From NCBI GenBank assembly GCA_965242725.1, contig CBDESZ010000027.1, forward strand, positions 59,922 to 123,921: a DNA stretch of 64,000 nt, read 5' to 3'. The number at the start of each line of letters is the position of its first letter. Position 1 is the first letter of the stretch. Origin of the DNA: Alkalispirochaeta sp. (GTDB taxonomy: Bacteria > Spirochaetota > Spirochaetia > DSM-27196 > Alkalispirochaetaceae). Made by a program: the position numbers and the translations under genes. Positions 1 to 64,000 of this stretch are shown here, piece after piece. The notes under the pieces are model-generated. The model ran no database searches. It saw only the letters and a list, made by a program, of their open reading frames with translations, and was not told the DNA's origin.

Positions 1-382
1 GCTGGTGAATGAGATAGTGGGAGTTCGGAAATGCATAACGGTGTTCCTTTTTCCCCGCCAGAAGCACCAGCGCCCCGGCGCTGGCGACGAGGCCGATGCC
101 CACCATATGGACCTCGGGTGCGATAAACCGAATGGTGTCGAAAATTGCGTATCCCGCATCGGCATCACCGCCGGGAGAATCGATGAAGACGCGAATGGGG
201 TCGTCACCTTCCTGTTCTAGAATAAGGAGCTGCCGGACAACCCGTTCCGCAAGCTCCTTGTTTATCTCACCGGAAAGGAGGATGGTACGGGTCTTGAGCA
301 TCTTATCAAGCAGGGGCGGCTGTTCCGGTTTTTTCTCCTCGCCGTTGTTGTCGTCTTCATATGTTACGGTGTCGTTCTTCAT
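1..382 (-). CDS. clpP: ATP-dependent Clp protease proteolytic subunit (second paralogue; runs off the window edge)
   Basis: Not in the ORF track. Manual translation from ATG 382 gives ...RTILLSGEIN...FIDSPGGDADAGYAIFDTIRFI...GLVASAGALVLLAG...RYAFPNSHYLIHQ, with the ClpP catalytic Ser and His motifs; GGAG upstream. Confidence 0.93.
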   Translation of the reverse strand, partial: MKNDTVTYEDDNNGEEKKPEQPPLLDKMLKTRTILLSGEINKELAERVVRQLLILEQEGDDPIRVFIDSPGGDADAGYAIFDTIRFIAPEVHMVGIGLVASAGALVLLAGKKEHRYAFPNSHYLIHQ

Positions 383-448
383 AAATATCTCCAATCGTCA
401 GGTAATTATTGTCTTTGTGGGGAGAATATACTATTAAGAGGCGTGAAC

Positions 449-1348
449 ATGCAAAGGAAGAACGTACACAGCGGATTTGCAATCCTCCTGGGCCGTCCGT
501 CCTCGGGAAAATCGACCCTGGTCAACGCACTCTGCGGACACAAGGTTTCAATAGTCTCATCAATGCCACAGACGACGAGAAACACAATACGCGGCATCGT
601 CAACCGCCCGGGAGCCCAGATCGTCCTCCTGGACACCCCGGGAATGCACGTCTCCCGACAACGGCTGAATCTGCACCTCAAACGGGTGGTGGAAGAAGCG
701 ATCCCTGAAGGTGATCTCCTGCTCTACCTCGTGGATCCTACCCGCCCGCCGGGAGAGGAGGAACGGGCCATTGCCGATCTGGCGACCGGCGCATCCGTAC
801 CCGTCATTGTCGTCATCACCAAGACGGATCACCGCGATGCCGATATCGCGGGCACGAAGGAGTTCCTGAATGAGCGGGGACTTTCCGATCGGCCGACGGT
901 CGAAGTCGGCGGACTCGCAGGGGGAGACTCGCCGGCGGGGCTTGAGGGGCTCATCGATATGATGATCGACATTCTTCCGGAAGGCGACCCGTGGTACCCC
1001 GACGACTACTACACCGACCAGCCGCCCCGATTCCGAATCGGCGAAATTGTCCGGGAAGCGGCGATCGTCCGTACCCGGGAAGAGGTTCCCCACGCCGTTT
1101 TTGTCGAAGTCGCGGACCTTGAGCAGAATGAAAAACGGATATGGGCACGGGTCTTCATCTTTGTTGAACGGGACTCTCAGCAGGGAATTCTCGTCGGGAA
1201 AAAGGGCTCAACAATCACCGCCATACGGGAAAGTGCTGAGCGGACGCTCTCACAGCTCTTTCCCGTACCGGTACGGCTATCCATTCAGGTAAAAGTACGA
1301 CCCAAATGGCGTCGCGATGAAGAGACGCTGAAATCTCTCATCTGGTAG
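449..1348 (+). CDS. era: GTPase Era
   Basis: GRPSSGKST, PQTTR, DTPG motifs and C-terminal KH domain (GILVGKKG); alternative GTG start at 443. Confidence 0.95.
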   Translation: MQRKNVHSGFAILLGRPSSGKSTLVNALCGHKVSIVSSMPQTTRNTIRGIVNRPGAQIVLLDTPGMHVSRQRLNLHLKRVVEEAIPEGDLLLYLVDPTRPPGEEERAIADLATGASVPVIVVITKTDHRDADIAGTKEFLNERGLSDRPTVEVGGLAGGDSPAGLEGLIDMMIDILPEGDPWYPDDYYTDQPPRFRIGEIVREAAIVRTREEVPHAVFVEVADLEQNEKRIWARVFIFVERDSQQGILVGKKGSTITAIRESAERTLSQLFPVPVRLSIQVKVRPKWRRDEETLKSLIW

Positions 1349-2063
1349 GCTCCGGGGGAAGCAACTCATCGATGGAGAGGTCTTCCCGTCCGACAAATAC
1401 GCGCCGTTCCGGCCGCGTGAAGATACCGTTTTCAAGGACGCCTGGGATTCCGTTTATCAGCCGCTCCAGCTCCGGAGCATCAAATGCGGGCTCATCAAAA
1501 TGAACGTCCAGGATGACATTACCGTTGTCGGTGATCACCGGCCCCGCCTTTCGCTGCGCCATTCTCAGGACCGGATCGCCCCCGAGCAGCCGCAGATCGT
1601 GCTCTACGGGAAGGCGGGCGTCGGGGATGCATTCAACGGGGATGGGAAAGATCGTTCCAAGGTGGTCCGACACCTTGGACTCATCGACGATGACGATCAA
1701 CGTCTGCGCACGGTATTCCACAACCTTTTCCCGGGTAAGTGCTCCTCCACCGCCTTTAATCACATAGAGGGTATTCCGATCCACCTCGTCGGCACCGTCG
1801 ATGGCGATATCCAGAGCGCCGTCGATGTCCGGATCGTTCATCGACCGCAGGGGAATCCCATACCGCTGCGCCTCAAGGGTTGACTCGAAGCTCGTTGGAA
1901 CGGCGACAACCCCCCGGAGCGTACCGGCGGCGACGAGTTCACCGATACGCCGCACCACGTGTATGGCGGTCGAACCCGTTCCCAGTCCGACTTTCATCCC
2001 GTCCCGAACGAATCGCTCTGCGATCGTACGCCCCAGATGTTCCTTAACCGCATCGACGGCCAT
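1338..2063 (-). CDS. rpiA: Ribose-5-phosphate isomerase A
   Basis: GLGTGST, DGADEVD, KGGGGALTREK motifs. Confidence 0.96.
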   Translation of the reverse strand: MAVDAVKEHLGRTIAERFVRDGMKVGLGTGSTAIHVVRRIGELVAAGTLRGVVAVPTSFESTLEAQRYGIPLRSMNDPDIDGALDIAIDGADEVDRNTLYVIKGGGGALTREKVVEYRAQTLIVIVDESKVSDHLGTIFPIPVECIPDARLPVEHDLRLLGGDPVLRMAQRKAGPVITDNGNVILDVHFDEPAFDAPELERLINGIPGVLENGIFTRPERRVFVGREDLSIDELLPPEPTR

Positions 2064-2065
2064 CC

Positions 2066-3649
2066 TCAATACCTCTCCAGAATCGCCGTGACCCGCTCCC
2101 GACCGAGGGTCTTGAGAAACCCGCCCAGACGCGGTCCCTTTTCCTTGCCCACCAGGACAGTGTAGAGAACGGGGAAAAACTCCTTCGGCTCTATTCCCTC
2201 GTTGCGGGCTATTTCATAGATCGCGTTCTGGACGTCCCGGTCACTCTTATCGTCCAACCCCTCCGAGACGGCGCCGTTGAGAGCCCGTATCGCCCGCCGT
2301 TCCGCCTCTCCGACGGGAACGGGCTCGGCCGTCCGGGGATCCACAACGGTGAACCGAAAATCTTCAGGGGCAAACTGCCGTATCCAGTTCCACGCACATT
2401 CGGCACGGTTCCGTGCAATCGCCGTCAAATGGTCGTCAAGGTCACCGAACCCGGGCATGGCGTCGAGGGCGGCATCCCGATCGCCGTCGTGGATAAGCAG
2501 GAGATTGCATAAATGGCGGAAGGGAATCTGCGTCGGCAGCGCCCGCGGCGGAGCACCAACCTGGGAGAGTTCATAAATCCGTCGCTCTTTTTCAGCCCGT
2601 TTCTCATTTACCTCTTCCTGACCGAAGTAAATTCGCTCGCACCGATCGTAATCCTCGTAGATCTTGATGACGTCGAGATCGAATGAGACGGCAAACTCAG
2701 TATTGGGCCGCGTACCCGCAAAGAGGTAGCGCAACACCTCCGGCTGGTACACCTCCAGCACGTCCCTGAGACTTATGACTTCACCGGTGGAGCTGGACAT
2801 CTTCCCGCCCCGTCCCTTGATTCGAATGAAATCGTATTGAAAGGTCACCGGCGCATCCCACCGGTACACCTCTTTTGAGATATGCCGGGCGGTATCGAAA
2901 CTCCCCCCTTCGGAGTGGTGATCCTTTCCCGCCGGCTCAAAATCCACCTCTTCCTCGCGCCAGCGCATCGGCCAGTCGATCCGCCAGGGAAGCTTGGCGT
3001 ATCCCGTCTCGCGAATGTCGATCGTGTCTTCCTGTTCCGACTCTTCACAGTAATAGGTGATGTTCCATTCCCCGTCCCAGGAGATGACCCGGGTAGTGTC
3101 GCGATTTGTAAATCTGCTGAAGACGCTCACCGGCCACCACTCGTCGGGGAGCGGCGAGGTGCGAAAGCGGTTGAGTATCTCCCGAATCGTCTCCCGTGAT
3201 TCCAGTGCGGTGCGGATGCCCCGGGCATACCGGGCGGAACGGTACGCTCCGGCCTGGTAAATGTACTCCGGCTCTATTCCCACCCGGCGCAGTTGTCCTT
3301 CCAGTTCTACCTCATTGGCCCGGGCATAACTCTCCTCCACGCCCGCAGGGTCCGGCACGAGGGTAATGGGCCAGCGAAGGTACTTCTCCCACGCCTCCCG
3401 ATCGGGAACGGTGGCGGGAACCTTGCGGAAAACATCATAATCGTCCCAGGAGTAAAGAAAGCGAACGTCCTTTCCGGCGTCGCGGAGCGCCCGGACGACG
3501 AGATCCACCGAGATAATTTCACGGAAATTTCCAACGTGTACCGTTCCGGAGGGGGTGATGCCTGATGCACAGGTGTAGCGCGCTTTTTCGCCCTTTTCGC
3601 GTATGATTTTTGCGGCGTTGATATCCGCCCAATGGGTGCTTTTGCTCAT
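2066..3649 (-). CDS. lysS: Lysine--tRNA ligase, class I
   Basis: HWAD N-terminus, [13 protein letters not shown] (HIGH-like), KMSSS, GPRLG. Confidence 0.96.
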
Positions 3650-3657
3650 AGACGGGC

Positions 3658-3686
3658 AGTATACGCGCGGGCGGGTCAATTTTCAA
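3658..3686 (-). promoter_or_regulatory. Sigma70-type promoter of lysS (probably leaderless)
   Basis: TTGAAA-17 nt-TATACT, 8 nt before ATG 3649, no Shine-Dalgarno. Confidence 0.7.
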
Positions 3687-3710
3687 CGCGAAGGCGCCGA
3701 TAGTGCACAT

Positions 3711-4409
3711 ATGCACCTCTCCGTCCCGGTTAATCCCACAGGAGCGCTCCGAATGACCGCCGTGCTGGCGGTACTGATCGTCACCTTTGCGGCGCCGATT
3801 GCGTCGTCTTCTCTCGCCGCAGAGGGACGGAACGACGGGGATCGCCCCGTCCCGCGTCCCACCCGGGTCATTACGACGGAAGGGTATCAGCTGGAAGGTA
3901 TCGCATCGTGGTACGGCGGAAAATTCCAGGGCCGACTCACGGCAAACGGCGAGGTATTCGACACCAATGAACTCACCGCCGCCCACCGTGAACTTCCCTT
4001 CGGTACGACCGTCCGGGTGACAAACACCGATACCGGCGCATCGGTCGTCGTCCGCATCAACGACCGGGGTCCCTTTGTGGACAACAGGGTCATCGACCTG
4101 AGCAGAGCCGCCGCGGACGCGATCGGACTCACCGCAACGGGGGTGGCACCGGTGGTTCTTGAAGTTCTTGAATACCGGCCCGTCTCAACGACGAGGACGA
4201 TTCAGATCGCCTCGTTTGCGAGCAGGCGAACGGCGGAAGAGCTGGCGGGACGACTCAGGGAAAACGGTTTCGCCGCAGCTATCGAATCCGTAACGTCCCC
4301 GGAAGTGCACCGGGTCATCGTGGACGGAGTGGAAGTCGTCGATCTGGAGAATACGAAGGTCCGTCTTGCCTCCCTGGGATTCGACGACGTCCTCGTCCGG
4401 CAGGATTGA
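3711..4409 (+). CDS. rlpA: Septal ring lytic transglycosylase RlpA family protein with C-terminal SPOR-like domain
   Basis: [34 protein letters not shown] motifs; start uncertain (3711 or 3753). Confidence 0.9.
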
Positions 4410-4434
4410 CAAGGGCGGCAGAATCGGGCATTCT
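4406..4434 (+). promoter_or_regulatory. Sigma70-type promoter for tRNA(CAT)
   Basis: TTGACA-17 nt-CATTCT; the -35 box overlaps the rlpA TGA stop. Confidence 0.6.
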
Positions 4435-4506
4435 CGGGGTTCATTGAACAGACCGATACGCAATGCGCCCGACACCAAGTGATTCACCGCGTATCGGCCT
4501 GTTTTT

Positions 4507-4580
<74 letters not shown>

Positions 4581-4581
4581 T

Positions 4582-6294
4582 GTGACCGCCACACACATTG
4601 CGCCGTGGTGGCAGGACGGCGCGATTTACCATATATACCCGCGAAGTTTTCTCGATACCGACGGTGATGGTTTTGGAGACCTTCCGGGCATCACTGCCCG
4701 GCTTCCCTACATCCGCCGTCTCGGCGTCGATGCAATCTGGATGGGGCCTATCTTTTCCTCACCCCAGATCGACAACGGATATGACATCAGCGACTACCTA
4801 ACCGTTGATCCCCTCTTCGGCACCAACGACGACCTGTACCGCCTCATCGAAGAGGCCCACAGACTGGATATCCGCGTCCTCCTTGACCTAGTTTTCAACC
4901 ATACAAGCGACCGTCATCGGTGGTTTGAGTCGTCCCGGCGGCGGAAAGACGGCTGCGACGATTTCTATATCTGGCGCGATGGTGATCCGTCGCGCCCCGA
5001 CGGACTGCCCAACGACTGGCGCGGTTTTTTCAGCCTCCCCGCGTGGAGTTACGACGCCGAGCGGGGACAATATTATCTGCACCTTTTTGCCCGGGAACAA
5101 CCCGACCTCAACTGGGACAATCCCGCCGTTCGCGCGGCGCTCCGGGAGGTGGCAAATTTCTGGATAGACCGCGGTGTGGACGGCTTCCGCATGGATGTGA
5201 TCAATCTCATTTCAAAGCAGCCCAGTCTTCCGTCTCTGAACGGCGCGTCACCGAGCGGTATCTACCTCGACGGACCGCGTGTACTTGAGTATCTCCAGGA
5301 GTTCCGCAGCGGTCTTCATGACAGGAAAGGGATCGTCCTGGTTGGGGAAACGCCGGGAATCACTCCCGATGCGGCGTCCCGGTACACGTTGCCTGAAAAT
5401 CGCGCCCTTGACATGGTCCTCCTCTTTGACCACGTCATGGTCGACCATGGCCCCGAGGGACGATGGGATCCGACGGCGCTGAATCCCCGGGACCTTGCCG
5501 CCACATGTACCCGCTGGCAGCGGGCGATCGCCCCGCCCCGCCATCCCAGCCTCTACATGTCCAACCACGACCAGCCGAGAGTCGTTTCCCGCTATGGAGA
5601 CGACGGTACCTTCCGCTATGAGAGCGCCGTCGCGCTGGCGATGTACTTCTACCTGCAGCGGGGTACACCCATCGTCTATCAGGGCGACGAGATCGCCATG
5701 GCGAATTTTCCCTTTTCCCGGGTTGAGGAAATTGTGGACATTGAGAGTTCCAACGCCTACCGATGGCTCACTGATGAACGCGGCGTGGACGCAGGGTCGG
5801 CGCAGCGGAGGGTCTTCAGGCAGGCCCGGGACAACGGACGGACGCCGATGCAGTGGGACGATTCCCGCCACGCCGGTTTTACCGCCGGAGATTCACCGTG
5901 GTTTCCGGTCAATCCGGACTACACGGAATGGAATGTGAAGTGTCAGAAAGACGGGCGAAGCTCCTCCGTTCTCGACGCCTACCGCAGGCTTCTGTCGGTC
6001 CGGAAAAGCACGCCCGTTCTTCATGGGGGTTCCTACGAGGCGCTTGAATTTGACGCGCCGCCTACGGTCGTCGGCTTTCGCCGCGTCCTTGGCGAGGATG
6101 AGGCGATCATTGTTGTCAACCTGGGATCGGGCGACGCCGCGGTGAGGATTGACCGGGCCGATTGTGACGCCCGCGTTCTTCTATCAAATTATCCGGATCC
6201 GCCTTCCCTCGACGATCTTCATTTGAGGGCGTGGGAGGGCGCGGTGTATTTACTCTCGGGGGACCACCGCACCGGGAGCGCTAATTCTCCCTGA
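4582..6294 (+). CDS. GH13 alpha-glucosidase / oligo-1,6-glucosidase family
   Basis: WW..IYPRSF, DNGYDISDY, DLVFNHTS, QPDLNW, GFRMDVIN, NHDQPR, RDNGRTPMQW. Confidence 0.93.
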   Translation: MTATHIAPWWQDGAIYHIYPRSFLDTDGDGFGDLPGITARLPYIRRLGVDAIWMGPIFSSPQIDNGYDISDYLTVDPLFGTNDDLYRLIEEAHRLDIRVLLDLVFNHTSDRHRWFESSRRRKDGCDDFYIWRDGDPSRPDGLPNDWRGFFSLPAWSYDAERGQYYLHLFAREQPDLNWDNPAVRAALREVANFWIDRGVDGFRMDVINLISKQPSLPSLNGASPSGIYLDGPRVLEYLQEFRSGLHDRKGIVLVGETPGITPDAASRYTLPENRALDMVLLFDHVMVDHGPEGRWDPTALNPRDLAATCTRWQRAIAPPRHPSLYMSNHDQPRVVSRYGDDGTFRYESAVALAMYFYLQRGTPIVYQGDEIAMANFPFSRVEEIVDIESSNAYRWLTDERGVDAGSAQRRVFRQARDNGRTPMQWDDSRHAGFTAGDSPWFPVNPDYTEWNVKCQKDGRSSSVLDAYRRLLSVRKSTPVLHGGSYEALEFDAPPTVVGFRRVLGEDEAIIVVNLGSGDAAVRIDRADCDARVLLSNYPDPPSLDDLHLRAWEGAVYLLSGDHRTGSANSP

Positions 6295-8473
6295 GCCGGG
6301 CGAGAAGGCGCCGCACCTGCTGGACTCCGTCAATTGAATAGCGGGCGGAAGTCGTTCCCATACCGACCTTGATTGAAATCGCATCTTCAGGAAGCGCCTG
6401 GAACATGTACTCGTCCGTCGCGTCGTCGCCGAGGGCGATAACCATCTCCCACTGTTCCTGTCCGACAAAGTGGTGCACCACCCGCCCCTTGTGTATGTGG
6501 GTCGGTTTGACCTCAAGCACGCGATTTCCGTCGAGGACGGACAGGTCGAGGTTTGAGGTGAGGCCGATGAGGGTCTCCCGCAGCTCCGCGAGACGTACCG
6601 AGGCGAGCTCCGGTTCGCTGTTGCGATAATGCCATGCCAGGGAAAAATCCTTTTCTTCCATTCTGGAACCGGGGGTCCGGTCCACCATTTGCGCGATAAT
6701 CGGACCGATCGTCTCTTTCCACGTCGGCTGGTCCTCCGCTGCGGCGACCCACTCACCACCGGGATCCCGTATCCAGGCGCCGTGCCCCGCCCCGAGGCCG
6801 AAGTCGTACCGGCCGAACCACTCGTCCAGGTTGGGACGATCACGGCCGCTGGATATGACGACGCGGACGCCCGTTTTTTCCTGGAGGTCCGTAAGAAGCT
6901 GAAGGAGTTCTTCATCGGGCTTTGCCTGTTCCGGCCGCCGGTAAAAGCGCTGCAATGTGCCGTCGTAGTCGAGGATGAGCAGTTTCTGCCCGGCCGAACG
7001 CCATCTGCCGAGGAGATCCTCTTCTTCTTTTGTCTTGAGGGGGTTGGCCCTGAGGGCGGCCTGGAGGTTGTGGATGTCCGACAGCTTGTCCAGGAACTGC
7101 TGCGCCCAGTGCTGGACCGTCAACCGCTTGAGGCGGTTGCGCATTGGTGCGATGTGCTTCTCCTGCTCTTCTCCGGACATTGAGATGGTCTCATAGATCC
7201 CTTCCGCAATGCCGTCGATGTCGCTGGGGTTGACCTGGGTTGCCTCGCTCAACTCACGCGCCGCTCCGGCGGTCTCGCTGATCACCAGGCCGCCGCGGTC
7301 GTCGGTACACGCGGCGAGGTACTCCTTGGCGATGAGGTTCATGCCGTCCCGCAGGGGCGTGACAAGAAGCAGGTCCGCCCGACGGTAGAGCGCGCTCAGC
7401 TCGCCGAAGCCTGCGGTCTGGTACTGGTAGTGTATGGGCATCCAGTTGAAGGTGCTGAAGCGGCCGTTGATGCTGCTCACGAGTCCGTCAATTTCCCCTT
7501 TGAGTTCCATATAGCGGGGTACCGACTCCCGGGACGGGGCGACGATCATGAAGAGCACGATCTTCTCATGCAGTTCAGGATATTTTTCAAGGAGGCGGCC
7601 GAAGGAGCGAATCCTCGTGGGTATGCCCTTGCTGTAATCGAGGCGGTCTACGGAGAGAATGAGTTTCTGTCCCGCGTACTGTTCTGTTAGTGTTGAAAGC
7701 ACTTCTCCCACGACGGGAAGGCGATCGGCCCGGGCGTACCGGTCCCAGTCGATTCCCATTGGAAAGACGTCGACCTTCACTGCCCTGTTCGGAGTCTGGA
7801 TGACGCCCATGGCGTGGTCGTAACTGAGCACGCGACGCACGCTTGAAAGAAAATGGCGGGCGTAGTCATAGGTGTGAAAACCGATGAGATCCGCTCCCAG
7901 AAGGCCCCTGAGTATTTCTTCCCGCCAGGGAAGGAGACGAAATATCTCATAGGAGGGAAAGGGTATGTGGAGAAAAAATCCGACCTGTACGTCCGGGAAT
8001 TCCCTTTTTATGAGTTCCGGCAGGAGCATGAGCTGGTAGTCATGGACCCATACCCGGGCATCAGGCTCTATTTCGCCCTTCAGGATTTCAAAAAACCGGT
8101 GGTTTATCTCCCGATAGGTCTCCCAGGTCGTCCGATCGTAGTCTGTATAGGTAGGAAAATAGTGAAAGAGGGGCCAGACCGTATCGTTGCAGAAGCCCGC
8201 ATAGTACAGTTCCAGCTCCCGGGAGGTAATGGGTACCGTGATCGCTCCGTGTTCTTCCCGGAGGGTGCGGCTGATCGTACGTCGTTCCGTCTCGGTCAGT
8301 TCGTCGTCAGGGAGGCCGCTCCAGCCGACCCACAGGGTCTGTTCATTTTCACCGGTCGAAACGGAGCTGAGGCCGGTGGCCAGTCCGCCGACGCTGGGAA
8401 CGAAGTGAATGCCTTCCTGATCACGATCCACCCGCACGGCAAGTCGATTGGATACGAATACTGTCTGTTTCAT
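6281..8473 (-). CDS. Bifunctional trehalose-6-phosphate synthase/phosphatase (OtsA-OtsB fusion)
   Basis: [39 protein letters not shown] (GT20) plus HAD domain DYDGTL...GDDATDE. Confidence 0.95.
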
Positions 8474-8515
8474 ACAGTTCTAAATAATAATACATATCGC
8501 CGACACAATCAAAGA

Positions 8516-8537
8516 GAAGTATTCACAACCGTGTTGA
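8516..8537 (+). repeat. Left terminal inverted repeat
   Basis: GAAGTATTCACAACCGTGTTGA. Confidence 0.85.
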
Positions 8538-8625
8538 AAAAGCGACAGTAGTCATTGGTGTGTAGGGAGTTATGACGGGAACCCAACTTTGCGGGTTCCC
8601 GATCCGTACCCCGGAGGTATCCCTC

Positions 8626-9795
8626 ATGCCCATTCCGACCCATTGTTCCAATCCTGCCTGTCGCCATTTCCACCATCCGCCGCCCCGTTGGCGCGTCCGC
8701 TTCGGCTCCTACGATACAGTGGCCCACGGAACCGTCCCGCGCTATCGCTGTATCGCCTGCGGCAAGACCTTCAGTGATCAGACCGAATCCATGCACTACT
8801 ACGCCAAACGACGCCTCCCCCTCAAGGCGATCTCCACCACCCTCACCGGCGGCGCCTCCATGCGCGAAGCGGCGACTCGCTATCACGTCTCTCCGGCAGC
8901 GATACGAAACGCCGTTCTGCGCCTCGGTCGTCAGGCAATGATCGGGCACATCCATCTGCTGGATACCATGCCACCCCTCCGGAATGTCGTCTTCGACGGC
9001 CTGCGGTCATTCGTGACCTCCCAGGACTACCCCTGCGATATCACCACGGTGGTCAGTCGAACCGGTGAGATGATCCTGACCATGACCCATACCATCACCC
9101 GTCGGGGCGGTACCATGACATCCCGACAACGACGACGACGGCGACAAAAGTACGCCGTATGGTCCCCGACGAAGGGGGCGGTGGGGAGCGCTATCTCTCT
9201 GTTGTGTCGTGAAATACTCGACTATGTCCGATATACCTGCACGGCACCGATTGTTATCGACACCGACGAACACCCGGTGTATCGATCGGTTCTCCGGTCG
9301 AACGACTGTTACCGGCATCTCCGGACGGCGGGGCAGCTGACGCATATCCGGACCGCGGGGAGTGCCCCGCGGACGATGGAGAACCGGTTGTTTCCGGTAA
9401 ACTATGTTGACCGGCTGTTGCGGCACCGGGAGAAGGAACATACCCGGGAGACGATCGCCTTCGGGCGTCATGGAACGATCCAGATGCATCGGGCGTGGGT
9501 ATTCGGGTGGAACCATAACTGCGTGCGGCCGTGGCGGGAGAAGCGGGCAGAGATGGGAAGTCACGCCTCTGCGGCGGGGATCTCGTCGGAATTGATCCGC
9601 GGGTTGAATGAACGGTTCTATACCCGACGATACCGGGTGAACCGGCAGGCGATACCGGAATCGATCCGGGAGGTCTTTCTTGCACAGGTCGCGACGCCGC
9701 CGGTGCGGTGGAAGAAGGGGCAGAAAGGTACGACCGTCAGGGTTCCCGGGTATGCGGCCCGGGATCTCCTGGCGGCCGTATCAACAGGCTTGTGA
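8626..9795 (+). CDS. Putative transposase (Zn ribbon, HTH, DDE-like core)
   Basis: CSNPAC...RYRCIACGKTFS Zn ribbon, GASMREAATRYHVS HTH, VVFDG, IDTDEH, VNYVDRLLR; GGAGGT RBS before ATG 8626. Confidence 0.72.
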   Translation: MPIPTHCSNPACRHFHHPPPRWRVRFGSYDTVAHGTVPRYRCIACGKTFSDQTESMHYYAKRRLPLKAISTTLTGGASMREAATRYHVSPAAIRNAVLRLGRQAMIGHIHLLDTMPPLRNVVFDGLRSFVTSQDYPCDITTVVSRTGEMILTMTHTITRRGGTMTSRQRRRRRQKYAVWSPTKGAVGSAISLLCREILDYVRYTCTAPIVIDTDEHPVYRSVLRSNDCYRHLRTAGQLTHIRTAGSAPRTMENRLFPVNYVDRLLRHREKEHTRETIAFGRHGTIQMHRAWVFGWNHNCVRPWREKRAEMGSHASAAGISSELIRGLNERFYTRRYRVNRQAIPESIREVFLAQVATPPVRWKKGQKGTTVRVPGYAARDLLAAVSTGL

Positions 9796-9802
9796 ATACT
9801 TC
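9781..9802 (-). repeat. Right terminal inverted repeat
   Basis: Reverse complement GAAGTATTCACAAGCCTGTTGA. Confidence 0.85.
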
Positions 9803-9807
9803 AGGAA

Positions 9808-10794
9808 CTACCAGTTGTGGTGAACGTGTTTCCTGATCGTCGTCTCGTATATTTCGTCGATCCTCGCATGGACCTCCGGAGACAACGGGGCCATGTCGGA
9901 AACGGCGATATTAGAAGCCACCTGATCCGGCCGGGAAGCGCCGGGTATGACCGTGGAGACTGCGGGGTGATCGAGAACCCACCGTATCGCCGCCTGGGCG
10001 GGTGTCATACCGGCGGGCAGTACCTTTTTGATCGCTTCAACCGCCTCGAGACCGATATCATAGGGAACGCCGCTGAATGTTTCTCCCTTGTCGAAGGCGG
10101 CTCCGTCGCGATTGAAGTTCCGGTGGTCTTCCCTGGCAAAGGTCGTGTTTTTGGTGAACTTTCCGCTCAAAAGACCGCTCGCCAGGGGAACGCGGACGAT
10201 GATACCGACTCCCGCCGCCATTGCACGGGTAAAGAAGTCCTCCCGGGGACGCATACGGAACATGTTGAATATGATCTGTACGGTCTTGACGTTGGGATAC
10301 AGGATCGCTTTCTGCGCTTCTTCAACCTTTTCAACCGAAACGCCGAGATTGGCGATCTTCCCCTCCTCTTTCAGCCGGTCAAAGAGTTCAAATATCTCCG
10401 GTCGATAGTAGACGTCCGTGGGTGGACAGTGGAGTTGAATGAGGTCAAGTCGCTCCAAACCGCTGTTTTTAAGGCTCTCTTCAACGAAGCCGCGCAGCGC
10501 CTTCGGGGTGTATCCTTCAGCGACGTGGGGGGATATGCGCCGACCGCACTTGGTCGCCACCGCGATGTTTTGGTCCCGACGTCGTACAACCTTTCCGACG
10601 GTCTCTTCGCTCCTTCCGTCACTGTAGACGTCGGCGGTGTCAATAAAATTGACGCCTCCTTCAACTGCGCTGTCGATGATCTTTTCAGCTGTCGGGACGT
10701 CGAAATCGCGCCCCCATCCGCCGCCGACCTGCCAGGTGCCGAGAGACACCTCCGAGATTTTCAGTCCTGTCGTGCCTAAAGTTCTGTAATTCAT
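9808..10794 (-). CDS. Aldo/keto reductase
   Basis: YRTLGTTG, DTADVY, ATKCG, DLIQLH, VIPGAS. Confidence 0.93.
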   Translation of the reverse strand: MNYRTLGTTGLKISEVSLGTWQVGGGWGRDFDVPTAEKIIDSAVEGGVNFIDTADVYSDGRSEETVGKVVRRRDQNIAVATKCGRRISPHVAEGYTPKALRGFVEESLKNSGLERLDLIQLHCPPTDVYYRPEIFELFDRLKEEGKIANLGVSVEKVEEAQKAILYPNVKTVQIIFNMFRMRPREDFFTRAMAAGVGIIVRVPLASGLLSGKFTKNTTFAREDHRNFNRDGAAFDKGETFSGVPYDIGLEAVEAIKKVLPAGMTPAQAAIRWVLDHPAVSTVIPGASRPDQVASNIAVSDMAPLSPEVHARIDEIYETTIRKHVHHNW

Positions 10795-10800
10795 AGTTCA

Positions 10801-10829
10801 AGGGTATGGCTCCCGGACGTCTCCGTCAA
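10801..10829 (-). promoter_or_regulatory. Sigma70-type promoter, leaderless arrangement
   Basis: TTGACG-17 nt-TACCCT, 6 nt before ATG 10794. Confidence 0.6.
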
Positions 10830-10908
10830 CGGGAGAGACCGCAGGCGCAGCCGGTACCCGCCGTCCCACATGATACCTTCATCACGATTTATCGCCTGAG
10901 CGCCATTT

Positions 10909-12072
10909 TTACCGCCGTTCCAGCCGGTACAGTCCACCGTCGGGACTCTCGTCGGTGAGAACGTATATTTCTCCGTCCGGCGCGCTCCGGACGTCCCGGA
11001 ATCGCGCAAAACCCTCAAAGAGCGCCTCCTCTTCTACCGGACGAAGTGCGTCGTCAAGACCGACCCGTCGCAGGTGGGTACCGGCAAGCGCACCGACGAG
11101 GATATCGCCGTCCCATGGCAAGAACGGTCCGTCCTGCACAAATGCCAGACCCGACGGCGCGATGGAGGGCGTCCAATGGAGAAGAGGATCGACAAACCCT
11201 GCGCGGGTGGTGTCGTCGGTGATCGGCCTGCCGCTGTATTCAACACCGTGGGTCACCAGTGGCCAGCCGTAATTACCGCCGCCCCGAAGGATATTAATCT
11301 CGTCGCCGCCTCTCGGTCCGTGTTCATGGGCCCAGATTGCCCCCGTCTCGGGATGACGGGCCATGCCTTGTATGTTGCGATGTCCCCAGGTGAAGAGGCC
11401 GCGGGCGGACTGGCCGGAACCGATACGGGGGTTGTCGGCGGGTTCTCTTCCGTCGGGGTGGAGACGGACGACGCTTCCCTGATGGTTTGAGGGATCCTGG
11501 GCCATCTCCCGCTCTCCCCTTTCGCCGACGGAAATGTATATGGCGCCGTCGTCACCAAAGGCGATCCTGCTGCCGAAATGACGACCGCCGGAGACGGCTC
11601 TGTTCAGGGTGAAAACCTCTTCCCATCCCGTGAGTACCATTTCCTCCCCGCGATGGGTCAGTCTTCCTCTGCCGGCGGCGGTAACCGCGCCGTTTCGGAC
11701 GCGTTTGGAATAGGTAAGATAAATGTAGGAATCCTCGGCGAAGGAGGGTCCCGCCACTACATCGAGCAGTCCCCCCTGTCCCGCCGTATATACCTCAGGT
11801 GTTCCGTCGACACGTGCAATCCGGGACGTTCCGTTGGTGTCTATATACCAGAGCACTCCCTGTCGCTCGGTGATGAGGAATTTCCCGTCACCCAGGGGGG
11901 CAACCGCCCATGGATGATCCAGCCCGGTTACGATTTCCCGGAGCACAAGGGGGCCCAGGGAACTGTCTGTCTCCGCCGCGATATCTCCTGACAATCGCTG
12001 TGCCGGAAGAAATACGGACGTGCCCAATATGAGGACGAGGGACAATACGCTGTATCGCAGGTGTCGTGACAT
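10909..12072 (-). CDS. PQQ-dependent sugar dehydrogenase (glucose/sorbosone family), secreted
   Basis: Signal peptide; GLDHPW, GQGGLLD, HFGSRI, GHRNIQG, EHGPRGGDEIN, GGNYGWP, SIAPSG. Confidence 0.92.
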   Translation of the reverse strand: MSRHLRYSVLSLVLILGTSVFLPAQRLSGDIAAETDSSLGPLVLREIVTGLDHPWAVAPLGDGKFLITERQGVLWYIDTNGTSRIARVDGTPEVYTAGQGGLLDVVAGPSFAEDSYIYLTYSKRVRNGAVTAAGRGRLTHRGEEMVLTGWEEVFTLNRAVSGGRHFGSRIAFGDDGAIYISVGERGEREMAQDPSNHQGSVVRLHPDGREPADNPRIGSGQSARGLFTWGHRNIQGMARHPETGAIWAHEHGPRGGDEINILRGGGNYGWPLVTHGVEYSGRPITDDTTRAGFVDPLLHWTPSIAPSGLAFVQDGPFLPWDGDILVGALAGTHLRRVGLDDALRPVEEEALFEGFARFRDVRSAPDGEIYVLTDESPDGGLYRLERR

Positions 12073-12102
12073 GAGAACCTCCCGGTATAGAAGGTACGAA
12101 GT

Positions 12103-13068
12103 TCACACGGAGCGGGACAACCGAATATAGGCGAGTGAGGCGAGAACAACCGATGCGCCGAATATTGTCTGTAACCCCGGTACTTCTCCAAACAGAAAGG
12201 CGGCGAGAATGGAAGCGAATACCGGTTCCATAAGTATGGAGAGAGAAACGTCGGGAGCCGAGACATAACGGAGAGTCCAGTTGAGGAGGCTGTGTCCGAG
12301 GATGGTACAGAAAACGGCAAGGGCGGCAAAAATCATGTATTCCCGGAGGGCATACGGATAGAGGGGCCGGCGAAATACGCCGGCAAGCCCGATCAGCACG
12401 AGCGCAGCTACAAGATGAACGGAGAAGTTGTACCACCTCGCCGTCATCGTTCGCCGAACAAAGCTACCGATCACAATATACCCTGCAACGGCAACCGCAC
12501 CCCCCGCGGCAAGCAGATCACCTCCCAGTGTCGGGACGCGGCCGCTGACGCTGCCGCCTCCGGCGAGGACCACCGCGCCGATGAGGGCCGCAATGGTCCC
12601 TCCGAGACGCTTCATTTCAATGGGTCGGCCCAGAAACAGCGCCGAGCCGACGAGGACAATGACGGGGTGAATCGTAACAAGAACCGTGGAATGAACAACA
12701 CTCGTGTATGAAAGGGAGGTGATCCACGTCGCAAAATGGAGCGCAAGAAACGTTCCGCTTGCAATGACAAGAATCGCCGGGCGTCGCACACCCCGTTGGA
12801 TTCCGTCGGGAGACACCCCTTCCGACGGGGACTCCGGAGACGTCTGGGACGTCGAAGGCAGTGACGTACCGGGCCGGAAAGAAGGAATATAAGAAGTACC
12901 GCGCCGGAATCCGGTAACGACCGGTCCGAAGGAGAGGAGGACTGCGGCGATGATCATTCTCCAGGCGGCGACAACGAGGGGCGGCGCCGTACTCAGCCGG
13001 ACGAGTATCGATGAGAGAGAGGTGAATGCAACGGCAATCACCATGATCACGTGGGCGTAACGGGCCAC
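12103..13068 (-). CDS. DMT/EamA family transporter
   Basis: About ten hydrophobic segments in two repeats; LALHFATW, EPVFAS. Confidence 0.9.
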   Translation of the reverse strand: MARYAHVIMVIAVAFTSLSSILVRLSTAPPLVVAAWRMIIAAVLLSFGPVVTGFRRGTSYIPSFRPGTSLPSTSQTSPESPSEGVSPDGIQRGVRRPAILVIASGTFLALHFATWITSLSYTSVVHSTVLVTIHPVIVLVGSALFLGRPIEMKRLGGTIAALIGAVVLAGGGSVSGRVPTLGGDLLAAGGAVAVAGYIVIGSFVRRTMTARWYNFSVHLVAALVLIGLAGVFRRPLYPYALREYMIFAALAVFCTILGHSLLNWTLRYVSAPDVSLSILMEPVFASILAAFLFGEVPGLQTIFGASVVLASLAYIRLSRSV

Positions 13069-13082
13069 CCCTCTGCCGTCGC

Positions 13083-13655
13083 TCAGGTCAGTACGTCCGA
13101 GAGAGGAAGATCCCCCATGAAACTCATCGCCTGGACGCAGTGTTCAAAGAGGCGCATACACTGCCGTGCATCGTCTCTGGCACGATGAGCCGTGTTTGCC
13201 GGAATTCCGAGCATTTCCACGAGGTTCTGTAAGGAGTAGCTCTTCTTGCCGGGAAACGCCTTCTGGGCGAGGGTCTGGGTATCGATAATCAGATTTTCCA
13301 CCGTCGGCAGGCCGCTTCGCTGCAGTTCCGCCCGTAAGAAACTTGTATCAAACTCGGCGTTATGGGCGAGGAGAATCGCATCTCCCGCAAATTCCATGAA
13401 TCGCGGCAACACCGCTTCGGTGGGGGCTTTCCCCGCAACCATGGTGTCGTCTATACCGCTGACCCGTGCAGCGTCTACGTGTATCGGCCGCCCCGGATTT
13501 GCAAGCTCTTCAAACTCCGCGAGCTCCTGCCCGATGGTAAACCGGACGGCGCCGAATTCAACGACCCGGTCAACCGCCGGATGAAGTCCCGTCGTCTCAA
13601 AATCAAATGCAACAAAGGTAAATTCAGCTACCCCTTTGGTGGTATCTACAATCAC
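13083..13655 (-). CDS. DEDDh 3'-5' exonuclease (DnaQ-like)
   Basis: FDFETTG, AHNAEFD, HRARDDA. Confidence 0.92.
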   Translation of the reverse strand: MIVDTTKGVAEFTFVAFDFETTGLHPAVDRVVEFGAVRFTIGQELAEFEELANPGRPIHVDAARVSGIDDTMVAGKAPTEAVLPRFMEFAGDAILLAHNAEFDTSFLRAELQRSGLPTVENLIIDTQTLAQKAFPGKKSYSLQNLVEMLGIPANTAHRARDDARQCMRLFEHCVQAMSFMGDLPLSDVLT

Positions 13656-15456
13656 CGTCCTGCACCCCTTTCAGCCTTTTCAATGATGCTCCGGATATCT
13701 CCGTCGATCGCCGCGATTCGGGCGGCAACCTGACGGCGTGCCTCGTCGAGGGGTGTCCCCGGAGCGGAGTGACAGCTCGCATAGAACTTGATTTTCGGCT
13801 CCGTTCCGGAGGGACGGGCGCTCACCTTGCTGCCGTCGCTGAGGAAGAACTGCAGCACATTTGAGGAAGGCAGCCCCGGCCCTTTGGTAATGGACGGCTT
13901 GCCGTCCTCCCCTCCCGTTGAATAGTCGGTGACCCTGTCATTCTTGATATCCAGGATCTTCCCGACCGCAACGCCTCCGAGTTCCCGGGGCGGATTCTCC
14001 CGCAGGTCCTTCATCACACCGGCCATGATCTGTTGCCCCGACTGCCCTCGAAATATTTTGAGGTTGTCTGCTCTTCCCAGTATCCGAAGCGGTCCCAGAG
14101 CTGCTCAAGCCGCTCAAGCACGCTGATGCCTTTACTGCGCCAGTGCAGTGCCATCTCGATGGTCATCATCGTTGCGGTGATGCTGTCTTTGTCCCGCACC
14201 TCCGTACCGATCAGGTATCCGTAGCTTTCTTCGTCACCCATGATGAAGACGGGAGAGCCCGGTTCTTCCTCGAGCTTCCGCATGATTGCGGCGATATGCT
14301 TGAAACCGGTGAGGGTCTGATACACTTTTGCGCCGTAGTACTCAGCAACGGCGTTCTGCAACTCCGTCGTGACCACCGTCGTCACGAAGGCGGGATTCTC
14401 CGGCAGCGTACCCGACTCTTTTCGCTGACCAAGTATGTAGTCCGCCAATAAGACACCAAGCTGATTGCCGGTAATCAGCTGCATATCGTCCCCGACGGGA
14501 ACGGCAATTCCCACCCGGTCGGCGTCGGGATCGGTACCGATGACGATGTCCGCGCGTTTTTCCCGGCCCAGTGCAACGGCCATTTCCATCGCACTCGCCT
14601 CCTCCGGATTGGGAAACTTCACCGTAGGAAATTCGCCGTCCGGCTCCCGCTGTTCCGGCACGGTAATGACCTTCACACCGAGCTGGTTCAGTACCGGCTC
14701 CACCATGATCGCACCGGTGCCGTGCAGGGGCGTGTAGACCGCCGTCACCTCGGATCCCTTCCGCTGAAGCAGTTCAGGCTGCACCGATTGCCGTTTCACC
14801 ATGGCGATAAACTTCTCGTCGATTTCCTCGTCGATATAAACGAGGAGCCCCTTTTCGAGGGCTTCCGACTCCGACAGAGAGACAATTCCCTCCGGCTTTA
14901 CGGTCATGACAGTCTCGATAATCGCGGTATCGTGGGGTGCGACAATTTGTGCACCGTCGCCCCAGTACACCTTGTACCCGTTGTACTGCGGGGGATTGTG
15001 ACTCGCCGTCACCATGACCCCCACCGACGCATCAAGCTCACGGACCGCAAAGGAAAGCTCAGGTGTCGGTCTCAGAGCGCTGAACAGGTACGCTTTAATG
15101 CCGTGAGCCGCAAATACGAGCGCCGCCGAGAGGGCGAACTCCCGGGAATAGCGACGACAGTCGTAGGAAATCACCGCCGAACGGGTGCCGTCGGCGGCGC
15201 TTTTCCCTTCTTGTTTTACATACCGGGCAAGTCCCGTCGTTGCGCGGGCGATGACAAAGGGATTCATACGGTTGAAACCTCCGCCGATCACGCCGCGAAG
15301 ACCGCCGGTGCCGAACTCAAGATCTGTATAAAACCGGTCCGCCAGTTCGTCCCACTCTTCGTTATTCAAAAGACGTCGAACTTCGTCGGCAAAGGTCTTG
15401 TCCTGCTCCGCCGAAATATACCGGTCTGCGGCGTTTTTAACTTCTTCCCGATTCAT
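13652..15456 (-). CDS. Phospho-sugar mutase (PGM/PMM), split by a one-base frameshift near 14045
   Basis: FGTGGLRG, TASHNP, DPDADR, EESYG in ORF 14014-15558 and RPSGTEPKIKFY in ORF 13652-14026; one added G restores FEGQSGQQIMAGV. Confidence 0.9.
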
Positions 15457-16151
15457 CATCATTCTCCTTCGGTAGGTTACACAGAATCTGTCGCAATTCT
15501 TCCACACTATAACACAGGTGCTCCGGATTCGAATCCCGGATTTCCCCGCTGTCACCATATCCCCACATTACGGCGACGGCAACGCAACCCGCATTTCGCG
15601 CGGTTTGCATGTCAATGACGGTATCACCGACAAAACAGCACGCCTCCGCGGAAACACCGCTCCCCGCAAGGAGGGTATGCACAGAGGCGGGGTCGGGTTT
15701 CCGGGGAGCATCATCCCGCTGACCCGATACACCCGCAAATCTGACGGTGGGAAACATCGTCGCCACCACCGTGCGGGCAACGTCGTCGGGCTTATTGGTC
15801 AGCACATAAAGCGGGATATCCCGCCGCTGGAGTTCCTCGAGAATATCCGTCATCCCGTCGAAGACGGAGGCAAGGTCGGCGGGGTGGGCGTTCATGTACT
15901 CCCGACACTCCATGGTGATCGACCGGACCAGCACCGCATCCTCCCGGGCTTCCGCTCCAAGGGAACGTCTCACCGTTTCCATCACCCCCCAGCCTATTCT
16001 CGTCCGATACGATTCCACCGGGGCGGTGGCAAAACCGTGCCGGCTGAGTACGGTATTCAACGCCTGGGCGATGTCACCGATGGTGTCGAGAAGAGTGCCG
16101 TCGAGGTCAAAAATTACCGCTGCGGGAAAAACCGATCTTGTCGTCGTGCAC
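15437..16151 (-). CDS. HAD-family hydrolase (phosphoglycolate phosphatase-like); probable indel near 16127-16131
   Basis: IFDLDGTLLDT lies in frame upstream of the tracked ORF; TNK, KPDP, VGDT motifs; removing one T joins it to GTG 16151. Confidence 0.85.
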
Positions 16152-16187
16152 CGCTAAACGGTATCGTCTCCCCACTGGAAAGGTCAA

Positions 16188-17014
16188 TTGGAACGCGGAG
16201 AAGTCGGTTTTCACAACTACTATCGATCAATCTATCCCGAAAGGTGGGATGATATCGTACGGGCGCTTGCACCTTCCCCCCTCGTACATGGAGCTGCGGG
16301 ACGGGTTGCTCCAACCCTACTACCTCGACGCGGCATCAGTTGCGGCGGCGAGCCTGCTGCCCCTGGACGACGCGCGGGAGGTTGTGGATCTCTGCGCCGC
16401 GCCGGGAGGTAAGAGCCTCGTTCTCGCCCTGCGGTTGTGGCGTACAGGTCAGGATGGTGATGTCAGGCTGGTGGCAAACGAGTTATCGCCGTCGCGCCGG
16501 AATCGACTCATACGCGTATTGGACACCCATCTTCCCCCGGAAATGCGCAGCCGGGTATCCGTGTACGGCCATGACGCCGCGCGCTGGGGCGTCCATCGTC
16601 CGGAGAGCGCGGACGCGGTCCTTGCCGACGTTCCCTGTTCATCCGAGGGCCACCTCCTCGGAAACGCGAAGGAGCTCTCGCGGTGGGGAAAAGGGCGTAT
16701 CAAACGCAACGTGACCACCCAGCACGCGATCCTTGCCGCCGCCGCCGACTCCGTCCGCCCGGGTGGACACATCCTCTATGCAACCTGTGCCCTTACGCCC
16801 GAGGAAAATGACGATGTTGTCGAGTGGGTCCTGCGCCGGCGACCGGGAAAACTGACGCCTCTCACGGCGGATGACCTGCGGGGTCTGCCGGCGGCGGCGG
16901 ACCATCCCCTCCTTCTCACCGCCGAGACGACGCGGCGGGGGACTCCATATCCTGCCCGACACCTCAGGCGGGGCGGGACCGATCTACCTCTCCCTGCTCC
17001 GACGCGACGACTGA
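16188..17014 (+). CDS. RsmB/NOP-family RNA m5C methyltransferase, two apparent homopolymer frameshifts
   Basis: YYLDAAS, DLCAAPGGKS, DVPCSSE, YATCAL..EEN; N-terminus (YYRSIYPERW) and C-terminus (ILPDTSGGAGPIY) lie in other frames. Confidence 0.85.
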
Positions 17015-17089
17015 GACGGAACGGGTCGTGATGATTCACCGTCTTCCGTAGTGACAGAGGAGACACGCTAAGCTACACTCGCCCCCCCG

Positions 17090-19183
17090 ATGAAAGAGCT
17101 CCTTGAACGACTGAATGAACAACAGCGGGAAGCGGTGACGACCATCGACGGACCGCTCCTGATAATCGCGGGCGCCGGAAGTGGAAAAACGGGCGTCATA
17201 ACGACCAGGATCGCCTATATGGTCCATCAGGGGATCGACCCCGCGTCAATCCTCGCAATGACCTTCACCAACAAAGCCGCCGGCGAGATGGAAGAACGGG
17301 TCAAGGATCTCCTCATGGCGGTCAAGGATGATCCCGTTTCCGCAAAGGCTGCGGCAAAGGCGCTGACAATCAGCACCTTTCACGCCTTTGGACTGGCCAT
17401 GCTCCGCCGGTACGGCCGTCTCGTCGGATATCGCCCCAATTTTACCGTCTACGACTCGGGCGACCAGATCGCCCTATTGAAAGAGGCTGCCAGGGAACTG
17501 AAAATTGCGCCCGACGATCTGGATATATTCGGTGTGCTCCAGCTCTTTTCAGGCATAAAGACCGAACGAATCTCATGGAACGACGAACGATGGTACGACA
17601 TGGCGGCAGCGCTCGGTGAGGCGTCGGGTTACCGCGGCGTCTCCACATTTCGGGACCTCTACCAAAGCTATCAGGAGCATCTCGTCACCTTTAACGCCGT
17701 CGATTTCGACGATCTCATCGTCAAACCTCTGCAACTCCTCAGGGACAATCCCAAGGTGCGGGGCCACTACGCCGACCATTTCCGGTACATCATGGTGGAC
17801 GAATTTCAGGATACCAGTACGATCCAGTATCGCGTGCTCTATCAGCTGGCTCACGAATGGCGCAACGTCTGCGTCGTCGGCGATGACGACCAGTCCATTT
17901 ACAGCTGGCGTGGTGCGGACTACTCCAACCTGGAAAACTTCGAGCGGGACTTTCCGGAGTTCCGGGAGATCAAACTGGAGCGGAATTACCGATCCACGGG
18001 ACAGATACTGAGCGCCGCCAACGCCGTTATTGCCAACAACACCAATCGTAAAATCAAGGAGCTCTGGACCCATATCGAAACGGGCAATCTCATAGAGCTC
18101 TCTTTTCCCGACTCGGACGACCAGGAAGCGGAATTCATCGCGGAAAAGATAAAACTTCTCGCCTATCAGGAGAGTCTTACCTACGACGCGTTTGGTATTC
18201 TCATCCGGACCAACAGCCAGGCGCGCCTCATCGAGGAGGCGCTGCTCGAAGGTGACATTCCCTATCGCATGTCCGGCGGCCAGAGTTTCTTTCAGAGGAA
18301 GGAAATCAAGGATATCGCCGGCTATATGCGGGTTGTGCTCAACCCCGACGACGACGTCAATCTGCTGCGGACGATCAATACACCCCGACGGGGAATCGGA
18401 CGACGGACGGTGGAGCAGCTCCATACCGTGGCGGAAGGGCGTAAAATCTCCCTCTACTCGGCGATCAGCCTCGTCATTCACGGCGAGGTGCCGGCTGAGG
18501 AGCACGGCATCGGAAAAAACGCGGTGGCGAGCCTCTCCGAATATATTGAGCTGATCCAATCGTATCAGGAGCGCTTCTCCACCACCAGACACCTTGCGGC
18601 AACCACGGAGCGGCTCGTTACGGAGCTCGATTACTGGGGATACCTGATACAGGAATTTCAAAAGAGCGAGCGAGCCGCCAAGGCAAAATGGAAAAACATC
18701 GGTTTTTTCATACGATCCATTGACCGGTACGAGACAAACCCCGATATCATCGAACCTTCACTCCAGGGATACCTCAACCGAATCAGCCTGCAGGTGCGGG
18801 ACGAACTGAGTGAACAGGCCGATCACGGCAGCGTTCACCTCATGACGATCCACGCTGCCAAGGGGTTGGAGTTTGACATCGTATTTCTCGCAGGCGTAGA
18901 GGAAGGAATCATTCCTCACGAACGGAGCCTCGAGGAAAACAACGGCAATGTCGAGGAAGAGCGCAGACTCTTTTACGTTGCCATTACCCGCGCCAGAGAC
19001 CGCCTCTTCATGACGAGCTGCCGTCGTCGACACGTTCAAAATGAGGTGATCGAGTCGGTTCCTTCACCGTTCATTCAGGAAATCCCGGCGGAATTGTTGC
19101 AGAAGACCGGTACCGATCCCGCGGCGGGTATGGAAATACCGGAAGATCCCTTTGCGATGATGAAAGCCCGTTTTGCCGATTGA
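17090..19183 (+). CDS. UvrD/Rep/PcrA-family ATP-dependent DNA helicase
   Basis: AGAGSGKT, VDEFQD, GDDDQSIY, NYRST, TIHAAKGLEF, EEERRLFYVAITRA. Confidence 0.95.
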   Translation: MKELLERLNEQQREAVTTIDGPLLIIAGAGSGKTGVITTRIAYMVHQGIDPASILAMTFTNKAAGEMEERVKDLLMAVKDDPVSAKAAAKALTISTFHAFGLAMLRRYGRLVGYRPNFTVYDSGDQIALLKEAARELKIAPDDLDIFGVLQLFSGIKTERISWNDERWYDMAAALGEASGYRGVSTFRDLYQSYQEHLVTFNAVDFDDLIVKPLQLLRDNPKVRGHYADHFRYIMVDEFQDTSTIQYRVLYQLAHEWRNVCVVGDDDQSIYSWRGADYSNLENFERDFPEFREIKLERNYRSTGQILSAANAVIANNTNRKIKELWTHIETGNLIELSFPDSDDQEAEFIAEKIKLLAYQESLTYDAFGILIRTNSQARLIEEALLEGDIPYRMSGGQSFFQRKEIKDIAGYMRVVLNPDDDVNLLRTINTPRRGIGRRTVEQLHTVAEGRKISLYSAISLVIHGEVPAEEHGIGKNAVASLSEYIELIQSYQERFSTTRHLAATTERLVTELDYWGYLIQEFQKSERAAKAKWKNIGFFIRSIDRYETNPDIIEPSLQGYLNRISLQVRDELSEQADHGSVHLMTIHAAKGLEFDIVFLAGVEEGIIPHERSLEENNGNVEEERRLFYVAITRARDRLFMTSCRRRHVQNEVIESVPSPFIQEIPAELLQKTGTDPAAGMEIPEDPFAMMKARFAD

Positions 19184-19209
19184 CCGTTTTCTCAGTATGT
19201 TCTTTCACG

Positions 19210-19872
19210 ATGAGTTCCAAAGACGTGGACCGGGTTCCAATGTTTCCCCTCGGCTTAGTGCTCCTGCCGCGCATGCCCCTTCCCCTTCACATTTTTGAGG
19301 AACGGTACCGTCACATGGTACAGAAGTGTATCTCCGACGGTACTCCCTTCGGTGTGCTCCTCCATACGGGTTCAACTGTGCAAACCGTTGGATGCCTCGC
19401 CCTCGTAGACAGCGTCATCAACCGCTATGACGACGGCAGAATGGATATACTCGCCGTCGGGACGGAGCGGTTCCGCGTGCGCCACATGTACGACGATAAA
19501 TCGGTTCTGGAAGCGGATATCGAAATTTTCCACGACAATCCGCTTGATGCGGAGACGGAAAAGAAGATCGACGGCCTCGTGAGAAACGCCGTGACGGATC
19601 TGCAGGAATTTGCCAATACCGCCGGGTACACAATAGATTCCGGAATGCTTGAAGCTATGGACACCGAGGAACTATCCTTTCTTCTGGCGACCACCGACGT
19701 CTTCAGCACCGAAGAAAAGCAGCAGTTCCTTGAGCTTCGATCGACTCCCGACCGTATGCTCCGCGCCGGCAGGGCAATCGAAAACAGTAAAGAGCGGCTG
19801 AATATGTCAAAAACGATTCGGAAAATTCTCGGAAAAGATGCGGATGAAGATATTACACACCTATTCAATTAA
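19210..19872 (+). CDS. Stand-alone LON substrate-binding domain protein
   Basis: PMFPL..VLLP...LPLHIFEERY; no ATPase or protease domain. Confidence 0.85.
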   Translation: MSSKDVDRVPMFPLGLVLLPRMPLPLHIFEERYRHMVQKCISDGTPFGVLLHTGSTVQTVGCLALVDSVINRYDDGRMDILAVGTERFRVRHMYDDKSVLEADIEIFHDNPLDAETEKKIDGLVRNAVTDLQEFANTAGYTIDSGMLEAMDTEELSFLLATTDVFSTEEKQQFLELRSTPDRMLRAGRAIENSKERLNMSKTIRKILGKDADEDITHLFN

Positions 19873-19966
19873 GGGCGTGCGGAATATTGACAATGCGTCG
19901 TTCATGACGGATGGTTCATTCAATACGGTCGTGCTCGTGGTAAATTAGCCGAAGCGAGGGTATAAA

Positions 19967-21104
19967 ATGAGCAATTACAAAACTAGAATTGAAGAAATTT
20001 CCACTATTCTTGGAGAGACCGAGGAAGAGTGTAATCGCCGCCGACGGGCAATCGGAAAAGAGTTTGTATCGATCGCCGACGGAACGAGTACCGGCGCCGA
20101 TGTATCGGAGCTCCTCTCAAAATATGAGACAATTACGACGCAAATCGAGCAATCCAGTTCCGCCCTGGAACGGATGATCCGCATTGACGAACGACAGTCG
20201 GAAATCCGCGGAAAAATGAGAAATGTCCAGAAGGAACTTGAGCAGCTTGAGAGCGGAAGAGATCTTGCGGGAGCCTATGAAGCGGTCGGCGCGTCCGCCT
20301 TTCGTCTCTTCAAGGAACACCCCCTCGTCGATGCCACCTACTCGACCGTTTTTTCCGGCGTGGCACGCTTTCAGGACCAGATGCGTCGCATTGACGCCCA
20401 GCCGGAGCAGCTGCAGACCGATCCCGCCGGTCGCTCGTCATCGCTGATCGACAGAATTTCCCGGGGCGGGCGAAACGTCATTCTGAGAAACAAGCGTACG
20501 GTAAAGGAAAATCAGCTGCCCGGTCTTCTGCAGAAACTCGGCCGTGATCTTGGCACATACCGACTTCTTTGATGCCATGGACGACGACGAGCTCACCACC
20601 GCATCTGAGCCGATCCGCGCGGCGGAACGTCAAAAGAGTGCACTGAAGGAGCAGATCGAGGCATTGAGCGAAGAGTCACGGCAGCTGGTGGAGGAGTTCA
20701 ACGCTCTTTCCGGCGGTTCACGCCTTTCCAAGGCGCAGAAGGACCGCGAAGCGGAAATTGCACAGGCTCAGGAACGGCTCAACGAGGTGCTCCTTCAACT
20801 GGGCGACGAGGCCCGCAACGAGCGTCCCGAATCTCTGACCGCTGAAATCGAGGCACTGGAACACGACGAATCCCGGGCACATCACTTTCGATCTATCCTG
20901 GAACGGCTGGAACTGGGACAGAAAGCGGAAGCACTCGGAGATGAAATCTCTTCGGACAATGTCCGTATGGCCCGCCTGAACGAGCGAATTGCCGCCCTTC
21001 AGGACGAAAAGGGCCGGTTGGAACACGAAGTCCGTCAGAAAGAGGCGGAACGGGAGAACCTCATCGCCCGGCGGGGAAATGAGGACGAACTGTTCGGCAA
21101 ATAG
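19967..21104 (+). CDS. Hypothetical coiled-coil protein, frameshifted near 20552
   Basis: Two overlapping E/K/R/Q-rich ORFs (19967-20572, 20544-21104) join if one G is removed. Confidence 0.65.
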
Positions 21105-21106
21105 AC

Positions 21107-23275
21107 GTGGATCTCCACTTTGACGACGAGAAGCTGCCTCTCGCCGCGCGCCTGCGGCCGCGCACGCTGGAGGAGTTTTTCGGGCAGGAACAGATTGTCG
21201 GCTCGGGAAGGCTGTTGCGCCGGGCGATACAGGCAGATCAGCTCACTTCTATCATCCTTTCAGGTCCGCCGGGAACGGGCAAGACGACTCTCGCCCGAAT
21301 CATCGCCGCCCGTACCCAGAGCCAGTTTCTCACGATGAACGCCGTCCTGAGCGGCATCAAGGATATTCGCACCGCCATCGAAGAGGCGAAGGCGTATAGG
21401 CAGCAGACAAACCGGCGAACCATACTCTTTGTCGACGAAGTTCATCGCTGGAACAAGTCGCAACAGGACGCCCTCCTTCCCTGGGTTGAGGACGGTCTCT
21501 TCGTTCTCATCGGTGCAACAACGGAAAACCCCTTTTTTGAAGTGAATCGCGCCCTTCTTTCGCGGAGTCGCGTCTTCGTCCTCCGGGCACTGACGGAAGA
21601 GGACCTTGAACATATCCTCGATCTGGCGCTCCATGACGTCCAGCGCGGCTACGGTGACTATGACGTGGTCGTCACGGCCGACGCCCGGCGCCACCTCGTA
21701 ACCAAGGCCTCCGGTGATGCCCGTACCCTTCTGAACGCCCTGGAACTGGCGGTGGAAACGAGCGTCGACATCTTTCCGCCTCCCCGGGGAACGCGAATCA
21801 CCGTCGATCTCGCGGTGGCGGAAGACAGCATTCAGCAACGGGCGCTTCTCTACGACAAGGACGGCGACTACCATTTTGACACCATCAGTGCGTTCATAAA
21901 GTCGATACGGGGCTCCGATCCCGATGCAGCGCTCTACTGGCTTGCACGAATGCTGGAAGCCGGGGAAGATCCCCATTTCATTTTTCGACGTCTGCTGATT
22001 CAGGCTTCCGAAGATATCGGACTTGCAGACCCCGGTGCGCTCGGCGTGGTGACGGCGTGTGCAGACGCCTTTGACCGGGTAGGATTGCCTGAAGGACGGT
22101 TCCATCTCGCCCAGGCAACGCTCTATCTCGCCACGACTGAAAAATCAAACTCCACCCTCGGCCTCTTTGACGCTATTGCGGCGATACGACAGGGCGGCGA
22201 CGACGGCGTACCCACCCATCTCAAGGATCCCTCCCGTGACGGTGCGGACATGGGACACGGGAAAGGTTACCTCTATCCCCACGCCTATGAGCACCACTGG
22301 GTCGCCCAGCGTTATCTCCCCGAGGAGTTGAAGGAACAGATCTTCTATCACGGCGGCACTCTCGGCTGGGAGGGCGAACGAAACGAGACAATCCGGGAGC
22401 GCCGACAGCTTCAACTCGCCGCGATCACTGAAGAAGAGCGTGAACCGTGGAGCGTCGCCCCCGCGGAAGACACAACATCCCGGTGGAATCGCCGCACAAC
22501 TGTGCAGGAGAGCGATTCCCGGGCGCTCCGCGACCAGTTGACGGAGGGACTCTCGATCGCTCCCACAGATCGGGTACTTCTGTACGGCGACGCGGTGCAG
22601 CTTCTCCTCTGGCCGATCCACAAACGGGCGTCGGCGGGAATTACTTCGGCATGGACGGACGGGACATCCAGGCAATCGATCGTACACACCCTGGGAGACC
22701 GCCGGGAAAGCGTATACAGCCCGGAGGTTCATCAGATGGACGACGTACCGGATGACGCATACCCGGGGCCCTTTGATCTTGTCGTCTACCGCGCCGTCTC
22801 ACCACTCCTTCCTTCAGGTATACTTCCCCAACTGCTCTCCCGGCTGGCGGAGAACGGCGTCTTTCGCGTCGTTGTCACCGACATCCATGAAGGTGACAGT
22901 CCCGCCTCGATTCTCCCCCTTCCCGGCTCCATTGCGTCGGACCTGAAAAGTATACAGCGCGAGATCTATCCCCCCGCCGTCGACCAATGGCGGGAAGCGC
23001 TCCTTGATGCTATTGAAACGAGGTTGAAGAAACCCGATTCACCGCTCCCTCCGTACCGCCTTGAGGAGCGGGAAGTACGTCACCCGGTGCGGAGACATCT
23101 CTCCCCCGACGTCGTAGCCTCGTGGCTCGCGGAAGGGACGCCACTCGGACGCAGGGCGGGTGAAATCCTTTCCTCCGACGATTACAAAAGCCTCCGCCAC
23201 GCCGTAGCTGAACTGGAGGAGCGGGAGTATCCCTGGACCCGGGTTTATCGCGTCTTTACCGTTGCGCCGCCTTGA
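21107..23275 (+). CDS. rarA: Replication-associated recombination AAA+ ATPase RarA/MgsA with long C-terminal extension
   Basis: [58 protein letters not shown]. Confidence 0.92.
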   Translation: MDLHFDDEKLPLAARLRPRTLEEFFGQEQIVGSGRLLRRAIQADQLTSIILSGPPGTGKTTLARIIAARTQSQFLTMNAVLSGIKDIRTAIEEAKAYRQQTNRRTILFVDEVHRWNKSQQDALLPWVEDGLFVLIGATTENPFFEVNRALLSRSRVFVLRALTEEDLEHILDLALHDVQRGYGDYDVVVTADARRHLVTKASGDARTLLNALELAVETSVDIFPPPRGTRITVDLAVAEDSIQQRALLYDKDGDYHFDTISAFIKSIRGSDPDAALYWLARMLEAGEDPHFIFRRLLIQASEDIGLADPGALGVVTACADAFDRVGLPEGRFHLAQATLYLATTEKSNSTLGLFDAIAAIRQGGDDGVPTHLKDPSRDGADMGHGKGYLYPHAYEHHWVAQRYLPEELKEQIFYHGGTLGWEGERNETIRERRQLQLAAITEEEREPWSVAPAEDTTSRWNRRTTVQESDSRALRDQLTEGLSIAPTDRVLLYGDAVQLLLWPIHKRASAGITSAWTDGTSRQSIVHTLGDRRESVYSPEVHQMDDVPDDAYPGPFDLVVYRAVSPLLPSGILPQLLSRLAENGVFRVVVTDIHEGDSPASILPLPGSIASDLKSIQREIYPPAVDQWREALLDAIETRLKKPDSPLPPYRLEEREVRHPVRRHLSPDVVASWLAEGTPLGRRAGEILSSDDYKSLRHAVAELEEREYPWTRVYRVFTVAPP

Positions 23276-23300
23276 CAAAAGCGGGTTAATTGGGCATATT
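23272..23300 (+). promoter_or_regulatory. Sigma70-type promoter of the tRNA cluster
   Basis: TTGACA-17 nt-CATATT; the -35 box overlaps the rarA TGA stop. Confidence 0.7.
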
Positions 23301-23313
23301 CCACCGGACTTGC

Positions 23314-23386
23314 GGTGGATGTAGTTCAATGGTAGAGCGCCAGATTGTGGTTCTGGTTGTTGCGGGTTCAAGTCCCGTCATCCACC
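23314..23386 (+). tRNA. tRNA-His (GTG)
   Basis: Cloverleaf, CCAGA-TT-GTG-GT-TCTGG, encoded G-1 and C discriminator. Confidence 0.95.
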
Positions 23387-23393
23387 CTGACGT

Positions 23394-23467
<74 letters not shown>

Positions 23468-23477
23468 CAGAAACCGT

Positions 23478-23550
23478 GGGCCGTTAGCTCAGCTGGCAGA
23501 GCAGCAGACTCTTAATCTGCGGGTCGAAGGTTCGATCCCTTCACGGCTCA
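23478..23550 (+). tRNA. tRNA-Lys (CTT)
   Basis: Cloverleaf, GCAGA-CT-CTT-AA-TCTGC. Confidence 0.95.
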
Positions 23551-23626
23551 CATACCGCGTCGCCGAATAATAAGGACGGACGCATCGGAGAGCGCTTGAC
23601 GAATGTGATATCTTTTGGATATCATT

Positions 23627-23708
23627 GCGAGAGTGGTGAAATTGGTATACACGCCAGATTTAGGATCTGGTGCCGTAAGGCGTAAGGGTTCGAGTCCCTT
23701 CTCTCGCA
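23627..23708 (+). tRNA. tRNA-Leu (TAG)
   Basis: Cloverleaf with long variable arm, CCAGA-TT-TAG-GA-TCTGG. Confidence 0.95.
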
Positions 23709-23757
23709 ATTGAAGGGACCGCCGCCATATTCACCAGTTACAAGTGGTCCCGTATTT

Positions 23758-23829
23758 GCGAGAGTAGCTCAGTGGTAGAGCTCCACCTTGCCAAGGTGGA
23801 TGTCGCGGGTTCGAATCCCGTCTCTCGCT
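23758..23829 (+). tRNA. tRNA-Gly (GCC)
   Basis: Cloverleaf, CCACC-TT-GCC-AA-GGTGG, U discriminator. Confidence 0.95.
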
Positions 23830-23840
23830 CTCTTTTTTAA

Positions 23841-23873
23841 GGCGGTTCGGCCATCCGGATCGCCATTTTTTTT
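23841..23873 (+). terminator. Intrinsic terminator after the tRNA cluster
   Basis: GGCGGTTCGG/CCGGATCGCC stem (two G-U pairs) followed by T8. Confidence 0.8.
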
Positions 23874-23906
23874 ACGTCGGACTCAAGGGATGTAAAGGGC
23901 AAACAC

Positions 23907-25268
23907 ATGGTACAAGACAAACAGATCGAGAAGCAGGAACAATCATCAGTCAAATTGACGATGACTGTTTCCGCCGATGAAGTGCGTAAAGCGTATGACG
24001 AGCTGGTAAAGAAATACAGCAAAGACGCACAGATCAAGGGATTTCGGAAAGGGAAAGTTCCCAAAAACATTCTGGAGCGGAAATTCGGTGAATCCTTTCG
24101 TGCGGAAACGCTTCAGAACATCATCGAACAGGCGCTTCAGGAGTCGATTACCGACGTAGACGAGACGCAACGCCCCCTCCCCTACGCGCAACCGACCCTG
24201 CTTGACGAAACGCTCGAGCTTGACCCGGACAGGGAACTCACCTTCAGCGTAGCATACGACGTCTTCCCCGAGGTGCAGGTTGGTACGTACAAGGGGCTGG
24301 AAATCAAGGAACCCCAGGTAAAGGTCACCAAGAAAGACGTGGAGCGTGAACTCGATCAAATGCGGGAGCAGAACGCTCTTGTCATTGAAAAAGAGGACGG
24401 TGCCGTCGCGGAAGGCGATATCGTCACCATGAATTACGAAGAGGTCGATGAAGACGGCAATCCGGTACCCCAGACACAGCGGGAAGACTACACCTTTACC
24501 GTCGGCAGCGGACACAACCTCTACCATCTGGATACCGAAGTCGTCGGCATGACCAGGGACGAAGAAAAGATCTTCGACAAGGAGTTCCCCGAGGACTTTG
24601 AACATGAAGAGATCGCCGGAACGAAAAAGCGGATCAAAGTCACCATTACCCAGATAAAGCAGCGGGATGTTCCGGAACTGGACGACGACTTTGCCCAGGA
24701 CATCAGTGACGACTTTGAAACGCTGGACGATCTGAAAAAGGATGTACAGGAACGGCTGGAGAAGACGGCGGCGGAACGCATTCGCGGCCGGAAGATCGAT
24801 CAGCTCATGGAGCAGGTCGTTGCCGACTCGGAGGTTGATGTCCCTGCATCCATGGTGGACACCGAGCTGGAAAACAGCTGGCGCAATCTTTCACAGCAGT
24901 ATCGCGTCACACCTGAACAACTGGATCAGCTCCTCAATATGCAGGGAAAAACACGGGACTCCATATTTGAAGAGTGGCGCCCCGCCGCAATTGAGCGACT
25001 CAAGCGAAGCCTCCTTGTACAGAAAATGATCGAAACCGAAAGTATCGAGGTCAGCGAGGAAGACGCGGAAGAAGAGATCAGATCTGAAGCAAAAGAGCGC
25101 AATGCCGATGCCGACCAGGTACTGGAATACTACAAGAAGAACGGCATGCTCAGTTACGTGCAGCAGGAGATTGCGGAACGGCGCATGTTTGACGCCGTCC
25201 TTGAGACATGTACGGTAAAAAAAGGCGACAAGGTTGAATATCTGGACCTTGTCGGCGGGAATGAGTAA
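23907..25268 (+). CDS. tig: Trigger factor
   Basis: GFRKGKVP ribosome-binding motif, ELDDDFA, position before clpP-clpX. Confidence 0.95.
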
Positions 25269-25278
25269 TTTTCGGCGT

Positions 25279-25896
25279 ATGAATGAACAAAACAGCAACC
25301 TGGTGCCCATCGTTGTAGAACAAACGGGCATTGGAGAACGATCGTACGACATTTTTTCCCGTCTCCTGAAAGACCGGATCGTCTTCCTGGACGGTCCCAT
25401 AAGTGACGCCACGGCGGATCTCGTGGTGGCACAAATGCTCTTTCTTGAAAGTCAGGATCCCGAAAAGGACATCAATCTCTATATCAACAGTCCCGGAGGG
25501 TCCGTCACGGCGGGTCTGGCGATATACGACACGATGCAGTACATAAAGCCCGACGTATCGACGATCTGTATGGGACAGGCAGCATCGATGGCTGCCCTGC
25601 TCCTGACCGCCGGTGCCCCGGGAAAACGACGGGGCCTCCCCTCTTCACGAATCCTCGTTCACCAGCCGTGGGGCGGTGTTCAGGGGCAGGCTACGGATAT
25701 CGGGATACAGGCACGTGAAATCGTACGCCTTAAGAAAATGCTTATCGAATACTTCGCCCATCACACCGGAAAAACCGTAGAGAAGATATCCGCCGACCTT
25801 GAGCGGGACTATTTCATGTCCGCCACGGAAAGTGTAGAATACGGTATTATCGACGAAGTGCTGGTACGAGGTTCACATGATAAAACAGAAGAGTGA
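25279..25896 (+). CDS. clpP: ATP-dependent Clp protease proteolytic subunit
   Basis: [30 protein letters not shown]. Confidence 0.97.
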
Positions 25897-27118
25897 GAAT
25901 GGAAAATCGTGCTCCTTTTGCGGAAAGAAAGCGGAGCACGCCCGCCGCCTCATAGCCGGTCCCGGTGTCTACATCTGTGACGAATGCGTCAATGTATGCA
26001 AGCGGATGATCGACGAGGAAGACGACATCCTCACCTCAACAATTCTTGATACCGTACCGAGCCCCAAAGAGATCAAGGACTACCTTGATACATACGTCAT
26101 CGGTCAGGACGATGCAAAGAAAATCCTCTCCGTTGCCGTGTACAACCACTACAAGCGGATCAGTCAGAAGGCGGAACTGGAGGACGACATTGAGCTGGAC
26201 AAGTCCAACGTCCTCCTCATCGGGCCGACCGGGACGGGAAAGACCCTTCTCGCCCGCACCCTCGCCCACAAGATGAAGGTTCCCTTCGCCATCGCCGATG
26301 CAACAACCCTCACCGAAGCGGGGTATGTCGGCGAGGACGTTGAAAACATCCTCCTGAAACTCTATCAGAACGCCGGCGGAAACATCGCCGCAACGGAACG
26401 GGGCATCATTTACATTGACGAAATCGATAAAATCGCCCGGAAGAGCGAGAATGCGTCAATCACTCGTGACGTCAGCGGAGAGGGCGTACAGCAGGCGCTG
26501 CTCAAGATCATCGAAGGAACCGTTGCGTCCGTTCCCCCCCAGGGTGGGCGGAAACATCCAAGCCAGGAGATGATCAGAATAGACACCTCCAACATCCTCT
26601 TTGTCGTCGGTGGAGCCTTTGTAGGTCTCGACCGCGTCATCGACAGTCGCGTCTCCAAGCATCCCATGGGTTTTGGCGCGGATGTAAAGCTGGCCAAGAA
26701 TCGCGACCTCGTCGCCCTCTACGACCAGCTGCATCCCGACGACCTGGTGAAGTTCGGTCTCATTCCGGAGTTTGTCGGCCGTCTGCCCATAAGCGTGACC
26801 CTGCAGGATCTCGATGAAGAAGCGCTGGTCCGTATCCTCAAGGAACCCCGCAACAGCGTGGTGAAGCAATACCAGGCGTCACTCAAGCTTGACGACGTGG
26901 AACTCATATTTGAGGACGGCGCCCTTGAGGCGATCGCCTCCCAGGCACTGAGCAGACGCACCGGCGCCCGGGGACTGCGGGCAATCGTTGAAAAAATAAT
27001 GACGGACCTCATGTTTGAACTTCCCTCCATAGAAGGGGCAAAACGGGTAACCATTACCCGGGACGACGTTGAAAACGGCCAGAAACCGGCGGTAGAACTG
27101 ATCCAGAAATCAGCATGA
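25877..27118 (+). CDS. clpX: ATP-dependent Clp protease ATP-binding subunit ClpX
   Basis: CSFCG Zn finger, [32 protein letters not shown]. Confidence 0.97.
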
Positions 27119-29481
27119 AACTTTTTCCACAGAGAGACCGGGTCGGGGAGCTTCCCGTTCTCCCCACACCCCGGTCGCTCCTCTTTCCGGGACAGCCGAC
27201 GACGCTCTTTATCACCCAGGACAACGCAAAAAACGTCATCGCCGCGGCGTCGACCGACGGCGGCCGCAGTTTCCTCGCCGTTCCGCAACGGGAGGGAACT
27301 TCAGACGGCTCCGATTTGCATCGTGTAGGCGCCCTTGTCTGGATTCTGCACAACATACGCATGCCCGACGGCTCCCTGAGAATCATGGTGGATCCCCGGG
27401 AACGGGCGGAAATTACCGCCTTTGCCGAAAAGGACGGCATCCCCTACGGGAGTTACCGTCAGATCCGTCCCGACAAGAGCGACCCCTCCGAGGAGATGCC
27501 CAAGCTTGCGCGTCTCCTCAAGGACTCATTTGAGGAATACGGAAAGCTCAACCCTGCAATAAAGTCTGACGCCCAGAAACGCGTCCGCGACGCCGAGAGT
27601 CCCGACCAGTTGGTGGACATCGTCGCATCGACGGTTCCGATGGACATGGAAACACAGATCACCCTCTTCCGGGAGGAGTCGACCCTTCAGCGTCTCCATC
27701 AGACGATCGCGGCGGTGGACGGAGAAATCGAACTGCTCCGGCTCAAACGATCCATTCGCGATCGCGTTCGCAGCAAAATGGAACGGCAGCAGAAAGACCA
27801 TTTCCTCAATGAGCAGATCAAGGAGATCAATCGGGAGCTCGGTCGCGATGATGATGACGACAACGGTCATGAGGAACTGCTCAAACGCATTCAGGAAGCC
27901 CAGTTGCCCGAGGAAGTGGAGCGGCAGGCCGAGAAAGAGGTGCGCCGTCTCAGAAAGCTTCCCGCCGTAGCCCCTGAAGCGGGAATCATTCGCACATATA
28001 TTGACTGGCTCCTTGAGCTTCCCTGGCTGCCCGGGGAATCGACCGTTCCCGACATCTCAGAGGCGCGAAAGATCCTCGACGAAGACCACTACGACATGGA
28101 GAAACCCAAGGACCGCGTCCTTGAATATATGGCGGTCCAGGCGCTCAACCCCAATCTCAAGGCGCCGATTCTCTGTTTTGTCGGCCCTCCCGGTACCGGA
28201 AAGACCTCCCTCGGCCAGTCAATGGCGCGGGCACTGGGACGCCGGTTTGTGCGCCTTTCTCTGGGCGGTGTCCGGGATGAAGCGGAAATCCGCGGTCACC
28301 GCAGAACCTACGTCGGCGCAATGCCGGGCCGCATCATTCAGGCGATGAAGCGTGCGGGTACCCACGATCCGGTCATACTCCTGGACGAAATAGACAAGCT
28401 GGGGGCCGATTTCAGGGGTGATCCTTCAAGCGCCCTTCTGGAAGTCCTTGACCCTGAGCAGAACAACACATTTTCAGACCACTACATTGAGCTGCCCTTC
28501 GACCTCTCCCGGGTCGTATTCCTTACCACCGCAAACACCCTTCACGGCGTACCGGCGGCACTCAGGGATCGGCTTGAAATCATCGAAGTTCCCGGCTACA
28601 CCGAGCGGGAAAAACTGCTCATTGCCCGGGACTTTCTCGTGCCCGAGCAATTGCGTGAAAACGGCCTCGACAAGGCGGCGGTGACCATCAGAAAGGACGC
28701 TCTCCTCACGATCATTCACGACTACACCTCCGAGAGCGGCGTGCGCAACCTGAAGCGGGAAATAGCAAACGTCATACGCAAGCTCGCCCGGGAGGTAATG
28801 GAATCGGGTACTCCTATCGGACAGTACCGGCGCAGCGTCCAGGGATCGACGGTGCACAGACTCCTCGGACCTCCGCGATACCGTCAGGACGAAGGAGACC
28901 GGGAGATCAGCGTTCCCGGCGTCGTTCAGGGGCTGGCGTGGACGGAAAACGGCGGTGTCGTTCTGCCCGTGGAAGTGGTAGTCCTCGACGGATCGGGAGA
29001 TTTGCAGCTTACCGGCAGCCTGGGTGACGTGATGAAGGAGAGCGCCCGAGCGGCGTTGAGCTACATATTTGCCCACGCCGACCGATTCGGCGTGACCGTT
29101 GATAGGTCAAAGATATCGATCCATATACACGTCCCTCAGGGCGCAATCCCCAAGGACGGTCCTTCTGCGGGAATCACCATGTTCAGCGCGATTCTTTCGG
29201 CACTGACCGGACGAGTCGCCCGGAGCGACACGGCGATGACCGGGGAGATCACCCTGTCGGGCCGGGTCCTGCCCATAGGGGGCCTCAAGGAAAAAATCCT
29301 CGCCGCCCGGCGGCGGGGTATTTCCCGTATCATCCTTCCCGAAGGCAACGGCCACGATCTGGAATCCCTTCCGGGTGACGTCAAATCGGGTATTGAAATA
29401 GTGTCAATCGCGTCGGTGACGACTCTGCCTGAGCAGGTGTTGCAGGACGTCACCGAAACGGTGACGACTGGAGAAGTTTGA
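27115..29481 (+). CDS. lon: Endopeptidase La
   Basis: [33 protein letters not shown]. Confidence 0.96.
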
Positions 29482-30937
29482 CCGAAGATATCCGGTCTCG
29501 GGACGCCGTAACCGAATACCACCGCGTCCGTGCCCGTTCTTCCGGCGACCGACGGCGGAGATCGCGACTGCCCCGGCCGATACCCACCGTCACCTGTACG
29601 TAAACCTTGTAGAGCCGGGGAATACGGCGCAGTGCCAGCGTTCCCTCTTCCGTCTTTACCGGCCATTCCTTCCACGGCCGGTCCATACGCGTCGTCCAGT
29701 CCGAGGTGTCGAGACGGACGATTTCGGCCATGGCGTCCACCCGCCTCCGTCTCCTGATGCGCCGCCGCTTGAGATGAAATCGTGTCTGCACATCAATCGC
29801 CCGCCACCCTTCACTTTCCCGGTAACGGATGTCGTCGGGATAGCGCACGAGGGAGACTTTTCGGGCAATTCTGACGCGCTTCGTCGGAATGCGTCCCTTT
29901 ACCGCCCTGCGTCTCCTGATTGCGACGCGCTCGTAGACGAAATTCACCCTGTCCTGAACGATCCCCGGCACCAGCCTGACCAGTGCCCCTCGCAGCATTT
30001 CCTTGATGCGGTCCTTCACGATATATGCGCCCACCAGCGCAATGGCCCAGGGAAGGCTTCCTCCCGCCCAGCGCTGCTCCGCAAAGAGCGTCGCCGCCAC
30101 CGCAAAGGCCATCGCCGCGCCCGCGGCGACCCCGGCAAGGACGTGAAAAAAGCGCTCGTTGTTGCGGCTTTCTTCAACGTCTAGGTAGAGGACCGATTGC
30201 ACCCATTTCTTCAGGGCGCTGTCCCGCATGACCGCACGGTGCCCCTCCTCCAGAGGATCGATGTCGTACCCGCCTCCGACCTCATACAGCTCATCAAGCC
30301 ACTCCTGAAGGGGTGCCGTATCGACTCTCCCGTCAATAATGTAATGCGCCAGGCGTCTTGCCGTCGTTCGTATGAGATATTCCCGCGCCCGTTGAACGAC
30401 GCGGCGGGAGAGATCGACATCCCGGGATGCCTTCATGAAGCGGGACAGGACGCCCCGTCCCTGGACGATCGCGGAGGACGGATGCTCGGCGGAACGAAGT
30501 TCGTCCTTCAAGGCGCTGTGAAAGATGTTGCAGAACATCTTGACCTCGTGGATACCATCGACGGGATCGGGCCGTGTACGACCGGTGCCGCCGGCCCCTT
30601 TACCACTGCCCCCTTCGTCGCTACCCCCTTTGCCACTATCGGCTTTGCCACCGCCGGTGCCGAGGCGCTCGAGACGGACGAGGGGATTGCTCCCATCCTG
30701 TGAGGCAAGCAGCGCCATCCCTTCACGACGCACCTGATAGCGCGTATGGGTCACCATACCGGCAAGGAGACGCTCCCGGGGGAGGGAGCGTTCATCGACC
30801 TGCAGCTGTGTGGGCAGGTAATAGCGGATTTCAAGGCGTTGGGCTCTGCCCGCAGCGAGAGGCAGACTGCACTTCACCTCCAGCATGTGAGGGCCATGGA
30901 GGCGCAAATCTGCTGACGGAAAGGTTCTGCTGTCCAT
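29450..30937 (-). CDS. Hypothetical membrane protein
   Basis: About 495-aa ORF with two hydrophobic segments followed by KDRIKE; no function recognised. Confidence 0.65.
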   Translation of the reverse strand: MDSRTFPSADLRLHGPHMLEVKCSLPLAAGRAQRLEIRYYLPTQLQVDERSLPRERLLAGMVTHTRYQVRREGMALLASQDGSNPLVRLERLGTGGGKADSGKGGSDEGGSGKGAGGTGRTRPDPVDGIHEVKMFCNIFHSALKDELRSAEHPSSAIVQGRGVLSRFMKASRDVDLSRRVVQRAREYLIRTTARRLAHYIIDGRVDTAPLQEWLDELYEVGGGYDIDPLEEGHRAVMRDSALKKWVQSVLYLDVEESRNNERFFHVLAGVAAGAAMAFAVAATLFAEQRWAGGSLPWAIALVGAYIVKDRIKEMLRGALVRLVPGIVQDRVNFVYERVAIRRRRAVKGRIPTKRVRIARKVSLVRYPDDIRYRESEGWRAIDVQTRFHLKRRRIRRRRRVDAMAEIVRLDTSDWTTRMDRPWKEWPVKTEEGTLALRRIPRLYKVYVQVTVGIGRGSRDLRRRSPEERARTRWYSVTASRDRISSVKLLQSSPFR

Positions 30938-30975
30938 GAACACGCTGAAGGACGTTACGGTGCCGGTGTCGCGTC

Positions 30976-31464
30976 CTATACCGCTTCGGCGGTCACCTTC
31001 TCCATGACATCTCCCGCGGCAATTGCATCCACAACATCCGACCCCGTCGTCACCTTGCCGAAGACCGTATGTTTTCCGTCGAGGTGCGGCTGCGGCGAGT
31101 GGGTGATGAAAAACTGGCTCCCGTTGGTATTGGGACCGGCGTTGGCCATTGATATCACCTTGGACTCATGCTTCAGGGGATTCCCCTTCGTCTCGTCCTC
31201 AAATCGATATCCCGGACCACCACGTCCCGTGCCGGTGGGATCACCACCCTGAACGACAAAATTATCAATAACCCGATGAAAAGCCACTCCGTCATAAAAG
31301 CCCTCTTCCACCAGAAAGACAAAATTGTTCACCGTCACCGGCGCGTGCTCCGGATAGAGTTCCAGCTCGATCACACCCTTGTTGGTCGTCATCGTCACCC
31401 TGTATCGCCGATCCGTATCAATAGTCATTGCGGGCTTCGCGTCCCACTGTTTATGTGTACTCAT
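30976..31464 (-). CDS. Cyclophilin-type peptidyl-prolyl isomerase
   Basis: [45 protein letters not shown]. Confidence 0.95.
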
Positions 31465-31470
31465 CCGCCT

Positions 31471-31499
31471 ACCGTACCATTGCCGGCCGATAGGGACAA
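31471..31499 (-). promoter_or_regulatory. Sigma70-type promoter, leaderless arrangement
   Basis: TTGTCC-17 nt-TACGGT with TGn extension, 6 nt before ATG 31464. Confidence 0.5.
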
Positions 31500-31735
31500 G
31501 CTGATGATCTTCTATATCGAACGCGAGCGTCACCGCGGCGCCGCCCCGACTCGCTCCGCCCGCTCCGCTCACCTTCCCCGGGGGCGCTCATTCGGGAGAC
31601 GCCCTCCCAGGAAGGAGGGACCGCTCTCGGGCGCCGCCACGTTTCAGGAGGTTGGTGCGCCCTCCGGCGCCGCCGGCACGCCACAGTCGGGATGGGTATT
31701 ATTCAGGAGGGATCGGGCCGCTCAGGCGCCTGCCC

Positions 31736-33073
31736 TCATCGGGAGGGCTCGGCCCGCTCCGGCGCCGCCGGCTTGTCGGCAAAAAAGAGCATGACAAAGA
31801 ATACGACCGCCAGTGCACCGGTTAACGCCGAGGCGGCGCCGTAGCTTCCGAAAAGGGTGAGGGCGACGCTGAAGAGGTATGGCCCGACCGCCGACCCGGC
31901 AACGCTCCACCCCATGGCAAAGCCTGAAATCCGGCCGAGATTCTTCGTACCGTAGAAGCGTGGCCACGGCACATTGATAATGATGCCGAACATCCCGCCG
32001 TTGATGCCGTTACCGATGATGAGCAGCAGCACCGTCAGGGGTGTGGAGAGGAAAAAGACCGCCACCGTGCTGATGATAATCCCCACCCCCTGGAGAAGCG
32101 CGAGGTATTTCAATTTCACAAAGTCGCTGATCCATCCACCTGCAAAGTTGAGTACCAGGGCGATAAACGAAGCGGGAAGAAAAATGGCAACAGCCTGATC
32201 CCGGGACATGCCCGCCTCGGCAAAGACGGAAACGATGTGAAAGGTGAGCCCCGTAAAGTACATGCTCGCAAGTGTGACCACCCCGACAAATACCCAGAAT
32301 GTGTACGTCCGTTGTGCTTCCCGCAAAGTGAATTCGGCGCTTGGATATAACTCGGGCGCCCGCCGTCCCGCTTGTGGTGTATATCCGCCGTCGGGCAGAA
32401 GGCCGCACTCCTGCGGATTGTCCCGGGAGAAAAGGAGAAAGGCCGCGGCAAATGGTACGGCGACCAGAATTCCCAGAACCCGCCACGCTCCCTGCCATTC
32501 AAACTGGTTGATCATCGCGTTGAAGACCACAGGAGACGACGAAAATCCTACCGTCGTGGCCACGCCGACGAGCGCATTGGCGAGCCCCCGGCGCGTCACA
32601 AACCACTTGAGCACCATGTTGCGTGAAACGAGGGCGAGCATCCCCTGACCAAAAAACCGGAGGAAGAAAAACCCGACGGTGATCAGGACGAATGCGAGGG
32701 ACGCCTGCGGGACCATCGGAATCAGCCGTCCCATTCCCGCTGTAAGTTCAGGAACAATGGAGAGCGTCCACAACACAAGCCCGAGGGCAACGGCTACCAC
32801 CGTTCCCACCAGACGGGCACCGTGAAGGTCGTAGAGCCGCCCGGCGTGGGACAGGATAAAGGAGCTTGTCAATGTACCTATCAGGTAGGCAAGACTGAGG
32901 TTGATACGGGATATCGCCAGGTCCCGTATCAGAAAATCGGTAAAGGCCGATACCCCGACGGTCTGGCCGGGGGCGCTCATAAGGACGCCGACGGTACCTA
33001 CCGCGAGGATAATCCATCCATAGAAAAAGGGTTTCGACGAAGGTCGAAACGGGACATGTGGTGGTAAATGCAT
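31736..33073 (-). CDS. MFS transporter
   Basis: About twelve hydrophobic segments, GRLYDLHGAR and GWISD loop motifs. Confidence 0.9.
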   Translation of the reverse strand: MHLPPHVPFRPSSKPFFYGWIILAVGTVGVLMSAPGQTVGVSAFTDFLIRDLAISRINLSLAYLIGTLTSSFILSHAGRLYDLHGARLVGTVVAVALGLVLWTLSIVPELTAGMGRLIPMVPQASLAFVLITVGFFFLRFFGQGMLALVSRNMVLKWFVTRRGLANALVGVATTVGFSSSPVVFNAMINQFEWQGAWRVLGILVAVPFAAAFLLFSRDNPQECGLLPDGGYTPQAGRRAPELYPSAEFTLREAQRTYTFWVFVGVVTLASMYFTGLTFHIVSVFAEAGMSRDQAVAIFLPASFIALVLNFAGGWISDFVKLKYLALLQGVGIIISTVAVFFLSTPLTVLLLIIGNGINGGMFGIIINVPWPRFYGTKNLGRISGFAMGWSVAGSAVGPYLFSVALTLFGSYGAASALTGALAVVFFVMLFFADKPAAPERAEPSR

Positions 33074-33084
33074 TGTCGTGATTC

Positions 33085-35073
33085 TCACTTTCCGGTGGTG
33101 CGGAGGAGCCGCTCCGCGAGTATATCCCAATCCACGGGGAAAAGGATAGGTGGTCGGGGTCGCCCGACGCCCCTGATCGGCAGGGCCCGCGCCGTCGACA
33201 CCGCAGACCGCCATTGAACGGGAAAGCCCGATCCGCCGTAGACGGCGCCGAGCAGCGCCCCCGCGACGGCTGCATTGGTGTCCGTGTCGCCGCCGCGACG
33301 CACAGTGTCGATCACGCCCGATGCCGCGTTCGACGCATTGAGAAGCTGATACAGGGTGTTCTGCCAGGCGATTCGCACCCAGCCCTGCCGGCCCATATAG
33401 TCCTCGGGCGGATGCACTCCCGCCTCACGGGTCCACCGTGTAACCTCGTCGGGAATATCCCCCTCCGACGCCCGTGACATGACCGTCTCATAGAGCTCTC
33501 CGGGGGTGAATGCGTGGAATTCCGACGTTTCATCCTCTTCTCCCCTTCCTGCCACGGCTGTGGCGACGGCATAGAGATAGAGGACGTTCACGGCCAGGCA
33601 GTTCTCATGCACGTGTGTAATGGCGGCGTCGGAGCGTGCGGCGTCTTCCCATTTGGAGAGATGGCTGATGTCGCCGGCGGCGGCGATCGCCATGGGGCTG
33701 ATACGCATGAGCGCCCCGTTTGCCTGGCTCTGCGGACGGGGATGCCCCTCCAGCGCCGATCTGACCGTGCCGCCCGCATCAAAGGGTTCCGTCGCCAGCC
33801 ACCACCGATACGCCTCCTCGACAAACTCCCGCCGATACCCCCTGTGAGCGACGATTGAACGCGCGAGAAGCAAAGCCATTTCCGTATCGTCCGTGGGCTG
33901 ACCGGCGATCGTCCCATAGGCGCCGCCGTCGGAGAGACGTTTCGGCCCGTCACCGTATCTTGCGGTAATCTCATCGGGGGTGAGGGACTCCACGAGGGAC
34001 CCGAGAGAATCACCGGCGCACTGGCCCAACAGGACACCCTGGGCCCTGTCCAGGAGACCCGGCGGCACCGGCGTTCCGTCCGAGGTCAGGGGATGAGCCC
34101 GTGCGGCCAGGCTGAGTCCGTCGGGAATACTTCCAATGGTGACGGTACCGCCTCGGTCGGGAACAGTATCACGTCGGCGCTCGGGGGACCCGGCACCAAA
34201 GATCTCAGCCCAGTCCTTCCAGGCGAGGTGTTCAACCACATCCCGTCGCCCTCCAAAGTATGCAGGCGACGGTGTACACGTACCGTCCTCGTCGTACCTG
34301 ACCGGTTCGACATCGGCAGTATAGAGCTCATATCCCGCTCCCCGGAGAAGGGCGTGCCCCCCTGCCATATCCCATGAAAAGGGTGCCGTCAGCGTAACAG
34401 CGGCGGCACCCTCCCCTGCCGCGGTCAATGCCAGCCGGCAGGCAATACCTACCACCGCCCGGAATCGATAGGGTTGGGTAAATTCCGCGTTTTTCAGTGC
34501 CTTGCCGTCGGCCTTATGGGAGATTAGAACGGGCGGAAAGACGTGATCGTGGGCTGTCTGCCCCGCCGGGACGGCGAAATCCGCGGAATGTTGACGTCCG
34601 GGGCTCCACCGGCGGAGGGGCTCTCCTTCCGCCCAAGAGAAGATATCACCATAGTCCGTCGGCGCATTGTAGGCGTACACAACTCCCACCACGGGAACTC
34701 CGGCAACGACCAGCGCAATCGAGATCGACGCGCCCCGATATCCCCCCTGAAATGCGCTCGTGCCGTCGTTGGGATCGACAATCCATATCGGTGCAGGTTC
34801 AACGTCCACATCTCTGTGGCGCGACGCCGATTTGTCCGCGGGGGTTATTCCCGTCTCCTCACCCAGGTACCGGTACGACGGAAAAGATGCGAGGAGTTCC
34901 TGCCGGATGAACACTTCCACTTCATCGTCCACATCGGCTTTTCCCCGCTCTCCCCGGGGACCACCGGGGAGATAAAACTCTTCCCGCAATCGTCTACCCG
35001 CCTTCAGCGCGACGGACTCCGCCGTTCGACGTTCCTCATTCCATGTTCCCGATAAATCCCCCACACTATCCAT
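33085..35073 (-). CDS. Inositol monophosphatase family / ADP-ribosylglycohydrolase fusion protein
   Basis: N-half GEE, WIVDPNDGT, WDMAGG; C-half GDSLG, TDDTE, GDTDTNAA. Confidence 0.88.
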   Translation of the reverse strand: MDSVGDLSGTWNEERRTAESVALKAGRRLREEFYLPGGPRGERGKADVDDEVEVFIRQELLASFPSYRYLGEETGITPADKSASRHRDVDVEPAPIWIVDPNDGTSAFQGGYRGASISIALVVAGVPVVGVVYAYNAPTDYGDIFSWAEGEPLRRWSPGRQHSADFAVPAGQTAHDHVFPPVLISHKADGKALKNAEFTQPYRFRAVVGIACRLALTAAGEGAAAVTLTAPFSWDMAGGHALLRGAGYELYTADVEPVRYDEDGTCTPSPAYFGGRRDVVEHLAWKDWAEIFGAGSPERRRDTVPDRGGTVTIGSIPDGLSLAARAHPLTSDGTPVPPGLLDRAQGVLLGQCAGDSLGSLVESLTPDEITARYGDGPKRLSDGGAYGTIAGQPTDDTEMALLLARSIVAHRGYRREFVEEAYRWWLATEPFDAGGTVRSALEGHPRPQSQANGALMRISPMAIAAAGDISHLSKWEDAARSDAAITHVHENCLAVNVLYLYAVATAVAGRGEEDETSEFHAFTPGELYETVMSRASEGDIPDEVTRWTREAGVHPPEDYMGRQGWVRIAWQNTLYQLLNASNAASGVIDTVRRGGDTDTNAAVAGALLGAVYGGSGFPVQWRSAVSTARALPIRGVGRPRPPILFPVDWDILAERLLRTTGK

Positions 35074-35095
35074 TTCTCCACGGTACTACAAAACG

Positions 35096-35124
35096 TTGAC
35101 GGACGGGAAACCCCTCGGTAGTAT
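35096..35124 (+). promoter_or_regulatory. Sigma70-type promoter of tRNA-Leu(TAA)
   Basis: TTGACG-17 nt-TAGTAT. Confidence 0.6.
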
Positions 35125-35154
35125 ATGTCCTCGTCCGGCGGTCCGCCGGCCGTC

Positions 35155-35240
35155 GCCGGAGTGGTGGAATTGGTAGACACAGGAGACTTAAAATCTCCCG
35201 GACCGTAAGGTCTGTGCCCGTTCAAGTCGGGTCTCCGGCA
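35155..35240 (+). tRNA. tRNA-Leu (TAA)
   Basis: GCCGGAG/CTCCGGC acceptor stem, GGAGA-CT-TAA-AA-TCTCC, long variable arm. Confidence 0.95.
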
Positions 35241-35483
35241 GAAGGCGCGTACCGCAGGCGCAATGCGCCGAGGAACGCGCCGCCTCATGTTTCAATGTTC
35301 GACATCACCGAGTCGTGTGCGCCGTTGTTCGCCGCGGATCGGTAGCGCGGCGGATCAAGTCGGGTCTCCGGCAGAAGGCGATTCGGCGCCAGCCGATATC
35401 GCCGAGCAGAAGGTTAACCGCGTCAGCGGTTATACCGTTGAAAAGGCGCGTACCGCAGGCGCAATGCGCCGAGAAACGCGCCG
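35222..35483 (+). repeat. Interleaved direct repeats of the tRNA 3' end and its downstream hairpin (att-like)
   Basis: 26-bp exact repeat at 35222-35247 and 35355-35380; 41-bp repeat with one mismatch at 35242-35282 and 35443-35483. Confidence 0.9.
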
Positions 35484-35526
35484 AAATACGATGGATCGGA
35501 ATCCGGCTGTGCGATACATTATCGCC

Positions 35527-36192
35527 ATGCGGTCATTGTTCGTTGTACCGATAATTACGGCAACTGCTGTACTGTCCACCCTGCTCCTCTACATCGCATG
35601 GTCTCTTTCCCTGATGAGCGGGAGATCGCTATTCGATACATCGCCAAACCGCCCACCCCGGTCCGTGCAGCCCGACACACAATCGGCCCCCGCGCCGTCG
35701 CCGCCCATTTCGTCGGAGGAACAGACCGAGAGTGCCGACAACGCTTCGATCGAATTATCGTCGCCGCGGGACGATCTGGAAATATCTCAACATATTCCCT
35801 CGGGAATGACATATGACGAAGTACGCCGACTCTTGCCGGGGTTGTCGGAGCTGCAACAAGGTGAAGGCATATCCGCTGCGTATGCGACGATGCCGACGGA
35901 CATTCTGGGATATCCCTTCGTCCTCACGATAGACTTTCGCGAGTCGACGGTACACGACGTTACGTATTCGTATAGTCCCGATGCAGATTACAACCACATC
36001 ATGGAAGTTCTGGAGGCAATTGCATCGTATCTCGAGAGTGATGTCGGTGATCCGTACATCGAACCGACGACGACGGAAACCGGAAACAGACTGGAGTACT
36101 ATCGCCTGATCGGCGGTTCCGTCATCGTCGATGCAACGGTCGTCTCCACATTAACCTCAAGTCGGCTCTCGTTGCATATTCGTTCGCAATGA
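35527..36192 (+). CDS. Hypothetical protein with N-terminal membrane anchor
   Basis: Hydrophobic N-terminus, Pro/Ser linker, globular C-terminus; ATG 35527 preferred over the tracked start inside the repeats. Confidence 0.6.
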   Translation: MRSLFVVPIITATAVLSTLLLYIAWSLSLMSGRSLFDTSPNRPPRSVQPDTQSAPAPSPPISSEEQTESADNASIELSSPRDDLEISQHIPSGMTYDEVRRLLPGLSELQQGEGISAAYATMPTDILGYPFVLTIDFRESTVHDVTYSYSPDADYNHIMEVLEAIASYLESDVGDPYIEPTTTETGNRLEYYRLIGGSVIVDATVVSTLTSSRLSLHIRSQ

Positions 36193-36243
36193 ACCGCTAT
36201 CGCGCCGGCTACCACTTCTCTTCCATCATATGCCGAATCTACA

Positions 36244-36630
36244 TCACCTCTCTTCACGAAACAGCAACTTCAGGGCGTACTCCTCATCGCGGGTTGCCGC
36301 GATATCAATATCCTGACGCTTGAAGGCAAGCACGGCCATTTCGAAACTACGGTCGCCGGGGTCGGCCAGGACTACCCGCCTGAGTCCTTTTAATTCTTCA
36401 TAAAATGGAATACTGTCCGGCCGCGCGTGCCTCACGTGTCCGTGAAACCCGCCGATATTTCGCCCCTTCCGCATGTCATAGAGGACCCGCTTCACACCGG
36501 TCTCTTTCACCAGTTGTACGATTTGCTCATACACCCGGGGCCGTATTTTGTAGTCAAAATCCCCATGGAATTCAACAACGATGTAGCGACCGTCTTCCGA
36601 AAGCCGGACATCGTAACTGTCACTTTCCAT
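36244..36630 (-). CDS. Hypothetical protein, possibly STAS/SpoIIAA-like fold
   Basis: YIVVEFHG, RVLYDMR, EEYALKLL pattern; the fold is inferred. Confidence 0.55.
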   Translation of the reverse strand: MESDSYDVRLSEDGRYIVVEFHGDFDYKIRPRVYEQIVQLVKETGVKRVLYDMRKGRNIGGFHGHVRHARPDSIPFYEELKGLRRVVLADPGDRSFEMAVLAFKRQDIDIAATRDEEYALKLLFREER

Positions 36631-36696
36631 CACATTAATGTAATGCCTGCGGTCTCGATGATCCACCTGTAAGGTACGACGGAAACGACATAGTCG

Positions 36697-38175
36697 TCAC
36701 TCGTCGGAAACGGTGACAGTAAGTGAATACGGCACGTATGGATCGGAGTGGTCGTTGGCGCTGGTGATACAAAGGTAATAGTCGCCTTCCTGCTCGGCCG
36801 TATGTAGGGGACTCACAATATCAGCGGGTTCCGTTAACGTATATTTGTCCCATATTACGGTCGTGAAGTCGCCGGGACCGTACAAATCAACCGCCGGATC
36901 CACCGGGCTCGTCGGTTGGGTCACATGTATCTGAATAGTCGCGCCGGCGGCCACCGTTATAACGTACCAGTCCTCATCCTCTTCGTGTGAGATATACCCT
37001 TCCTGCGGGACTCCAGCAGCCATTAAGACGGCGCCGGTGGAACCGTTATTTGCGGGCTCCCGTTCTTCAGCTTCCGGTTCACGGACCTTCACGACGGTAA
37101 TCGCATAAGGTGTTGCCGGATCGGTGTGATCGTTGGCGCTGGTCACACGGAGGTAATAATCACCGTCCTGCGCAGCCAGTTGCCACTCACTTACAATCTC
37201 CGCAGGTTCGTTTAACGTATATTTCTTCCACGCTTCGGAGCTGAAATTGCCGGGGGCAAAGAGTTCAACGTACGGTTCAACCGGACTGTCCGGCTGGGTT
37301 GCCGTAATTTGAATGAGATCACCCGCGGTCAGCGAGACGACGTACCAGTCCTCATCGGTCTCGTGGGATATATACCCGCCGTCTGAAAGACCGGCCGCCA
37401 GCGGAACCGCTCCGGAGAAGGCGTCGTTTTCGGGCTCCCGGCCGGCGGGTTCCGGTTCACTCTCCGTGACGACGGTAAGGGCATAGGGCACGGAAGGATC
37501 ATAGTGGTCGTTGGCACTGGTCACACAGAGATAATAGTCGCCGCTCATCTCGGCCAGCTGCCATTCGCTCACGATCTGCGCCGGTTCGGTCAGCGTGTAT
37601 TTTCGCCAGACTTCCGTCGTGATGTCCGTCGGTGTGAAGAGGCGCACGTCGGGATCGACGTCACTTTCCGGCTGGGTAAGGGTGATCCTGAGCAACTCAC
37701 CGCCGGGGAGGGAAAGAGCGTACCAGTCCTCTTCACCGGGGACCGAAATGAACCCGGGGGACGCGGAATCGATAGAGAGCGGGACGGCCCCGGGTACAAC
37801 AACACCCAGCGGCGCCCGCACCGTCAGCACTGCCGATCGGGATACCACCACCGTCCCGTCGCTGACTCGCACCTGAATGGTATAGTCCGTCTCAACGGCA
37901 GGACAGAAGTTGAAGATACAGCAATCCTCGGTTTCCCCGTCGACTATCACATCATCGACATACCACGTAATGACGAGGGAGTCGCCGTCGGGATCGCCGG
38001 CAGCGACCTCAAAAGAAAAATCACTCCCGTTGTCAACGACGGCGATGTCGGTGTTCAGGGAAACAGTGGGTGGCGTGTTCGTTTCACGCGGCCGATCGTC
38101 TCCGGTCGGGGGCGCGCACCCCCCGAGAGAAATAAGAATGACGAACCACATGACGGTCCCGGCATGCCTTTTCAT
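36697..38175 (-). CDS. Lipoprotein with an Ig-like domain and three tandem PPC-like repeats
   Basis: LGGC lipobox, DPDGD motif, three units of about 120 aa containing G(F/Y)IS....EDWY and GDYYL..TSANDH. Confidence 0.75.
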   Translation of the reverse strand: MKRHAGTVMWFVILISLGGCAPPTGDDRPRETNTPPTVSLNTDIAVVDNGSDFSFEVAAGDPDGDSLVITWYVDDVIVDGETEDCCIFNFCPAVETDYTIQVRVSDGTVVVSRSAVLTVRAPLGVVVPGAVPLSIDSASPGFISVPGEEDWYALSLPGGELLRITLTQPESDVDPDVRLFTPTDITTEVWRKYTLTEPAQIVSEWQLAEMSGDYYLCVTSANDHYDPSVPYALTVVTESEPEPAGREPENDAFSGAVPLAAGLSDGGYISHETDEDWYVVSLTAGDLIQITATQPDSPVEPYVELFAPGNFSSEAWKKYTLNEPAEIVSEWQLAAQDGDYYLRVTSANDHTDPATPYAITVVKVREPEAEEREPANNGSTGAVLMAAGVPQEGYISHEEDEDWYVITVAAGATIQIHVTQPTSPVDPAVDLYGPGDFTTVIWDKYTLTEPADIVSPLHTAEQEGDYYLCITSANDHSDPYVPYSLTVTVSDE

Positions 38176-38402
38176 GATCGTCCCCTTGTAAGGAAGATGC
38201 AAAAGGTGCCCATCCGATGTTGTCGTATACTTCCATTATACGACACCTTCCCGCGATTACCAGCGCCGACACACGATTTCCGGCAGGATGCGCGTATCCG
38301 GCCGCTCGCCACGAAGTTCCTTTGCGCGTCTTCTCTACATGTCGTTATTGCGGCGAATCAATGTCGGCGGAAATTTCGTACAGAAACAGTACAGATCCGT
38401 AT

Positions 38403-38936
38403 TTACGCTTTCATCGAAACATTGTGTTGGTAGGCAAGATCCCGCCGGGCGGTTCGCATTAACCGATACGCCTCCGCGGCAACCCGCATATCAGCGGTGG
38501 AAGGATTTCCCGGGGCAGTTGCCGCCGCGTAAATCGTCCGCGCCTTCTGCAAGGTCGCACGGGGATCGCCCGGTACCTCTGCCATATCGACGGCGATGCG
38601 TCCGCCGACGGCAACCGTCTCACCTCCCGGCGCCCTGCGGGTTTCGTAGATGACGTCGGATGCTGCGTATCCGCCGAGAGCGCTCTGATGCGCACGTTCA
38701 TGACTGCGGACTTCCCGGTCCCGCGCATGCGCTTCCGGGGTAAGGGTGAGCCGGTAGTCGGTCCCCGAAACGTCGATACCGGTAGAATCTCTGCCGTCGG
38801 ACGGGGTTTCCGAAGAACCTTCATGCTCTCCCGATCCGGTGCGAATGATGACAACTGGGATTCGCCTCGTAGGCTCGTCGGTATGCGGCGGTATCGGTGG
38901 AGGTCGGTATCTTTCGTCGGCGTATACAATACGCAT
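38403..38936 (-). CDS. SprA-related family protein
   Basis: RDREVRSHERAH, AVGGRIAVD, AATAPGNPSTADMRVA. Confidence 0.8.
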   Translation of the reverse strand: MRIVYADERYRPPPIPPHTDEPTRRIPVVIIRTGSGEHEGSSETPSDGRDSTGIDVSGTDYRLTLTPEAHARDREVRSHERAHQSALGGYAASDVIYETRRAPGGETVAVGGRIAVDMAEVPGDPRATLQKARTIYAAATAPGNPSTADMRVAAEAYRLMRTARRDLAYQHNVSMKA

Positions 38937-39134
38937 TCGTACAATGATCCTCAACGCTCATTGTACGGGGGGACTCCTCATTACACAACCGTATGTTTCG
39001 GTATGACGTGAGTCAAAGGAGCGGGCGCGGCCTTCCGTGACCGTACTTCCCGCAGCACCCCTCCGCAGCTCTTCAGTACCAATGGCACGGGAAACATAGT
39101 ACAATCAATTGCGTCAGTCGTTTGATGATAAGGA

Positions 39135-39680
39135 GTGTCGGTGCGTCACATTGCGTTATTGCGGGGCATCAACGTGGGAGGAAACAACAAGGTTCCCATG
39201 GCGGAGCTGCGTGCAGCCCTGGAGAACGACGGGTTTACCGCCGTACAGAGCTACATCGCCTCGGGAAACATTCTTCTTTCTGCCGACGGGACGTCCCTTG
39301 AAGAGGTACAAATGCGTTTTGAGCGATTGCTTGAGACGACGTTTTCCGTTTCCACGCGGGTCCTCGTGATTCCCGAGACGCGATTTCTGCCGATCGCCGC
39401 CGCCCTGCCCGGGGATTGGCACAATGACTCCGACCACAAGTCGGACGTCATTTTTCTCTTTCCGGAAGACGATACGCCCGCTATTCGTGGTACCCTCGCA
39501 CCCCGGGACGGAATAGACGAGACGATCTATGTACCCGGGGCCGTCCTGTGGCGCGTCCCTCGCCGATTCCAGACGAAATCGGCCCTCAACAAGCTCGTCG
39601 GTACAAAAACATACCGCAATGTAACGATCCGTAACGCCAATACCGTCAGAAAACTGCAGCAGATGCTGCAGGGATCATAA
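39135..39680 (+). CDS. DUF1697 family protein
   Basis: ALLRGINVGG, YIASGN, TIRN; likely start GTG 39141. Confidence 0.88.
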   Translation: MSVRHIALLRGINVGGNNKVPMAELRAALENDGFTAVQSYIASGNILLSADGTSLEEVQMRFERLLETTFSVSTRVLVIPETRFLPIAAALPGDWHNDSDHKSDVIFLFPEDDTPAIRGTLAPRDGIDETIYVPGAVLWRVPRRFQTKSALNKLVGTKTYRNVTIRNANTVRKLQQMLQGS

Positions 39681-39914
39681 CCGGACCGACCACGTTTCCG
39701 TTTTTTTCAGATCGAACCATCCGGTTCTGCCCGCCTCTTCACTCCACCCACCGTGCAATCCGGATCGACCGGATCCCGAAATCACCACCTTGTGTAACTT
39801 TGTGCCCCGTCGATTGCTTTACATGCGGATTGTATGAAATGAATTCTCTTTCTACGGGACCCATTGTTCATTCCCACCATTCCCCGGTGGGATTCCTCAA
39901 GGAGGCATAAACAC

Positions 39915-42362
39915 GTGAACATAAAAAAACGATTTCTCCCGATACCGGTACTGCTGCTGATGATCCTCGCCGGCTGTGCCACGACCGGCACCATACCGGT
40001 CGATATCGGACCTGAAGAGGCATATTATATTTCCCCGGCCAACGGTGACGGCGTACAGGATGACGTGGTGCTGCCCCTTACGGTACTTCCCCTGGAACGA
40101 ACCTCCCTGAGCGCCTATTCGGTGGAGATTCGTGACGCCGGCGGCAATGTCGTCCGTTCCTATGAAGAACGGGTTCCAAGGGGAGGCTTTTTTCGGCGTT
40201 TCCGACGAAACGGGGTCACGGTACCGGAGACCGTATTGTGGGCGGGTGACAACGATCGCGGAGAGTACGTCGAAGACGGCAGGTACACCCTCGTCGTTAC
40301 CGTAACCGACAACAGGGATAACGTCGGCGTCGGACCGGAAATTGTGGTCTTTGTCGACAACACCCCACCTTCGGCGCAGGTCTCAACACCGTTTCCGCTC
40401 ATTACCCCCAATAACGACGGCAGGCTCGACACGATCCTGATCTTTCAGCGCGAATCATCCCTCGAAAGAACATGGACAGGCGAGATTATCGGCGAGGACG
40501 GCGGGAGTGTGAGGAGATATGTGTGGGACGGGTTCACGCCGGACCTCGTATGGGACGGCACAGACGAGACGGGCGCAACCGTTCAGGAAGGAACGTATCG
40601 GTACGTCCTCAGCGCCACCGACGTCGCGGGTAACTCTGCGTCCTTTGAGCTGCCCGGTATCGAGGTCGAGTACGCGCCGCGACCTATTGCACTCAGTGCG
40701 TCGCGTCTCGTTTTTTCACCCAACGGCGACGGAAGAGCCGACGACATCACTTTTACGCCGACCCTGTCGGTGACCGCAAATGTGACCTCCTGGACGCTGA
40801 AAGTTACGGATCGTCAGGGAAGGGAGGTCCGTTCATTTACCGGGGATGGTCTCCCCCAGGCGATACGCTTTGACGGCAGGCGCACCAACGGATCGGTGCT
40901 GCCCGACGGCAGTTACGGTGCAATTCTCACGGTCACATATCGCGGTGGACAACAACCGGAGACAGCCGCACCGATCTTCCGGATTGATACGCTCCCGCCG
41001 TCCGCCTCGGTGACACCACGATATCTCCTCTTCTCGCCCGACGGTGACGGAAGGAAAGACACGATTCCCTTTCATCAGACAAGCAGCGTCGAGCCCATGT
41101 GGGAAGGGACGGTAATCAACAACGCCGGTACCGTCATACGGCGCTGGACCTGGCGCGGACAGGCCGCCGGTTTCGAGTGGGACGGCAGGACGACCGCCGG
41201 GAGTGTCGCACCCGATGATACCTACCGGTACCGACTCACCGCAACAGACGAGGCACAAAACATCCTGACCGTCGAGATACCGGGGCTGAGAATAGATACA
41301 AGGCCGACTCCCGTTACCGCATCCCTGGCTGCGAATCGTTTTTCTCCCAATCGGGACGGCGTACAGGACGTCATTACCTTCAATCTCGGCCTGTCGATTC
41401 CCGACGGTGTGGAAGCGTGGAACCTCACGGTCAACTCCGAGGACGGGAGGAGTTCCGCCCTTATCGCGTCGGGACAGAGTCGTGTGCCCTCCCAGGTTGT
41501 CTGGGACGGAGCAATAGGGGGCCGAACCGCGTCGGACGGCAACTACACCGCCCTCTTTGAGGCGACCTATACAAAGGGAAATGTCGGTATTGCCCGTTCC
41601 CCGGCGGTCACTCTTGATACGACGCCGCCGGTCGTCTCCGTTTCGGCGCAGCCCAAACCCTTCTCCCCCGATAACGACGGAGTCGCAGACAGGCTGACGA
41701 TCACTCTCACCGCCCGTGACGCAGGCTCAGTCGAGTCGTGGCGCCTGCGTATTCTCGACCCCACGGGCGTCGTTTTCAGGGAGTTCACCGGACGGGGTGC
41801 TCCCGCCCAGCCGATCGTCTGGGACGGAACGTCGTCTTCAGGTGAACTTGTGCAATCAGCCGAGGAGTACCGTCTCGTCGCAACTGCCACCGACACGGTC
41901 TGGAACACCGGTCAGGCCGAGGAGATCGTACCGACGGACATTCTGGTGATCCGCGACGGCGATCGATTGAGAATCAACATTACCGCCATCCAGTTTGCAC
42001 CCTTTACCGCGGACTACGAGGTCGAGGTGGGGGCAATACAGGCGGCACGGAACCGGAGGACCCTTGATCGCCTGGCGGAGGTGTTGAAAAAATATCCCCG
42101 CTATCAGATCTCAATTGAAGGTCACGCCGTCCAGATATACTGGAACAACCCGGCCCGTTCTGCGGTGGAACAGTCGGACGTACTGCTTCCCCTTTCGCAG
42201 TCCCGTGCGGAAGTCGTCAAGGAGGCGCTCATTGAACGGGGAATTCCTGAAACACGAATGACGACCCATGGATATGGCGGGTCGGTACCCATCGTTCCCC
42301 ACGGCGATCTGGAAAATCGTTGGAAGAACAGACGGGTCGAATTTGTACTGGTCCAGCGATAA
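39915..42362 (+). CDS. OmpA-family lipoprotein with six FlgD/Ig-like repeats
   Basis: LAGC lipobox; six SP(N/D)xDG..D-type motifs; C-terminal IEGHA, LSQSRA, NRRVEF; GGAGG before GTG 39915. Confidence 0.88.
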   Translation: MNIKKRFLPIPVLLLMILAGCATTGTIPVDIGPEEAYYISPANGDGVQDDVVLPLTVLPLERTSLSAYSVEIRDAGGNVVRSYEERVPRGGFFRRFRRNGVTVPETVLWAGDNDRGEYVEDGRYTLVVTVTDNRDNVGVGPEIVVFVDNTPPSAQVSTPFPLITPNNDGRLDTILIFQRESSLERTWTGEIIGEDGGSVRRYVWDGFTPDLVWDGTDETGATVQEGTYRYVLSATDVAGNSASFELPGIEVEYAPRPIALSASRLVFSPNGDGRADDITFTPTLSVTANVTSWTLKVTDRQGREVRSFTGDGLPQAIRFDGRRTNGSVLPDGSYGAILTVTYRGGQQPETAAPIFRIDTLPPSASVTPRYLLFSPDGDGRKDTIPFHQTSSVEPMWEGTVINNAGTVIRRWTWRGQAAGFEWDGRTTAGSVAPDDTYRYRLTATDEAQNILTVEIPGLRIDTRPTPVTASLAANRFSPNRDGVQDVITFNLGLSIPDGVEAWNLTVNSEDGRSSALIASGQSRVPSQVVWDGAIGGRTASDGNYTALFEATYTKGNVGIARSPAVTLDTTPPVVSVSAQPKPFSPDNDGVADRLTITLTARDAGSVESWRLRILDPTGVVFREFTGRGAPAQPIVWDGTSSSGELVQSAEEYRLVATATDTVWNTGQAEEIVPTDILVIRDGDRLRINITAIQFAPFTADYEVEVGAIQAARNRRTLDRLAEVLKKYPRYQISIEGHAVQIYWNNPARSAVEQSDVLLPLSQSRAEVVKEALIERGIPETRMTTHGYGGSVPIVPHGDLENRWKNRRVEFVLVQR

Positions 42363-42405
42363 ATGATACGGCCCGCCGCCCGTTGCGGCGGGCAGGAGGA
42401 AGAGG

Positions 42406-42966
42406 ATGAAAAAACTATCAATCGGCGCTATTGCGGTCCTGGCCATGGTGTCCATCAGTCTCGTCGGGTGTACCTCCGTACAATCCGGTGTGGGTCTGCG
42501 ACGGCAGGTGACCCGGGCGGTGGCGGTCATCAGGCCCGTGCAGGGAGGAGGTTCCCTCGGTACCGTTACATTTATTCAGGAAGGACGGCATGTGCGTATC
42601 ATCGCCGACATGCAGGGACTGACACCGGGGAAACATGGAATCCATGTCCATGAGTTCGGCGACACGTCCGCTTTCGACGGGACTTCCGCCGGCGGACACT
42701 TCAATCCCCGCAACACTCCCCATGGGGCCCCCACCGCGGAGGTCCGTCACGTTGGAGACCTCGGAAATCTTGAAGTCGATCGCAACGGTGTGGCGACATA
42801 CAACCGCCTGGACGAGGTGATAACCCTGAATGGACCAAACTCCGTCGTCGGACGTGCGGTCGTCGTCAAGGCGGGACCCGACGATTTCAAGACGCAGCCG
42901 GGAGGTGCCGCGGGTGCACGAATAGCCTGGGGCGTGATCGGAATCGGGGCACTCTCTTCGGAATGA
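42406..42966 (+). CDS. sodC: Cu/Zn superoxide dismutase family lipoprotein
   Basis: HGIHVH, GGHFNP, RHVGDLGN; LVGC lipobox. Confidence 0.9.
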   Translation: MKKLSIGAIAVLAMVSISLVGCTSVQSGVGLRRQVTRAVAVIRPVQGGGSLGTVTFIQEGRHVRIIADMQGLTPGKHGIHVHEFGDTSAFDGTSAGGHFNPRNTPHGAPTAEVRHVGDLGNLEVDRNGVATYNRLDEVITLNGPNSVVGRAVVVKAGPDDFKTQPGGAAGARIAWGVIGIGALSSE

Positions 42967-43029
42967 CATCGCACCTGTGCCGTTCTTCAACGATGTAGGA
43001 CCGGATGTGAAGGAATCGGAGGTGCCGCC

Positions 43030-44286
43030 GTGGCGATAATAGGTTTTGTATCTACCCGTTTTGCCGGGAGCGACGGAGTCAGTCTGGAAAGCGCCAAGTG
43101 GGCGCATGTATTTGAAGACGAAGGGCATAGCGTCTGCTGGTTCGCCGGCGAGCTTGACAGACCTGCCCGACAGAGCATGCTGGTCCCGGAGGCGCACTTC
43201 AACCATCCGGAATCGGTGAGAATAAGCGACGCCGTCTGGGGCAGGCTGCACCGTCCCAGGGAGATCAACGATCTCATCAAGTCACAGGTCGCCCTGCTCC
43301 GCTCGAAGCTCTATGAGTTTATCGAAACCTTTACGGTGGACATTCTCGTCGTGGAAAATGCCCTCACCATTCCCATGCAGGTCCCACTCGGCATCGCCCT
43401 CACCGATTTCATCGCCGAGGCGAATATTCCAACGATCGCCCACCACCACGATTTTTACTGGGAACGGACGCGCTTTCTCATAAGCGCGATTCGGGATTAC
43501 CTGGAGATGGCGTTTCCTCCGGTATTGCCCCAGATTCAGCATGCCGTCATCAACTCCGCCGCCCGGGACCAACTGGCGTGGCGGAAGGGCGTCTCTTCGA
43601 TCATCGTGCCCAACGTCATCAATTTCGATGGGCCCCTTCCTCCGATAGATCGGAAACGGGTACGTCGGACGGTTGGCCTCGCCGATGATGACATCCTCAT
43701 TCTGCAACCAACCCGCGTGGTCCCGCGAAAGGGAATCGAGCACGCCATAACCCTGGTGTCCCGCCTGAACGATCCCCGCTGCAAACTGGTCATCAGCCAC
43801 GAGAGCGGAGATGAGGGGGACACCTACCTGAGCGCCCTTATGGATTCGGCTCGGGAAGCACATGTGGACCTCCGGCTGATCCCTACCGTCGTCCCCGACG
43901 TGATCCAGGGTGAGGAACAGCCGATCCCCCGTGGATCTCTGGGCTTGTGGGAACTCTACGGCGCGGCGGATCTGGTGACCTATCCCAGTCTCTATGAAGG
44001 ATTCGGAAACGCCCTCCTTGAGGCGTTCTACTTCCGCCTCCCGGTTCTCATTAACCGGTACAGCATATTTATTCAGGATATAGAGCCGAAGGGATTCCGA
44101 ACGATATCAATGGACGGGTTTGTGACGCCCGACGTGGTAGATGCCGTGAGGGCAATCCTGTCTGACGAGACGCGGCGGCGTGAAATGGTTGATCACAACT
44201 TTGCGCTCGCCCACCGCTACTTCAGCTACTCCATCCTCCGGCGACGCCTGCAGACGCTTCTGATAAACGTCCTTGGTATGGATTGA
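43030..44286 (+). CDS. GT4 glycosyltransferase (mannosylglucosylglycerate synthase-like)
   Basis: DGVSLE..KW, HHHDFYWER, TRVVPRKGIE, YPSLYEGFGN. Confidence 0.85.
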   Translation: MAIIGFVSTRFAGSDGVSLESAKWAHVFEDEGHSVCWFAGELDRPARQSMLVPEAHFNHPESVRISDAVWGRLHRPREINDLIKSQVALLRSKLYEFIETFTVDILVVENALTIPMQVPLGIALTDFIAEANIPTIAHHHDFYWERTRFLISAIRDYLEMAFPPVLPQIQHAVINSAARDQLAWRKGVSSIIVPNVINFDGPLPPIDRKRVRRTVGLADDDILILQPTRVVPRKGIEHAITLVSRLNDPRCKLVISHESGDEGDTYLSALMDSAREAHVDLRLIPTVVPDVIQGEEQPIPRGSLGLWELYGAADLVTYPSLYEGFGNALLEAFYFRLPVLINRYSIFIQDIEPKGFRTISMDGFVTPDVVDAVRAILSDETRRREMVDHNFALAHRYFSYSILRRRLQTLLINVLGMD

Positions 44287-44341
44287 CGCGGTCCAAAGGC
44301 AGCCTGAAGGCGGTGACGATGCGTGCCCCGCGACCTCGTCG

Positions 44342-45247
44342 CTACGTCACGTCCAACCGCTCGAGAAGGAGCGCAAGCTCCCGACGTTCCTCACCTTCAA
44401 TACTCGTAAGGGGCAGGGGCAATGACGGGGATGCGGCGAAACCCACCACCTCAGCGGCCGTGGCAATGACTCTCAGGCTGCCGCCGTATCGTTGAAAGAG
44501 CGTCCACAGCGGCCCGAGCCGCCGGGACAGGCGCATCGCTTCCTCACCCTCTCCCATGCGTACGGACCGGGCAATTGCGAGGGCCGTCCGAGGAAAGAGC
44601 CCGCCGATGACTGAATACCACAGATCACACCCGGCGATGAGTCCCGTCGCGGCGAAGGAATCACCGCTGATTCCAATTGTCACATCCGGGGGCAGCATCT
44701 TCCGGAGCGTCGCAACGCGCGCCCGCGCCGTCTCCATTTCGGGAGAAATGCCGGGAATCTTTATTGAATAGACCATAGGTAGTTCGGCAATCCTGCGGTA
44801 CAGCTCATCGCTGAAGGTGAACTTTGTTGTTCCCGGATTGTCGTAGAGACAGAGCGGCACCGAGAGCGAGGCGGATACGGTGCGGTAGAGATGGAACACC
44901 TCATCCTCCGTCAACGAATGGTAGGAGACGGGGGCGAGCAGAACTGCCGACGCGCCGGCGTTCTGGGCGTCTTCCGCGAGGAGACAGACGTCCCGAGTCC
45001 GCAACGCGCCGATGCCGACCATCACAGGAGTGGAACCTGCAGCATCCACGGCACGGCGCGCCACCGCGGCGCGTTCCCGCCGATTCAAGTAGGGGTACAC
45101 GCCGGTGGATCCCAGAACACCGAGGGAGTCAACCCCGGCGGAAACCGCACGCCCGACGATCCGGACGACGGCCTCCTCGTCGGGTTCTCCGTCCTTCAGG
45201 GGCGTCAGGGGGAAGGCGCAGAGGCCGGAAAAGGGGAAATCACTCAC
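44342..45247 (-). CDS. Dihydrodipicolinate synthase (DapA/NanA) family protein
   Basis: FPLTP, LGSTG, LYDNP, SIKIP. Confidence 0.85.
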   Translation of the reverse strand: MSDFPFSGLCAFPLTPLKDGEPDEEAVVRIVGRAVSAGVDSLGVLGSTGVYPYLNRRERAAVARRAVDAAGSTPVMVGIGALRTRDVCLLAEDAQNAGASAVLLAPVSYHSLTEDEVFHLYRTVSASLSVPLCLYDNPGTTKFTFSDELYRRIAELPMVYSIKIPGISPEMETARARVATLRKMLPPDVTIGISGDSFAATGLIAGCDLWYSVIGGLFPRTALAIARSVRMGEGEEAMRLSRRLGPLWTLFQRYGGSLRVIATAAEVVGFAASPSLPLPLTSIEGEERRELALLLERLDVT

Positions 45248-45262
45248 TCATACACCCGTCTT

Positions 45263-45788
45263 TCATTCGGCGATCGTTCCGACAAAGACCTCCCCGTCGA
45301 TAGGCGTCCCGTCGCTCATGATGAACTCACCGGTGAAACTCTCCCACTCCGGGCCGAAGGCGAGCGTTGCCCCGGCAACCCAGGCGGTCAGAAAGTCGTG
45401 GGGATCTACCCTTTCCTGTTCCGTCAGATGCAACTCCCCCCCCCGTCTCCAAAAGGTCGCCGGACAGGAACCATTGCGCCTTCTTGCCCTCCTGCCCGTT
45501 CTGAACGCTCATGCGATGTGCCTCAAGAAGTGTCAAATCGATGCGGGCAATGACGTTGTTCTCCGATGGATTGTGTTCAAATTCGATTTCCGCCTCATAT
45601 CGGTCCATCCCGCCGCGATTTTCCCATTCCAACCTTCCCGTCCACGAGCTTGAGAATATCTCCTGTATCTCCGGACGTGTGTAGTCCACCGGAGAAGCCG
45701 CGCTGCGTGGATTCGTTGAAGCGCAACCGATCAGGAATAAAGCCCCAAGGGCAACATAAAGAGGATAGGACACATACACTTTTTTCAT
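45263..45788 (-). CDS. Hypothetical lipoprotein, frameshifted at a G9 tract
   Basis: LIGC lipobox; removing one G at 45436-45444 gives ...ETGGELHLTEQERVD...FVGTIAE-stop at 45263. Confidence 0.6.
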
Positions 45789-45876
45789 TTTTCAACTCTC
45801 CCCGCCGAAACGGTGATCTTTTTTCTATCCTAGTGTATGTTCCTTTATTTTTCAAATTTTATATCCAATATTATTA

Positions 45877-46896
45877 CTATACCGTTACCGGCAGGAGCAG
45901 CTCCGCTATTTGAACGGCGTTGAGGGCGGCACCCTTCCGCAGCTGGTCACCGGTGAGCCAAATGTCGTATCGATACTCGCTGCCGTGGTCACGACGTATG
46001 CGACCGACAAGTACGTCGTCGTTGTTTGCGGCGGAAACGGGTGTCGGCCCGAGTCCCCGGGCATCCCACCCGTTGTTGCCGTATACCGCGACTCCCGGGG
46101 CCTCTCCAAGCAGTCGGTACAACTCCTCTACCGGGGGTGATGATTCCAGCTCGATGTTGACGACCTCCGCATGGGAGCGCATGACCGGCACCCTTACGGC
46201 GTGGACGTTTACGGCGAGGTCCGGTTCATCCAGTATCTTGCGGAGCTCATTTATTATTTTCCATTCTTCTGAAACGTAACCGTTTTCCATGAGTTCCGTA
46301 TTGTGGACAAAACAGTTGAATGCGTACTGGTAGGGAATCACCGAATTTGTGTACCGACGCCCCTGCAGCACCGCTTCCGTCTCTTCCTGAAGCTCCGTCA
46401 TCGCACGGCTTCCCGCGCCGCTGGCAGCCTGATAGGTGGCGATGAAGAGTCGCTTGATCGTGTAGGCCCGATGGAGCGGACCGAGAACGGTGGCGAGTAT
46501 TGCGGCGTTGCAGTTCGGGTTGGCAATGACGTTTGAATGACGAGCAAGGGAATGGGAATTGACCTCCGGAACGACCAGAGGCACTTCCCGCTCCAGTCGA
46601 AACTGGGAGGAGTTGTCTATAAGTATCGCACCGGAGTCTGCGACTTCCCTGGCGATCTGGGCGGTCACAAAACTTCCCGCAGAGGCGAGGACGAAATGGA
46701 CGTCCCGAAAAACACCCTCGTGGAGAGGTATGACATCGAGCTCCCGTCCCTTAAAGGGTATCGTCGCGCCCCGGCTCCGTTCAGATGCGATGGGAATGAG
46801 CTGCTCCACGGGAAAATCACGCTCTTCCAGAATGGAAATGATCTCCCGCCCTACTGCGCCGGTTGCTCCGACGACTGCTACACGATAACCCGGCAT
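45877..46896 (-). CDS. asd: Aspartate-semialdehyde dehydrogenase
   Basis: VAVVGATGAVG, IDNSS, ANPNC, TYQAASGAG, RVPVMRSH, DQLRKGAALNAVQI. Confidence 0.96.
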   Translation of the reverse strand: MPGYRVAVVGATGAVGREIISILEERDFPVEQLIPIASERSRGATIPFKGRELDVIPLHEGVFRDVHFVLASAGSFVTAQIAREVADSGAILIDNSSQFRLEREVPLVVPEVNSHSLARHSNVIANPNCNAAILATVLGPLHRAYTIKRLFIATYQAASGAGSRAMTELQEETEAVLQGRRYTNSVIPYQYAFNCFVHNTELMENGYVSEEWKIINELRKILDEPDLAVNVHAVRVPVMRSHAEVVNIELESSPPVEELYRLLGEAPGVAVYGNNGWDARGLGPTPVSAANNDDVLVGRIRRDHGSEYRYDIWLTGDQLRKGAALNAVQIAELLLPVTV

Positions 46897-46963
46897 GTAA
46901 TACCTCCTCCGTCTGCCCCCTCCGGAGATCATTGCCGACGGCAACACAATCCGGCGTTAGGGC

Positions 46964-46991
46964 AAAAAAAAACCCCGCATCTGCGGGGTTT
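46964..46991 (-). terminator. Attenuator-type intrinsic terminator in the asd leader
   Basis: AAACCCCGC-AGAT-GCGGGG followed by T9, 67 nt upstream of the asd start. Confidence 0.88.
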
Positions 46992-47014
46992 CAAAATCAT
47001 AGTCAGGTGGACAG

Positions 47015-47149
47015 CTAAAAAACGGCCGTCCCGCACTGCTCACCGGCCGTAGTATCCCCTGTGGTCTTTTTCGTCGTCGTGATGGTTTTCTTGCCGATTG
47101 TGGGCGTTGACGAGGTGAACAGGATATAAGGCGTTCGTACAGCGAACAT
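47015..47149 (-). CDS. Putative asd leader peptide (44 aa)
   Basis: MFAVRTPYILFTSSTPTIGKKTITTTKKTTGDTTAGEQCGTAVF-stop; 13 Thr, 4 Lys, 3 Ile; ends 23 nt before the terminator. Confidence 0.8.
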   Translation of the reverse strand: MFAVRTPYILFTSSTPTIGKKTITTTKKTTGDTTAGEQCGTAVF

Positions 47150-47230
47150 TACACACATGGTCATCAATTTGTTCCCGTTCCGTCAAGTGGTACAGGACAT
47201 ATTCCTGATTTTTTTTGGCTCCGGAAGGGA

Positions 47231-48577
47231 TTATTCATTCATTACCGCCTCGACGGGGTGTGATGCCGAAGGCGAAACCCCTCCTGATTCCCTCGAGAAG
47301 TACATGACCAGCGGCGGTACCGGCGGGGATGTTACAAAAGGTGACTTCCGGTCAAACTCCGGCAACCAGACGAGTCGGATCCCGTCGTCCTGAAGATCGA
47401 CGAGAAATGCCGGTCCCTCCGGCGAGGGAAGATTGATGCCGCCGTCATAGCCTGTTGCCGTACCCGGCGCGGGAATGGGGGCGTAGAGAATCCGCCGGTG
47501 CTCCAATCCCGAGCCGATCCCGAGGGGTCTCAAGATGTTGCCGCCCTGCCAGGAGAGTGTTCCGCCGTCGTGAATCGTCAGTTCACCGTAGGTGTTGCTT
47601 CTGTACAGACCGGCATACCCTTCAAGGGCACTCGCAAAGTCCTTGCGTCTTTCATATATCCCCTGGAGCTCCCTCCAGGAGTAGCCTTCGACGGGGATGA
47701 AGTCGCCCCGTATGGAGACATCGTCCGTTTCAATAGTGAGTTCCACCGTTTCGGCGTCGCGTATCGTCAGTTCCACACCTTTATCAGGAAAAACCACCCG
47801 CGGATAGGATACGGCCGCCTCTTCAAGGGGAAGCTGCAGGGAAGTTTCGCCGGTCAATATGGTCAGTATCCCACCGGACAACCGAAACACTTCCAGGACG
47901 GCGGCGCCCCTTTCTACCGCCTCCGCCGCAGCCGTGCCCCACCAGATGTTTCCACCGACGACCGAATGAATGTCCTCAATGGCATCCGTCGAGATTTGGG
48001 CGATCGTACCGGTGCCGTCTCCCGTCGGTAAGGTGATTGACGGTGGAAGGCCCTGCAACAAGGGGGAAAAGACGAATCCTCTGTACGCCCCGTCCGCTAC
48101 AACCTCTAACCATACGCCCCTGCGTCCGCCTACTGTCGTTTCCGGTGTCGCAACGGATACGAGAGTGACCTCTTCGTGGAGACGCAACCGATACAGAACA
48201 TCCGAGGAGGTTGTCGGGCCGGTACGTACCCGCAGCGCGTTTACCGACGCCTGCGCCGTGCGGCCCAGGATGCCCTCCGATTCCCGGACAAACTCTTCCG
48301 CCGCTGCGCGGGTGTCAAAGAGGCGAATGACGCCTGCCGGTACGGCGTGACTTCCGGATTCCCCGTTGGTGACGACGGGGTATGTCCGTTCCCTCTGGTT
48401 CACGGCTCCTACGGAAACGACCGTCCCCGCCTGGAGGGACATTTGGGGAATATCGGAGACGACCACTGCGGGCTGCAGTTCTTCCACGGAACACGCGGTA
48501 ATCGCCAGAATCAGGGCAATCGATACCGACCGTAAAACCGTCGCCGTGCCGCCCCGGACCTGGCCGTACCATTTCAT
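47231..48577 (-). CDS. SH3-domain-containing exported protein
   Basis: Signal/lipobox-like ITAC; ALRVRTGPTTSS...WLEV...GFVFS bacterial SH3 pattern; start uncertain. Confidence 0.75.
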   Translation of the reverse strand: MKWYGQVRGGTATVLRSVSIALILAITACSVEELQPAVVVSDIPQMSLQAGTVVSVGAVNQRERTYPVVTNGESGSHAVPAGVIRLFDTRAAAEEFVRESEGILGRTAQASVNALRVRTGPTTSSDVLYRLRLHEEVTLVSVATPETTVGGRRGVWLEVVADGAYRGFVFSPLLQGLPPSITLPTGDGTGTIAQISTDAIEDIHSVVGGNIWWGTAAAEAVERGAAVLEVFRLSGGILTILTGETSLQLPLEEAAVSYPRVVFPDKGVELTIRDAETVELTIETDDVSIRGDFIPVEGYSWRELQGIYERRKDFASALEGYAGLYRSNTYGELTIHDGGTLSWQGGNILRPLGIGSGLEHRRILYAPIPAPGTATGYDGGINLPSPEGPAFLVDLQDDGIRLVWLPEFDRKSPFVTSPPVPPLVMYFSRESGGVSPSASHPVEAVMNE

Positions 48578-48706
48578 CTGCCGACACGTCTTCTCCCCTC
48601 GTCTGTTCACCCTGTGATACCTCCCCACAGGCGGAGGCTCTCACATGAAGATTGCCGACACGTTACCGATTCGTTACAAATCGGTAATGAAGTGGTAAGG
48701 TGACAT

Positions 48707-49652
48707 ATGGAATATCGCAGGCTTGGAAATTCGGATCTGAAGATTTCCGTCGTCGGTCTGGGCACCTGGGCGATGGGAGGTGAATTTTACGGCCATGTCG
48801 ACGACGGTGAGTCAATTGACGCAATACGTACCGCCATCGACAGCGGCATAAATCTCATCGACACCGCACCGGCATATGGATCGGGTCATTCCGAGGAGAT
48901 CGTCGGAAAGGCGATCGCCGGCCGCCGCGACGACGTTGTCATCGCAACCAAATGCGGAATACTGAAAAACAACGGTGGGATTACCAAAAACCTCAAACCC
49001 GATTCCATCCGCACGGAGGTGGAAGCCTCCCTGCGGCGACTGCAGGTTGACGTCATTGACCTCTATCAGATGCACTGGCCGGACCCGACGACACCTGTCG
49101 AGGAATCGGCGGAAGAGCTCGAAAAGCTCCGCAAGGCGGGGAAAATACGCTATGTCGGTGTGTCCAATTTCTCGCCGAAACTCATGGAGCGTGTCCATCC
49201 CGTGACGGAACTGGTGAGCACCCAACCGCAATTTTCAATCCTCGATCGCCGTATCGAGGGTGACGTGATCCCCTATGTGACGGAACGAAACATAGGCGTT
49301 CTCAGTTACGGCACGCTGGGAGGCGGTATTCTGACGGGCAAATTCCGCGCGCCGCCGAAACTGTCCGGCGACGACAGGCGGGGCCATTTCTACGGTTTCT
49401 ACGACGCCGATTTCTGGCAACGAATACAGCCGATTCTTCGCGTCCTTGAAGAGACGGCCCGGGACCGGGACGTCCCGGTATCTCAGGTTGCAATCAACTG
49501 GTCCATACAACAGAGGGGCATCACGACGGCCCTCGTCGGCGCAAAACGGCCGGAACAGGCCCGGTCGAATGCAGCGGGCCGGGGGGTGGATGCTCTCCGA
49601 CGTTGAGCTTGAGCGTATCTCGACGACGATAGACGAGGTGTTCAACCGGTAA
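48707..49652 (+). CDS. Aldo/keto reductase, C-terminus frameshifted near 49576-49586
   Basis: DTAPAYG, IATKCG, DLYQMHWPD; the natural tail WMLSDVELERI lies in another frame. Confidence 0.9.
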
Positions 49653-49673
49653 TCGCCGGGCCGGCCCGCGGGG

Positions 49674-50618
49674 TTACAGCCCCCGCAGCAACGTCTCCAG
49701 GGCGTCTGCACTTTCGTAGAGGGCAACATTTCCCTCCGGCCAGGTATGGCCCTCTATGTTGTAACCGTCGTCGGCGAAGAGAACATTACCCGTAAGGTGA
49801 CGCTGGGGCACACACATGGCGAGGAGCGTCTCTGCAACTCCCTCGGGTGAGGCAAATTTCTTGGTTGGGGTGTGGGACAGGATGCTCTTCGCCCGCGGCA
49901 GCGCTTCACCCTCGTCGTTATAGAGCAGCGAGTGATTCAAGCCGGTGACGACGGTGCCCGGTGCGATTCCGTTGACCCGGACACCGTACGGCGCGAGCTG
50001 TGCCGCCGCCGTCCTGACAATTCCCTCAACGCCGTGCTTTGACGCGTTGTATGCGTAGCTGCCGTACAGGGCGGCGCGGCTGCCGTTGCTGCAGAGGTGA
50101 ATGATGTGTCCCTTCCGTCGGGGGACCATCGTCCGCGCCGCCGCGATGGTGAAGGCAAACGCACCGGCGAGATTTACCTCCGCCACCCGTCGAAAATCTT
50201 CCATGAGCGCATGTGGATCGTCCGATACGAGGTCAAACGGGCGGTGATGAACACCGGCAAAGTCCACCGCTATGTCGACGGCGCCGAAACGGGCGACGGC
50301 GGCGTCAAAGACGGCAATTGTATCTTCCACATCGGTAACGTCGGCGAGACAGAGCCGTGGTTTCCGGCCCTCTCCGCCGGTGCCGATGTCGGCCGCCACT
50401 GCCTGCAGCTTTTGCGCCGCCGGCGATGAGTCGATGTGCTCTCCGTCATCTCGGTCCGCCAGTACGAGATGTGCCCCCGCGGCGGAGGCCCCGACGGCAA
50501 ATACCGACGCAAGCGTACCGGCGGCTCCAAAGACGACGATCGTCTTGCCAGACAGGTCGACTCCGACATGAGGGGCACCGGATTCTGTCGATCCCTTCGA
50601 ATGTTCAATCTCCCGCAT
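49674..50618 (-). CDS. SDR-family oxidoreductase
   Basis: YNASK catalytic motif, VNL, GVRVNGIAPG. Confidence 0.88.
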   Translation of the reverse strand: MREIEHSKGSTESGAPHVGVDLSGKTIVVFGAAGTLASVFAVGASAAGAHLVLADRDDGEHIDSSPAAQKLQAVAADIGTGGEGRKPRLCLADVTDVEDTIAVFDAAVARFGAVDIAVDFAGVHHRPFDLVSDDPHALMEDFRRVAEVNLAGAFAFTIAAARTMVPRRKGHIIHLCSNGSRAALYGSYAYNASKHGVEGIVRTAAAQLAPYGVRVNGIAPGTVVTGLNHSLLYNDEGEALPRAKSILSHTPTKKFASPEGVAETLLAMCVPQRHLTGNVLFADDGYNIEGHTWPEGNVALYESADALETLLRGL

Positions 50619-50626
50619 TCTGACTC

Positions 50627-51787
50627 CTAATGTACGCGAAAGGTATCCATCGCCTCGCCGGTTGGCGTCGTTCCGGCACCCGGCTGCCGGGGAAGGACAA
50701 ATGACCCCTCTTCCACCCGGGCCGCCTCTTCAAATGCGTGACCGATCCATGGGATATACTCAAGTATTGTGTGATGACCCAGGGCGAATGCGAGATGGAC
50801 ATGCACCTGGCTCATCTCCCCGGCGTGACCGGCGACGGGCAATCCGGATTCCCGGGCGTAGTCGGCGGCCCTGAGAAAACCGCTGATACCACCGATTCGC
50901 GTCACATCAGGTTGCACGTAGTGAACCGCCCGGCGACGCATAAACTGGGCCATCTCCCGGGAGGTGTAGATCTGTTCACCCAGCGCGATGGGAAGATCCG
51001 TCGTTGCCGCGAGGGTCGCGTGGGATTCTATGTCGTCGTGCCATAACGGTTCCTCTATCCAGAGCAGATCCATATCACGAACCTGCCTGGCAAAGCGTTG
51101 CGCCTCAGGCAGGTCCCACCGCCCGTTGGCGTCGACCGCGACGATCGTCTCGGAACCTGCCACGTCGCGGACGCTCTCGACCCGGGCGATGTCGTCGCTG
51201 AGGCGCGGAGAACCGACCTTGATTTTTACCGCGGTGAATCCTTCATCGATAGCGCGTTTCACGTTTTCCTTCAGTTGCCGCCTGGAAAAGCTGAGCCAGC
51301 CGATATCGGTGTTGTACGCGACAACATTGTCCCGGACGGGCCCGCCCAGCAGCCTGTACAACGGCTCGTTCCTTCGTTTCGCATAGAGATCCCACAGGGC
51401 GACATCGACGGCACTGAGGGCCAGCTGAAGGATTCCCCCGCGGCCGACCCACTGCAGCGGGGGGTACGTAAAGAGGCGGTCCGAGATCGCCGGCGGCCAC
51501 CCGTCGGCGATTTCCGCAAAGGGACCGTCGCTCTCGACAGTGGCGGAGCCTGAACGCCCTCCCTTTCCGAGGAGGAGAGGGCCATAATTGTGGTCAATTG
51601 CATTGGCGATCAGCCGGTCACTCGGGAGATGGGCGTGGGTTCCGGTAAACCCGTACCCCGTAACACCGTCGTCACCGGTGATTTTGGCACCCACAACACC
51701 CCAGTGGGATATTGCGTGAGTACTGTCTGCGATATGCATTCCCGTCACGGGAACGTGGAGGATGAAGGATTCTACTGAAGCTATCAT
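50627..51787 (-). CDS. Mandelate racemase / muconate lactonizing enzyme family (probable acid-sugar dehydratase)
   Basis: DVALWDL, KIKVG, VDAN, WIEEP, GEQ, QPD. Confidence 0.9.
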   Translation of the reverse strand: MIASVESFILHVPVTGMHIADSTHAISHWGVVGAKITGDDGVTGYGFTGTHAHLPSDRLIANAIDHNYGPLLLGKGGRSGSATVESDGPFAEIADGWPPAISDRLFTYPPLQWVGRGGILQLALSAVDVALWDLYAKRRNEPLYRLLGGPVRDNVVAYNTDIGWLSFSRRQLKENVKRAIDEGFTAVKIKVGSPRLSDDIARVESVRDVAGSETIVAVDANGRWDLPEAQRFARQVRDMDLLWIEEPLWHDDIESHATLAATTDLPIALGEQIYTSREMAQFMRRRAVHYVQPDVTRIGGISGFLRAADYARESGLPVAGHAGEMSQVHVHLAFALGHHTILEYIPWIGHAFEEAARVEEGSFVLPRQPGAGTTPTGEAMDTFRVH

Positions 51788-51848
51788 GATGGCGCCAGCA
51801 TACCACAAATGCCGTTGAGCGTGTGAGCAATTCGCGATATGGTACAGC

Positions 51849-52217
51849 ATGATGATGATGTTTCCCGGTCACGGGTTTTTCTTTGCCGGCGCCCTCCCCT
51901 TCTTCCTGCTTGTCGGTGCGGGAGTCGCAACGTGGTATGTCGTCCGGCGCTCTCGCACGTCCCATGAGACGGGAGTCCAACGATCCGGCAGTGGGTACCC
52001 ACAGGTGAAGAGACCGGCACAGTCTGATATTTATCGCCTTGCCAAACGTTACAATGGAATTCTGACGGTTACGACGGTGGTCATTGAACTGAATATCGAA
52101 CCGGCGATGGCTGAGGAGCTTCTTCAGGAGGCGGTTGACGGGATTCGAGTCCATATGGATGTCGGAAGCGATGGCACGGTAAAGTACCGTTTTTCGGAAA
52201 TCATCGACAACGGGTGA
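51849..52217 (+). CDS. Hypothetical membrane-anchored protein
   Basis: One hydrophobic segment and a small C-terminal domain; promoter-like TTGAGC-17-TATGGT directly upstream. Confidence 0.65.
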   Translation: MMMMFPGHGFFFAGALPFFLLVGAGVATWYVVRRSRTSHETGVQRSGSGYPQVKRPAQSDIYRLAKRYNGILTVTTVVIELNIEPAMAEELLQEAVDGIRVHMDVGSDGTVKYRFSEIIDNG

Positions 52218-52229
52218 TGGTCGGGGCCG

Positions 52230-52514
52230 TTAAATCATCACTTTCTTGTTGATTTCCTGAAAGTCGCTCGACACCAGTCGCTCGAGATCGGCGATGGCCG
52301 CATCCTCTTCCGCTCCTTCAGCGGTAATACGAATTTCCGTACCCTGGGATACATTGAGAAGAATGACCTTGATGATGTTTTTGGCGTCCGCCGACCGATC
52401 ACCTTTCTGCACCATGATCCGGGCGTCATAGAGTTTTGCCGTACGGACAAACAGGTCGGCAGGCCGTGAATGGAGTCCCGTCTCATTTGTTACCGTGATT
52501 GTCGTCTCTTTCAT
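52230..52514 (-). CDS. ptsH: HPr-family phosphocarrier protein
   Basis: GLHSRPA with His15. Confidence 0.92.
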   Translation of the reverse strand: MKETTITVTNETGLHSRPADLFVRTAKLYDARIMVQKGDRSADAKNIIKVILLNVSQGTEIRITAEGAEEDAAIADLERLVSSDFQEINKKVMI

Positions 52515-54295
52515 ACCTCACCTTTCAAGGGGAGCCTCCGTGCGAGGATGTCCTTCACCGTCTCCTCACTGTCAGCCGACCTGACCTCTTCTGCGAGCAT
52601 CCGGGCGTCGCGATAGGACGTTCTCCTGATGACGTATATCGCCTCGGCAATAGACTGGAAGTTCATACTCAATTCGTCAACTCCCAGCCCTACCAGCACC
52701 GGTATCGCCGCTGCCATACCTCCCAGTTCGCCACAGACACCGACCCAGCGATTGTGAAAATGGGCCGCCTCGATCACCTGTCCAACCGCCCGAAAAACGG
52801 CGGGGTGAAAGAGCTGATAGTACTCCTCCACGTGATCGTTCATTCGGTCCGCGGCGAGGAGATATTGGGTGAGATCGTTGGTGCCGATACTCAGAAAATC
52901 AACGAGCTCGGCAAGTTCATGGACCATGTAGACCGCCGAGGGAACCTCGATCATCGCGCCCCATTCAACGTCTGTGCCGACGGAATATCCCTCCCGACGG
53001 AGATCATCCTCCACTTTTTTTGCGACGGAGAGTACACGACGCATTTCATTGGGACCTGAAATCATGGGAAAGAGAATTTTCACGTGGCCGTATGAAGAGG
53101 CCCGCAACGCCGCCCGCAACTGCGTCTGCAGCAGTTCACTCCTGGCAAGGGAAATTCGCACTCCCCGATAGCCGAGAAAGGGATTTTTCTCACCGGGGAT
53201 GGTGATGCCCGGGACCGGCTTGTCCGCACCGGCATCGAGGGTGCGTAAAACCACATATCCTTCGGGAAAGGTCTCCACCGCCCGGCGGTAGGCGGTGAAC
53301 TGCCGCTCCTCATCCATCTGTCCCGCGGAATCGACAAAGAGAAACTCGCTCCGGAAGAGACCGACGCTGGGTGCCCCGTTGTCTCTGGCACGGGCAAGCT
53401 CGTCGACGGAGCTGACGTTGGCCGCCACGGATACCCGCCTGCCGTCGGTGGTGACGCCCAGGAAGTTCCGTTCCCGGGTATAGGCGAATCTGCGGAGACG
53501 GAATTGTTCTTTTCGGTGGTCCAGGCGCTTTCGCTGTTCCGGCGACGGCCGGACGTGAACGGATGCCGTCGCGGTTGTATCGGTGTCGACGTAGAGGTCA
53601 TCACCGGTATGGATCAGCCTGGTGGCGTCCCTGACCGCAATCGCCGCAGGGATTCCGAGATTTCGTGCGAGTATCGCCACATGGGAGGTAATTCCTCCCC
53701 GTTCCGTGACGATCGCCGCAACGTTTTCCCGCTGAAGGGCGATCGTATCGGAAGGATACAACTCCGATGCAACAATAATGCTGTCCGGCGGGATACGGGA
53801 AAGGGCGTGTTCTTCACCGCCGGCGAGTATTCTGGATATGCGGAAGAGGAGATCTTCCAGATCACCTTTGCGTTCACGATCGACCGATTCTTCGTCCAGG
53901 GCCGCAAACATTTCGATGTACGACGAAAAGACCTGTTGAACCGCCGTATCGGCGCATATGGACTCGGCAGATATCCGTTGCCGAATCTCCCCCACGAGGG
54001 TCTCATCTTCAAGCATCGTCTGTTGAACCCGGAAAATGTGAACACCATCGGTACCGATCTCTCCACGGCTCCGATTCTGCAAATGCTGAAGTTCATCAAT
54101 GGCTCGATCTATTGCAAAAACGAGCCGCTCCAGCTCCGCTTCGGCGGTGTCGGTACACCGCCTTTCAACTGCCGCCACCGGCCGACGGGCGAATACGAAG
54201 GCGCAGCCGTCGACCACTCCCGCCGACGCCGAGACGCCGGTAAGGACCACGGGAGGCCGTGTGGTGTTGTCGCCTTCAGGTATGTGCCTGCTCAA
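52511..54295 (-). CDS. ptsI: Phosphoenolpyruvate-protein phosphotransferase (Enzyme I)
   Basis: GGITSHVAILAR, GLFRSEF, NPFLGYRG, SIGTNDLTQY, GVCGE. Confidence 0.95.
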   Translation of the reverse strand: MSRHIPEGDNTTRPPVVLTGVSASAGVVDGCAFVFARRPVAAVERRCTDTAEAELERLVFAIDRAIDELQHLQNRSRGEIGTDGVHIFRVQQTMLEDETLVGEIRQRISAESICADTAVQQVFSSYIEMFAALDEESVDRERKGDLEDLLFRISRILAGGEEHALSRIPPDSIIVASELYPSDTIALQRENVAAIVTERGGITSHVAILARNLGIPAAIAVRDATRLIHTGDDLYVDTDTTATASVHVRPSPEQRKRLDHRKEQFRLRRFAYTRERNFLGVTTDGRRVSVAANVSSVDELARARDNGAPSVGLFRSEFLFVDSAGQMDEERQFTAYRRAVETFPEGYVVLRTLDAGADKPVPGITIPGEKNPFLGYRGVRISLARSELLQTQLRAALRASSYGHVKILFPMISGPNEMRRVLSVAKKVEDDLRREGYSVGTDVEWGAMIEVPSAVYMVHELAELVDFLSIGTNDLTQYLLAADRMNDHVEEYYQLFHPAVFRAVGQVIEAAHFHNRWVGVCGELGGMAAAIPVLVGLGVDELSMNFQSIAEAIYVIRRTSYRDARMLAEEVRSADSEETVKDILARRLPLKGEV

Positions 54296-54776
54296 CCTGT
54301 TCCCTCAGTATGTGATAAATCGTGTCCCCTCCGTCGGCGTGGACTATTTTTTCCAGAATTCCCTTGTCCTGGTACACCGTAATGAGTGTTTCCAGAAGAT
54401 CTCCGATGCATCCTTTTTCGCGGAGGGCGAACATCGAGATCATCGACACCGATAGTGTTGTTTTCGGATCTCCCATGGAGCGAAAGGCGACCGGCCGTCG
54501 CAAACGGGCAAAGACGAGGGCCGACCGGTGCACGTGATACGCATCGGCATGGGGAATGGCGATCTTGTATCCCTCCATGGGCAGCGCCGAAGGATGAAGA
54601 CGCTCCCGTTCCAGAATCGCCGACACAAAGGAGGGGCGGCAGAATCCCTGTTCCACGAGGATCGTCGCCATTGCGGTGAGCGCCGTGTCGCGGTCGGTAA
54701 ATTTCGCGTCGGGCAGAATGAGTTCCTTCCGGACGAGGTCGTGAAAATGGAGCGGCCGGCTATCCATCGTGTTCAT
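54276..54776 (-). CDS. PTS sugar transporter subunit IIA (Gat/Fru type)
   Basis: ERE...P, IAIPHAD. Confidence 0.9.
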   Translation of the reverse strand: MNTMDSRPLHFHDLVRKELILPDAKFTDRDTALTAMATILVEQGFCRPSFVSAILERERLHPSALPMEGYKIAIPHADAYHVHRSALVFARLRRPVAFRSMGDPKTTLSVSMISMFALREKGCIGDLLETLITVYQDKGILEKIVHADGGDTIYHILREQVEQAHT

Positions 54777-56175
54777 CCGCATTGTCTCCCTGGTATCCGG
54801 CGGCGCGTTCCCACGCCCGGGGGTGTCTTTTATACATCCACCACGCCGCGACGAGGAGCAGGAATATTACCGAGTTTCCGAGCCAGAAGTTGCTTGTTGC
54901 CCAGTAAAAGGCACCGGCAATCACGTTGCCCCCGTCGCCGAGGCTGGTGATGGTGGTCACCCCTTCGGGAAAGCTGAAACCTGCCGCCCGCGCAACGGCG
55001 GTCTGTCCCTCCGCAAGGGCGTTCATGATATACAGTGTGGGAACCATGACGACCGCGCCGGTGATGGTTGCGCGCACCACATTGCCCCGGACGATCGGGA
55101 CCATGAGGGCGACCACAAAGGGCATCGTCACGAGGTCTCCAAAGGGCAGAACCTTGTTGCCCGGCAGAATCACCGCGAGAATGAGGGTGATCGGTACCAT
55201 GAGCAGTGCCGTCGCAATTGCCGTGGGATGACCGATTGCCACGGCGGAATCGAGGCCGAGATAAACCTCCCGTCCTGCGGAACGGCGGCGAAGAAAATCC
55301 CTCGCCGCCTCCGAGAGGGGGATCAGACCCTCCATAAGTACCGATACGACCCGCGGCATGAGTACCATCACCGCCGCCATTGAAATTCCGACCTCCAGGA
55401 CCCGGGGCAACCAATCGGCGGCGGCGCCGTCGCCGGCGTATCCGAAGAGGGCAATGACGAGTCCGATGGCGGCACCCAATACCACCGGTTCACCGAAGAC
55501 ACCGAAGCGGCGCTTCACCGTCTCCGGATCGGCTTCCACCTTGTTCAGTTTGGGTATGGAATCGATGATACGATTGGCGACGAAGGCAAAGGGAACAAAG
55601 GAGGCGGAGAGGCCATGAGGTACGGAAATTCCCGGCATTCCGAGAAGTTCCTGAATTGCCGGTGCCGTCACGTCCGCCACAAAGAGGACAATTGCGGCAA
55701 AGAGAAGGGATGATACGAGTCCATACCACATATTTCCCGTTGCCGCCTGAACCATTGCGCCTACAAAGGCGAAGTGCCAGAAATTCCAGATGTCGATATT
55801 GATCGTCCGCGTCACTTTCCCGAGGAGGAGGAGCAGGTTGAGAAGTATGACCGCGGGAATGATGATCGCCACCATGTCGGAACCGAAGGCGATCGCCGCC
55901 GATGCAGGCCACCCCACGTCTATGATCGAAAGTTCAATGCCGAAACGACGTACCATCGCTTCAGAAGCGGGACCAAGGGTATTTACCAGAAGCTCAAGGA
56001 CAAGCTCGATACCCATGAACCCGACGCCCACGAGGAGTGCCGCCCTGGTGGCCCTCCTCTTCTGTGCACCCAGGGCGACGGAAAAAAGCCATATGGGAAG
56101 CGGCAGGAAAACGCTGGGACCGAGATCAAGAAAGAAATGGACGATTTCCCCGAAACTCTGCATAGGCGCCGTCAC
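54760..56175 (-). CDS. PTS galactitol-family subunit IIC
   Basis: IDVGWP, IDIWNFWH, MEGLIPLSE, GLD, PGNKVLPFGDL. Confidence 0.9.
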   Translation of the reverse strand: MTAPMQSFGEIVHFFLDLGPSVFLPLPIWLFSVALGAQKRRATRAALLVGVGFMGIELVLELLVNTLGPASEAMVRRFGIELSIIDVGWPASAAIAFGSDMVAIIIPAVILLNLLLLLGKVTRTINIDIWNFWHFAFVGAMVQAATGNMWYGLVSSLLFAAIVLFVADVTAPAIQELLGMPGISVPHGLSASFVPFAFVANRIIDSIPKLNKVEADPETVKRRFGVFGEPVVLGAAIGLVIALFGYAGDGAAADWLPRVLEVGISMAAVMVLMPRVVSVLMEGLIPLSEAARDFLRRRSAGREVYLGLDSAVAIGHPTAIATALLMVPITLILAVILPGNKVLPFGDLVTMPFVVALMVPIVRGNVVRATITGAVVMVPTLYIMNALAEGQTAVARAAGFSFPEGVTTITSLGDGGNVIAGAFYWATSNFWLGNSVIFLLLVAAWWMYKRHPRAWERAAGYQGDNADEHDG

Positions 56176-56189
56176 TCTCCGCTGTCTGC

Positions 56190-56217
56190 ATTGTACACAT
56201 CATCGGTCGAAAAGCAA
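56190..56217 (-). promoter_or_regulatory. Sigma70-type promoter of the PTS operon
   Basis: TTGCTT-16 nt-TACAAT just upstream of the IIC gene. Confidence 0.5.
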
Positions 56218-56347
56218 CCGACGGCACGTCACGCCGAGCCGGTCTGTTCCGCCCGGTGGCTGCGGAGCATAATCCCGGCAGAACGTTCGTTCGATTATCG
56301 GAGACTGTATTGTGTCGAAAAGGCGGTCTGTATTACCGTTTGGTGAT

Positions 56348-57709
56348 ATGTACAATACGGTCGACGAAGTCTACACGACGGTTACACAAAAAAACCCGGG
56401 AGAAGCGGAATTCCACCAGGCGGTTCACGAAGTGTTTCACTCGCTTGAACACGTGGTGGACTCATATCCAGCCTTTCGATATCACAAGATTCTGGATCGC
56501 ATGGTTGAACCGGAACGTATGGTCACCTTCCGAGTTCCTTGGGTTGACGACTCGGAAGAGCTGCACATCAACCGCGGTTTCCGCGTGGAAATGAACAGCG
56601 CCCTCGGTCCCTACAAGGGGGGATTGCGATTTCACGCATCCGTAAATACGAGCGTCATGAAATTCCTCGCCTTTGAGCAGGTCTTCAAGAACAGCCTCAC
56701 CGGACTGAGCCTGGGCGGAGGGAAAGGCGGTTCCGATTTTGATCCAAAGGGCAAGAGCGACCTTGAGGTGATGCGATTCTGTCAGAGTTTCATGACCGAA
56801 CTCTACCGACACATCGGAGAAAATACCGATGTCCCCGCCGGGGATATCGGTGTAGGCGCACGGGAGATCGGATATCTCTTTGGCCAGTACAAGCGCATCA
56901 GGAACCAATTCACCGGCGTCCTCACCGGTAAGGGTCTCGAATGGGGGGGATCACATATCCGGCCCGAAGCGACGGGGTACGGCGTGATCTACTTTTCCCA
57001 GTTCATGATGGGGACGCGGAAAGATACGCTGGAAGGCAAACGGTGTCTCGTCTCGGGATCGGGGAACGTGGCTATTTTCACCGCCGAGAAACTCATCGAT
57101 CTGGGCGCACAGGTCGTCACCTTTTCCGATTCCAACGGCTTTATCCATGACCCCAACGGTATCGACCGGGAAAAGCTTGAGTTTGTAAAACAGCTGAAGA
57201 TATATCGTCGGGGACGCATCGCCGAGTACATCGAGACGTATACGGACGCCCACTACTATCCGGTGGAGCCCGAGCGCGATCACAATCCGCTGTGGGAAAT
57301 TCCCGCGGACTGCGCCTTTCCCAGCGCCACCCAGAACGAAATCAATGAAAAGGATGCGCGACATCTCCTGGAAAATGGGATTTCACTGGTCGCCGAAGGC
57401 GCAAATATGCCCACCACGGAATCGGGCGTTGAGCTCTTTCTCGATAAGGGCATCCTCTACGGTCCCGCCAAGGCGACAAACGCGGGAGGTGTCGCCGTCT
57501 CGGGCCTTGAAATGGCACAGAACAGTGCCCGTCAGCGATGGGACCGCTCCAAGGTTGACAGCGAGCTCAGGGTGATCATGAAGCGCATCCACGATCTGAC
57601 CCTGCACAGTTCCGAGCGCTACAGTACCAAGGGGAACTACGTGGACGGGGCGAATATCGCCGGATTTGTCCGCGTCGCCGAAGCGATGATCGATCAGGGG
57701 TACGTGTAG
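56348..57709 (+). CDS. gdhA: NADP-specific glutamate dehydrogenase
   Basis: GPYKGGLRF, GGGKGGSDF, DVPAGDIGVG, RPEATGYG, GSGNVA. Confidence 0.96.
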   Translation: MYNTVDEVYTTVTQKNPGEAEFHQAVHEVFHSLEHVVDSYPAFRYHKILDRMVEPERMVTFRVPWVDDSEELHINRGFRVEMNSALGPYKGGLRFHASVNTSVMKFLAFEQVFKNSLTGLSLGGGKGGSDFDPKGKSDLEVMRFCQSFMTELYRHIGENTDVPAGDIGVGAREIGYLFGQYKRIRNQFTGVLTGKGLEWGGSHIRPEATGYGVIYFSQFMMGTRKDTLEGKRCLVSGSGNVAIFTAEKLIDLGAQVVTFSDSNGFIHDPNGIDREKLEFVKQLKIYRRGRIAEYIETYTDAHYYPVEPERDHNPLWEIPADCAFPSATQNEINEKDARHLLENGISLVAEGANMPTTESGVELFLDKGILYGPAKATNAGGVAVSGLEMAQNSARQRWDRSKVDSELRVIMKRIHDLTLHSSERYSTKGNYVDGANIAGFVRVAEAMIDQGYV

Positions 57710-57761
57710 CGGCAGTCGCATTTTCCGGCGCGACCGGGCGGTCGCGCCTCACGCGCCGTCG

Positions 57762-59012
57762 TCACGGGGATTCAAAGAGGAGCGAACAGTTCTGTCCTCC
57801 GAATCCGAAGGAGTTTGAAATCGCCGCGATCCTCCGATCACGGGGCAACTCCCGGGACGTGTTGGGGACGTAGTCAAGGTCACAGTCGGGATCGGGATTC
57901 TCATAGTTGATCGTCGGCGGCAGTACCCGGTGCAGCACCGTAAGGACCGTCGCCGCCGCCTCTATCGCTCCCGCCGCGCCGAGGGTGTGACCGATCATCG
58001 ACTTGTTTGAACTCACCGCCAATCGTGACGAGTGGGAACCAAAGGCTTTTTTTATTGCCAGCGTCTCGGTACGGTCGTTTGCGCCCGTGGAGGTGCCGTG
58101 GGCGTTGATATAGGCGATATCTTCCGGTGCAAGACCGCCGTCGGCAACGGCGTGTGACATTGCCGCCGCGGCGGACGCTCCGTCAGGCTCCGGAATGGCG
58201 ACGCTGTGGGCGTCGGCGGTCATACCGACCCCCGTCAGATAGGCGAGTATTTCCGCGCCCCTCGCTTTTGCGTCATCTTCCCGCTCCATGACGAGAACGG
58301 CGCCACCTTCCCCGATGAGGAATCCGTCACGGTCGCGGTCAAAGGGACGGGACGCCTTCGTCGGCGCATCGTTGCGGGACGTCAGAACACCCATGCAGCC
58401 GTAGGCGTTCACGGTCAGGGGTGTGATCGCCGCTTCCGCCCCGCCGGCAATCATGACGTCGGCCCGGCCCGTCTGGAGGAGCATCGCCGCCAGGGCAATT
58501 GCATGCGCCCCGGATGCACACGCCGTAGCGATCCCCAGATTAGGCCCTGTCAGTCCAAGGTCGATGGAAACGTTGGCGGAAGACATATTGGGAATGATCA
58601 TCGGAACCGCCAGGGGATGGCCGAATCCGGGCCCCTTGTCAAGGAGCTTCCGGTGCTGTTCTTCCATGTTGACATAATCTCCCGCGGCGGTACCTATCAC
58701 CGTCCCGATGCGGCTGCGCTCCTCGGCGGAGATCTCCTGCAACTCAAGTCGAGCCTGCTCCACCGCCTGCCTGGCAGCGGACGCGGCCATTTGGGAGAAA
58801 CGTGCCATCCTGCGGGCCCGTTTCCGGGAAATCCACGTTTCGGGATCAAAATCCCGCACTTCAGCGGCGACCCTGCTCTTGAAACCCGCCGTATCGAAGG
58901 TGGATATCGCCGCACCCCCGGAACGACCGCGAGTCAGCCCGTCCCAGAAGTCCGCCGTAGACGTTCCGATCGACGAGACCACACCCAATCCTGTAATCGC
59001 GATTCGCTCCAT
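57762..59012 (-). CDS. fabF: Beta-ketoacyl-ACP synthase II
   Basis: TACASG, NAHGTST, KSMIGH, SNSFGFGG. Confidence 0.94.
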   Translation of the reverse strand: MERIAITGLGVVSSIGTSTADFWDGLTRGRSGGAAISTFDTAGFKSRVAAEVRDFDPETWISRKRARRMARFSQMAASAARQAVEQARLELQEISAEERSRIGTVIGTAAGDYVNMEEQHRKLLDKGPGFGHPLAVPMIIPNMSSANVSIDLGLTGPNLGIATACASGAHAIALAAMLLQTGRADVMIAGGAEAAITPLTVNAYGCMGVLTSRNDAPTKASRPFDRDRDGFLIGEGGAVLVMEREDDAKARGAEILAYLTGVGMTADAHSVAIPEPDGASAAAAMSHAVADGGLAPEDIAYINAHGTSTGANDRTETLAIKKAFGSHSSRLAVSSNKSMIGHTLGAAGAIEAAATVLTVLHRVLPPTINYENPDPDCDLDYVPNTSRELPRDRRIAAISNSFGFGGQNCSLLFESP

Positions 59013-59169
59013 TTCCCTTCCTCCTGGACGATTTTATCGGTCGCGGACCGATTTTTTCTATCATTGTAGGATCATAGTTCTTCGTCAAGATCTTTGGCCT
59101 ATGAATCTTCCCCGATCTGTGCAACAATGGTTTATCGGTCACGAACCGAAATAATCATTGGAGTTGAAT

Positions 59170-60648
59170 ATGGAACTACCGCGCCTGAAACAGGCAATCT
59201 CCTATCTCAGGGATATTACCTCCGATCTCGCGGACGATGTTGTCGGATCGGAACTGCACTCAACACTGCGGGACGTCGGTGCCGCGGCGACCAAGAAATC
59301 GAGCACCTGGCCTCCACTGAAGATCGGCAGACTGACGGTCCCCACACCGATCGTCCAGGGCGGTATGGGTGTCGGCATTTCCCTTTCCGGTCTCGCTTCG
59401 GCAGTTGCAAACGCCGGGGGCATCGGTGTCGTCGCCGCCAACGGCATCGGTCTCCTTGAAAAGGACTATTACCGCGACGGGCGTTCCGCCAACCTCCGCG
59501 CATTTCGACGGGAAATACAAACCGCCCGGAGCAGGAGCGACGGCGCGATCGGGGTCAATATCATGGTTGCGGTAAACGACTTCCATGAGCTGCTTGACGT
59601 GGCAATCGAGGAAGAGGTGGATATCGTTTTCATGGGCGCGGGCCTTCCTATCAAGAACATTCCCGTCAAGCGCATGCGTGAGAAGAACGTCGCCGTGGCG
59701 CCGATCGTCAGTTCGGTCCGGGCGACCGAAATGATTTTCAGAATGTGGAAAAAAATATACGGTGACGTTCCCGATGCCGTTGTCATTGAAGGCCCGCTTG
59801 CGGGAGGACACCTCGGGTTCACCGCTGAACAGCTTGACGACCCGGACTACCAGCTCGAGGCAATTGTTCCCGATATCGTGGAAGCCCTGAAACCCTTTGA
59901 AGAGGAGTTCAATAAATCCATTCCCCTCATCGCCGGCGGCGGAGTCTACACCGGAGAAGATGTATACCGCGTTCTGCGTCTCGGCGCCGCGGCGGTACAG
60001 ATGGGTACCCGCTTTGTCGCGACGGATGAGTGCGATGCCGACCGGCGCTTCAAGGAAGCCTACGTCCAGTGTCGTGAAGAGGATATTGGATTGATTCACA
60101 GTCCCGTCGGTATGCCGGGACGGGCAATTCGCAACGAATTCATCGTCGACGCAGAAGAAGGACGGCGGCCGGCCTTCAGGTGCGCATGGCAGTGTCTGGC
60201 CAGCTGCAAGGCCGAAGACGCGAAGTACTGTATTTCAATCGCGCTGAACAACGCCCGAAAGGGAAATTTCAAGGGCGGATTTGTCTTTGCCGGCGCCAAT
60301 GCGCACCGGGTGGAAGAGATCGTCCCGGTTTCCACACTCCTAGGGGAACTGGCCTCTTCATACCGCCACGCCGTGGAAGTGAATACGGCGGCGCGGCTTG
60401 AGGATTTCCTTGAGCGGTTGCGGGCACTACGGGAACGCTACCGTACACGTACCCTGGCCATACAGGAGCTTCGCCGTTCCTATGAAATGGCGCTCGCCGC
60501 CCGCGTCCGTGAAGCGCGGGCTATGTCGGACTCCGGCGTCAAAATGGTACGGGAAACCTATGAACAGGCGGTGGGAGAACTGCGGCGACTGCGGATTACC
60601 CTCGCCGAAGAGCTGGCGTCATCGTGGACGCTCGTCTCACAAATGTAA
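59170..60648 (+). CDS. Nitronate monooxygenase-family flavoprotein, FabX-like, with coiled-coil tail
   Basis: PIVQGGMGVGIS, EGPLAGGH, QMGTRF, CAWQCLASC...YCI. Confidence 0.82.
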   Translation: MELPRLKQAISYLRDITSDLADDVVGSELHSTLRDVGAAATKKSSTWPPLKIGRLTVPTPIVQGGMGVGISLSGLASAVANAGGIGVVAANGIGLLEKDYYRDGRSANLRAFRREIQTARSRSDGAIGVNIMVAVNDFHELLDVAIEEEVDIVFMGAGLPIKNIPVKRMREKNVAVAPIVSSVRATEMIFRMWKKIYGDVPDAVVIEGPLAGGHLGFTAEQLDDPDYQLEAIVPDIVEALKPFEEEFNKSIPLIAGGGVYTGEDVYRVLRLGAAAVQMGTRFVATDECDADRRFKEAYVQCREEDIGLIHSPVGMPGRAIRNEFIVDAEEGRRPAFRCAWQCLASCKAEDAKYCISIALNNARKGNFKGGFVFAGANAHRVEEIVPVSTLLGELASSYRHAVEVNTAARLEDFLERLRALRERYRTRTLAIQELRRSYEMALAARVREARAMSDSGVKMVRETYEQAVGELRRLRITLAEELASSWTLVSQM

Positions 60649-60649
60649 G

Positions 60650-61333
60650 TCAGGGACTATCGGCAAGACTGAGGAGGTCCGATACGACCTTTGCACCCGT
60701 TGCCTTCAGCCGATCTAACGACTGATGGCCGTCGGCAACGAGGATGCAGTCTATTCCCATTTCCATCGCAACCTCATAGTCGTGAACGGTATCACCGACC
60801 ATTACCACCGTATCGCGGTCGTCGCGGAAGGTGGCGGCAACGGACCTGGCGAGCTCCGCCTTTGAATGGGCCAGGTGATCGGTCAGCCCGTATATTCCCT
60901 GAAAATAGTCGCCGATCCCATGCCATGCAACGGCTGCAATGAGATCCTCCTCCCTGCTCGCGGAAAGGATCAACTGCCTGACGCCGCGACGATTGAGGAA
61001 ATCGAGAATGTCTCTGACGCCATTATGGAGGGGGCATTCTCCGATGCGACGGTGAAATTCCTCAATAAACTCATGGGCGATCATGTGGAAGTCCCGGCGA
61101 TCAAAGACAAATCCCGCACGTTCATAGTAGGTCATCACGGGAAAATCGAATATCTCCCGATAGCGATGCCGGTCCATGGTCGGCAGCCCGCGGCGACGGA
61201 GCATGGCATTGGCGACGTCGAGGGCGAGCCACTGGTCGTCCAGCAGCGTCCCGTTCCAATCCCAGATGATTTGCCGGTACCGGTCAAGTCGGCACCCCGC
61301 CCGCGGGGGTCGCTCCATCGGTTCTTCCGTCAT
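60650..61333 (-). CDS. HAD-family hydrolase
   Basis: IWDWNGTLLDD, LSAS, VGDTVHD. Confidence 0.9.
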   Translation of the reverse strand: MTEEPMERPPRAGCRLDRYRQIIWDWNGTLLDDQWLALDVANAMLRRRGLPTMDRHRYREIFDFPVMTYYERAGFVFDRRDFHMIAHEFIEEFHRRIGECPLHNGVRDILDFLNRRGVRQLILSASREEDLIAAVAWHGIGDYFQGIYGLTDHLAHSKAELARSVAATFRDDRDTVVMVGDTVHDYEVAMEMGIDCILVADGHQSLDRLKATGAKVVSDLLSLADSP

Positions 61334-61353
61334 ACTACACACCCCGTCGCATC

Positions 61354-62247
61354 CTAAAGATGCAACGCCTTTTTCCAGTCCGTATCGTTAAAGAGCGAGA
61401 CGTGGAGGACATAGAAAATCACCGCGACAGGGATAAAAATCAGCGCGGTAATCCCCGACCATCCTACTCCCCCTCCCGTCACCACATCGAGGGCGACAAG
61501 CATGACCGTAAGGTCGAGAAAGAAAAAGCCGCCGAGATTGAGCCCCTTTCGGCGTACCCGCAGGAGATAGGTACTGTACATCGCAATGGGTATAAGGACC
61601 GCCGCCACGATGAGCGACCACCGGCCGGCTTCACCGGGCGCATAGGTAACGACGGAGGCGTCCGCTCCGCCCCGGAGAAGGAGCTCAAGGGCGATGACAA
61701 GAAAGGTGATATCCACCGCTGCAAAGGTGACGATTCCGGGAATTCGCCGTCGCCGTACGACGAGGTACAGAAGGAAACTTTCAACAGCGAGAAAGGCGAT
61801 AATAAATATCGGAAGCATCGGCGATACCGGACCGGCAACACGAAGTGAAATCAACAGATACACGACAATGACCGTCAGGAGCGACCCCGTAACGGATAGG
61901 AGCGGTTTACGCCCAAACCGATAAAAGAGCCACGCGATAAAGGCCGTCGCGACGACGGGAACGATGACGAAATAGGACCACGAAATGGATCCGTTACCGG
62001 TGAGATCAAGAAAGGCGGTCAGGACAACGGGGAAGAGCGCGAGGAAACCGACCGCTCCCCGGAAGAGGCCCCGCTGTTGCTCCTTTGTGAGGGGCCGGTA
62101 CATCGAGCGCGGGGGAATGACGTCTGCGGGATAGTCACCCTCCGGTGCATCTTCCTTCCGTACCTCTTCCGGTATGGCCGTTCCGCACAGGGGACACGCA
62201 TCCAACCGGTCTTCAACCTCTACACCACAGCGTGGACAATACGCCAT
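61354..62247 (-). CDS. Zinc-ribbon membrane protein (DUF6320-like)
   Basis: YCPRCG...CPLCG followed by about eight hydrophobic segments. Confidence 0.7.
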   Translation of the reverse strand: MAYCPRCGVEVEDRLDACPLCGTAIPEEVRKEDAPEGDYPADVIPPRSMYRPLTKEQQRGLFRGAVGFLALFPVVLTAFLDLTGNGSISWSYFVIVPVVATAFIAWLFYRFGRKPLLSVTGSLLTVIVVYLLISLRVAGPVSPMLPIFIIAFLAVESFLLYLVVRRRRIPGIVTFAAVDITFLVIALELLLRGGADASVVTYAPGEAGRWSLIVAAVLIPIAMYSTYLLRVRRKGLNLGGFFFLDLTVMLVALDVVTGGGVGWSGITALIFIPVAVIFYVLHVSLFNDTDWKKALHL

Positions 62248-62250
62248 CGC

Positions 62251-63534
62251 TTACCTCCTGTTTGTTCTGATCGAGACGGCCAAACCGATCTTCCGCAGGC
62301 GTGAAAAAAACCGCCTCTCGATTGCACTATCCTGTTTGGTTCCGGCAAAAACAATGCTCGTCTTTCCACCGTAGGCGATGGATGTCGCGTTCAGTGCATT
62401 ATTATGCGGCGGCGGAATGAAATGGTAGGATCTGACATGGCGCCGCATCTCTTCAGGAATCGATACACGCCCCAGATTTGAAAATCCTACGGTGAACATG
62501 CTCGTTCCAAAGGCGGCATACGCCCATTTGAGGATAGGATCTTTGATGAAGAGCGGCACAATGCGTATAAAGGGATTCAGCTCGCTTTTCAGGTTTCTCA
62601 CGATCTGCCGCCGAATGAAGCGGTGATCAAGCTCAAACCGCATGAAATGGTGCACCTTTGAGAGAATATCTTCGAAACTGAAGGACCCGAGGCGGGGATC
62701 GATACCCGGCTCCACGGAGAGTACAAAGTTCCGCATCGTCCGGGAGGGGAAAAACTGCCGCAGATTGATGGGTATTGCCACACGAAGGGGTTTGGGCGAC
62801 AGGTTTCGGGCAACCATTTCTTCACGGAGCGTGTCGATGATCAGTGCCGTCAGGTACTCGCCCACAGTCGTTCCCTTTTCCTTTGACAGCCGTCGCAAAT
62901 CATCACTGTCGACGATCCCCTCTATGACGTTGAAGACCGGCGGCCGTGCCGTCTTTCCACCGAAATGGAGAGCGTCCGACTGTCGTTGTGCAGAAGGCAC
63001 CCCTTTCCGATACTCCCTGTGAAAGCTGTCCTCGTACTCTTCCGGGTGGGGCGTCCCCCGGGGATCGATAAGCTCGTTACGAGGATCCACCTCGTCACCC
63101 CGGAGCCTGAAATATTCAACAAGGATACCGTTCAGAAATGCGAGCGCCCCCGTCCCGTCGGTCAGGATATGAGAAACTTCAAGGGCGATGCGGTTCCGGT
63201 ACGCCAGCAGGCGCAGCGGTACGACGCCGCGCCGTTTAAAGGGCAGATACATGCAGGGATAACGGCTTTCCGCCTCGACGTGGACGGGCTCATCGGTCCG
63301 TTCAAAGTAGTACCAGAATATTCCCCGCCGAAGCTCGACGTGATAGTAGGGACACCGTACAAGCATTGTATCAAGGGCAGACTGGAGTCGCTCGACATTG
63401 ATCGGCTCATCGATCTCTGCAGCCAGTCGAAACATCGTCGTTCGCCGGCGGGAAAGCATGCCGGGAAAGATGAGCGCCGCGTTGTCGAGACGATAGGGAA
63501 TATGGTCCTGGGACTGCGCTTCGTCGGTTGACAA
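62251..63534 (-). CDS. Condensation-domain / alcohol acetyltransferase-like acyltransferase
   Basis: LDNAA.IF, HILTDG (HxxxDG), PINLR.FFPS.TMRNF, FSNLG. Confidence 0.8.
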   Translation of the reverse strand: MSTDEAQSQDHIPYRLDNAALIFPGMLSRRRTTMFRLAAEIDEPINVERLQSALDTMLVRCPYYHVELRRGIFWYYFERTDEPVHVEAESRYPCMYLPFKRRGVVPLRLLAYRNRIALEVSHILTDGTGALAFLNGILVEYFRLRGDEVDPRNELIDPRGTPHPEEYEDSFHREYRKGVPSAQRQSDALHFGGKTARPPVFNVIEGIVDSDDLRRLSKEKGTTVGEYLTALIIDTLREEMVARNLSPKPLRVAIPINLRQFFPSRTMRNFVLSVEPGIDPRLGSFSFEDILSKVHHFMRFELDHRFIRRQIVRNLKSELNPFIRIVPLFIKDPILKWAYAAFGTSMFTVGFSNLGRVSIPEEMRRHVRSYHFIPPPHNNALNATSIAYGGKTSIVFAGTKQDSAIERRFFSRLRKIGLAVSIRTNRR

Positions 63535-63537
63535 GAT

Positions 63538-64000
63538 CTACCGCTTCACCCGGGCGTTACCGCTCCAAATAGACCAGATCTGCTCCTCGTCGGCGGGTTG
63601 GCCGTAATCGGTCAGGAAAGTCGTCGCCAGCACGCCGCTGGCCCACCCGAACTGTATCCACTTTTCCGGATCCCATTCCCTGAGAATTGCATACAGCAGG
63701 CCGCCGACGAAGCCGTCTCCTCCGCCGATGCGGTCAAGCACGCCTATTTCCCGGGGTTCCGCAAGATGCCACCGGTCGCCGACGGAGAGGATGGCGCCCC
63801 ACAGATGGGTGTTGGCGCTGACCACTTCACGCAGCGTCGTTGCACATACCGCGGCGGAAGGAAACTGTTTCTTCACCGTACCGATCATTTCCTTGAAACT
63901 GTCGATCTTGGAAGAGAGGTCGCTTCCCCCCGCTTCCGGACCTTCCAGACCCAGGGACAGCTGAAAGTCCTCTTCATTTCCCACCAGGATATCGGAAATG
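63538..64000 (-). CDS. PfkB-family sugar kinase (KdgK-like), 5' part outside the window
   Basis: GNEED, DRIGGGDGF. Confidence 0.88.
   Translation of the reverse strand, partial: ISDILVGNEEDFQLSLGLEGPEAGGSDLSSKIDSFKEMIGTVKKQFPSAAVCATTLREVVSANTHLWGAILSVGDRWHLAEPREIGVLDRIGGGDGFVGGLLYAILREWDPEKWIQFGWASGVLATTFLTDYGQPADEEQIWSIWSGNARVKR

Follow-up and report, generated by a model that had tools for sequence, protein, structure and literature searches.

Upstream of asd, the gene for aspartate-semialdehyde dehydrogenase (Asd), the 64,000-nt stretch of an Alkalispirochaeta sp. genome analyzed here (contig CBDESZ010000027.1 of assembly GCA_965242725.1; "the window") contains a small open reading frame (ORF) rich in Thr and Lys codons and followed by a terminator. 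Is this a leader peptide that attenuates asd transcription, which amino acids would it sense, and how could a ribosome stalled on its control codons act on the terminator? A first account made from the letters alone (hereafter the sequence-only reading) had proposed a leaderless, thrL-like attenuator that integrates Thr, Lys, and Ile.

Layout of the asd Leader

The putatively regulated gene matched the asd_B model TIGR01296 at 352.9 bits (cut-off 324.2), with ATG 46896 as its likely start. Twenty of 29 Asd protein matches were at least 71% identical to the window's Asd, and the nearest named proteins came from Alkalispirochaeta sp. and Spirochaeta sp.; the genome also carries three FlaA-family genes. 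Positions of all leader features are collected in Table 1. The codon content that the sequence-only reading gave for the 44-codon ORF (13 Thr, 4 Lys, and 3 Ile) was reproduced, as were the putative promoter (an 18-nt spacer between the two boxes and 7 nt from the second box to the ATG), the T9 run at 46972-46964, two further in-frame ATGs at 47158 and 47164, and the protector arms ACGGCCG (47050-47044) and CGGCCGT (47028-47022). Two more proposed pairings, TGCGGG (47035-47030) with CCCGCA (46987-46982) and GGACGGC (47031-47025) with GCTGTCC (47015-47009), are both present, but they have two G's in common and therefore cannot coexist at full length.

Within the genome the Thr/Lys core stands alone: among 8,687,434 six-frame windows of 11 codons, it is the only one with at least 10 Thr or Lys codons. 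In a genome-wide scan for small ORFs with a terminator before a gene, the asd leader ranked first of 24 rows, followed by a Trp leader before trpE. No Pfam or NCBIfam family matched the leader peptide.

Several features point to a leaderless ORF. There is no Shine-Dalgarno-like motif within 20 nt of the leader ATG in any of the seven orthologous leaders described below, and in all seven the promoter spacing would place +1 at the AUG, although the −10 boxes are weak; the promoter scanner returned no site at its consensus threshold, the leader promoter having 8 of 12 matches. The leader ORF is thus likely leaderless, with transcription from the AUG or the adjoining base.

The gene upstream of the leader (47231-48628, minus strand) encodes a 465-aa protein with a weak match to the bacterial SH3_3 domain (26.7 bits, cut-off 27) and with no NCBIfam family; it is unrelated to the leader. 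Two genes below asd lies a DapA-like aldolase family gene (44342-45247, minus strand) that scored far under the dapA cut-off, and this synteny is not kept in the orthologous loci.

Table 1. Features of the asd leader region, with positions counted in the window.
Feature	Position	Strand	Remarks
Putative −35 box TTGACG	47181..47186	−	TTGAC 36-39 nt before leader ATG in 7/7 orthologs
Putative weak −10 box GACCAT	47157..47162	−	Read from sequence; below promoter-scanner threshold
Leader ORF, 44 codons, likely leaderless	47015..47149	−	In-frame ORF of 34-48 codons in 7/7 orthologs
Segment 0, first 10 nt including AUG, predicted 5′ arm of helix P0	47140..47149	−	
Second 9-nt partner for segment 1b, window-specific	47114..47122	−	Pairs in folding model with ribosome on K28
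Thr/Lys control-codon core, codons 20-30	47060..47092	−	7 Thr and 4 Lys through T30; 1 Ile inside
Segment 1, protector 5′ side	47036..47061	−	Outer 47061-47054, inner 47050-47044
Segment 1b, P0 partner, within segment 1	47045-47036	−	
Segment 2, common to protector 3′ arm and antiterminator 5′ arm	47022..47035	−	GCGGG invariant in 7/7
Segment 3′ of stop codon	47004..47015	−	Antiterminator inner arm 47015-47009 or outer protector arm 47012-47004
Intrinsic terminator, stem 46991-46982 / 46979-46970, U9 tract	46964..46991	−	CCCCGC..GCGGGG invariant in 7/7
Shine-Dalgarno of asd, GGAGGAGG	46903..46910	−	GGAGG or AGGAG before asd in 7/7
asd, aspartate-semialdehyde dehydrogenase (asd_B), putatively regulated gene	45877..46896	−	TIGR01296 and PRK14874 over cut-off

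Conservation of the Leader Across asd Orthologs

Of 98 other genomes of the order, five, all from the same family, carry an asd of the window's clade (71-78% identity), as does 1 of 80 kept metagenome loci. All six of these relatives have the leader, giving 7/7 loci with the window; the leader alignment and all counts out of seven refer to these related loci (the window and six close asd orthologs). Each locus shows TTGAC, an ATG-started ORF, a Thr/Lys core, a protector, an antiterminator with the invariant GCGGG, a stop codon, and a CCCCGC..GCGGGG terminator with U-tract, this intrinsic terminator lying between the ORF and asd in every case. The ORFs are 44, 37, 48, 39, 36, 34, and 38 codons long, all different, yet the ATG stays in frame with the core. 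The conservation of a Thr/Lys-rich small ORF upstream of asd in relatives, as the sequence-only reading had anticipated, was therefore borne out in 7/7.

The terminator could simply be that of the gene upstream, with asd transcribed from its own promoter further down, and indeed no other terminator-like site was found on the minus strand between the upstream stop codon and the leader. However, the flanking genes differ at all seven loci, one upstream gene being divergent, and the distance from the U-tract to the asd start is variable (31-103 nt, with 31 nt in L111). Differing neighbors together with a short gap to asd indicate that the leader moves together with asd and does not represent the terminator of a neighbor, and we consider a plain terminator the least probable of the explanations weighed here. 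The conserved element before asd is real. The contig of one run matches the window exactly over 46700-47400, but as it may be where this DNA came from, it does not count as independent support.

More distant asd genes gave a different picture. A 400-genome sample of the phylum contained 10 further asd genes, all at most 49% identical, and a contig search (80 kept loci, from which near relatives may have been left out) yielded no asd closer than 47%. Among other asd types, a Thr/Lys leader was found at 0 of 32 usable loci (of 34) and at 0 of 15 further family loci, negatives that are not fully sensitive, given that such a screen missed the real leader of L111 on account of an earlier start codon. 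A covariance model of the leader RNA (R1), run on 99 genomes with 32 candidates scored per genome, retrieved no leader beyond its six training loci and one thrS leader; three other matches proved to be a tRNA-like gene with a terminator or plain 3′ terminators.

Several asd types occur in the family (L310-L331), and the leader is confined to the window's clade. Many members of the genus have another asd type, followed directly by an aspartokinase-like gene, and another genus has a third type. The window's genome itself contains two more asd_B paralogs, ∼41% identical to that of the window (L210 and L211; G000:C5 and C25), one of which follows a diaminobutyrate-aminotransferase-like gene near the only aspartokinase found in the genome. 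Neither paralog's context was flagged in the genome-wide leader scan.

Control Codons and the Amino Acids Probably Sensed

The seven leaders comprise 276 codons, including 64 Thr, 24 Lys, 4 Ile, and 3 internal Met, an enrichment for codons of pathway end products (Thr and Lys) of the kind expected upstream of an attenuated gene. The main Thr codon is ACG (40/64), and Lys is encoded by both AAA (14) and AAG (10). In the core alignment an A is invariant at each third base, which corresponds to the first codon positions, whereas the order of Thr and Lys varies between orthologs and the Lys codons shift position. On this comparative evidence the asd leader is very probably an amino-acid attenuator, and the earlier proposal of a leaderless leader-peptide attenuator that includes Lys codons holds up as likely, with the conserved ORF, the promoter spacing, the lack of a Shine-Dalgarno sequence, and the terminator all found in 7/7.

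The same codons could also have been conserved incidentally in an untranslated structured leader or small RNA that binds a protein or a metabolite, and downstream of the core nucleotide conservation does exceed peptide conservation. Such an element would not explain why the frame is kept over seven lengths or why the codons match the pathway end products, and no Rfam family scored over threshold; we give this explanation very little credence.

Whether Lys is sensed is a separate matter, since Thr codons outnumber Lys codons 64 to 24. In a Thr-only attenuator the Lys codons would be an A-rich spacer with no sensing role, and in folds of the naked RNA part of the A-rich core does pair with a pyrimidine tract that lies upstream. 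Against this stand the three or four Lys codons in every ortholog, at changing positions and in both synonymous forms, which also bear out the inclusion of Lys in the original proposal. In addition, a Thr-only leader in the same order, preceding a second thrS, has no Lys, so that Thr codons do not of themselves bring Lys codons along, and unrelated asd leaders elsewhere combine Thr and Lys as well. We therefore regard the Thr-only alternative as unlikely; the codon patterns suggest that Lys is probably sensed together with Thr. The genome has hom, thrC, and dapB, as well as a lysA-like gene just under cut-off, and Lys is thus likely made through Asd. No Lys riboswitch (RF00168) or T-box (RF00230) was detected at the locus or elsewhere in the genome (91.8% complete). 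Reading Thr and Lys together, a single leader would monitor the end products of both branches at the Asd branch point.

The third input of the sequence-only reading, Ile, fared less well, as did Met, which was to enter through the upstream ATGs. The window's copy does have three Ile codons, one of them in the core, and 12 of the 22 family genomes, that of the window among them, have sub-cut-off threonine dehydratase matches (ilvA_1Cterm was over cut-off in 1/22). Yet the Ile counts per leader are 3, 0, 1, 0, 0, 0, and 0, leaving none in 5/7 leaders and 4 in 276 codons, and no Met is conserved. The upstream ATGs are specific to the window, with none within eight codons upstream in the other six leaders; one overlaps the putative −10 box and the other lies just 5′ of it. 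A Thr/Lys/Ile (plus Met) sensor is therefore very unlikely in our estimation. Citramalate synthase permits Ile synthesis without Thr. This enzyme passed its cut-off in 19 of the 22 family genomes, among them five of the six that bear the leader, and with such a Thr-independent route Ile need not be an end product of Asd here; the missing Ile codons fit this route.

Predicted RNA Structures and the 5′-End Helix

In the seven-sequence alignment, protector and terminator are together 87.8% paired, a level that 0 of 500 shuffles attained, and the inner protector helix is 96% paired, both sides having changed in two of its pairs. The antiterminator, mutually exclusive with the terminator, is 88.6% paired and mostly invariant. 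The stability of the whole leader fold was no better than that of shuffles (z = −1.05) and is uninformative.

A further pairing emerged at the 5′ end. The first ∼10-11 nt of the predicted transcript, AUG included, find their best partner within the leader in segment 1b in 7/7. The resulting helix, which we call P0, reaches 85.7% pairing, including two pairs in which both sides have changed, and beats AUG-plus-shuffle controls (≤12/1000) in six of the seven leaders, the exception being L004 (532/1000 shuffles as good; antiterminator probability 0.02). Cognate assignments of 5′ ends to segments 1 beat all but 101 of 5040 permutations; a longer 5′ segment clearly beats shuffles in only 4/7. Both P0 and the antiterminator were derived from the same seven related sequences. 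This conserved 5′-end pairing, as predicted from the alignment, is something that the sequence-only reading missed. Covariation of protector plus terminator was matched by 5/500 shuffles, but that of the antiterminator (148/500) and of P0 (78/500) did not rise above shuffles.

Antiterminator probabilities were computed over four ribosome footprint sizes with an equilibrium folding model, which includes neither kinetics nor a penalty for enclosing a ribosome within a helix; given that it produced no off state at the stop codon in seven of eight Trp leaders, the model is not a validated predictor. For the asd leaders it behaved as an attenuator should when the ribosome was placed at the stop codon (antiterminator probability 0.00 in 7/7), and with the ribosome at codon 5 the protector formed at 0.82-1.0 in 7/7. 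Two classical features failed. Between the last control codon and the protector inner stem 12-18 nt remain, and a ribosome stalled on the control codons did not cover the protector 5′ arm in the model, except in part in L006; the positions from which a ribosome would act sterically lie ∼3-8 codons downstream of the core, on non-conserved residues, in 5/7. Moreover, an untranslated leader in a classical attenuator terminates by default, but the naked RNA favored the antiterminator in 6/7 (0.50-1.0) because its 5′ end pairs with segment 1. Of the thrL-like scheme first proposed, the codons, stems, and terminator thus stood, whereas its simple steric logic fits poorly.

What governed the modeled outcome over the core was the 5′ end. 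When it was free and only the footprint was blocked, the antiterminator probability was 0.45-1.0 in 6/7; when it was blocked, with 9-14 nt covered beyond the first A-site base, the probability fell to at most 0.04 in 6/7. Counting any pairing of the terminator arm, this contrast holds in only 5/7. A ribosome in mid-core allowed the 5′ helix to displace the protector in 5/7 when segment 2 emerged. A second ribosome queued on nt 1-16 would undo most of the effect, lowering predicted read-through to at most 0.26 in 6/7. The new element is a prediction: in 6/7 models the control codons are too far upstream to break the protector sterically, and in 6/7 a freed 5′ end restores antitermination.

A Proposed Switch Through P0

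We think it about an even chance (probability roughly 0.5) that the asd leader is a leaderless, ribosome-dependent Thr/Lys attenuator that switches through P0, which is the best explanation we can offer. Granted that the leader is an attenuator, we put the odds that P0 is needed for the switch slightly above even. In this mechanism transcription would begin at or beside the AUG, on which a ribosome would load without a Shine-Dalgarno sequence, and the sensed signal would be charged tRNA-Thr and tRNA-Lys. Early in translation, with the ribosome no further than the first codons, segment 2 would be held by the protector (1:2). With Thr and Lys plentiful, the ribosome would reach the UAG and cover segment 2, allowing the terminator to form. 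With either scarce, it would stall at about codons 16-30, past the 5′ end but short of segment 1; the freed 5′ end could then pair with segment 1/1b past the stalled ribosome to form P0, opening the protector and also hiding the AUG from a second ribosome. Segment 2 would thereupon capture the 5′ arm of the terminator, and RNA polymerase would read into asd. A leader that is not translated would be read through by default.

The same Thr/Lys attenuator might instead work classically, with the stalled ribosome, pausing kinetics, or unwinding of the outer protector freeing segment 2, and with P0 as an accessory that would prevent re-initiation on RNA already released, or would determine the basal level of read-through once the stop codon is vacated. 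The outer protector stem begins directly after the core, as would suit such a switch, and in L006 the last core codons already act sterically (0.9), as they do partly in L005. Placing the ribosome at the stop codon likewise leaves P0 predicted to form (0.57-1.0 in 6/7), and the covariation of P0 is not significant. On the other side are the collapse of core antitermination upon blocking of the 5′ end in the model and the downstream, non-conserved position of the steric window described above; we see the classical version as possible, but do not favor it.

Returning to the switch through P0, a broader formulation, which we advance tentatively and at rather less than even confidence, is that the stalled ribosome would be looped out instead of blocking a stem. 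A leaderless 5′ end, with its start codon, would pair across the ribosome with the protector, resulting in a long window in which either Thr or Lys starvation could act, with re-initiation off and an untranslated default of ON, within a set of leaderless attenuators (asd, trpE, and thrS) in a spirochaete order from which our literature search retrieved no described example. If the 5′-end helix is needed, covering of a stem by a stalled ribosome would not be the sole route to antitermination, and leaders with seemingly misplaced control codons would merit re-examination.

Comparison With Known Leaders

The thrL leader of E. coli combines a short ORF carrying Thr control codons with alternative stems, and its intrinsic terminator precedes a gene of the aspartate pathway; each of these features has a counterpart in the asd leader. 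The two differ in their second input (Lys in the asd leader, Ile in thrL) and in their target (asd vs. thrABC), and the asd leader uses mainly ACG, is likely leaderless, and has a longer ORF, control codons upstream of the steric window, and predicted read-through without translation. In Rfam, the best match was to Leu_leader, at 28.8 and 31 bits against a threshold of 50 and driven by the terminator, and there was no match to Thr_leader. With two classical features failing in the model and no Rfam family, we do not file the asd leader as a member of the thrL type. A leader peptide attenuator of the lysine cluster in Thermus thermophilus reportedly responds to Lys only, in the alpha-aminoadipate pathway; like the asd leader as we read it, it is said to register Lys through leader codons and not through a riboswitch.

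Published candidates come closer in one respect or another. The thr attenuator is listed among ribosome-mediated attenuators, with eight ACC codons, in PMC1183508. The small ORF SEP5 of Sinorhizobium meliloti is translated, contains six Thr and three Lys codons, and has been put forward as a leader peptide (PMC10117765). It lies in the 5′ UTR of what that paper names an "aspartate dehydrogenase-encoding gene," which may be asd. SEP5 thus shares the Thr and Lys codons of the asd leader; it is alphaproteobacterial and, in the accessible portions of its description, is given without a mechanism, terminator, or starvation test. Deide_15739 of Deinococcus deserti, a "putative asd leader peptide," is leaderless, with a start site mapped at the ATG (PMC4007540). 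Like the leader described here it precedes asd and is of the leaderless type, but it has 10 residues with two Thr, one Ile, and no Lys, and its function is described there as putative.

The trpL attenuator of S. meliloti is leaderless as well, and it shares with the asd leader and with the Trp leaders of the order an ORF that starts at or near the 5′ end of the transcript. In the Trp leaders, however, the Trp codons lie near the stop codon, and the modeled outcome of a stall was independent of the 5′ end in seven of the eight tested.

Our literature search, whose coverage mostly excludes subscription papers, found no asd attenuator in a spirochaete and no such 5′-end helix, and the available portions of PMC1262725, PMC4833913, PMC3556520, and PMC12612679 contain no asd or Lys precedent. 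The idea nevertheless has more precedent than the sequence-only reading supposed: candidate asd and Thr/Lys leader peptides have been published for other phyla. The asd leader would extend leader-peptide attenuation to free-living spirochaetes.

Related Leaders in the Order and Elsewhere

Trp-rich leader ORFs with terminators precede trpE at 26 of 28 usable loci of the order (L273-L302), 23 of them with a −35-like motif at leaderless spacing; of 77 genomes with a match, the survey covered the 30 that scored best. The window's genome has one such Trp-rich ORF with a terminator before trpE (L208; G000:C30:39892, minus strand). At G000:C30:56338 (L209, minus strand), within an oligopeptide-ABC-type cluster, an ORF of 21 codons shows TTGAC spacing together with a GC terminator but has no clear control codons.

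The Thr-only leader comes from another family (L197:1484-1631; G027:C245). It is of the leaderless type, has five tandem Thr codons, and carries the same CCCCGC..GCGGGG terminator; the second thrS that it precedes is short and ∼38% identical to the usual copy. Among 27 usable thrS loci, one had such a leader together with promoter and terminator.

Small ORFs ending in Thr/Lys runs also occur ∼95-112 nt upstream of asd at L035 and L045 (Devosiaceae, Alphaproteobacteria) and at L119. These loci have GC-rich hairpins but no visible U-tract terminator, and RNA model R1 gave no match at the leader. Judging by their codons and position, they are likely functional relatives of S. meliloti SEP5. The occurrence of Thr/Lys leaders before asd in unrelated alphaproteobacteria suggests repeated invention, and their distribution is likely wider than the "only in Sinorhizobium" of PMC10117765.
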